From the NCBI GenBank assembly GCA_003056085.1, contig LSNK01000005.1, positions 76,122-112,305 of the forward strand: DNA of 36,184 bases, in the 5' to 3' direction. The notes under the pieces are model-generated. The model had not been told where the DNA came from. It did not search any database and was given only the letters and a program-made list of their open reading frames with translations. Source of the DNA: Parcubacteria group bacterium M6-OD1-1 (GTDB taxonomy: Bacteria > Patescibacteriota > Minisyncoccia > GWC2-36-17 > M10-OD1-4). Both the position numbers and the translations under genes were made by a program. Below are positions 1 to 36,184 of this stretch, in pieces; position 1 is the stretch's first letter; every line of letters begins with the position of its first letter.

Positions 1-45
1 TGAATTCAATGAAGAAGAATTCTGATATTTTGTAAATAAAAAAAT

Positions 46-87
46 AAAAAAGACCATCGCATGTATTTATTTGTGGTGGTCTTTTTT
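46..87. terminator. probable bidirectional intrinsic terminator downstream of ruvC
   Basis: AAAAAAGACCATCGCA...TGTGGTGGTCTTTTTT imperfect inverted repeat flanked by A- and T-tracts at the ruvC stop. Confidence 0.65.
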
Positions 88-568
88 ATGACAGTAAAAC
101 TTCGCTTGTATTGGCTGCGCATATCGCAAGCGCGAGCGCATCTGCCGCATCATCAGGTTTTGGTATTTCAGAAAGGCCTAAAATAGTTTTTACCATCTCC
201 TGAACCTGTCTTTTTTCAGCTCTTCCATAACAAGCAACAGCTTGTTTAACTTGAAGAGGTGTAAATTCCATTATTTTTAAGTTATGTTTCTGGCAGGTAA
301 AAAGCAAAACACCTCTTGCTTGCGCAACCTTTATTATTGTTTTTTTATTTTTAAAAAAGAATAACTCTTCTATACTTACAAGGTCTGGTTTGTATTTTTC
401 CAGTAAACAAGAAAGCTTTTCACTTATCTCAAAAAGTTTTTCAGAGGTTTTTTGTTTAGGCTCCACAACTATACATTCATGGTTGATGTGCTCCAGTTTT
501 GAGCCGTCTTTTTTTATAACTCCTATTCCTATTAAAGTTTCTCCCGGATCAATTCCTAAGACTATCAT
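86..568 (-). CDS. ruvC: Holliday junction resolvase RuvC
   Basis: LGIDPG, IEELFF, QARGV, TPLQVK and DDAADALA motifs. Confidence 0.97.
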   Translation of the reverse strand: MIVLGIDPGETLIGIGVIKKDGSKLEHINHECIVVEPKQKTSEKLFEISEKLSCLLEKYKPDLVSIEELFFFKNKKTIIKVAQARGVLLFTCQKHNLKIMEFTPLQVKQAVACYGRAEKRQVQEMVKTILGLSEIPKPDDAADALALAICAANTSEVLLS

Positions 569-603
569 TTTTTAATTTATAGTTTTTAATTTATAGTTTT
601 TAG
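569..603. repeat. heptamer-periodic tandem array (5 units)
   Basis: tttttaa tttatag tttttaa tttatag tttttag, abutting the ruvC start codon. Confidence 0.7.
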
Positions 604-675
604 ATATCGCTAAAATAACGTAAACTAAAAATAATAAATCGCAAACCACAAATAAATTGTATAAATTAAATATTT

Positions 676-1125
676 TTATTTTAACTTTTTATATTTATTA
701 AAATATTCACTATACTTGTTTAGTGTAAAAGAAAATCCTGTATGAAGTGGTGTTGGTAAATCATCTAATGAGAACCAGCCTATCTCTTCAATTTTGTGAG
801 GTTCGTTATTTGTTGCTTCATTTGGCTGAATTTTTACAAAAAATGGAATAGCAAGCCAATGTGTTTGTTTTCCTTTCCATTCTCTAAAAATAGAATGTAT
901 CGGCAGTTGTTCTTGTATTTCTCCATTACAGCCATATTCTTCAAAAATTTCTTTTAAAACATTCTCTTCCGGAGTTAGTCCAAAATCAAGTTTACCGGAA
1001 CCGGGGTCCCACATCCTATGTTCGTCTCTGCAATTTTTAGTTCTTTTGTGTAATAAAAAATTACCGTTTCCATCATTACAATAAAACGGAGTCGTAATTC
1101 CTATATAATCAATTCCTATTTTCAT
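676..1125 (-). CDS. NUDIX hydrolase
   Basis: variant Nudix box GKLDFGLTPEENVLKEIFEEYG; C-terminal NNEPHKIEEIGWF. Confidence 0.9.
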   Translation of the reverse strand: MKIGIDYIGITTPFYCNDGNGNFLLHKRTKNCRDEHRMWDPGSGKLDFGLTPEENVLKEIFEEYGCNGEIQEQLPIHSIFREWKGKQTHWLAIPFFVKIQPNEATNNEPHKIEEIGWFSLDDLPTPLHTGFSFTLNKYSEYFNKYKKLK

Positions 1126-1130
1126 GGTTA

Positions 1131-1853
1131 TTAAAATTCTACATTAGAATAAATATTTTGAACATCGTCGTTTTCATCAATTATCTCAAAAAGTTTTTCT
1201 ATTTTTTCTTTTGTTTTGTCGTCTTCTACTACTAACGGATTTTTTGCTATATAGTCAAATTCACTTTCTGTTATTTTAACACCTTTTTCTTCTAAGGATT
1301 TTGTAACTTTGAAAAGCTCCTCAGGTTTTGTAAGTATTATAATTTCTTCATCTTCTTCTTTAATATCTTCCGCTCCTGCGTCTATCGCTTCAAGTTCAAG
1401 ACTTTCTATATTTATATCCTCGGTTTTTTCTATTGTTATTTTTCCAAATTTATCAAAAAGCCACATAACAGACCCTTCTTGAGCAAAAGTTCCACCGCTT
1501 TTTGAAAGAATATTTTTCAATTCTTGATTTGTTCTGTTCGTGTTGTTTGTGATGGTCTCTATTAAGATTGCGGACTTTCCTGGTCCATAACCCTCATATA
1601 TTATCATCTCAAGTTTTTCATCAGAATCCGGTGACCCTTTTTTTACTGCTCTTTCAATATTGTCTTTTGGCATGTTGGCAGCTCTTGCTTTTGAGATAGC
1701 AGTTCTTAAAGAAGGATTCATTTCCGGGTCTGTGCCTTTTTCTCTTGCGGCAACGGTTATAACATTAGCAAGCTTCGTAAAGACATTAGATCTTTTTGCA
1801 TCTGTTATCGCTTTTTTGTGTTTTATTGTTTTCCATTTGGAGTGTCCTGACAT
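1131..1853 (-). CDS. yebC: YebC/PmpR family protein
   Basis: MSGHSKW..IKHKK, YEGYGP and DDVQNIYSN motifs. Confidence 0.97.
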   Translation of the reverse strand: MSGHSKWKTIKHKKAITDAKRSNVFTKLANVITVAAREKGTDPEMNPSLRTAISKARAANMPKDNIERAVKKGSPDSDEKLEMIIYEGYGPGKSAILIETITNNTNRTNQELKNILSKSGGTFAQEGSVMWLFDKFGKITIEKTEDINIESLELEAIDAGAEDIKEEDEEIIILTKPEELFKVTKSLEEKGVKITESEFDYIAKNPLVVEDDKTKEKIEKLFEIIDENDDVQNIYSNVEF

Positions 1854-1918
1854 TATTTTAGTGGTTAGGTTATAGTTTATAGGTTTTAGATTCTCATCTA
1901 TAATATATAACTCACGAA

Positions 1919-2911
1919 TTATTTAACTACAAATTTAATACCAAGGTGTTGATATGCTTTTTCTGTTGCGGTTCTTCCTTGGGGCGTTCTTGCTAAAAAG
2001 CCAAGCTGTAAAAGATAAGGCTCATAAACATCTTCTATGGTTTCTGTTTCTTCAAGGGTTGAGGCGGCTAATGTTTTTAATCCTATAGGTCCGCCGTTGT
2101 ATTTTATAATTATAGTCTCAAGAATTTTGATATCTGAAGGCTCAAGACCTATTGCGTCTATTTCCATTAGCTGGAGCGCCTCTTTTGCTAATTTTTCTGT
2201 TATCGCATCAGAGTTATTTACTTGAGAATAGTCTCGGGTTCTTTTTAGTATTCTGTTTGCAATCCTTGGTGTTGATCTTGAAACCTTGGAAATTAAAACA
2301 AGAGCCCCTTTGTCTATATTTACATTTAAAAGTGAAGCAGATCTTTTTAATATTTGTTGAATTTCTTCTTCAGAGTAAAAATCCAATTTGTGGGTTGCGC
2401 CAAACCGAGATCTTAAAGGAGAAGATATAGATCCTATTTTTGTTGTTGCCGCTATTATGGTGAATCTTGGCAGTTGAAGTTGAAGAGTTTTTGCAGAAGG
2501 TCCTTTTCCTATAATAATATCTAAAATATTATTTTCCATAGCAGGGTAGAGGATTTCTTCTATTGATCTATTTAGTCTGTGGACTTCATCTATAAACAAA
2601 ACATCATTTTCTTGCAATCCCGTCAGTATGGAAGCTAAATCTCCTATTTTTTCTATGGCGGGACCCGAAGTTATTTTAACAGAAGAATTTGTTTTTTTGG
2701 CAATCAAATTAGCAAGTGTTGTTTTGCCAAGTCCCGCAGGACCATAAAGCAAAACATGATCAATGGGCTCTTCTCTTTTTTTTGCAGCCTCAATAAGAAC
2801 CTTTAGGTTGTTTTTTGTTTTTTCTTGTCCGATATAATCTTCCCATTGTTTTGGCCGCAGTGCTAGGTCAAATACAATTTCTTTTTTCTGTTTTTCTTCA
2901 GGTGTTGACAT
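1919..2911 (-). CDS. ruvB: Holliday junction branch migration helicase RuvB
   Basis: [34 protein letters not shown] and RTPQGR motifs. Confidence 0.98.
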
Positions 2912-2956
2912 TATTTTTTTATTCCTATATAATATTTGTTTAAGTGTGTATAGCTA

Positions 2957-2985
2957 TTGACAGATTTTGTTTTGTGTGCTATGCT
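2957..2985 (+). promoter_or_regulatory. sigma70-type promoter (divergent from ruvB)
   Basis: TTGACA-N17-TATGCT with an extended -10 TG. Confidence 0.75.
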
Positions 2986-2991
2986 TGCATT

Positions 2992-3160
2992 AGATGATTA
3001 AAAATCCATTAATCTGTAGGTAATTAAGATAATTTATTATCTTAATTAGGAATGGCATTTAGATGGGTATTTTGGCTCCGGCTGGAATATACCTCTTGGC
3101 TGCTCTTTGCTCTAAACTCCCAAAGTCAGAGTGTTTACCTGCAGATTAATGGATTTTTTT
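2992..3160 (+). ncRNA. candidate structured small RNA (6S-like closing stem; family unknown)
   Basis: 24-bp 5'/3' inverted repeat (3000-3023 / 3135-3158) whose only non-Watson-Crick position is a U-G pair on +; perfect 12-bp internal hairpin; own promoter; 3' U-tract. Confidence 0.6.
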
Positions 3161-3215
3161 GTTGAATTTTTTAAAATTCACTGCTAAGCAACATTCTAAA
3201 TCAAGAAGTTGATTT

Positions 3216-4883
3216 TTATTTTGTAACTCTCTCAATTTCTTCCAAGGAAGTGATTCCACCAAGAACCTTCAATAATCCATCCTTTCTCATTTCTATCATA
3301 CCATTTTTTATTGCTGTTTCAATTAAGCCGCTTTGAGTTGGATTAGATACGATTATTTCTTCTGTTTTTTGGTCAACTTTAAATATTTCAAAAATACCTA
3401 TTCTTCCTTTGTAGCCTAAATTATTGCATTTACCGCATCCAACCGCTTTTGATATTTGGGTAGTCTCATTTATCTCCGGTTTTTCTATGTGTTTAGGCAG
3501 GGTGGACAACTCTTTTTTTATCATAGCCAATTCCTCTTTTGTCAGCGTTCTTTTTTCAGAACAAAAAGAGCAAAGTTTTCTTACCAATCTTTGAGCGATT
3601 ATGGTATTTATGGCAGGAGCGATAATGTGAGGATTAAGTCCCATGTCTATAAGACGAAGTACGGCAGAAGGGGCGTTGTTTGTATGAAGAGTAGAAAAAA
3701 CCAAATGACCGGTAAGCGCCGCATGAAGACTAATGTCAGCGGTTTCCGCATCTCTTATTTCACCAACCAAAATAATATCGGGATCTTGTCTTAAGATGGA
3801 TTTTAATCCGGATGCAAAAGTATAGCCTTCGCTAGGTTCAACCTGACTTTGAGAAATTCCTTCGATTTGGTATTCAATAGGGTCTTCTATGGTGATGATC
3901 TTGATTTTCGGAGTGTTGATTTTTTTTAAAAATGAATATAGCGTTGTTGTTTTACCGGAGCCGGTAGGGCCGGTTGCTATTATAAGTCCGTTTGGTCTTT
4001 TAAGGCTTTCTTCAATAGTTTCAAAATCGTGTTTTAAAAATCCTAAATCTTTAATTGAAACGGAAAGTTTATCGGGATTAAGTATTCTAAGAACCATAGA
4101 TTCTCCGTTTGGACCGGGAAGCACTGAGGTTCTTATTTCTATTGATTTTTTATCTGTGGATATGGTAAATCTTCCATCTTGAGGTGTTTGAGTGGTATTT
4201 ATTTTTAATTCAGACAGTAGTTTTATTCTGCTTAGAAGGTGTCTGTATACAGCATCAGATATCTCAACCACTTCTTGGAGAATTCCGTCTATTCTGAACC
4301 TAACTCTTGCTTTATCTCCTTCGGGTTCAATGTGGACATCGGAGCTGTCTAAACTTAAAGACCCTGCGATAATAAGCTCCAAAACAACAGAAATGCTTTT
4401 ATCTTGCACACTTTTAAATATTTTTATAAAATCCTCCACCTGCTTTATATTTTTCTGCAATTTCCATAAGTTTTCAGGAGTTATTTCAAGTTCTCTTGTT
4501 AAGTCATCTTCTTTTTTAGAAATAGATTCGTAAAAATCCCAGGCTTTTTTAATGCTTTGGGAAGATACTAAAAAAAGATCAATAGTAAACCCTCTTTTTT
4601 TTAAGCTTTCTATAACAGAAATAGTTTTTTCGTTATTAGGATTTTTAACGCAAACTTTTAAATCAAAATCGTGTTTGTCTATTATTGCTATTTCTGCATT
4701 TTTTGAAGTTTCTTTGTCTAAGATGGCAAGAGCATCCAAGTTAACGGTTTGAGTAAGTAAATTTACATAAGGCATGTTTAATTTCTGAGCTGTTCTTATC
4801 GTAAAATTCTCCTCTTCTTTTTTTCTGAGTTCTTCAAATTTTTTTAATTCTTCTTCCTCTTTTTTAAAGAATTTATCCGCCAT
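3216..4883 (-). CDS. GspE/PulE/PilB family secretion or type IV pilus assembly ATPase
   Basis: SDVHIEP, PQDGR, Walker A GPTGSGKTT, LRQDPD.ILVGEIRD, STLHTN, two CxxC motifs and GYKGR. Confidence 0.95.
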   Translation of the reverse strand: MADKFFKKEEEELKKFEELRKKEEENFTIRTAQKLNMPYVNLLTQTVNLDALAILDKETSKNAEIAIIDKHDFDLKVCVKNPNNEKTISVIESLKKRGFTIDLFLVSSQSIKKAWDFYESISKKEDDLTRELEITPENLWKLQKNIKQVEDFIKIFKSVQDKSISVVLELIIAGSLSLDSSDVHIEPEGDKARVRFRIDGILQEVVEISDAVYRHLLSRIKLLSELKINTTQTPQDGRFTISTDKKSIEIRTSVLPGPNGESMVLRILNPDKLSVSIKDLGFLKHDFETIEESLKRPNGLIIATGPTGSGKTTTLYSFLKKINTPKIKIITIEDPIEYQIEGISQSQVEPSEGYTFASGLKSILRQDPDIILVGEIRDAETADISLHAALTGHLVFSTLHTNNAPSAVLRLIDMGLNPHIIAPAINTIIAQRLVRKLCSFCSEKRTLTKEELAMIKKELSTLPKHIEKPEINETTQISKAVGCGKCNNLGYKGRIGIFEIFKVDQKTEEIIVSNPTQSGLIETAIKNGMIEMRKDGLLKVLGGITSLEEIERVTK

Positions 4884-4917
4884 ATCTTTAGTTTTTTAAA
4901 ATTAGTTTATTAAGTTT

Positions 4918-5985
4918 CTAATCAAAATTTGTATTTAATAATTTAATTATTTTGCTTTCTGCATTTTTTAAAGTATCTGATTTTACAGAAAATAAAATAA
5001 AATTCTTTTTATAAGAGCTGTTAAATATTTTAGAGAATTTATCCAAACTTTTTTTGTTATCGGATATGAAGATTCCCAAAATTCCAAAACTTTTTAGATT
5101 TTCTTTTGACGGCTCAATTAAAACAACAAGATTTTCTTCAGAAGGTGTCAGTAGTCTTGTTTCTATTATAGCAGAAATTAGTTCATTTGAAGATAGTTTT
5201 AATTTTTCAAATTCAAAATAAGGTATTTTGGAAAAAAGCTGATTTTTTTTCAAATAAGATATATTTTTAAGTATAATTTCCGCAATTTTTCTGTTTTGTA
5301 TGATTTTGTCTTTGTAAAAGTGTTTTATAACAGGAGGGTAGTCGGCTGTTGCCTTTAAAAGATAAGACATTATTTTTAGCAATCTGCTGTCTTTTTGTCT
5401 ATTTTGTTTTTTTGATTCAATAAAGGTTGAAGTAAATAAATTCGTTGCTATTTTTGAGTTCATTGCCGCTTTTATTTTATAAATAAGATCTAAGATGAAA
5501 TCAGAATAAAATTCTTTATTTATAAATTCGATATCAATTTCTGAAAAAACATCAATATTTTTTTTATAAAAATTTTCAATTTGACTTTCTGACTCTGCTC
5601 CAAATACAAGTATTAAGTCATATGGAGAAGTTGAGAATTTTATAGAGATTGCCTCTTTTTTTAATTTTTCATTCTCAGGATCAAGATGAATTTTTATTTC
5701 ATTTTCTGATTTTTCATATCGCAGCTCTTTTATTTTGTCATTTTCAGTATTTATTGAGATAAAAAAATCACCCCTGTCTTTTATTTCAGAAGAAAGATTT
5801 TTAGGGTATTTTAAAAAAGGATATTTTTTATAAGAATTATCCGAAATAACACTTACTTCTTTATCAAGAGCTTCTAAAGCCAAGCTAAATCCAAAAACAG
5901 CGGATAAAAGCTCCACTTTTGGATTTTCCGGGATTATTATAAGGATATTGCTATTTTTAAGTATTTTGTCTTCGGTGCTTTTCAT
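4918..5985 (-). CDS. degenerate DHH-family (NrnA-like) protein
   Basis: N-terminal ILII.PENP...SA, YDLILVFG and IATNLFT segments resemble the DHH fold; DGD and DHH catalytic motifs are absent. Confidence 0.55.
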   Translation of the reverse strand: MKSTEDKILKNSNILIIIPENPKVELLSAVFGFSLALEALDKEVSVISDNSYKKYPFLKYPKNLSSEIKDRGDFFISINTENDKIKELRYEKSENEIKIHLDPENEKLKKEAISIKFSTSPYDLILVFGAESESQIENFYKKNIDVFSEIDIEFINKEFYSDFILDLIYKIKAAMNSKIATNLFTSTFIESKKQNRQKDSRLLKIMSYLLKATADYPPVIKHFYKDKIIQNRKIAEIILKNISYLKKNQLFSKIPYFEFEKLKLSSNELISAIIETRLLTPSEENLVVLIEPSKENLKSFGILGIFISDNKKSLDKFSKIFNSSYKKNFILFSVKSDTLKNAESKIIKLLNTNFD

Positions 5986-5986
5986 G

Positions 5987-6033
5987 GTTTAAGGGTGCAA
6001 AATTTAAATAAAATAAATTTTGCACCCTTAAAC
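5987..6033. repeat. perfect 20-bp inverted repeat
   Basis: GTTTAAGGGTGCAAAATTTA-aataaaa-TAAATTTTGCACCCTTAAAC. Confidence 0.9.
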
Positions 6034-6061
6034 TAACTTATTTAAAGTATTTAATCAACTA

Positions 6062-6140
6062 TTGACTTTTTATTGATTTTATAGTATGCTATAAACAATT
6101 AAAGATTGCTCTTTTTGAATCAAAAAACACTATAGGAGGT
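6062..6140 (+). promoter_or_regulatory. sigma70 promoter, boxA-like motif and strong Shine-Dalgarno site
   Basis: TTGACT-N17-TATGCT (6062-6090); TGCTCTTT (6107); AGGAGGT (6134-6140). Confidence 0.7.
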
Positions 6141-6145
6141 GTAAA

Positions 6146-6631
6146 ATGAAGATTCCCTTAAAAATTACTGTTCTTATATTTACTTTCGCCCTACAGGCTT
6201 GTTCATCGTATGGTTATAAGAGAGAGGTCCTTAAAATAGACCCAGCCTATAACAGGCTCGTCATTTTCAATAGTTCTCAGTATCGTTTTCAGGAAGATGG
6301 AATTCTCAATAGAAGCATTGATCCTGGTGAGACGGTACAGTTGAACATTCCATGTTATGGACGATTTGAAGGGCTTATGACAGCTTACAGAAAGATTGGG
6401 ACTAAAAATGGTAAGGTGGTTTGGAAATATTACGGACAAAGGAGATATTCTGTTCGTATAGACGGTAAAAATTATGTCTACAACCGCAACAACAATCTCA
6501 GCGCAGACTTTTACAGGGAGTTTAGGCAAAGCGAGTTCTATCCGTCCAGAAGGGGTAGAGAGCATTTTGTCGCTCCAAGAAGATCTCTTTGTGAGCTAAA
6601 TTCTTCCGTAAGGATTTTCTTTGGAAGATGA
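6146..6631 (+). CDS. hypothetical lipoprotein
   Basis: signal peptide with lipobox LQAC; strong SD; followed by a terminator. Confidence 0.8.
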   Translation: MKIPLKITVLIFTFALQACSSYGYKREVLKIDPAYNRLVIFNSSQYRFQEDGILNRSIDPGETVQLNIPCYGRFEGLMTAYRKIGTKNGKVVWKYYGQRRYSVRIDGKNYVYNRNNNLSADFYREFRQSEFYPSRRGREHFVAPRRSLCELNSSVRIFFGR

Positions 6632-6644
6632 AGTGTTTTAGCCG

Positions 6645-6679
6645 GTCGCACGCAAATACATCTGCGTGCGATTTTTTTT
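6645..6679 (+). terminator. intrinsic terminator
   Basis: GTCGCACGCA/TGCGTGCGAT stem followed by a T-tract. Confidence 0.85.
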
Positions 6680-6697
6680 ATTTAGCTGTTTTTGGAT

Positions 6698-6726
6698 TTG
6701 ACTTTTTGTGTTTCTAATGTTAAATT
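6698..6726 (+). promoter_or_regulatory. putative rnj promoter
   Basis: TTGACT-N17-TAAATT with an extended -10 TG. Confidence 0.55.
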
Positions 6727-7010
6727 ATAAATAATTAAATGTTTAAGCTTAGCATGGCTTAAATTAAATGTTTAAAATCTCTCTAAAATATAAAAATATA
6801 ATTAAATATAAAAAGTAAGCAAAAAACGTTTTAAAACGTTTGAAATTTTTATTGTTATCTATAGTTTCCATAAAATAAATCAGCACATTAAAAATGCGCT
6901 ATTTGTTATGTAGCGGCTGTATTGCAGTAAAAACAGAATCTAAGGTTTGTGTTTTATTTGTAGTTTTAAATTTTTTAAATCAGCATAAAGCACAACAATA
7001 ATTAAAATTT

Positions 7011-8945
7011 ATGATAATTGAAAAAAAGAAAGGGTTTTTAGACCCTAAAAAAAAGAAAGAAAATAAAGAAAACAAAAAAATAGAAAATAAAAAAAGCGCA
7101 AACAGCGCCACATTTAAGCATTCGGCAAAAAAGCATAATAAAAAAGAGACAAAAGTTTCAAGGAAAAAGATGTCTATGGGATCAAGGTATGCAGTAAAAT
7201 CAAGAAAAAGGATGATTCCCACAATAACTCACTTAAGAGATGACATTACTTTAGGCATAAAGCCAAGGAAAGTTTCAAAGGATCATGTCAGAGTTATTCC
7301 TATTGGCGGAGTAGAGGAGATAGGAAGAAATATGATAGCGGTTGAATATGGAAATGACATAATTATCATGGACGCGGGTTTAGAATTTCCAACAAGCGAC
7401 CATCCCGGAGTTGATTATCTTATTCCTAATGTAAGTTATTTAAAAAAATATAAACATCTAATAAGAGCTATAGTTATCAGTCATGGTCATTTGGATCATG
7501 TCGGCGCCTTGCCTTATGTTATAGAAGATCTTGGAAATCCTCCGATTTATACAACAGGGTTCACCGCTGCTCTTATTAAGAAAAAACACTCAGAGTTTAA
7601 ACATTTGCCGACTCCTAACATTATTCAAGTTAAAAAAGGAGATAGATTAAAAATCGGGAAAGAGGGAATGTTTTTCAGGTTTTTTGGGGTTGAGCATGCT
7701 ATTCCGGACTCCATCGGTACTATTTTAGAAACTAAATTCGGAGACATAGTTTATCCGGGGGATTTTAAAGTTGCAAGAGACAAAGATAATAATCCTGTTG
7801 AGGTTGAAGAGTATGAAGAAATGGGCAAAAAAGGTGTTTTGCTTCTTATTTTAGAGAGTACCAATATAGAAAAAGAAGGATTTTCAGGAACCGATGAAGA
7901 GGTTGCGGAAGGACTTGAGTCTGTATACGAAAAAGCAAAAGGAAGGATTATCACAGCCACATTTTCTTCTCAAATAGAAAGAGTTGTTGATATTGTTAAA
8001 ATATCAGAGAAATTAGGAAGAAAAGTAGCGGTTTTAGGATTCTCTTTAAAAACAAACCTTGAACTCGCAAAAGAATACAACATATTTGCTCCAAAAAAAG
8101 ATACTTTAATAGACATTAAAGATGTTGATAAATATCCGCAAAATAAAGTAATGATAATTTGTACAGGAGGACAAGGAGAGGAAAATTCCGCTTTGGTGAG
8201 AATTGTCAACAAAAGAGACAGAAATATAAAAATTCAAAAAGACGACACAGTTGTTCTTTCTTCTTCTATTGTTCCTGGGAATGAGAGACCTGTACAATAT
8301 TTAAAAGATAATTTAGCAAGACAGGGTGCAAAAGTAATTCATTACAAAATGGCAACTGTTCATGCCAGCGGGCACGCTTACAGAGAAGAAGTGGCTGTTT
8401 TGCATAAACTTGTTAAGCCCAAATTCTTTATACCTGTTCACGGTTTTTATTTTAATTTAGTAAGACACAAAGAACTTGCTATGGAGCTTGGCATGCCGGA
8501 AAAAAACATTGCCGTGCCGTTTTGCAACGGAACTATAATAAATCTTAATGATCAAAAAATAGAACAAATAAAAGATTCTATTCCCGCAAATTTTGTAACT
8601 GTTGACGGACTCGGTGTCGGGGATGTAAAAGAGGTTGTTCTGCGAGACAGAAATATTCTTGCGCAAGACGGAATTTTTGTTGTGTTTGCCGTAGTGGATG
8701 AAACAACAGGAAGAGTAAAGACGTCTCCGGATATAATTTCAAGAGGATTTATTTATCTAAGGGAATCTCAAGAGCTTCTTCATGAAGTTAGAAGAATAAT
8801 AAGATCTACAATTGAGGCAAATACAAAAATTCACCCCATAGATGTAGGATTTATAACTGAAGAGGTGAGAGAAGAAGTAGGAAAATTTTTGTTTCAACAC
8901 ACAAAAAGAAGACCGATGGTCTTACCTGTTATCGTTAGGGTTTAA
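7011..8945 (+). CDS. rnj: ribonuclease J with a Lys-rich N-terminal extension
   Basis: IPIGGVEEIGRNM, SHGHLDHVG, GDFK, HASGHA, PVHG and RRPMVLPVI motifs. Confidence 0.97.
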   Translation: MIIEKKKGFLDPKKKKENKENKKIENKKSANSATFKHSAKKHNKKETKVSRKKMSMGSRYAVKSRKRMIPTITHLRDDITLGIKPRKVSKDHVRVIPIGGVEEIGRNMIAVEYGNDIIIMDAGLEFPTSDHPGVDYLIPNVSYLKKYKHLIRAIVISHGHLDHVGALPYVIEDLGNPPIYTTGFTAALIKKKHSEFKHLPTPNIIQVKKGDRLKIGKEGMFFRFFGVEHAIPDSIGTILETKFGDIVYPGDFKVARDKDNNPVEVEEYEEMGKKGVLLLILESTNIEKEGFSGTDEEVAEGLESVYEKAKGRIITATFSSQIERVVDIVKISEKLGRKVAVLGFSLKTNLELAKEYNIFAPKKDTLIDIKDVDKYPQNKVMIICTGGQGEENSALVRIVNKRDRNIKIQKDDTVVLSSSIVPGNERPVQYLKDNLARQGAKVIHYKMATVHASGHAYREEVAVLHKLVKPKFFIPVHGFYFNLVRHKELAMELGMPEKNIAVPFCNGTIINLNDQKIEQIKDSIPANFVTVDGLGVGDVKEVVLRDRNILAQDGIFVVFAVVDETTGRVKTSPDIISRGFIYLRESQELLHEVRRIIRSTIEANTKIHPIDVGFITEEVREEVGKFLFQHTKRRPMVLPVIVRV

Positions 8946-8991
8946 AAAACAAAACTTGTTTTTTTTAAAAAATATGGTAATTTACAATTAT

Positions 8992-9022
8992 TGTTCTTTA
9001 ACATTTTAATACAACTGAGGAG
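8992..9022 (+). promoter_or_regulatory. boxA-like element and Shine-Dalgarno site
   Basis: TGTTCTTTAACA (11/12 match to boxA TGCTCTTTAACA); GAGGAG at 9017-9022. Confidence 0.6.
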
Positions 9023-9028
9023 AAGATT

Positions 9029-10021
9029 ATGAGTGCGGTAGTCAATAAAGGAAATAGATATGTAGATATTTCTGTTAGTAATAATGAAGAAATTATTAAA
9101 AATCCTGATTTGGAGAGTCATAATATTTCGTACTGGGTAACTTTTATTTACATTATTTTTGTTACTTTTGAAACTTTTTTAAGGAAATTTTTGCCTGCTG
9201 TAAAAAAAGATAATAAGGATGGAATTTTTAAAAATATTATTAGAATTACAGATCTTAAATTTAACTCTATTCTCTTTGATAAGCTAAGCGATTCTTTGAT
9301 GTTTCTAAGAAAGAATAAAGCTTCTTATGCTGCTTTGGACTTGGTTTATCATTGGAAATTCGGGGCAAATATTAAGAACAAAAAAAGAGGTTTAAAAAAA
9401 TTAATAGAAGACATAGCATTCAATTGTAAGGTGAGTATAGGTGTTCGTAATAGATTTGAAATTGTTAAATTTAGCTTACTCGAGAGTGTATTGATAAAAA
9501 AAAGAAAAAGAATAATATCAATCGCGGCTGGCTCTGGTGAGGCTGTAATCTTAGCTATAGCAAAAGCTAAAAAACAAGGTTACCATGTTGATGCTCTTTT
9601 TATAGATATGGATGAAAATGCTCTTTTTTATGCAAAAAATTTAGCAGAAAAATTTGAAGTTTCGAAAAATGTTACATTTTTACACAAGTCTATTTCAGAT
9701 TCTTTCAGAGATATAATTTTATTTAAGCCCGATTTAATTGAAATGACAGGGATTATTGATTATTTCTCAGATGAAAATTTGAAAAAATTTTTAAAGTTTA
9801 TTTGCAGGCAAAATGCTGATGTTTTAACCAGTAATGTAACAAAAAGACCAGGATTTATTAGTTTTGCCGAGAAGATGTTTTTAACAATAACGATAGACTG
9901 GCCAATGTTCTACAGGACAAGAGAAACATTGAGTCGTATTTTTGAAGAAGTTGGTTTTGATGCTAAATTTATCACAGAGCCAATGGGTATGTACACTGTT
10001 GTTTCTTGTGTTAAGAAATAG
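9029..10021 (+). CDS. class I SAM-dependent methyltransferase (PhcB/YnbC-C-terminal-like)
   Basis: GVRNR, IISIAAGSG (SAM motif I), FIDMD, DLIEMTGIIDYF and WPMFYRT motifs. Confidence 0.8.
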   Translation: MSAVVNKGNRYVDISVSNNEEIIKNPDLESHNISYWVTFIYIIFVTFETFLRKFLPAVKKDNKDGIFKNIIRITDLKFNSILFDKLSDSLMFLRKNKASYAALDLVYHWKFGANIKNKKRGLKKLIEDIAFNCKVSIGVRNRFEIVKFSLLESVLIKKRKRIISIAAGSGEAVILAIAKAKKQGYHVDALFIDMDENALFYAKNLAEKFEVSKNVTFLHKSISDSFRDIILFKPDLIEMTGIIDYFSDENLKKFLKFICRQNADVLTSNVTKRPGFISFAEKMFLTITIDWPMFYRTRETLSRIFEEVGFDAKFITEPMGMYTVVSCVKK

Positions 10022-10033
10022 ATAATCTTAAGG

Positions 10034-10066
10034 AGAAGTGATATAATAATATCACTTCTTTTTTTT
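10034..10066 (+). terminator. intrinsic terminator
   Basis: AGAAGTGATAT-aata-ATATCACTTCT followed by a T-tract. Confidence 0.8.
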
Positions 10067-10086
10067 GTACTAAAATAATTGTAATT

Positions 10087-11691
10087 ATGATAACCTACTA
10101 TTCAATATCAGCTGCAATAAATATAATAATTAGTGTTGTTCTTGCTGTTGTGGTGTTTTGGAGCGGAAATACAAAAATAAACAGATCTTTTGTATATTTT
10201 TCACTTAGTGTTGCTTTATGGAGCGTGGGTTATTTTTTTTGGCAGATATCTTCATATCAACAAGAGGCTTTATTCTGGACCCGTTTTCTTATGATGGGGG
10301 CAATTTTAATACCAGCTACTTATGCCCATTTTGTTTTCTCTTTTCTTAATATCTATGAGAAAAAGAAAAAGATTCTTTTTGTAAGTTATGTTGTAACTGT
10401 ATTTTTTGAAGTCTTTGTTTTTAGTAATTTGATTGTAAAAAATGTAAGCCCAATATTAGGGTTTGATTTTTGGCCTGTTCCAGGATATTTATTTCATCCA
10501 TTTTTATTTTTATGGATAATTTACACTGCGTATGTAACTTATATTCTTTTTAAAAAATATTTATTATATGTAAATTCAGAAAAAACACAAATAAAATATT
10601 TGTTATTAGGTTTATCCATGGGGTTTTTAGGGGGTGCCACAAATTATTTTTTATGGTACAACATACCAATTCCTCCTGTGGGAAATGCCTTTGTGGCTCT
10701 TTATGTCATATTTATATTTTACGCGATAGTAAAACACAGTCTTTTTGATATTAAGGTAATAATAGCTGAAGCTCTTGTTTTTTCATTGTGGATTATTTTA
10801 TCTGTAAAACTAATTTTTTTAAAATCATTATCCGACATATTAATAGAGTCGGCAGTTTTAATTTTATTTATATTTTTCGGGGTTCTTTTAATAAGAAGTG
10901 TATCAAGAGAAGTTAAAAGAAGGGAAGAAACAGAAAAATTAGTAAATGAATTAAAAAAGGCTAATGAGAAATTAAAACAGGTAGATGAACAAAAATCTGA
11001 ATTTATATCAATAGCATCTCATCAGCTGAGAACACCCTTAACAGCCATTAAGGGCTATACTTCAATGCTTATTGAAGGAACTTATGGCGAGGTGTCTGAT
11101 AAGGCAAAAGGTATTGTCAGTAAGATATTTCAATCAAGTCAGCGTTTGGTGTATATTGTAAATGATATGCTCGATGTTTCTCGAATAGAAGAAGGAAGAT
11201 TAAAGTATACTTTTGAGGATGTTAAGATTAATAATTTGGTAAAAGATGTAATTGGAGAGCTTAAAGTGAATGCTGATTTTAAAAAATTAAAATTTAATTT
11301 TAGTGCGGATTCTGAGAGTTTAGATGTTGTTATAAGCGCTGATTATGGAAAAATCAGACAAGCTATAATAAATATTATAGACAATTCAATTAAATATACC
11401 GAAGAGGGGTTTGTTTCGGTATCTCTTGAGATATCCAAAAATAAAAATAGTTTGATATTGAATATCAAGGACTCAGGTATAGGAATGACAAAAAATCAGT
11501 TAAAAACTATTTTTGAAAAATTTAAAAGATCAAAAAATGCCATAAAGATGCATACAGAAGGTTCCGGACTGGGGCTTTATGTTGCAAAAGAAATGATAAA
11601 AAGTAACAAAGGTGTTATTTGGGCAACATCAGACGGTTTAGGAAAAGGTTCACAGTTTTATATAGAATTTCCAATTAAAAAAGAAAAGTAA
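10087..11691 (+). CDS. sensor histidine kinase with an N-terminal multi-TM (HisKA_7TM-like) input domain
   Basis: about 9 hydrophobic segments; H-box SHQLRTPL; N-box DNSIKYT; DSGIG; GSGLGL. Confidence 0.93.
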   Translation: MITYYSISAAINIIISVVLAVVVFWSGNTKINRSFVYFSLSVALWSVGYFFWQISSYQQEALFWTRFLMMGAILIPATYAHFVFSFLNIYEKKKKILFVSYVVTVFFEVFVFSNLIVKNVSPILGFDFWPVPGYLFHPFLFLWIIYTAYVTYILFKKYLLYVNSEKTQIKYLLLGLSMGFLGGATNYFLWYNIPIPPVGNAFVALYVIFIFYAIVKHSLFDIKVIIAEALVFSLWIILSVKLIFLKSLSDILIESAVLILFIFFGVLLIRSVSREVKRREETEKLVNELKKANEKLKQVDEQKSEFISIASHQLRTPLTAIKGYTSMLIEGTYGEVSDKAKGIVSKIFQSSQRLVYIVNDMLDVSRIEEGRLKYTFEDVKINNLVKDVIGELKVNADFKKLKFNFSADSESLDVVISADYGKIRQAIINIIDNSIKYTEEGFVSVSLEISKNKNSLILNIKDSGIGMTKNQLKTIFEKFKRSKNAIKMHTEGSGLGLYVAKEMIKSNKGVIWATSDGLGKGSQFYIEFPIKKEK

Positions 11692-11700
11692 TAAATTGAT

Positions 11701-12186
11701 ATGAGCATTACTATTACAAAAAATGCTGAAGAAACAAAAAAATTTGCCTCTGACTTGGCAAAAGATTTATTAAATAAACCAAATAAAGAAAAAAATGCGG
11801 TTGTTTTGGCTTTAGAGGGAGTTTTAGGAGCGGGGAAAACAACTTTTACTCAAGGATTTGCTGAAGGCTTGGATATGAAAGAGGATATAACAAGTCCAAC
11901 TTTTGTAATTTTAAAAGAGTATAAAATAAAAGCAAAAAGTAAAAAGTCAAAAGTAAAAAGTCACGACAAATCACTCGAAAGGTTTTATCATATAGATTGT
12001 TACCGCTTAAAAGACGAAAGTGACTTGGACAGTATCGGGTTTTTTGAGATTTTAAAAGATCCAAAAAATATTATTTTAATAGAATGGGCGGGGAAAATAA
12101 AAAAAGCGTTGCCTAAAAAATACACAAGCATAAAATTTTATTATATTTCAGAAAATAAAAGAAAAATATCAATAAATCTGAATTGA
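11701..12186 (+). CDS. tsaE: tRNA threonylcarbamoyladenosine biosynthesis ATPase TsaE
   Basis: LGAGKTTF, SPTF, HIDCYRL and IEW motifs. Confidence 0.96.
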   Translation: MSITITKNAEETKKFASDLAKDLLNKPNKEKNAVVLALEGVLGAGKTTFTQGFAEGLDMKEDITSPTFVILKEYKIKAKSKKSKVKSHDKSLERFYHIDCYRLKDESDLDSIGFFEILKDPKNIILIEWAGKIKKALPKKYTSIKFYYISENKRKISINLN

Positions 12187-12211
12187 CTTTTGTTTTTGCT
12201 GTTGTTAGTAT
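12183..12211 (+). promoter_or_regulatory. promoter of a probably leaderless TA transcript
   Basis: TTGACT-N17-TAGTAT with extended TG; ATG begins 7 nt after the -10 box. Confidence 0.6.
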
Positions 12212-12217
12212 AAAAAT

Positions 12218-12418
12218 ATGAATAAATTAAAGCTGAAAATAAAACAAAAATCCAGTAATTTAGTTGTGGAAATGGATGCTGGCAGGTTTGAAAAATTAGC
12301 TGCCAGTTTTGGTATGTTTAATCCGGATTTTTTAAAAAGCGTCAAAAGAGCAGAGTCTGATTATAAAAAAGGACGTGTAAAAAAAATAAAGTCTTTAAAA
12401 GAACTCACAAAAAAATAA
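12218..12418 (+). CDS. putative antitoxin
   Basis: small ORF upstream of a RelE-like gene; C-terminal 'F.KSVKRAESDYKKGRV...L.EL' is typical of RelB/Phd-like antitoxin tails. Confidence 0.7.
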   Translation: MNKLKLKIKQKSSNLVVEMDAGRFEKLAASFGMFNPDFLKSVKRAESDYKKGRVKKIKSLKELTKK

Positions 12419-12422
12419 TTTT

Positions 12423-12701
12423 ATGATAGAGATTCTTATAGCGGAGGAGTTTGAAAAATTGTATATAAAACTTCCAATATCCATACAAAAAAAAGCTATA
12501 AAACAACAGGAATTGTTCTTAATAAATCCATTTTACACGTCTCTTAATACAGAAAAACTTGAACCCAAAGGAAAACAACTTTGGAGTTTTCGTATTAATA
12601 AAACCTATAGAATTGTTTTTCGTTTTGTTGATGGCAATAAAGTGCTTTCTCTTACAGTTGGTATGCATGATTGGATATATAAAATAGTCGGAAAATTTTA
12701 A
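12423..12701 (+). CDS. RelE/ParE-superfamily toxin
   Basis: F.K.Y.KLP, NPFY.SL.TEKL, WSFRIN..YRIVF and VG.HD..Y motifs. Confidence 0.88.
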   Translation: MIEILIAEEFEKLYIKLPISIQKKAIKQQELFLINPFYTSLNTEKLEPKGKQLWSFRINKTYRIVFRFVDGNKVLSLTVGMHDWIYKIVGKF

Positions 12702-12717
12702 AACTAAAAACAGCTAA

Positions 12718-15282
12718 ATGAAAAAAGAAAAATTAGTTATTATAGATTCAAATGCGTTGGTGCATAGGGCTTTCCATGCATTACCTCCTTTAAGCTCTCA
12801 AAAAGGAGAACTTACCAATGCAGTTTATGGTTTTACCAGTACGCTGATTAAAGTTATAAAAGAGATGAATCCGGACTATATGGTTGCATGTTTTGATCTT
12901 CCTGAGCCCACTTTCAGGCATAGGGAGTTTGAAGAATATAAGGCGCATAGACAAAAGACTCCGGAAGATTTAATTCCTCAGTTTAATAAGGTTAAAGAGG
13001 TTGTTCGCGCTTTTGATATTCCTATTTTTGAGAAGTCCGGTTTTGAAGCAGATGATCTTTTGGGGACAATAACAACTATTGTTAAAAAACAAAATCCAAA
13101 TATTCAGAGTATAATTTTAACGGGAGATTTAGACACGCTTCAATTGGTTAATGACAGTACGGTTGTTTATACTCTAAAAAAAGGAATAACAGACACGGTT
13201 ATTTATGATAAAAAGGCGATTTTTGAAAGATATGGACTCAAGCCTAACCAAATGACAGATTACAAAGGGTTGGTGGGGGATCCATCAGACAATATTCCCG
13301 GAGTTCCTGGGGTGGGAGCAAAAACAGCAAGCAAACTCCTTTTGGAATATAAAACATTAGAGGGGGTTTATGAGAACATCGCTTTGCTTCCGGAAAGAAA
13401 TAGAAAGAAGTTGGAGGAATATAAAGATCAGGCCTTTTTCTCAAAAAAATTAGCCACTATAAAAAAAGATGTTGATATTGATTTTAGTCTTTCAGATGCA
13501 AAGTTTGGAAACTATGATATGGACAAGGTAAAAAAGCTTTTTTTAGAGCTTAATTTTTTTACTTTGGCGTCAAGACTAAATTCAAAAGAAACAGAGAAAA
13601 AAAAACAAAAAGAATTAGAAAAAATAAAAATAGAGAATTTTAAAACAGAAGATTTAGAAAAAATAAAAAAAGCGGACCACATCGCAATATCTTTTTTAAA
13701 TGAAAAAATTTTAATTTGTTTTTCGGATAAATATTTTATTTCAGCTGAGCAGGAAGATATAAAAAATATTTTGGAGGATGAAAGTATAAAAAAAGTTGGT
13801 TTTAATCTTAAAAATACAATAAAAAAATTAAAAGAAAAAAATATAAATTTAAAAGGTGAGTATTTTGATGTTCAAATAGCAAGTTACCTCCTTGCGCCAG
13901 GGCTTAGAAGCTATGATCTTAAAAAAGTGATTTTTGAGCAGCTCGGAGATGATTTATCAGCAGATGAGGTTAAAGACAAAGAGGCGTATTTTTGTTTTTT
14001 AGTAAAAAATAAATTAGAAGAAAGACTTAAGCAAAACGATATTTTAAATATTTTCTTTGATATTGAAATGCCCCTTGTTCATATTTTAGCAAATATGGAG
14101 ATTGCGGGTATTGGTGTAAATTCTGAAAAGCTAAAAGATTTATCCAATGAGCTTGAAAAAAAATTAAATAATTTGAAAAAAGATATATACAAATTTGCAG
14201 GCAAAGAATTTAACATTAATTCTCCGTCGCAGCTGGGTCCAATATTGTTTGAGGACCTAAAAATTCAAGAAGACGCTAAAGTTAAAAAAACAAAAACAGG
14301 AGCTTATTCTACAAATGAAAGTGAGCTTGAAAAATTCAGAAAAAATCATAAAATAATAAAAGAGATTTTAGAATACAGAGAATTGTTTAAATTAAAAACC
14401 ACTTATTCAGATGCGTTGCCAAAGCTTATAAATAAAAAAACAAAAAAGATTCACACAACTTTCAATCAAACAGGAACAGCAACAGGCAGGCTTTCGTCTT
14501 CCGATCCAAATATGCAAAATATTCCTCAGGCAGGAGAATTTTCTTCTAAAATAAGAGAGGCTTTTGTAGCTGAAAAAAACTATAGTTTTGTTGCTTATGA
14601 TTATTCTCAAATTGAATTAAGAATAATAGCCCATCTTTCAGGAGATGAAAAAATGATTAAGATTTTTAAATCTGGAGGCGACATTCATACAGCAACCGCA
14701 ATGGAAATAAATAAAGTTTCTGAAGATGATGTTACAAAAAAAATGAGAAAAATGGCAAAAGTTTTGAATTTTGGAATCTTATTTGGTATGAGTGTTAAAG
14801 GTTTTTCAAACGCCGCTGAAGTTGATATGGATACGGCAAAAAAGTTTATGGAGGGTTATTTTGTTAATTTTCCAAAAGTTGCCGAATTTATTGATAAGAC
14901 TGTAAAATATGCAAAACAATATGGATATGTAAAAACAGAGCTTGGCAGAAAGCGCTGGCTCCCGGACTTAAAAAGTCCAAATTGGATTTTAAGAAATTCA
15001 GCGGAAAGAATGGCTCAAAATATGCCCGTTCAAGGATTTGAGGCTGACATATTAAAGCTCGCTATGATAAATGTAGATAAAAAATTTCTAAAAAATGAAA
15101 AAGATAATATAAGAATGATTATTCAGGTGCATGACGAATTAGTTTTTGAAATAAAAGATGATATAATCAAAGATGTAAAAGAGGAAATTAAATTAATTTT
15201 GGAGGATGTTTATCGCTTAAAAGTTCCTCTTACAGTTTCTGTTTTTGCCGGCAAAGATTGGGGTAATATGGAAAAAATATAA
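12718..15282 (+). CDS. polA: DNA polymerase I
   Basis: 5'-nuclease (HRAFHA, EADD, GDPSDNIPGV), TGRLSS.DPN.QNIP, DYSQIELR and VHDEL motifs. Confidence 0.98.
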   Translation: MKKEKLVIIDSNALVHRAFHALPPLSSQKGELTNAVYGFTSTLIKVIKEMNPDYMVACFDLPEPTFRHREFEEYKAHRQKTPEDLIPQFNKVKEVVRAFDIPIFEKSGFEADDLLGTITTIVKKQNPNIQSIILTGDLDTLQLVNDSTVVYTLKKGITDTVIYDKKAIFERYGLKPNQMTDYKGLVGDPSDNIPGVPGVGAKTASKLLLEYKTLEGVYENIALLPERNRKKLEEYKDQAFFSKKLATIKKDVDIDFSLSDAKFGNYDMDKVKKLFLELNFFTLASRLNSKETEKKKQKELEKIKIENFKTEDLEKIKKADHIAISFLNEKILICFSDKYFISAEQEDIKNILEDESIKKVGFNLKNTIKKLKEKNINLKGEYFDVQIASYLLAPGLRSYDLKKVIFEQLGDDLSADEVKDKEAYFCFLVKNKLEERLKQNDILNIFFDIEMPLVHILANMEIAGIGVNSEKLKDLSNELEKKLNNLKKDIYKFAGKEFNINSPSQLGPILFEDLKIQEDAKVKKTKTGAYSTNESELEKFRKNHKIIKEILEYRELFKLKTTYSDALPKLINKKTKKIHTTFNQTGTATGRLSSSDPNMQNIPQAGEFSSKIREAFVAEKNYSFVAYDYSQIELRIIAHLSGDEKMIKIFKSGGDIHTATAMEINKVSEDDVTKKMRKMAKVLNFGILFGMSVKGFSNAAEVDMDTAKKFMEGYFVNFPKVAEFIDKTVKYAKQYGYVKTELGRKRWLPDLKSPNWILRNSAERMAQNMPVQGFEADILKLAMINVDKKFLKNEKDNIRMIIQVHDELVFEIKDDIIKDVKEEIKLILEDVYRLKVPLTVSVFAGKDWGNMEKI

Positions 15283-15300
15283 ATTAAAAAAATAGATTAA

Positions 15301-16674
15301 ATGGAAGATAAAAAACAAAAAGAATTAAATAAGAAATTTTACTCTGTTTTATGGCGCAATCTTTCAGTCGTGTTGATTTTGGTTGTTATTTCCTTAGTTT
15401 TTTGGATATTTGCCTTTTTAAATAATATAGAAGAGAAGGTTTTATTTTTACTTGGATCGGGAGTCGTTGTATTTTTGGTAATGACAATTCTTATTATAAA
15501 AAACAGTATGGTTGTTGTCAGGCTTTTGAGAAAAATGGAAAATGAAAAAAAACAGACAGAGATAATAGTTTCAAACCTTATTAATGGAGTAATTCAATAT
15601 GACGCTAATTTTAAAATTCTCTTGATAAATCCTATGGCAGAAGAGATTTTAGGCGTTAAAAAAGATGATATTTTAAGAAAAAAAATCACCTCAGACACTT
15701 TAAAAGAAGATCCAAAATACGAATCTTTGGTAAAAGTTTTATACCCCGCTCTTGCAGAAGACTCCAATAAGATTTTAACAAAAGGAAATAAGCAAAAAAT
15801 ATTGGAAATGAAAATTTCAAAACCGAGAGAAACCGATATTCAGATTACAACTATTCCGCTCTCCAATGAGTCCGGAGATGCAGGAGGATATCTAAAAATA
15901 ATAAGAGATGTTTCAAGAGAAAAAGCAATATCAAAAACAAAATCAGAATTTATTTCAATAGCGGCTCATCAACTGAGAACCCCGCTTTCTGCCATTAAGT
16001 GGATTTTTAAAATGCTTATTGATGGAGATGTCGGAGAGCTTTCAAAAGATCAAAAAGATTTTTTGCAAAAAGGATATGATTCAAATGAAAGAATTATCCA
16101 GCTTGTCAGTGATATGTTAAATGTTGCAAGAATAGAAGAAGGCAGGTTTGGGTATGAATTTTATTTCGTAGACATGGAAGGATTAATAAGAAAAAGCATA
16201 GCCGGATTTGAGTTGAAAGCGGAGGAAAAGAAGATAGAAGTAACTTTTATTGATTTAAAAGAAAAAATTAATCCTATTAAAATTGATCCTGCGAAAATAG
16301 AGCTTGTTTTACAAAACCTTATAGATAATGCTTTAAAATATACTCCAAATGGAGGAAAGATTTTTATTAAATTAGAAAAGATAAATGATGACTTTATTGA
16401 AGTGAGTGTTAGAGATACGGGAGTCGGAGTGCCGGAAGATCAAAAAAACAGATTATTTTCTAAGTTTTTCAGAGGCTCAAATGTTATAAAAATGGAAACC
16501 GAAGGAACAGGTCTTGGATTATTTATAGTAAGAAATATTATTCAAAGACACGGAGGGAAAATTTGGGTGGAAACAAAAGATGAGGAGGGGACAACATTTT
16601 TATTTACACTTCCAATAAAAGAATCTCAAATACCGGAAGAAGAAAACAGTAAAAAAGATGATATTAATTTATAA
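15301..16674 (+). CDS. PAS-domain sensor histidine kinase
   Basis: 2 TM helices, PAS (INPMAEEILG), AHQLRTPL, DNALKYT and GTGLGL. Confidence 0.93.
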   Translation: MEDKKQKELNKKFYSVLWRNLSVVLILVVISLVFWIFAFLNNIEEKVLFLLGSGVVVFLVMTILIIKNSMVVVRLLRKMENEKKQTEIIVSNLINGVIQYDANFKILLINPMAEEILGVKKDDILRKKITSDTLKEDPKYESLVKVLYPALAEDSNKILTKGNKQKILEMKISKPRETDIQITTIPLSNESGDAGGYLKIIRDVSREKAISKTKSEFISIAAHQLRTPLSAIKWIFKMLIDGDVGELSKDQKDFLQKGYDSNERIIQLVSDMLNVARIEEGRFGYEFYFVDMEGLIRKSIAGFELKAEEKKIEVTFIDLKEKINPIKIDPAKIELVLQNLIDNALKYTPNGGKIFIKLEKINDDFIEVSVRDTGVGVPEDQKNRLFSKFFRGSNVIKMETEGTGLGLFIVRNIIQRHGGKIWVETKDEEGTTFLFTLPIKESQIPEEENSKKDDINL

Positions 16675-16686
16675 AAACTTAAGAAT

Positions 16687-16959
16687 ATGAAAAAAGAAAA
16701 AAAAGTAACTTTGAAAGTTAAAAAATCTGTAAAAAAAACAACATCTAAAAAAGCTGTTAAAAAAACAAAAAAAATAACCAAAGATATGACTATTTCAGAT
16801 GTGGTTAAAAAATATCCTCAAACAATGGAAGTATTTTTTAACTATGAACTCCATTGTGTTGGATGTTTTGCGGCTGAATTTGAAACTATAGAGATGGGGG
16901 CTGAGGTGCATGGTATTAATGTGGAGCATCTTTTATATGATTTAAATAAAAAGATTTAA
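16687..16959 (+). CDS. DUF1858-type small CxxC protein with a basic N-terminal tail
   Basis: ITKDMTI.DVV.KYP...HCVGC..A.FETI..GA.VHG. Confidence 0.85.
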   Translation: MKKEKKVTLKVKKSVKKTTSKKAVKKTKKITKDMTISDVVKKYPQTMEVFFNYELHCVGCFAAEFETIEMGAEVHGINVEHLLYDLNKKI

Positions 16960-16972
16960 ACTGTAAATTAGT

Positions 16973-17692
16973 ATGAATATACTGGAGATTAAAAACCTAT
17001 CCGTTAAATATGACAAAATACAAATTTTAAAAAACATATCCTTTTCTTTAAAAGAAGGCAAGACACTTGCCCTGCTTGGTCCAAATGGAGCAGGCAAGTC
17101 CACATTATTTAAGGCTATCTTGGGTCTTGTAGATTATGAAGGGGAAATTATTTGGAATAAAAAACCAAAAATAGGATTTGTTCCACAAAGATTTGATTTT
17201 GATAAAGGCGTTCCAATGACCGTTAAGGAGTTTATATTATTGCATGCAAATTCAAATTGGAATTTTTGGGCGCCTTCAAAAGAGATATTAAAAAATATTA
17301 AAAAACACTTGAAATATCTTAATGCGGAAAAATTAATAAACAAAAAGATAGGCGAGTTATCATCCGGTCAATTTCAAAGAATTTTAATAGCAAGAGCTCT
17401 TTTTGGAAAGCCAAATGTGCTTCTTTTTGATGAGCCTACGGCAGATATTGATGTTGAGGGTGAAATGACTATATATCCTCTCATTAGAGATTTATCAAAA
17501 AAACTTTCTTTTACTCCGATAGTTATATCGCATGACTTGAATATAGTTTATGAGTTTGCGGATAATGTTATATGTTTAAATAAAAAAATGATGTGTTCCG
17601 GCGCGCCAAAATCTGTTTTGACACAAGACCAGTTAAATGAACTTTATGGAGAAGGTGTTGGGTTTTATGTGCATCATAATCATCATAAGTAA
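16973..17692 (+). CDS. Zn/Mn ABC transporter ATP-binding protein (ZnuC-like)
   Basis: GPNGAGKST, GFVPQR, LSSGQ, DEPT and SHDL motifs; His-rich C-terminus. Confidence 0.92.
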   Translation: MNILEIKNLSVKYDKIQILKNISFSLKEGKTLALLGPNGAGKSTLFKAILGLVDYEGEIIWNKKPKIGFVPQRFDFDKGVPMTVKEFILLHANSNWNFWAPSKEILKNIKKHLKYLNAEKLINKKIGELSSGQFQRILIARALFGKPNVLLFDEPTADIDVEGEMTIYPLIRDLSKKLSFTPIVISHDLNIVYEFADNVICLNKKMMCSGAPKSVLTQDQLNELYGEGVGFYVHHNHHK

Positions 17693-17710
17693 TGAAATTT
17701 TAAATAAAGT

Positions 17711-18463
17711 ATGGATATAAGTGTAATCATAGTCAGTTTAATAGTTGGTGTGGCAGCGTCAATCTTGGGGGTTTTCATTATTTTAAGAAGACTTGCTTTA
17801 GTATCTGATGTTTTATCTCACGTTGCTTTGCCCGGTATGGCTTTGTCTTTGTTTTTTGGCATTAATGTATTTTTTGGTGCATTTGCGGCGTTGATATTTG
17901 CCGTTCTTGGGATATATTTTTTAGAAAATAAATCAAAAATCTCTCTTGAAGCAATTGTCGGCATTATGTTTACAACGTCTTTGGCTTTGGGTATGATTTT
18001 TTTCCCTGACAAAGAGCAATTGATAGACGGACTTTTTGGAAATATAAACAGCATAACAACAGAAGATGTTTTTTTAACTTACATCTTGGGTGGATTTATT
18101 ATTTTAATAACTTTAGTATTTTTTAGGAATTTTGCTCACACAACTTTTTCAAAAGAATTAGCTCAAAGCGAAGGTTTTTCGGTGAAGAAAATCAATTTGA
18201 TATTTTTGGTGCTACTTGCTGCTGTTATAGCATTAGGAGTAAAGGTTGTCGGAACTTTACTGATAGGGGCATTGACCATATTACCTGTCTCAATAGCAAA
18301 AAATTTATCCGGGAGCTTAAAATCAATGACCGTACTCTCTGTTTTTTTTGGTGTATTTATTGTCATTTTAGGAATCTTGGCTTCTTTATTCTTCAGCATC
18401 CCGCTTGGAGCCGCAATTATTTTATCAGGCAGTATATTATTTATTCTTTCTTTATTTAAATAA
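17711..18463 (+). CDS. Zn/Mn ABC transporter permease (ZnuB-like)
   Basis: LRRLAL..D.LSH.ALPG, LFG and VVG.LL motifs; multiple TM segments. Confidence 0.92.
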   Translation: MDISVIIVSLIVGVAASILGVFIILRRLALVSDVLSHVALPGMALSLFFGINVFFGAFAALIFAVLGIYFLENKSKISLEAIVGIMFTTSLALGMIFFPDKEQLIDGLFGNINSITTEDVFLTYILGGFIILITLVFFRNFAHTTFSKELAQSEGFSVKKINLIFLVLLAAVIALGVKVVGTLLIGALTILPVSIAKNLSGSLKSMTVLSVFFGVFIVILGILASLFFSIPLGAAIILSGSILFILSLFK

Positions 18464-18465
18464 AA

Positions 18466-18855
18466 ATGTTTTTAAAAGGATGGCTACCCGTTTTTTTATG
18501 GGCGGGATTAATATTTTATCTATCTTCTGTGCCAAATTTAGAAAGTGGTTTTGAAGCTGATTTTTTTCTAAGAAAAGCCGCTCATATCTTTGAGTATGCT
18601 GTTTTGGTAATTTTGCTGTTTAATGCGTTTTTCAGAAGTTTTGAAAAAAAACAAAAACAACCGAGTTTTAAAACCGTTGTTTTTTATGTTTTTTTAATAT
18701 CTTTTTTATATGCTGTATCAGATGAGTTTCATCAAACTTTTGTTTTTGGAAGAAGCGGAAATATAAAAGATGTACTTATAGATTCCGTGGGTATTATTTT
18801 GGGAATTATAGTTTTTTTAGTAAGCGTAAAATCTAAAAATCGCCATTTAAAATAA
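18466..18855 (+). CDS. VanZ family membrane protein
   Basis: RKAAH.FEY and YA.SDEFHQ.FV.GR.....DV..D motifs. Confidence 0.92.
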   Translation: MFLKGWLPVFLWAGLIFYLSSVPNLESGFEADFFLRKAAHIFEYAVLVILLFNAFFRSFEKKQKQPSFKTVVFYVFLISFLYAVSDEFHQTFVFGRSGNIKDVLIDSVGIILGIIVFLVSVKSKNRHLK

Positions 18856-18867
18856 ATGGCGATTTTT
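18835..18867. terminator. bidirectional terminator between vanZ-like gene and rplT
   Basis: perfect 15-bp inverted repeat AAAAATCGCCATTTA/TAAATGGCGATTTTT between convergent genes. Confidence 0.85.
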
Positions 18868-18877
18868 TATAGAATTT

Positions 18878-19225
18878 TTATTTTGTTGCTTTCTCTACTA
18901 TTTTAGAAAATATTTCCGGATGTTCTTGTCCAATCTCAGAAAGCATTTTTCTGTTGATTTTTATGTTGTTTTTATTCAAATCTCCAATAAGCTTGCTGTA
19001 AGTTGTTCCGTTTGTTCTTGCTGCTGCATTTACCTGAATATTCCAAAGTCTTCTGAAATCCCCTTTTTTCTTCCTTCTGTGGGCAAACATATAAGACCAA
19101 GCGTGTAAAACCGCTTCTTTCATTTTTCCATACTTGGAATTTCTTCCCCACTTGTAACCTTTGGTGTATTTTCTTAGGTTTTTCCTTCTTTTATTTGCTA
19201 TAACTCCTCTTTTTACTCTCGGCAT
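18878..19225 (-). CDS. rplT: 50S ribosomal protein L20
   Basis: MPRVKRG, RRKKKGDFRRLW and NRKMLSE motifs. Confidence 0.98.
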   Translation of the reverse strand: MPRVKRGVIANKRRKNLRKYTKGYKWGRNSKYGKMKEAVLHAWSYMFAHRRKKKGDFRRLWNIQVNAAARTNGTTYSKLIGDLNKNNIKINRKMLSEIGQEHPEIFSKIVEKATK

Positions 19226-19252
19226 AGTTTTAAAATTTTCTTATTAATTAAA

Positions 19253-19444
19253 TTAAGCTAATCTTTTCATTAATTTCTTAATATCTCTTTTGTGAACATT
19301 TTGTGTTGTGTGTTTTTTTCTCGTTTCATTTCCAGTTGCTCTTGCATTAAAATGATTTTGACTTGCAGCTCTTCTTACCATTTTTTTATTTTTGGTAATA
19401 CGCATTCTCTTTGTTATTGATTTATTTGTTTTTATTTTTCCCAT
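19253..19444 (-). CDS. rpmI: 50S ribosomal protein L35
   Basis: K.KT.KS..KR.RIT; located between infC and rplT. Confidence 0.93.
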   Translation of the reverse strand: MGKIKTNKSITKRMRITKNKKMVRRAASQNHFNARATGNETRKKHTTQNVHKRDIKKLMKRLA

Positions 19445-19454
19445 CTGTTTATTT

Positions 19455-19988
19455 TTATTTTGATATTATCATTGAAAACCCGCTTGGCAAGCTTCTCATT
19501 GGTTGGTCTATTTTGTATTCAATAGAGATTAAGTCTATAAACTTTTTGAATTTTTCTTTCGCAAATTCTTTATTAGCTCGTTGCCTTCCTTTTAAAAATA
19601 TTTCAACTTTTACTTTATCTCCTTCTTCTAAAAATTTTTCAAGCTTTTTAATTTTTATCATAGAGTCATGTTCGGATATTGAAAGACCTACTTTTACAAT
19701 TTTCAACTCAGATGATTTTTGCTTTGCTTTCCTCTCTTTTTTTGCTTTTTCCTGCTGGTAAAGATGTTTCCCCATATCTATTATTTTTGCAACGGGGGGT
19801 TTGGCATCTTTTGATATTTCTACAAGATCAAGCCCTGCTTGCCTTGCCATTTGAAGCGCTTTCTGCGTGTCTACAACACCGACATTCTCTCCTTTTTCGT
19901 TTATAAGCCTTACTTCAGGAATTCTAATCTGCTCGTTTGACCTTGGTTTTATTTGCCTTGGTGTAAATTTTCTAAATGGTCTTCTGAT
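19455..19988 (-). CDS. infC: translation initiation factor IF-3 (probable non-AUG start; ATC at 19988 proposed)
   Basis: NEQIR...VRLI, GLDLVEIS..A.PPVAKI.D and FL..GDKVK motifs; no in-frame ATG before the conserved domain. Confidence 0.95.
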   Translation of the reverse strand: MRRPFRKFTPRQIKPRSNEQIRIPEVRLINEKGENVGVVDTQKALQMARQAGLDLVEISKDAKPPVAKIIDMGKHLYQQEKAKKERKAKQKSSELKIVKVGLSISEHDSMIKIKKLEKFLEEGDKVKVEIFLKGRQRANKEFAKEKFKKFIDLISIEYKIDQPMRSLPSGFSMIISK

Positions 19989-20054
19989 ATTTTTTATAAG
20001 ATTAAGAATGAAAATCAATAAGGTGTATTATCAAGATAAAACACTCATTTTGTT

Positions 20055-20089
20055 TTCTAAATTCTTAATTCTAAATTCTTAATTCTAAA
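20055..20089. repeat. heptamer-periodic tandem array (5 units)
   Basis: ttctaaa ttcttaa ttctaaa ttcttaa ttctaaa. Confidence 0.8.
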
Positions 20090-20110
20090 ATCTACCGAAG
20101 GTGGATTTTT

Positions 20111-20505
20111 TGGTGGAGATGGCGAGAGTTGAACTCGCATCCAAAAAGTTTTTAAAAACACTTCTACAAACATAGCTTATTTTATATGAATTTTAGAATT
20201 TTTAATCTATAAAATAAGCAAAATGATTAAAAATTCCTATCCGCTGATCCTTTGCAACATATTGCGGAAAATACATTGCGCATTTCGATGGATATAACAC
20301 CTAAGCTCCACTTATCGAAAATCAGTGGGTCAGATGGCAAAAGTTAAACTCTTGCGAAAGCTAAAGATGGAGCAAATGCACTTGCAAGTGCCGCCTTTGC
20401 TTTTGAAAATAAGTTTGCACTTATTGTTTTGCTTCAGATTTACGAGTTAAAGCAGCTCGGTTTGCATATTTTTAAAGAGTCTTTTTGTCGAAGCCCGACA
20501 TCCCC
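20111..20505 (-). ncRNA. ssrA: transfer-messenger RNA
   Basis: 5' GGGGAUG pairs with 3' CAUCUCC-ACCA including G3-U; T-arm GCGAG-UUCAACU-CUCGC; resume context AUAAGU-GCA; directly downstream of smpB. Confidence 0.96.
20344..20418 (-). other. tmRNA tag reading frame (A)ANLFSKAKAALASAFAPSLAFARV
   Basis: 24 codons from the GCA resume codon to TAA. Confidence 0.85.
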
Positions 20506-20548
20506 ATTTGTTTTGTCAGGGCTAATCTTAGAAGTATAAAAGGTGTTT

Positions 20549-21001
20549 TTACCGCCTTTGTTCTTTTAAGATTCGTTCTGCTTGGCGCTTAAATTCCATT
20601 TTTTTTATTTTTTCGCGCTTTTCAAATTTCTTTTTAGACTTAACTAAAGCAAATTCAAGCTTTATTAAACGTCCCTTAGTATATACAGAAATAGGTACTA
20701 ATGTCAAGCCTTTTTCAGCTGTTTTACCTATTAAATACTGAATTTCTTTTTTTTTCAAGAGTAATTTTCTGGGTTTTTTTGAATCGTAGTTTTTTGGCGT
20801 ATTTTTCGGCTGATAAGAAGAAATATCTGCGTTTACCAGAAAGGCTTCCTCGTTTCTTAAGGCTACATAGGATCCGCGCATGTTTATAAGTCCATTTTTT
20901 GCGGATTTTACCTCAAAACCGCGCAACGAAATACCGGCCTCAAATTTATCCAACACCTCATAATCAAATAATGCTTTTTTGTTTTCCGCTAATTTTGGCA
21001 T
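20549..21001 (-). CDS. smpB: SsrA-binding protein SmpB
   Basis: NKKA.FDY...FEAGI.L.G.EVKS, RKLLL.KKEI and GLTLVP motifs. Confidence 0.98.
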   Translation of the reverse strand: MPKLAENKKALFDYEVLDKFEAGISLRGFEVKSAKNGLINMRGSYVALRNEEAFLVNADISSYQPKNTPKNYDSKKPRKLLLKKKEIQYLIGKTAEKGLTLVPISVYTKGRLIKLEFALVKSKKKFEKREKIKKMEFKRQAERILKEQRR

Positions 21002-21146
21002 AACACTTATTATTATAAATTTATGATATATTATGCTTGCTTATTTTACAAATTTAAATCTCTTTTATTTTTTTCTAATTTGTGTATTCTTAAAGAAGGT
21101 GCGCTTTAGGTTTTTTTTATTCCTTAAATAAAGGAGGATTTAAATC

Positions 21147-21497
21147 ATGAAATTTGGACGTTTTTTCTTTTTTGCCTTATTTTTTAGCTTAATATCAGGA
21201 TGTGCCTCAGAGAGTTCATTAAAAAATAAAATATCTGAAAAATCAGATTTTTATATAAGTATATACAAAGAATATAAAAAAGGTTCTTTTTCTTCAAAAT
21301 TTGAATTAGTTGAAAAGTCTATGAAGGGCTCTGTTATTTTAGATAATACTCATGTGATATATATCCCTGATAAAAATTTTCAAGATGGTGAGGATTATTT
21401 TGTTGTAAAAATTTCAAAGAAAGAAGCAGTCTATATAACTGTGACAATAAAAAAAAGCGGGGAAAAAAATGTGAAAATTTTTTATTTTGGTATTTAA
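21147..21497 (+). CDS. hypothetical lipoprotein with a possible Ig-like (Big_9/cadherin-like) domain
   Basis: lipobox ISGC; G.V......IYIPDKNF.DGEDYF pattern; SD AAGGAGG at 21131-21137. Confidence 0.75.
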   Translation: MKFGRFFFFALFFSLISGCASESSLKNKISEKSDFYISIYKEYKKGSFSSKFELVEKSMKGSVILDNTHVIYIPDKNFQDGEDYFVVKISKKEAVYITVTIKKSGEKNVKIFYFGI

Positions 21498-21502
21498 TAC
21501 AA

Positions 21503-21540
21503 AGGACTCAAGATAATTCTTGAGTCCTCTTTTCTTTTTT
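21503..21540 (+). terminator. intrinsic terminator
   Basis: AGGACTCAAGA-taat-TCTTGAGTCCT followed by a T-rich tail. Confidence 0.85.
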
Positions 21541-21565
21541 CAGTTATTTAGGTATCCTTATCAAT

Positions 21566-23299
21566 ATGAATATAAAAAAAGATATTAGAAACTCTGTGCT
21601 TGAAGCGGTAAAAAACCTTCAAAAAAGGGGTATTTTTGATGTTTTGAAAATTGATGATTTTGAGATAGAAAGACCGGAAAAGAGCTCCTTTGGTGATTAT
21701 TCTGTAAACATTGCGTTAAAGTCATCCAAGATTTTAAAAAAATCTCCCCAAGAAATAGCAGAAAATATAAAAAATGAACTTAAGGATAATAAAATTTTAA
21801 AAAAAGTGGAAATAGCAGGTCCGGGATTTTTAAATTTTTTTTTGAAAGACGAAGTTTTTGTTTTAAATACGGAAAATATTTTAAAAGAGAAAGAAAATTA
21901 TGGAAAAAATAATCTTTTAAAAGATGAAAAAATTACAATTGAGTATACGGATCCAAATCCATTTAAAGTTTTTCATATAGGACACTTAATGTCCAATTCA
22001 ATAGGTGAGTCTATTTCCAGAATTTTAGAATTTAGCGGAGCTAAAGTAAAAAGAGTTTGTTATCAAGGTGATGTTGGGCTTCATGTTGCAAAGGCGATTT
22101 ATGGAATGAAGATTTTAGAAAAAGAAGAGAATTTTCCTAAAGAGGACGATTCATTGAATGATAAGATTAACTTTATGGCCAAAGCCTACGCTATGGGGTC
22201 GTCCGATTATGAAAATGATGCTCACAAAAATGAAATAAATAATTTAAATAAGATTATTTATGAAGAAAGCGATAATGAGGTGAATAAGTTGTATAAATGG
22301 GGAAAGAAGTTGAGCCTTAAGCATTTTGAAGAAATTTATAAAAAACTTGGAACAAAATTTGATGACTATTTTTTTGAAAGCGAAACAGGAAAGTTAGGAA
22401 AAAAAATAGTTGAGGAGGGGTTAAAAGACGGCATATTCAAAAAAAGCAACAATGCTGTTGTTTTTGAGGGTGAAAAACATGGCTTACATACAAGGGTTTT
22501 TATAAATTCGGAAGGACTGCCAACGTATGAGGCAAAAGAGCTCGGGTTGGCAAAAATAAAATATGATAAAACAAAATATGACAAATCGATTATTGTAACA
22601 GGAAATGAAGTGGCGGAATATTTTAAAGTTGTCTTAAAAGCTATGGGGTTGATTTTTCCTGAACTTTTAGAAAAAACAGAGCACATACCGCACGGAATGC
22701 TGCGTTTACCAACGGGAAAAATGTCATCTCGCACCGGAGATGTTGTCTCTGCAGAAGATTTAATTTCTGATGTGGCAGGCGGTATTTCTATTAAAATGAA
22801 AGAAAATAATATTGTAAGCAGTGATGAGAAAGAAAAAATTATTCAAAAAATTTCAATTGCCGCTATAAAATATTCAATTTTAAAACAAAAAACAGGAAAG
22901 GATATTGTTTTTGATATTAATAAATCTATTTCTTTTGAGGGAGGGTCGGGTCCTTACTTGCAATATGCTTATGTAAGAACCAAGTCGTTGCTCAAAAAAG
23001 CGGAAGAAAAAAATATTAAAATTTCTACAAAAAATATATATGATGAAGTTGGTGAGTTGGAAAAAGTTTTGCAAAGATTTCCGGAAATTGTACAATTAGC
23101 ATCTTTTGAAAGAGCGCCGCATTATATAGTTACATATCTTCTCAATTTATCCCAAACTTTTAACAGCTACTATGCAAAAAATAAAATAATTTCAGATTCC
23201 AAAGAGGACTCTTATAGGTTGGCTTTAACACAAGCTGTATCTGTTGTTTTAAAAAACGGTCTTTTTATATTGGGCATTTCCGTTCCGGAAAAGATGTAG
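21566..23299 (+). CDS. argS: arginine--tRNA ligase
   Basis: FGDYS.N, AGPGFLNF, HIGH, KMSSRTG, GPYLQYAY and C-terminal PEKM motifs. Confidence 0.98.
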   Translation: MNIKKDIRNSVLEAVKNLQKRGIFDVLKIDDFEIERPEKSSFGDYSVNIALKSSKILKKSPQEIAENIKNELKDNKILKKVEIAGPGFLNFFLKDEVFVLNTENILKEKENYGKNNLLKDEKITIEYTDPNPFKVFHIGHLMSNSIGESISRILEFSGAKVKRVCYQGDVGLHVAKAIYGMKILEKEENFPKEDDSLNDKINFMAKAYAMGSSDYENDAHKNEINNLNKIIYEESDNEVNKLYKWGKKLSLKHFEEIYKKLGTKFDDYFFESETGKLGKKIVEEGLKDGIFKKSNNAVVFEGEKHGLHTRVFINSEGLPTYEAKELGLAKIKYDKTKYDKSIIVTGNEVAEYFKVVLKAMGLIFPELLEKTEHIPHGMLRLPTGKMSSRTGDVVSAEDLISDVAGGISIKMKENNIVSSDEKEKIIQKISIAAIKYSILKQKTGKDIVFDINKSISFEGGSGPYLQYAYVRTKSLLKKAEEKNIKISTKNIYDEVGELEKVLQRFPEIVQLASFERAPHYIVTYLLNLSQTFNSYYAKNKIISDSKEDSYRLALTQAVSVVLKNGLFILGISVPEKM

Positions 23300-23326
23300 T
23301 CTGAGGGTTTAATACTTTTTATTAAA

Positions 23327-23355
23327 TTGATTTTTTAGCTGTTTTTAGATAAGAT
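23327..23355 (+). promoter_or_regulatory. putative ileS promoter
   Basis: TTGATT-N17-TAAGAT, flanked by a 15-bp direct repeat. Confidence 0.5.
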
Positions 23356-23395
23356 GTTTTTATTAAATTGAAAATAAAATAAATATTTAATTTTA

Positions 23396-26300
23396 ATGGA
23401 CAAGAAAAATAACAAATCAAAAATAGCTCAAATGGAGGAGGATGTTTTGAGGTTTTGGAAAGACACAGATACATTCAGTAAGAGTTTAAAAAAAACAAAA
23501 AAAGGGAAACCTTTTGTTTTTTATGAAGGACCTCCAACAGCAAATGGAAGGCCGGGAATTCATCATGTTATTGCAAGGTGTTTTAAAGATATTTTTTTAA
23601 GGTACAAGTCAATGAACGGATTTTATGTTGAGAGAAAGGCAGGTTGGGACACTCATGGGCTTCCTGTTGAACTTGAGGTTGAAAAAAGACTTGGTATAAA
23701 GTCAAAACCGGAAATTGAAAAGTACGGAATAGAAAAATTTAATAAAGAATGCAAGAAGTCGGTTTGGACGTATAAAGACGAGTGGGAAAAAATGACGGAC
23801 AGAATGGGTTATTGGTTGGATATGGAAAATCCGTATGTGACGTATAAGTCTGACTATATGGAAACTCTTTGGTGGATTATCAAACAATTTTCAAATAAAA
23901 AACTTTTAACGGAAGATTATAAAGTTATACCTTTTTGTACTCGTTGTGGAACGGGCTTATCTTCTCATGAAGTGGCGCAGGGATATAAAACAATAAAGGA
24001 CAGGTCTGTATATGTGAAATTTAAATTTAAATTTCACAAAAATAAATTAGAAGATAAAGGTTTAAGCGAATATTTTTTGGTTTGGACAACAACCCCGTGG
24101 ACATTGCCTGCTAATGTAGCTCTTGCTGTAAATAAAGATCTTTTGTACGCAAGAGTAAAAGTAGAGAATGAAATTTTAATAATAGCAAAAGACAGAGTTA
24201 AAGATGTTTTGGGGGATGATGTCTATGTTTTGGGCTATATAAAAGGGAAGGATTTAGTCGGGCTTTTTTATGAACAGCTGCTTAGTTTTGCAACTCCAAA
24301 AGAAGATAAAAATGTTTTTTGTGTAGTTGAGGATGATTTTGTTTCTGCGTCCGATGGTTCCGGAGTTGTTCATATAGCGCCTGCTTACGGAGAGGATGAT
24401 ATGCGAGTGGCAAAGAAAAATAATTTGCCGGTTCTTAATGTTGTTAAAGAAACAGGAGAATTTAAAGACGAGGTGTATTTATGGAAAGATAAATTTGTTA
24501 AAGATACAGATATTGAAATAATTAAATTTTTGGAGGAAGAGGGAAAATTATTTAAAACTGAACTTTACGAACACGAGTATCCTTTTTGTTGGAGGTGTAA
24601 AACACCGCTTATTTATTTTGCAAGAAAATCATGGTTTGTAACAACAACTAAAGTTAAAAAAGAGATATTAGAAAATAATAAAACAGTTAACTGGGTTCCT
24701 TCTCATATAAAAGATGGAAGATTTGGAGAATGGTTAAAAGACAACAAAGACTGGGCTTTTTCAAGAGATAGATACTGGGGCACTCCTTTACCTGTTTGGA
24801 AATGTGAAAGTTGCGGGGAAAATGAAGTTTTAGGTTCTATTTCTGACATCTTAAAAAAGAGCAAGTTTAACAACCGGTATTTTATTATGCGTCATGGCGG
24901 AGCGGAATTTAATACAAAAGATATAATCGCGTCTTCAAATAAACATAAAAATAAATTAACAAAGAAAGGAATTTTTGATGTTAAAAAATCAGCGGAAAAA
25001 TTAAAAGATGTGGATGTTATCATTACTTCTCCTTTTGACAGAACTTTCAACACGGCGGAAATTATTGCAAAAGAGTTCGGTATTAAGAAAACAAATGTTA
25101 TAAAAGAGCCTTTGATTTCGGAGATAAACACAGGAGTTTTTGATGGTTGTCCGGTAAAAGATTATCATGCATTTTTTAATGAAGGAAAAGCTCCAAAAGG
25201 ATATAAAGAATATTTAAATTCTTTATTGCTCAAATTTGAGAAAAAACCTAAAAAGGGAGAAAATTTGAGAAATCTCAAAAAGCGTATGGTTCGCGCTGTT
25301 TTAAAAATAGAAAAAAAATACAAAGGAAAAAATATTCTCATAATAAGCCATGAGTATCCTTTATGGATATTAGAAACCGCTCTCATGGGGCTTAGCAACG
25401 AAGCGTCAGCAAAAAGAAAGGCAAAGATGAAGTCTCCCGATTATATAAAAACAGCAGAAGTTAGAAAAATAAAAACAGGCAAGCCTCCTTTAAACAAAGA
25501 TGGAGATTTAGACCTGCACAGACCGTATGTTGATGAAATAAAAATTGATTGCAAAAAATGTAAAAGTGAAATGACAAGAGTTCCAGAGGTTTGCGATGTT
25601 TGGTTTGACTCAGGTGCTATGCCGTTTGCGCAACTTCACTATCCTTTTGAAAATAAAAATAAAATAGATAAAAAAGAATTTTTCCCCGCAGATTATATTT
25701 CTGAAGCGGTGGATCAAACCAGAGGCTGGTTTTATACTTTACTTGCAATATCAACATTGCTTGGCTTTGAAGCGCCATACAAAAATGTTGTATCTTTGGG
25801 TCATATTTTAGATAAAAAAGGAAAAAAAATGTCCAAGTCTTTGGGTAATATTGTAAGCCCATGGGATGTTGCAGATAAGTACGGCATGGATGCTGTAAGA
25901 TGGTATTTTTATATAGCAAATTCTCCCGGTGAGCCAAAGAAATTTGATGAAAAAGATCTTGCCGGGTATCAAAGAAAACACATAATGGCTCTTTTAAATA
26001 CATTTAATTTTATTGGTTCATATATTGATTTAAATGAGGGGAAAAATAAAAAACAAGAATCCAAAAATATTTTAGATAAGTGGATTATATCAAGGTTAAA
26101 CGAGCTTGTTTTTACTGCAACTGATTATATGGAAAAATACAATCCTCAGTTTGCGGCAAGAGAGATAGCTTTGTTTGTTGATGATTTAACAAATTGGTAC
26201 ATCAGGAGGTCAAGAAGAAGGTTTCAATACAAAGAGGAGAATAGTAAGGATTTTATCCAAGCAAAAGATACTCTGCTTTTTGTTTTTTCCGAACTGCTTA

Positions 26301-26914
26301 AATTAACCGCTCCTTTTACACCATTTGTTGCAGATCATCTTTGGTTAAAGCTTTTAAATAAAAAGTCTGTACATTTGGAGGACTATCCAAAAATAAACAA
26401 AAAAAAGATTAACAAGAAAATATTGGAAAATATGAAAGAAGCAAGAAGTTTTGTTTCTGACGCACTCAAAAAAAGAGCAAAAGCCGGGATAAAAGTAAGA
26501 CAACCATTGCAAGAATTAAGAATTAAAAATCAAAAATTAAGCAAAGACTTTTTAGAATTAATAAAAGATGAAGTAAATGTAAAAAAGGTAATTCTTGATA
26601 AAAATATTAAAGAAAGTGTTAAACTTGATGTAAAAATCACAAAAGAACTAAAAGAAGAAGGCATGATGAGAGATTTAATAAGAAATATTCAGGGAGAAAG
26701 AAAAAATAAGGGACTCGTAAAAAGTGATTATATAAAAATTGAATTTGCGGAAACATCTTTTATTTCTAATCTTATAAAAAAATATAATAATCAAATAAAA
26801 TCAGAAACCGTTACAGAAAAAATAGAAATTATTTCAAAAAAAGAAGATATGACAGAAGCAAAAATAGGAGAAGAGATTGTTATGTTTAAAATAAGCGTCA
26901 AAAATACAAAGTAA
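23396..26914 (+). CDS. ileS: isoleucine--tRNA ligase (type 2) with an inserted histidine-phosphatase domain
   Basis: EGPPTANG.PGIHH, GWDTHGLP, WTTTPWTLP, DQTRGWF and KMSKS motifs; internal RHG domain. Confidence 0.97.
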   Translation: MDKKNNKSKIAQMEEDVLRFWKDTDTFSKSLKKTKKGKPFVFYEGPPTANGRPGIHHVIARCFKDIFLRYKSMNGFYVERKAGWDTHGLPVELEVEKRLGIKSKPEIEKYGIEKFNKECKKSVWTYKDEWEKMTDRMGYWLDMENPYVTYKSDYMETLWWIIKQFSNKKLLTEDYKVIPFCTRCGTGLSSHEVAQGYKTIKDRSVYVKFKFKFHKNKLEDKGLSEYFLVWTTTPWTLPANVALAVNKDLLYARVKVENEILIIAKDRVKDVLGDDVYVLGYIKGKDLVGLFYEQLLSFATPKEDKNVFCVVEDDFVSASDGSGVVHIAPAYGEDDMRVAKKNNLPVLNVVKETGEFKDEVYLWKDKFVKDTDIEIIKFLEEEGKLFKTELYEHEYPFCWRCKTPLIYFARKSWFVTTTKVKKEILENNKTVNWVPSHIKDGRFGEWLKDNKDWAFSRDRYWGTPLPVWKCESCGENEVLGSISDILKKSKFNNRYFIMRHGGAEFNTKDIIASSNKHKNKLTKKGIFDVKKSAEKLKDVDVIITSPFDRTFNTAEIIAKEFGIKKTNVIKEPLISEINTGVFDGCPVKDYHAFFNEGKAPKGYKEYLNSLLLKFEKKPKKGENLRNLKKRMVRAVLKIEKKYKGKNILIISHEYPLWILETALMGLSNEASAKRKAKMKSPDYIKTAEVRKIKTGKPPLNKDGDLDLHRPYVDEIKIDCKKCKSEMTRVPEVCDVWFDSGAMPFAQLHYPFENKNKIDKKEFFPADYISEAVDQTRGWFYTLLAISTLLGFEAPYKNVVSLGHILDKKGKKMSKSLGNIVSPWDVADKYGMDAVRWYFYIANSPGEPKKFDEKDLAGYQRKHIMALLNTFNFIGSYIDLNEGKNKKQESKNILDKWIISRLNELVFTATDYMEKYNPQFAAREIALFVDDLTNWYIRRSRRRFQYKEENSKDFIQAKDTLLFVFSELLKLTAPFTPFVADHLWLKLLNKKSVHLEDYPKINKKKINKKILENMKEARSFVSDALKKRAKAGIKVRQPLQELRIKNQKLSKDFLELIKDEVNVKKVILDKNIKESVKLDVKITKELKEEGMMRDLIRNIQGERKNKGLVKSDYIKIEFAETSFISNLIKKYNNQIKSETVTEKIEIISKKEDMTEAKIGEEIVMFKISVKNTK

Positions 26915-26996
26915 CGAAAAACACAAGTGTTAGAATTAGGATTTTATAACTTATAACCTAATTGCTAAAACTTACATTGAATTTTTAACTTTTAAG

Positions 26997-27551
26997 ATGT
27001 ATTTAACCTGCGGAATTATCATAAAAAAGCAAGATAAGGGAGAAAATGACAAACTCATAACTCTTTTTACAAAAGATTATGGAAAGATTACTTTGATTGC
27101 AAAAAGCGTGAGAAAAAACAAATCAAAGCTTTCCGGTCATCTCAATCTTTTTTCTTTTTCTGAAGTTGGATTTGTTTTAGGAAGAGGTTTTAAGGTTTTA
27201 ACATCCGCTATTGAAGTAAATAGCTTTTCTTCGGTTAAAAATAATCCAAATAAGTTAAAAATTACAGATTATATATCAAGTCTAATTTTTAAGTATACGC
27301 AATCAGAAGAAAAAGATGAGAAAATATTTAATTTGATTTTATTGGCAATTTCATATCTTGATGGAAAAGAATTTTCAGAATTAAAATTAGAATATCTATC
27401 AAGGTATTTTGAATATAGATTTTTATCTATTTTAGGATATCAGCCAAACGAAAAAGAGGTTGTAGATTTTATCTCTTTGAGGACGACAAATAGAGAATCT
27501 CTTAGAAAAATTAAGTTGGTTTTTTTGAGATATTTTGAAAGTATACTATAA
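26997..27551 (+). CDS. recO: DNA repair protein RecO
   Basis: GENDKLITLFTKDYGKI..IAK.VRK.KSKL N-terminal OB motif; short form lacking the Zn finger. Confidence 0.92.
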   Translation: MYLTCGIIIKKQDKGENDKLITLFTKDYGKITLIAKSVRKNKSKLSGHLNLFSFSEVGFVLGRGFKVLTSAIEVNSFSSVKNNPNKLKITDYISSLIFKYTQSEEKDEKIFNLILLAISYLDGKEFSELKLEYLSRYFEYRFLSILGYQPNEKEVVDFISLRTTNRESLRKIKLVFLRYFESIL

Positions 27552-27634
27552 TAAAGAGTCAAGAATAAAGAATTAGGATTAAGCATTTTTTACAGATATT
27601 TTATTCTTACTTCTTTGTTTATAGCTTATATTTT

Positions 27635-29515
27635 ATGAAAAAAAATGATTTAGAAAAATTAGAAAAAAAAGTTCTAAGCAAAAAATGGGGTCAAAAAAAA
27701 CAAATACCGGATTATGAGGTTTACAGAGAAGAGGATCAGGTGGCGAAGAAATTAGGTTGGCAGGAAAGAGGAGGTAAGAGAATTGGAGTAAAAAAGGCAA
27801 AAATTTCAAAAATATTTTGGTTCTTTTTGTTTTCTTTGGCTTTTACCGCATTTTTATATTTTTATTATTTTTCATCCCCAGTTTTTGATTCAAAAAGTGT
27901 AAAAATGTATATCAATGGTCCAAGAAGCGTGACATCAGGAGAGCTTGTTTCTTACAAGGTTGCGTATCGCAACGAATCAAATGTTGTTTTAAAAAATGTC
28001 AATATTGCATTTGAGTGGCCTGCCGGTTCTATTTTTGAAGGAACCGAATATTTTGAACCTGTAAAAATTGAAAAAAAAGCGGGAGTATTGATGCCTAATC
28101 AGGAAAAAACATGGATACTTCAAGGAAGAGTATATGGAGAAAAAAATTCAACAAAAAAAGTAAAAGTTAATTTAACATATACCCCGGCAGAATTTAACAG
28201 GTCATATAATATATCCAATGACTTTGAGGTTAGTGTTGAGGCGGTTCCTATATTTTTAAATTCCACACTTCCAAGTCAAGTTGTTGCCGGTAAGGATACT
28301 GAAATTAAAATAGAGTACATAAATCAATCAGATGCATCTTTTTCTAATATGGAGGTTAGGGTGGAGTATCCTGCCGGTTTTGAGTTTATTTCAAGTGATC
28401 CAAATCCAGCGGAATCAAATAATGTATGGCAGCTTGGTACGGTTTTGGGTAATGAAAGCGGAGTTATTTTATTAAAGGGAAAATTTAAAGGAGCTGATGG
28501 CGAAAATCAAACCCTCTCTTTTGATATTGGACAAGCAGAGCCTAATGGAAAAGGATTTTATTCTATTGCAAATTCAATAGCGGAAACGCAAATATCTTCT
28601 TCCGCATTATTGGTTTTTCAAACTGTGAACGATTCTCGTGATCCTTCCGCAGATTTAGGAGATGTTTTAAGATACAAAATAAGTTATAAAAATACAACAG
28701 ACACACAAATTTCAAATGTTATAATTCTTGCTCAAATAGAAGATAGTCTTGTTGATCTTAAAACATTAAATATTCCTTGGGGGTCTTTTGACGGAAGAAC
28801 AAATTCTATTATTTGGAATCAATCCGGAGTTCCTGAGCTTTCGATTTTAGATCCGAAAGAAGAGGGCTTTGTGACTTTTTCCGTAAAAATTAATTCAAAC
28901 TTTACTCCAAGATCAGTTTCAGATAAGAATTTAAAAATAAGATCATCAGTTCAAATAGCGTCAGGGTCCATACCGGAAACATTAGAAGGCTTGCCGACCG
29001 AAGATGAGGATGTAATTGATGTTAAATTGAATACAACTTTAGGATTTAATGTTTCCGGTTATTATAAAGATGGACCTATACAAAATACCGGTCCGTTGCC
29101 TCCGAAGGTTGGATTTGAAACAACATATGCTATTTCTTGGCAAATAGTAAATACCACAAATGATGTAAAAAATGCAGTTGTAACGGCATCTGTTCCTCCA
29201 AATGTAAAATGGACCGGAGTTATTGATCCGAAAGACACTGATATAACTTTTGATCAGGAAAAAGGCTCAATAACTTGGAAGCCGGGTATTGTTTTTGCAG
29301 GCTCCGGATTTGTGATTCCTTCTCAAAGAGTCGATTTTCAATTGTCATTTTTACCCGCTTTGGTTCATTTTGGTCAACCGTTTAAGTTAATTTCTGAATC
29401 TACTTTATCCGGCATAGATATGTTTACAGGCAAAGAATTTAAAAAAACAACTACAAAAGTAGACTCTTCTTTGAAAGGGGCTATTAAGTCGGGCGAAGCA
29501 AGAGTTACCAGGTAA
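27635..29515 (+). CDS. membrane-anchored beta-sandwich repeat (DUF11-like) surface protein
   Basis: single TM helix, then repeated G..V.Y.I.Y.N / W..G.L / I.W modules; NTGPLPPKVG..TTY motif. Confidence 0.7.
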   Translation: MKKNDLEKLEKKVLSKKWGQKKQIPDYEVYREEDQVAKKLGWQERGGKRIGVKKAKISKIFWFFLFSLAFTAFLYFYYFSSPVFDSKSVKMYINGPRSVTSGELVSYKVAYRNESNVVLKNVNIAFEWPAGSIFEGTEYFEPVKIEKKAGVLMPNQEKTWILQGRVYGEKNSTKKVKVNLTYTPAEFNRSYNISNDFEVSVEAVPIFLNSTLPSQVVAGKDTEIKIEYINQSDASFSNMEVRVEYPAGFEFISSDPNPAESNNVWQLGTVLGNESGVILLKGKFKGADGENQTLSFDIGQAEPNGKGFYSIANSIAETQISSSALLVFQTVNDSRDPSADLGDVLRYKISYKNTTDTQISNVIILAQIEDSLVDLKTLNIPWGSFDGRTNSIIWNQSGVPELSILDPKEEGFVTFSVKINSNFTPRSVSDKNLKIRSSVQIASGSIPETLEGLPTEDEDVIDVKLNTTLGFNVSGYYKDGPIQNTGPLPPKVGFETTYAISWQIVNTTNDVKNAVVTASVPPNVKWTGVIDPKDTDITFDQEKGSITWKPGIVFAGSGFVIPSQRVDFQLSFLPALVHFGQPFKLISESTLSGIDMFTGKEFKKTTTKVDSSLKGAIKSGEARVTR

Positions 29516-29555
29516 AAATAAATAATTTAGCCTTTTTTAAGGGTTTGTTACAGAT

Positions 29556-30824
29556 ATGTTCAAAAAAGAAAAATTAAAAAATAATATCAGATTGATTACC
29601 GCTCCTACAAAAGGAACAAAAACTATAACAGTTTTAGTTTTTATCGGGACGGGTTCAAAATATGAAACAAAAAATATTTCCGGAATATCGCATTTTTTAG
29701 AACATATGATGTTTAAAGGAACTAAAAAAAGAAAAGACAAAAAAGCAATCTCAGAAGAATTAGACAGTGTCGGCGCTGAGTACAATGCATTTACAGGGAG
29801 TGAGTATACCGGATATTATGTAAAGTCAGATTATTCCAATTTGGAGCTTGCATTAGATGTGGTTTCTGACATACTTATAAATTCAAGACTTGACACTAAA
29901 GATATTAAAAAGGAAAAAGGGGTAGTTATTGAGGAGATAAATATGTATAGGGATAATCCGATGCGTCAAGTTGCGCAAAATATTGAGCATTTGCTTTATA
30001 AAGATCAGCCGGCGGGTTGGGATATAGCTGGAACCAAAAAAACAGTTTTATCTTATACAAAAAAAGATGTAGCGGATTATTTTAGATTACAATACACTGC
30101 AAAAAATACGGTTGTTTGTGTGGCGGGAAATTTTGATAATAAAAAAATAAAAAATCAGGTCAGTAAGTATTTTTCATCTATAAATATTGGAAGTCCCAAA
30201 GAAAAAGAAAAGGTGGTGGAGCACCAGAAAAATCCCGAGAGTTTTATTGAATACAAAAAAACAGATCAAACACATTTAATTTTTGCTTTTCGTTCGTTTT
30301 TTTCTTTGCATTCAGAAAAAAAATTTCCACTTATGCTTTTAGCAAATATATTAGGAGGAAATATGTCATCTCGAATGTTTATAAATATAAGAGAGAAGCA
30401 GGGATTGGCTTATTACATAAGCTCAGGAGCTGATCTTAGCACTGATACGGGTTATTTGTACATTAGGTCGGGGGTAGACAACAAAAGAGTTCACGGAGCA
30501 ATCAAAGGCATATTAAAAGAGTTGAAAAAAGTAAAACAAAAAGGCGTTACAGCATCGGAGCTTAAAAAAGCCAAAGAATATTTTAAGGGAAAAACTATTA
30601 TGGATTTAGAATCTTCTGATGAGTTAGCGGAATTTTTAGGTTCCCAAGAAATTTTAACAGGAAATGTTTTATCTCAAGATGAGCTTATAAAAAAAATCAA
30701 TTCAGTTAAACTATCCGATGTTAATTTGCTTGCAAAAGATATTTTTAAAAATGAAAATTTAAATTTAGCTCTTATAGGGCCATTTAAAAATAAGAAAGAA
30801 TTTGATGATTTATTAAGAGTTTAA
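29556..30824 (+). CDS. M16 family (pitrilysin-like) zinc peptidase
   Basis: HFLEH inverted zincin motif, NAFT and IREK.GLAY. Confidence 0.95.
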   Translation: MFKKEKLKNNIRLITAPTKGTKTITVLVFIGTGSKYETKNISGISHFLEHMMFKGTKKRKDKKAISEELDSVGAEYNAFTGSEYTGYYVKSDYSNLELALDVVSDILINSRLDTKDIKKEKGVVIEEINMYRDNPMRQVAQNIEHLLYKDQPAGWDIAGTKKTVLSYTKKDVADYFRLQYTAKNTVVCVAGNFDNKKIKNQVSKYFSSINIGSPKEKEKVVEHQKNPESFIEYKKTDQTHLIFAFRSFFSLHSEKKFPLMLLANILGGNMSSRMFINIREKQGLAYYISSGADLSTDTGYLYIRSGVDNKRVHGAIKGILKELKKVKQKGVTASELKKAKEYFKGKTIMDLESSDELAEFLGSQEILTGNVLSQDELIKKINSVKLSDVNLLAKDIFKNENLNLALIGPFKNKKEFDDLLRV

Positions 30825-30949
30825 TAACTTTATTTTTTGGTAAAATATATAATATTTAAATAATTTTAAAAATTTAGTTTTCAGTGAGATTTTTTAAAAT
30901 TTTAATTTTATGATATTATTATTTATACTGTGTAATTAAATTAGATTTT

Positions 30950-32326
30950 ATGATTAAATTGAAGTTTTGTGGTGGTGTAGCGGGGTCTGTGACAGGTGCT
31001 TGTTACTTAATAGAAACCAATAATACAAAGATATTAGTTGATTGCGGAATGTTTCAGGGTTCTCGTTTTTCTGAGTTTTCCAATTCAGATCCTTTTCCAT
31101 TTAATCCAAAAGATGTCAGCGCTGTCATTGTGACTCATGCTCACATAGACCATTCCGGGCGATTGCCCAAACTTGTAAGAGATGGCTTTGGAGGAAAACT
31201 TTATGGAACAGAGCCAACATTGGATTTTGCGCACACGCTTTTAAATGATTCTGAACATGTTATAAAGGAGGAGGCAAAAAGAGAAGGTTTGCAGCCTTTC
31301 TATACTTTAAAAGATGTTGCAAAAACTTTTGAACTTACTAATCCAAAAAAATACAATGAAGAGGTAGTGGTTTCGGAAGATATAAGGTTTATTTTAAGAA
31401 ATGCAGGTCATATTTTAGGTTCTTCAATTGTTGAGCTTTTTGTAAAAAACAGCAAAGGAAAAGAGATAAAAATTGTATTTTCAGGGGACTTGGGAAATTA
31501 CCCGGCTCCTGTTATTGGTCAAACAGAATTTATAGATGATGCAGATTATGTTTTAGTGGAGTCGGCATACGGTGACAGGATTCACGAAACCACAAAAAAA
31601 AGAAAAGATATTTTGGAAGACGTAATAGAAGAAACCATCAACAAGGGAGGGGTTTTAATGATTCCCGCTTTTGCAACAGAAAGGACTCAAGAATTGCTTT
31701 ATGAATTAAACGAACTTGTTGAAAATGGAAGAATAGCGAGAGTTCCAATATTTTTAGATTCCCCGCTTGCTATTAAAATAACAGAAATTTACAAAAGACA
31801 TGAAAGTTATTTTGACAAAAAAACAAAACATCTCATAGAAACAGGAGATGATATTTTTAATTTTCCCGGTCTTAAATTTACATCCGACACGGAAGAATCA
31901 AAAGCGATAGTGCGTCATGAGGGCGCTAAGATAATAATCGCCGGATCAGGTATGTCAAACGGAGGAAGGATTGTTCATCATGAAATAAATTATCTTCCGG
32001 ATCCAAAAAACACTCTGTTAATTATCGGGTATCAAGTTAGAGGGTCTTTAGGCAGACGTTTGCTTGATGGTGAAAAGGAAGTGAGAATTTTAGGCCGTAA
32101 GGTTTTAGTGAGAGCAAAAATAATAAATATTGGAGGATATTCCGCTCACGCAGATCAAAAACAGCTTTTAAATTGGCTTTCTCCAATGCGTCATACGGCA
32201 AAAAGAATTTTTGTTGTTCAAGGAGAAGAGAAGGCAGCAGCAGCATTATCTCAACATATAAAAGATGAATTAGCCGCAGAATCCGAAGCGCCAATTATGA
32301 ACCAAGAAGTGTTTTTAGAAAGTTAA
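30950..32326 (+). CDS. MBL-fold beta-CASP nuclease (Ysh1/CPSF73-like)
   Basis: THAHIDHSG, AGHILGS, FSGDLG, ES.YG, SGM..GGRI.HH and SAHAD motifs. Confidence 0.95.
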   Translation: MIKLKFCGGVAGSVTGACYLIETNNTKILVDCGMFQGSRFSEFSNSDPFPFNPKDVSAVIVTHAHIDHSGRLPKLVRDGFGGKLYGTEPTLDFAHTLLNDSEHVIKEEAKREGLQPFYTLKDVAKTFELTNPKKYNEEVVVSEDIRFILRNAGHILGSSIVELFVKNSKGKEIKIVFSGDLGNYPAPVIGQTEFIDDADYVLVESAYGDRIHETTKKRKDILEDVIEETINKGGVLMIPAFATERTQELLYELNELVENGRIARVPIFLDSPLAIKITEIYKRHESYFDKKTKHLIETGDDIFNFPGLKFTSDTEESKAIVRHEGAKIIIAGSGMSNGGRIVHHEINYLPDPKNTLLIIGYQVRGSLGRRLLDGEKEVRILGRKVLVRAKIINIGGYSAHADQKQLLNWLSPMRHTAKRIFVVQGEEKAAAALSQHIKDELAAESEAPIMNQEVFLES

Positions 32327-32366
32327 TTTTTTAGATTTATTAGCAATATTAAATAAATACAAAGTT

Positions 32367-32966
32367 ATGGAAAATACACACAAGACGCATGATTTGGAGA
32401 AATCATCATTAAAATATAAAATTTGTATTTCGGGGGCTGCAAAGTCAAATCTCTGTGCTGAAAATGCTCTTGAAATGTCGGAAGAACTCGGCAGAGAAAT
32501 TATCCGGCAAAATGGAGTTGTTGTTACAGGGGCGACATCAGGAATACCTTATTGGGCCGCAAAAGGAGCAAAAGAAGAGGGCGGCATATCAATAGGGATT
32601 TCACCGGCATCATCTGAAATAGCTCATATAAAATCATACAAGCTTCCCACGGATTATTTTGATTTAATAATATATACCGGCTTTGATTATTCCGGAAGAA
32701 ATCTTCTTTTGACAAGAGCCTCAGATGCTGTTATTACGGTTTGCGGAAGGATGGGTACTTTAAATGAATTTACGATTGCCTTTGAAGATAAAAAACCCCA
32801 AGGTGTTCTGTTGGGCAGCGGAGGAACAGCAGATCGCATAAAAGACTTGGTTGAAGAGATGCATAGAGGTCCCGGGAAGATTGTTTATGATTCTAACCCC
32901 AAAAAACTTATAGAAAAAGTTATTAAACTTATAGAAAAAGAAAAATCAGCAAATAATAAAGATTAA
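32367..32966 (+). CDS. LOG/SLOG family nucleotide-binding protein
   Basis: TGATSG, GA...GG..IGISP, RNLL and GTLNE motifs. Confidence 0.88.
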   Translation: MENTHKTHDLEKSSLKYKICISGAAKSNLCAENALEMSEELGREIIRQNGVVVTGATSGIPYWAAKGAKEEGGISIGISPASSEIAHIKSYKLPTDYFDLIIYTGFDYSGRNLLLTRASDAVITVCGRMGTLNEFTIAFEDKKPQGVLLGSGGTADRIKDLVEEMHRGPGKIVYDSNPKKLIEKVIKLIEKEKSANNKD

Positions 32967-33040
32967 TAGAGTTTGCACATCTGAGTACGGTTTAATTAAA
33001 AAATGTGCTGAATGTGTAAATCCTAATTAATATAAAAAAT

Positions 33041-33505
33041 ATGGATTTTTTAGGACCAATTGATATTGAAATACTTATTAAGATAATTTTGGCGTTTTTT
33101 CTCGGGATTGTTATCGGTATAGAAAGAGAATTTGCCGGCAAAGAAGCTGGGCCAAGAACATATTCCATGGTGACGGTTGGTGTTACTTTATTTACAATTT
33201 TATCTTTGGATTCAAGGTTTGCCGGTGAGAACGCGAGAATAATCGCTCAAATAATAACAGGTATCGGTTTTTTAGGCGCCGGACTTATAATATTTCATGG
33301 CAGTAAGGTGCATGGGCTTGCAACAGCGGCAAGTATTTGGATAATGGCTGCAATAGGAATTGCGGTTGGAATGGGATATTATGCTGTAGCTGTATTTTCC
33401 ACTACTGTTGCTCTTTTTGTTTTGTATGTATTTAGAAAATTTGACTTTGATGAAAGACTTCATAAAATAAGCGGTTACAAAGAAGAGGATCATCTTAGAA
33501 AGTAA
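33041..33505 (+). CDS. MgtC/SapB family membrane protein
   Basis: IGIERE...K.AG.RT, RIIAQI.TGIGFLGAG and GL.TAA.IW motifs. Confidence 0.95.
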   Translation: MDFLGPIDIEILIKIILAFFLGIVIGIEREFAGKEAGPRTYSMVTVGVTLFTILSLDSRFAGENARIIAQIITGIGFLGAGLIIFHGSKVHGLATAASIWIMAAIGIAVGMGYYAVAVFSTTVALFVLYVFRKFDFDERLHKISGYKEEDHLRK

Positions 33506-33570
33506 AATTATAAAGAAGCTCCTATAAAACTTAAAAACATTATTTGTTTTACGAGTTATAGTTTAAAAAA

Positions 33571-34701
33571 ATGGATAAAAGTTTTTGGTATGCAGTATCT
33601 ATATTAATGGGTACCATGGTTGGTGTTGGTATGTTTGCCCTGCCTTATGTTTTTTATAAGGCAGGGTTTTTTATTGGATTTTTTTATCTAATTATCTTAT
33701 TTTTTATTTTACTCAATTTACACTTAATGATGGGGGAGATTGTTTTAAGAACTAAAGAGCGTCATAGGTTTATCGGTTATATTGGAATGTATCTTGGGGA
33801 TAAACAAAAAGGCATCGTTGCTTTTACAAATATTTTTGGAGTTTTTGGAAGTTTGCTCGTATATATTCTAGTTTCCGGACTATTTTTAAAAATAGTAAGT
33901 TACAATTTTTTGCCCAATATTGATTTAAATCAGATTTTTTTCTGGTTTGTAATGAGCGTTGTTTTGTTTTTTGGAGTCAAAATAGTAAAAAGATCAGAAT
34001 TGGTGCTCATGATATTTTTAATTGCTATTGTTTTTGTAATGCTTTTTTTCGGCATTTCAAATATTGATGCTGTTAATTTTTTAAGTTTTGACATCAGTAA
34101 TGCTTTTTTGCCGTACGGAGTCATTATGTACTCTTTGGTTGGGATTTCAGCAATTCCTTTAATGAGGGAATTTTTAAACGGAGAAGAAAGAAAACTTAAA
34201 AAATCTATTTTCGCAGGAGTTTTCATTCCTGCTCTTATATATCTTTTGTTCGCTTTTTTGGTTATTGGTGTTAGCGGACCTTTGGTTTCTGAAGATGCAC
34301 TGTCCGGATTAACTGACATATTAGGGCAAGGGGTTGCTTTTTTAGGAGCTTTATTTGGTCTTTTTGCTATTGCTACTTCATATGTCGCTTATGCTTTTTA
34401 TTTAAAGCAGACTTTAGTTTTTGATTTTAACATAAGTGAAAAAGCGGCTCTTTTTCTTGTTTTTACAATTCCGGTACTGACTTTATTTTTAATGCCGGTT
34501 GGATTTATAGAGATAATCATATTTTTAGGAGCGGTTTTTGGAGGAGTGGATGCTATTTTTCTAACTTGGTTATATCAAAAAGCAAAAAAAACAGGTAGAA
34601 GAAATCCGGAATATTCTTTAAAGGTTCCGGTTTTTTTAGTTTATTTTATGATAGCTTTGTTTTTGGGAGGAATATTTTACGAAATAATTTATAATATCTA
34701 A
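33571..34701 (+). CDS. aromatic amino acid (HAAAP/Trp-Tyr permease-like) transporter
   Basis: GTMVGVGMFALP N-terminal motif, about 11 TM segments, TSY. Confidence 0.85.
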   Translation: MDKSFWYAVSILMGTMVGVGMFALPYVFYKAGFFIGFFYLIILFFILLNLHLMMGEIVLRTKERHRFIGYIGMYLGDKQKGIVAFTNIFGVFGSLLVYILVSGLFLKIVSYNFLPNIDLNQIFFWFVMSVVLFFGVKIVKRSELVLMIFLIAIVFVMLFFGISNIDAVNFLSFDISNAFLPYGVIMYSLVGISAIPLMREFLNGEERKLKKSIFAGVFIPALIYLLFAFLVIGVSGPLVSEDALSGLTDILGQGVAFLGALFGLFAIATSYVAYAFYLKQTLVFDFNISEKAALFLVFTIPVLTLFLMPVGFIEIIIFLGAVFGGVDAIFLTWLYQKAKKTGRRNPEYSLKVPVFLVYFMIALFLGGIFYEIIYNI

Positions 34702-34702
34702 T

Positions 34703-36001
34703 ATGGATAAAATTTTTAAAATAGAAAAATATTTATTTTATCTTTTAGTATTTTCTATTCCATTTCAGATAAGGGTTTTTGTATATGAATGGGGAGCTAA
34801 AAGAGATGAGTTTTTTTCAGCTTTTTTTTATTTTACAGATGCTCTAATTTTGGCAATTTTCTTTCTCTGGATTTTTAGAGGATTTAAAATGAAAATAGAA
34901 AAATATGACTATTTCCTATTCGGTTTTTTGTTTGTTTTTCTTTTCTCCGTTTTAAATATGGAGTATCTAAGTTTTGGATTTTATCAAATACTGAAACTTT
35001 TGGAATTTGTTCTTTTGTATTTTTATATAAAGAGCAATATGAAATATTTTAATTTAAACACCATTTTATATATTTTTGTTTTTTCCGGTGTTTTTCAGGC
35101 TCTTTTGGGAATTTTTCAGTTTTTAACACAAGGCAGTTTAGGATTTAAATATTTGGGGGAGACAAATCTTTCCGCTCAAATACCCGGTGTCGCAAAAATA
35201 GATACAACGGACGGAAAGATTATGAGACCTTATGGGACATTTACTCATCCAAATGTTTTAGCGGCTTATTTGTTTTTTTCTTTGGCATTTTTTTACCTTT
35301 TACTGAAAGACAAAGTTTTCAAATTGCAAATTAAAAAGTTTTTTACATTACAAACAGGTTTTTGGTTTGATGTCTCCATTTTTTTTGTTTTGTTTTTAGG
35401 ATTTTTTCTAACATTTTCAAGGAGTGTCTTTTTAGTCTTTGCTCTTTTTTCGCTAACTCTTTTTTTAAAAAGTAAAAAAAAGAGCTTAGTCAGGAAATAC
35501 ATTGTATTGTCAGCCATTTTATTTTTAATATTTTCAGCCGTTTTTTCAAATGAGTTTTACCCCAGAGTTAATATTTTAAATGACTCAGAAAATTTAAATT
35601 TCAGAATGATTTATAAAGAAACAGCCGTCAATTTTATATCAGAAAACACACTATTTGGGGTTGGTCCGGGTAATTTTGTAAACAGCTCCAAAGTTTTAAA
35701 TATTTTTCCGGAAAATATGTCCTGGGCTTACCAGCCTGTGCATAATACATATTTTTTAATTGCCTCGGAAATTGGAATTTTTGGTTTTTTATTCTTTTTG
35801 GCTTTCCTTGTTTTTTTAATGATAAATTTAAATAAATTTCAAAAAAATGGTAATTTTAAAATGATATTTTTAGGTATTTTGTTTTCTGTTGCGTTGCTTT
35901 TCTTTTCTGATCATTATTTTTGGGATCTCCAGCAAGGAAAATTAATGTTTTGGTTTTTTTTGGGTATTTTAGCTTGGTATGGTTCCAATAATAAAGTATA
36001 A
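34703..36001 (+). CDS. O-antigen ligase/Wzy_C family membrane protein
   Basis: RPYGTF.HPN, TFSR, GVGPGNF and PVHN.Y....SE.G motifs. Confidence 0.9.
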   Translation: MDKIFKIEKYLFYLLVFSIPFQIRVFVYEWGAKRDEFFSAFFYFTDALILAIFFLWIFRGFKMKIEKYDYFLFGFLFVFLFSVLNMEYLSFGFYQILKLLEFVLLYFYIKSNMKYFNLNTILYIFVFSGVFQALLGIFQFLTQGSLGFKYLGETNLSAQIPGVAKIDTTDGKIMRPYGTFTHPNVLAAYLFFSLAFFYLLLKDKVFKLQIKKFFTLQTGFWFDVSIFFVLFLGFFLTFSRSVFLVFALFSLTLFLKSKKKSLVRKYIVLSAILFLIFSAVFSNEFYPRVNILNDSENLNFRMIYKETAVNFISENTLFGVGPGNFVNSSKVLNIFPENMSWAYQPVHNTYFLIASEIGIFGFLFFLAFLVFLMINLNKFQKNGNFKMIFLGILFSVALLFFSDHYFWDLQQGKLMFWFFLGILAWYGSNNKV

Positions 36002-36112
36002 ATCTTAGATAGAGAAATTTATATAATAAATAATTTGAGCTTATTTATAACTTCCATATTCTATGCAATACATGATACAATAAAAACACAAAATAAATTT
36101 TAACTTTCTATT

Positions 36113-36184
36113 ATGATCTCAAATAAATTAACAAAAACACTCTCTCTAACACTTTTTGTTTTCATCTTTCTAATCTTAGGCTCT
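36113..36184 (+). CDS. 5' fragment of a probable secreted or membrane protein (runs off the window)
   Basis: ATG then MISNKLTKTLSLTLFVFIFLILGS, a signal-peptide-like stretch; TACAAT upstream. Confidence 0.5.
   Translation, partial: MISNKLTKTLSLTLFVFIFLILGS

Follow-up and report, generated by a model that had tools for sequence, protein, structure and literature searches.

In the Patescibacteria, a gene for a SAM-dependent methyltransferase and the gene for a membrane-embedded histidine kinase directly downstream form a conserved unit. The pairing is kept in most of the related ultra-small bacteria examined, and the pair therefore probably makes and senses a lipid-like compound. We propose, at roughly even odds (about 0.5) and from sequence comparisons, an enzyme–sensor unit, i.e., a lipid-type methyltransferase with a matched intramembrane sensor kinase that would read the product of the enzyme or its precursor. 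The DNA analyzed, hereafter the window, is a stretch of 36,184 nucleotides from Parcubacteria group bacterium M6-OD1-1.

Gene block and intergenic region

The ORF list and Pfam bear out the two-gene block that the first-pass annotation had drawn between rnj and tsaE, with a methyltransferase ORF of 330 aa and a kinase ORF of 534 aa, both on the plus strand (Table 1). The four motifs reported for the first gene were all located. Pfam found no response regulator among the window ORFs, again as annotated; the genome has five Response_reg matches, all of them outside the window.

A pattern scan found five terminator-like sites, compared with 0.7 expected, and one of them separates the two genes. 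Its RNA fold of −15.9 kcal/mol (z −4.1) was equalled by none of 200 shuffled sequences. Among related loci, 28 have a spacer of at least 45 nt, and in 25 of these the spacer is structured. Because of this strong terminator-like hairpin, the methyltransferase and the kinase need not be co-transcribed, and in the window it is a point against a simple operon.

Table 1. Features of the methyltransferase–kinase block and its flanks (positions in the window; residues refer to the respective protein)
Feature	Position	Strand	Basis and remarks
RNase J	7011..8945	+	Pfam; flank, outside the module; 83% identity to G003
Segment differing in kind from G003, putative exchanged cassette	8946..10690	+	Identity comparison with G003; boundaries approximate
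SAM-dependent methyltransferase, YnbC / Methyltransf_20-like	9029..10021	+	ORF, Pfam sub-threshold, hhalign, AlphaFold, Foldseek
GVRNR motif, residues 138–142, helical cap	9440..9454	+	Aligns to GIRQR of YnbC; R142 invariant in the family
IAAGSG, glycine-rich SAM-binding motif I, residues 165–170	9521..9538	+	Family alignment; G168 invariant
GIIDYF motif, residues 241–246	9749..9766	+	Family alignment; G241, D244, Y245 conserved
WPMFYRT motif, residues 291–297	9899..9919	+	Aligns to WVMRVRS of YnbC; W291 invariant
Promoter-like TAGATA-17-TATAAT with TG	10019–10047	+	Pattern scan; overlaps the hairpin
Terminator-like hairpin, 15-pair stem, 4-nt loop, then T run	10030..10068	+	Pattern scan, RNA fold
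Sensor histidine kinase: nine-helix membrane input (HisKA_7TM), long signalling helix, HisKA, HATPase_c	10087..11691	+	Pfam, model
Membrane sensor region, residues 1–290	10087..10956	+	AlphaFold model; Pfam HisKA_7TM at residues 13–222; hydropathy
HisKA dimerisation/phospho-acceptor domain, residues 302–370	10990..11196	+	Pfam
H312, H-box histidine codon	11020–11022	+	Invariant in 40 kinases
HATPase_c catalytic domain, residues 419–531	11341..11679	+	Pfam
TsaE	11701..12186	+	Pfam; flank, outside the module; 69% identity to G003

The pair is linked far beyond chance

We surveyed gene neighbourhoods in a class sample of 401 genomes of roughly 0.5–1.3 Mb each. The methyltransferase family profile matched at 26 places in 24 of these genomes, and at 22 of the 26 a HisKA_7TM kinase gene followed directly downstream on the same strand (the pair in genome G191 was counted among these by its coordinates). 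A second survey, of species genomes, relied on its own ORF calls and on HMMs derived from the first survey. Using a 21-row alignment (A2), it yielded 80 loci (11 of them already in the class sample), and a HisKA_7TM gene lay directly downstream on the same strand in 70 of the 80. The two genes were at most 20 nt apart in 43 of 71 pairs.

HisKA_7TM kinases gave about 298 matches in the 401 genomes, so that we estimate a random gene to have such a downstream neighbour about one to two times per thousand. The linkage, counted over loci that are kin and not independent, is far beyond chance. The neighbourhood survey across Patescibacteria was thus strongly positive for the linkage suggested by the first-pass annotation. 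The labels of the metagenome-assembled genomes are partly doubtful: loci L105 and L106 are labelled differently but agree in ORF lengths and E-values. The genes around the pair vary between loci, and the pair itself persists in several candidate phyla and, within the class, in many families. Within Patescibacteria, the species-genome survey almost never found the methyltransferase without the kinase.

Kinases of this type were carried by 227 of the 401 genomes, compared with 24 for the methyltransferase, which counts against a dedicated synthase–receptor pair in general. Those without this methyltransferase often stand behind other acyl-modifying enzymes. Moreover, the methyltransferase is absent from two genomes of the same genus; with such a patchy distribution (24 of 401 genomes), a housekeeping role does not fit.

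The methyltransferase is related to E. coli YnbC

The first ORF encodes a class I SAM methyltransferase. Its class I Rossmann SAM fold, glycine-rich motif I and helical cap are all present, and the protein starts with an N-terminal hydrophobic helix (residues about 33–59) followed by cap and Rossmann core. An AlphaFold model (pLDDT 91.5) has helices at residues 35–156, then alternating strands and helices from residue 161. In an alignment of 82 sequences, the invariant or near-invariant columns are R140, N141, R142, S164, G168, S169, G241, D244, Y245, W291, M293, Y295, and R296.

Pfam returned only sub-threshold matches for the window protein, i.e., Methyltransf_31 at 26.4 bits (cut-off 27) and Methyltransf_20 (PF12147) at 16.4 bits (gathering cut-off 21). 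A six-frame search of the source genome with PF12147 had no match, and NCBIfam offered no specific name for the methyltransferase, its best match (E 1.3e-4) lying far under the cut-off. Among the relatives, 73 of 82 matched Methyltransf_20 at E ≤ 0.001. Moreover, hhalign aligned our enzyme alignment (A1) to residues 346–582 of E. coli YnbC with 98.7% probability (E 1.6e-16, 226 columns), a span that covers cap and core with the cap motifs included. E. coli YnbC scores 508 bits on PF12147, and a tblastn search with the YnbC domain against plasmids gave 31 records, all YnbC-like. As judged from these profiles, the methyltransferase and the Methyltransf_20 domain of E. coli YnbC are related, in agreement with the grouping given in the first-pass annotation.

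The YnbC domain is homologous by hhalign, and both enzymes occur in a lipid-enzyme context. YnbC differs in its fusion to an α/β-hydrolase and in its neighbours, which are phospholipid-head-group enzymes and include no sensor kinase; the window protein is not part of a fusion, has its N-terminal hydrophobic helix and falls below the PF12147 cut-off. We know of no substrate of YnbC, and a literature search had nothing on it among the matches listed. For PF12147 we found no paper.

Foldseek placed the model closest to 3ocj (E 8.8e-11, TM 0.60/0.65), a "possible exported protein" of Bordetella parapertussis that also gave a sequence profile match (E 2e-4). It shares 14% identity with the window enzyme and is a solved structure without an assigned function. 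The next matches were BchU, MppJ, SgvM, MmcR, DnrK, and PhzM, i.e., small-molecule O- and C-methyltransferases, and no protein methyltransferase was among the matches listed. The fold hence resembles small-molecule methyltransferases and not those acting on RNA or protein. Pfam found no CheR domain in the window methyltransferase; weak matches to the CheR SAM domain occurred in 4 of 82 relatives, none of which had a CheR N-terminal domain. Among longer homologous proteins, no methyltransferase–kinase fusion of at least 687 aa was found, which is weak evidence.

The kinase has a nine-helix membrane input

Pfam scored all three kinase domains above their cut-offs, HisKA_7TM (PF16927) with 47.8 bits (cut-off 28.6), HisKA with 67.8 bits and HATPase_c with 79 bits. 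A hydropathy scan found nine segments within residues 7–267. The AlphaFold model of the sensor (pLDDT 92.2) has nine helices (residues 4–26, 30–53, 58–86, 91–109, 136–160, 164–190, 200–218, 222–243, and 248–289) and a short, conserved β-hairpin at residues 117–132. The input region is hence a multi-helix HisKA_7TM domain without a large outer domain, as the first-pass annotation had read it.

In the PDB, Foldseek found nothing similar to the sensor model at E ≤ 0.001 (best E 0.015). GPCR-like bundles appeared as weak matches only, and we did not accept them as homologues. DesK, LytS-type 5TM, CqsS/LqsS, and AgrC are histidine kinases that sense within the membrane or bind hydrophobic ligands. 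They share with the window kinase an input of membrane helices only, short loops, a signalling helix and a kinase core. The window HisKA_7TM domain differs from them in its nine helices and conserved β-hairpin, with no significant PDB match. Our literature search on HisKA_7TM found no described ligand, and the domain name appeared only in censuses and reviews of archaeal and eukaryotic kinases. It also found no paper on the pairing of this domain with a methyltransferase. A search combining Patescibacteria, histidine kinase, methyltransferase and quorum sensing gave nothing relevant among the matches listed.

The sensor domain follows the enzyme, the catalytic core the organism

We mapped the presence of an upstream methyltransferase on trees of 110 kinases. 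On the tree of the 7TM region this label needed seven changes (shuffled mean 34.2, none of 500 shuffles as low), compared with 21 on the tree of the catalytic core from the same rows. On these trees, which are quick LG+G4 searches, the 7TM sensor type tracks the upstream enzyme and the catalytic core the organism.

The window kinase is itself such a case. Its core is sister to that of the same-genus genome G003 (67% identity, support 98–99). In contrast, the kinases closest to it in the 7TM region (45%) are methyltransferase-linked and come from other lineages, and G003 ranks 34th. In AU tests on 32 rows, with groups set by kinship, yet after the first tree had been inspected, keeping the window 7TM region with its kin was rejected (p 0.0075), and so was keeping the window core with its 7TM neighbours (p 6e-47).

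The segment that differs in kind from G003 comprises the methyltransferase and roughly 200 N-terminal residues of the kinase. Between rnj and the kinase, G003 has genes for DoxX, an acyltransferase, an acyl-CoA dehydrogenase, and a reductase, together with a different 7TM type. Identity between the two kinases is 22–42% over residues 1–200 and 55–80% over residues 281–520, compared with 64–83% for the flanking orthologues. In genome G001 the kinase is a 94-aa fragment and as such too short to be given a sensor type.

The first-pass annotation had named tree congruence between enzyme and kinase as a check. For methyltransferase-linked pairs, enzyme distances correlated with both kinase halves, i.e., with 7TM distances (r 0.28) and with core distances (r 0.37), each with none of 2000 permutations as high. 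There was no excess for the 7TM half, and fine-scale co-evolution of enzyme and sensor was dropped as an explanation.

Neighbouring lipid enzymes and metabolism of the source genome

A PlsC-type acyltransferase lies within four genes of the methyltransferase in 27 of 80 loci and is fused to it in four proteins (L113, L116, L122, and P0096). An α/β-hydrolase is fused to it in P0152 and in YnbC, and adjacent in four loci; an MMPL transporter lies upstream in two Thiotrichaceae loci. Also among kinases that lack the methyltransferase, 12 of 40 have a PlsC-type acyltransferase upstream. We found no recurrent exporter gene among the neighbours of related loci. The E. coli ynbABCD operon, to which YnbC belongs, includes a CDP-alcohol phosphatidyltransferase and a CDP-diglyceride synthase.

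The source genome (97% completeness) has no match to a ketoacyl synthase, to PP-binding (ACP) or to PF01553 (PlsC-type acyltransferase). The first-pass annotation had expected a cell without fatty-acid synthesis, and the lack of ketoacyl synthase and ACP matches agrees with this; an own supply of 3-hydroxyacyl precursors is hence unlikely. Given that the acyltransferase is lacking as well, any acyl substrate must be scavenged, and the lipid company seen at other loci is missing from this genome.

In 7 of 80 related loci, a gene for a stand-alone receiver lies no more than four genes away. Among the receivers of the source genome, the orphan on contig 5 is the one most similar to those beside related pairs (39–40% identity); the others score nearly as high, so that none stands out as the partner.

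Comparison with the Phc system

In the passages of the Phc literature consulted, the gene for PhcB, described as a class I SAM-dependent methyltransferase, immediately precedes that for a membrane sensor kinase, and this kinase reads the hydrophobic product of PhcB, a methyl 3-hydroxy fatty acid; PhcR and PhcQ, the regulators, are receiver-only proteins without DNA-binding domains (PMC11960443, PMC8578825, PMC6989110, PMC6580516). The window likewise has a methyltransferase directly upstream of a sensor kinase on the same strand, a likeness of gene order and description, limited to what these passages report. In contrast to Phc, the window has neither a receiver gene nor a LysR-type output, a terminator-like hairpin lies between the genes, and the source genome is without fatty-acid synthesis to feed such an enzyme. 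Also, the enzyme of Patescibacteria is often joined to acyltransferases, which are not met in these Phc passages.

Discussion

In the enzyme–sensor unit that we propose, the methyltransferase would be a membrane-associated small-molecule enzyme, of lipid type, from the YnbC / Methyltransf_20 group. It may methylate an acyl or lipid-like compound taken from the host or the surroundings. The kinase would detect the product or its precursor inside the membrane with its nine-helix input and then hand phosphate to a stand-alone receiver encoded elsewhere. The pair could serve a self-made signal, the sensing of host lipids or feedback on lipid modification.

DesK-type kinases sense a physical property of the membrane, and PlsC-type acyltransferases are phospholipid-building enzymes. 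It is conceivable, if somewhat unlikely, that the methyltransferase remodels scavenged membrane lipids in bulk and that the kinase senses membrane thickness, packing or charge, the two genes being paired for co-regulation. The acyltransferases that accompany the methyltransferase, are fused to it or precede kinases lacking it would fit such a role, as would the phospholipid enzymes of the YnbC operon, the lack of a recurrent exporter and the many 7TM kinases without a methyltransferase. A physical sensor should, however, keep its membrane domain when the enzyme changes, whereas the 7TM region sorts by enzyme (7 vs 21 changes), and it is in the sensor domain, not in the core, that the window kinase departs from that of its same-genus relative. 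Moreover, the source genome has no acyltransferase for building lipid. Quorum sensing of the Phc type, in which a PhcB homologue would make a diffusible fatty-acid methyl ester in a density-dependent manner for a PhcS-like receptor, is an unlikely explanation by analogy. Gene order and orientation are as in phcB–phcS so far as the cited passages give them, fold and sensor are of the small-molecule and intramembrane kinds, and the stand-alone receivers near seven loci recall the PhcR/PhcQ-type regulators described there as being without DNA-binding domains. Against it stand a genome without fatty-acid synthesis or ACP for 3-hydroxyacyl precursors, the missing receiver and the hairpin that splits the genes in the window; it is, besides, an assumption that an epibiont with few neighbours signals by density.

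That the methyltransferase acts on the kinase or another protein, similar to CheR in sensor adaptation, we regard as very unlikely. Adjacency that is tight and nearly obligate would suit it, and a few relatives have weak CheR SAM-domain matches, but the CheR N-terminal domain is absent from the window protein and its relatives, and the best structural matches are small-molecule enzymes, with no protein methyltransferase among the matches listed. Also, some members of the family have no kinase beside them, lie next to lipid transporters, or form fusions with acyltransferases or hydrolases. The loci share common descent, and in the window the pair has housekeeping flanks and the hairpin between its genes, so one might take the order as merely inherited and the enzyme as an unrelated housekeeping protein with no functional link to the kinase. 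We disfavour this most improbable of the readings: throughout the range of families and phyla given above, the pair persists while its other neighbours change, and within Patescibacteria the methyltransferase is almost never seen without the kinase.

The enzyme–sensor unit may be part of a wider scheme, which we offer as a tentative possibility. In Patescibacteria, interchangeable cassettes of acyl-modifying enzymes and a matched seven-to-nine-helix sensor might recombine onto a resident kinase core, and might make and read methylated acyl signals from host-scavenged lipid, between epibionts or between epibiont and host. Such a cassette would hold one or more of these enzymes, among them methyltransferases (Methyltransf_20-like or other), PlsC-type acyltransferases, FeeM/LuxI-like N-acyl synthases, and reductases paired with an acyl-CoA dehydrogenase.

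Patescibacteria are ultra-small and live attached to other cells, and to our knowledge almost nothing is known of what they sense. If the cassette scheme is true, the phylum would gain its first known small-molecule communication system, and the window and G003 would be a natural domain-swap pair with two cassettes on one kinase core. Because one uncharacterised enzyme is tied to one uncharacterised sensor, a heterologous host would allow joint tests of enzyme, product and receptor. The system would also assign a first class of ligands to the HisKA_7TM input, a widespread domain, and a first function to the Methyltransf_20 / YnbC family. Since the window and G003 share the kinase core and differ in cassette and sensor, their contrast suggests recombination as the source of new signal–sensor pairs and could serve directly as a template for chimera experiments.

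A methyltransferase gene and a 7TM kinase gene lie between rnj and tsaE

The source genome (766 kb on six contigs, 97% complete, the window being part of contig 3) has a size typical of Patescibacteria, and its proteins have their nearest named relatives in Candidatus Azambacteria and in other MAGs of the Parcubacteria type. The first-pass annotation had described a methyltransferase–7TM kinase block between rnj and tsaE, and both ORFs are indeed found on the forward strand with RNase J and TsaE on either side. The four methyltransferase motifs it had named begin at residues 138, 165, 241 and 291 of the enzyme, in columns that are invariant or near-invariant in the family. The kinase matched HisKA_7TM with 47.8 bits, together with HisKA and HATPase_c. 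Its input region, described as multi-TM without a large extracellular domain, forms nine helices plus a single short beta hairpin, and large loops are absent. The first-pass observation is confirmed. No response regulator had been seen in the window, where zero receiver domains are encoded; the five receiver matches of the genome all lie outside it.

Features of the window and of compared loci
Feature	Locus	Position	Strand	Remarks
RNase J	window	7011-8945	+	flank, Pfam
Methyltransferase, 330 aa	window	9029-10021	+	ORF call, sub-threshold Pfam
Spacer	window	10022-10086		
Hairpin, 15-pair stem, then T run	window	between enzyme and kinase		-15.9 kcal/mol, z -4.1
Histidine kinase, 534 aa	window	10087-11691	+	HisKA_7TM, HisKA, HATPase_c (Pfam)
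TsaE	window	11701-12186	+	flank, Pfam
66-aa ORF and 92-aa HigB/RelE-like toxin ORF	window	12218-12701	+	between tsaE and polA
Second orphan histidine kinase, 457 aa	window	15301-16674	+	PAS, HisKA, HATPase_c; directly after polA
Class I aminoacyl-tRNA synthetase, 1172 aa	window	23396-26914	+	tRNA-synt_1 in two stretches, Anticodon_1
FadL/TodX-type outer-membrane transporter homologue	L057	8147-9358	-	Toluene_X, 126 bits
Weaker methyltransferase relative	L069	12825-13652		no kinase beside
Weaker methyltransferase relative	L072	4085-4942		no kinase beside

The window spacer falls into a structured class. Spacing between enzyme and kinase was bimodal among 71 pairs, i.e., 43 at ≤20 nt, none at 21–44 nt and 28 at ≥45 nt, and 25 of these 28 long spacers folded far better than mononucleotide shuffles (z ≤ -2), with T runs after several of them. 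The spacers of the window and of loci L076–L155 (species-genome scan) thus contain a recurrent structured RNA element; the window hairpin could act as a terminator or attenuator of the upstream message, or stabilise it.

Elsewhere in the window, the catalytic domain of the 1172-aa synthetase is interrupted between its halves by a His_Phos_1 histidine-phosphatase domain (residues 496–673).

The enzyme is a YnbC-like methyltransferase

Pfam matches of the enzyme all stayed below threshold (Methyltransf_31, 26.4 with a cut-off of 27 bits; Methyltransf_20, 16.4 with a cut-off of 21 bits). A word-indexed protein search returned three proteins only, and an exhaustive HMMER search 612 cluster representatives at E ≤ 0.001 (269 at E ≤ 1e-10). 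Methyltransf_20 matched 73 of the 82 aligned family members, and the family profile aligned with E. coli YnbC, the PF12147 archetype (508 bits), in its C-terminal domain at 98.7% probability over 226 columns, cap motifs included. The YnbC-like assignment made from motifs therefore holds. In a language-model atlas, the listed clusters were exclusively of the Methyltransf_20 type and drawn from several phyla.

Grouping with RNA or protein methyltransferases, together with the lack of a small-molecule product, had been named as a refuting outcome. CheR matches were weak and confined to 4 of the 82 aligned members. The AlphaFold model (pLDDT 91.5) was closest to structure 3ocj, and beyond it nearest to the small-molecule O-/C-methyltransferases BchU, MppJ, SgvM, MmcR, DnrK and PhzM. 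The small-molecule side of the first-pass reading therefore holds as well. PhcB is described in papers on the Ralstonia system as a class I SAM-dependent methyltransferase (PMC11960443, PMC8578825, PMC6989110, PMC6580516).

The enzyme is linked to 7TM kinases

Among 401 genomes of the window's class, 24 had enzyme-family matches at E ≤ 1e-10, in 26 places. We took the surroundings of 24 places, leaving G093 and G191 aside, called ORFs with our own script and scanned neighbours with Pfam. A HisKA_7TM protein was the immediate downstream gene on the same strand in 21 places, the window included. The downstream kinase gene of G001 is truncated by the contig end and still scored 28.7 bits; in G191, a HisKA_7TM kinase follows the enzyme as judged from match coordinates, and in G320 the contig ends at this place. 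HisKA_7TM itself occurred in 227 of the 401 genomes with about 298 matches in total, a low base rate of roughly one or two per thousand genes.

A survey of methyltransferase–HisKA_7TM linkage, as proposed in the first-pass annotation, was extended to one genome of each species and yielded 80 loci, 11 of them contigs already in the class sample, scored with HMMs built from the class survey. A 7TM kinase stood at +1 in 70 of the 80, against that low base rate. Nine loci were listed without a +1 kinase, labelled Deltaproteobacteria (3), Thiotrichaceae (2), Dehalococcoidales, Smithellaceae and one Patescibacteria, plus L100, where the kinase is at +3 with an acyltransferase intervening. Dependence is one-sided: in Patescibacteria the enzyme almost never occurs without the kinase, and most 7TM kinases occur without the enzyme. 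No published description of this pairing was found in a literature search.

Weak family matches in L072 and, as a second copy, in L069 belong to another cluster, with a PP-binding carrier protein (ACP), an NAD_binding_4 reductase and a class II aminoacyl-tRNA-synthetase-like gene, possibly a carrier-protein-based small-molecule pathway. In the species scan, the locus pairs L105/L106, L125/L126 and L078/L081 come from different MAGs and agree, exactly or almost exactly, in ORF lengths and E-values; one pair is labelled as a Saccharibacteria MAG and a Pseudobdellovibrionaceae MAG, and taxon labels are probably wrong for some of these MAGs.

Sensor domain and kinase core have different relatives

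The same-genus genome G003 (91% complete) gave no enzyme-family match. As in the window, its rnj is followed, after an interval, by the kinase, tsaE, polA and the second kinase. The rnj–kinase interval of G003 holds genes for DoxX and an acyltransferase, and further for an acyl-CoA dehydrogenase of 820 aa and an NAD_binding_4 reductase. Flanking orthologues are 64–83% identical between both genomes; the kinases share 22–42% over residues 1–200, 45–58% over 201–280 and 55–80% beyond. In BLAST, the window kinase core found G003 best (67%) and next a same-order genome, and the 7TM region found enzyme-linked kinases from other lineages best (45%), with G003 in 34th place.

Quick trees of 110 kinases under a simple model, with identical rows for both parts and enzyme-upstream and enzyme-lacking kinases sampled via different routes, required 7 changes of the label "enzyme upstream" for the 7TM region (shuffled mean 34.2) and 21 for the core (shuffled mean 34.1). 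In a 32-row subset, the 7TM tree needed 4 changes, a count that none of 500 shuffles equalled or undercut, and the core tree 11, which 402 of 500 did. In AU tests, likewise on quick trees under a simple model and with groups named once the first tree had been seen, grouping the window 7TM region with its kin was rejected (p 0.0075), and so was a core grouping that joins the window to its 7TM neighbours (p 6e-47). An exclusive core clade of the window, G003 and G017 was not rejected (p 0.088), and two more same-order rows join this clade in the free core tree.

We take this pattern as the exchange of a unit, enzyme cassette plus sensor domain, on a resident kinase core; alternatively, the sensor of one lineage may have diverged faster. 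A mirror-tree test gave no extra enzyme–sensor correlation (7TM r 0.28 versus core r 0.37), hence the enzyme–sensor match holds for types and not as fine co-evolution.

Two further differences from G003 lie downstream. The G003 orthologue of the second kinase (717 aa, 64% identity over 413 residues) carries a long additional N-terminal region, so the input parts of both neighbourhood kinases differ between the genomes. In G003, polA directly follows tsaE with no intervening ORF ≥80 aa; the ORF pair found there in the window looks like a small toxin–antitoxin insertion.

Neighbouring genes point to lipid-type chemistry

A PlsC-type acyltransferase lay ≤4 genes away in 27 of the 80 loci, mostly immediately upstream on the same strand; L113, L116, L122 and the family protein P0096 carry it as a fusion with the methyltransferase. 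In P0152, an alpha/beta-hydrolase is fused to the methyltransferase, as in YnbC, and such a hydrolase stood at -1 in four loci. Stand-alone receivers (≤4 genes away) and radical SAM genes were each found near the pair in seven loci. In the Thiotrichaceae-labelled L119 and L127, a DUF1302-like gene and an MMPL/RND-type transporter with a sterol-sensing-like domain precede the methyltransferase, and no kinase is present. Remaining recurrent neighbours were housekeeping genes. At L057, of the same class, the FadL/TodX homologue is immediately upstream of the methyltransferase, and the kinase is followed by a radical SAM gene and a receiver; this transporter is odd in a lineage presumed to have no outer membrane.

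As controls, we picked 40 class kinases without the enzyme among high-scoring HisKA_7TM matches. An acyltransferase stood at -1 to -3 in 12 of them, an unassigned Rossmann-type gene of ~384 aa upstream in 14, and another class I methyltransferase (Methyltransf_11 type) upstream of some. Three (L156, L160, L178) had a ~210-aa gene immediately upstream with borderline matches to FeeM (N-acyl amino acid synthase) and Autoind_synth (28.9 and 25.3 bits, barely above cut-offs), adjoining an acyltransferase or methyltransferase; L178 also carries a weak enzyme-family match. The slot upstream of these kinases thus habitually holds acyl-modifying enzymes, of which the methyltransferase is one kind.

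The window represents the minimal two-gene form of the module. Ketoacyl synthase, PP-binding (ACP) and PF01553 acyltransferase domains were without match in the genome, so the lipid partners found at other loci are missing here and an acyl substrate, if used, has to be of external origin, in line with the external substrate suggested at first pass on the grounds of absent fatty-acid synthesis. The first-pass interpretation as a whole is partly supported, with a Phc-like quorum-sensing role and kinship to PhcB standing as hypotheses. We infer the function of the module from the family and fold of the enzyme, the neighbouring genes and the history of the domains, and a conserved enzyme–sensor module with lipid-type chemistry is well supported by its context.
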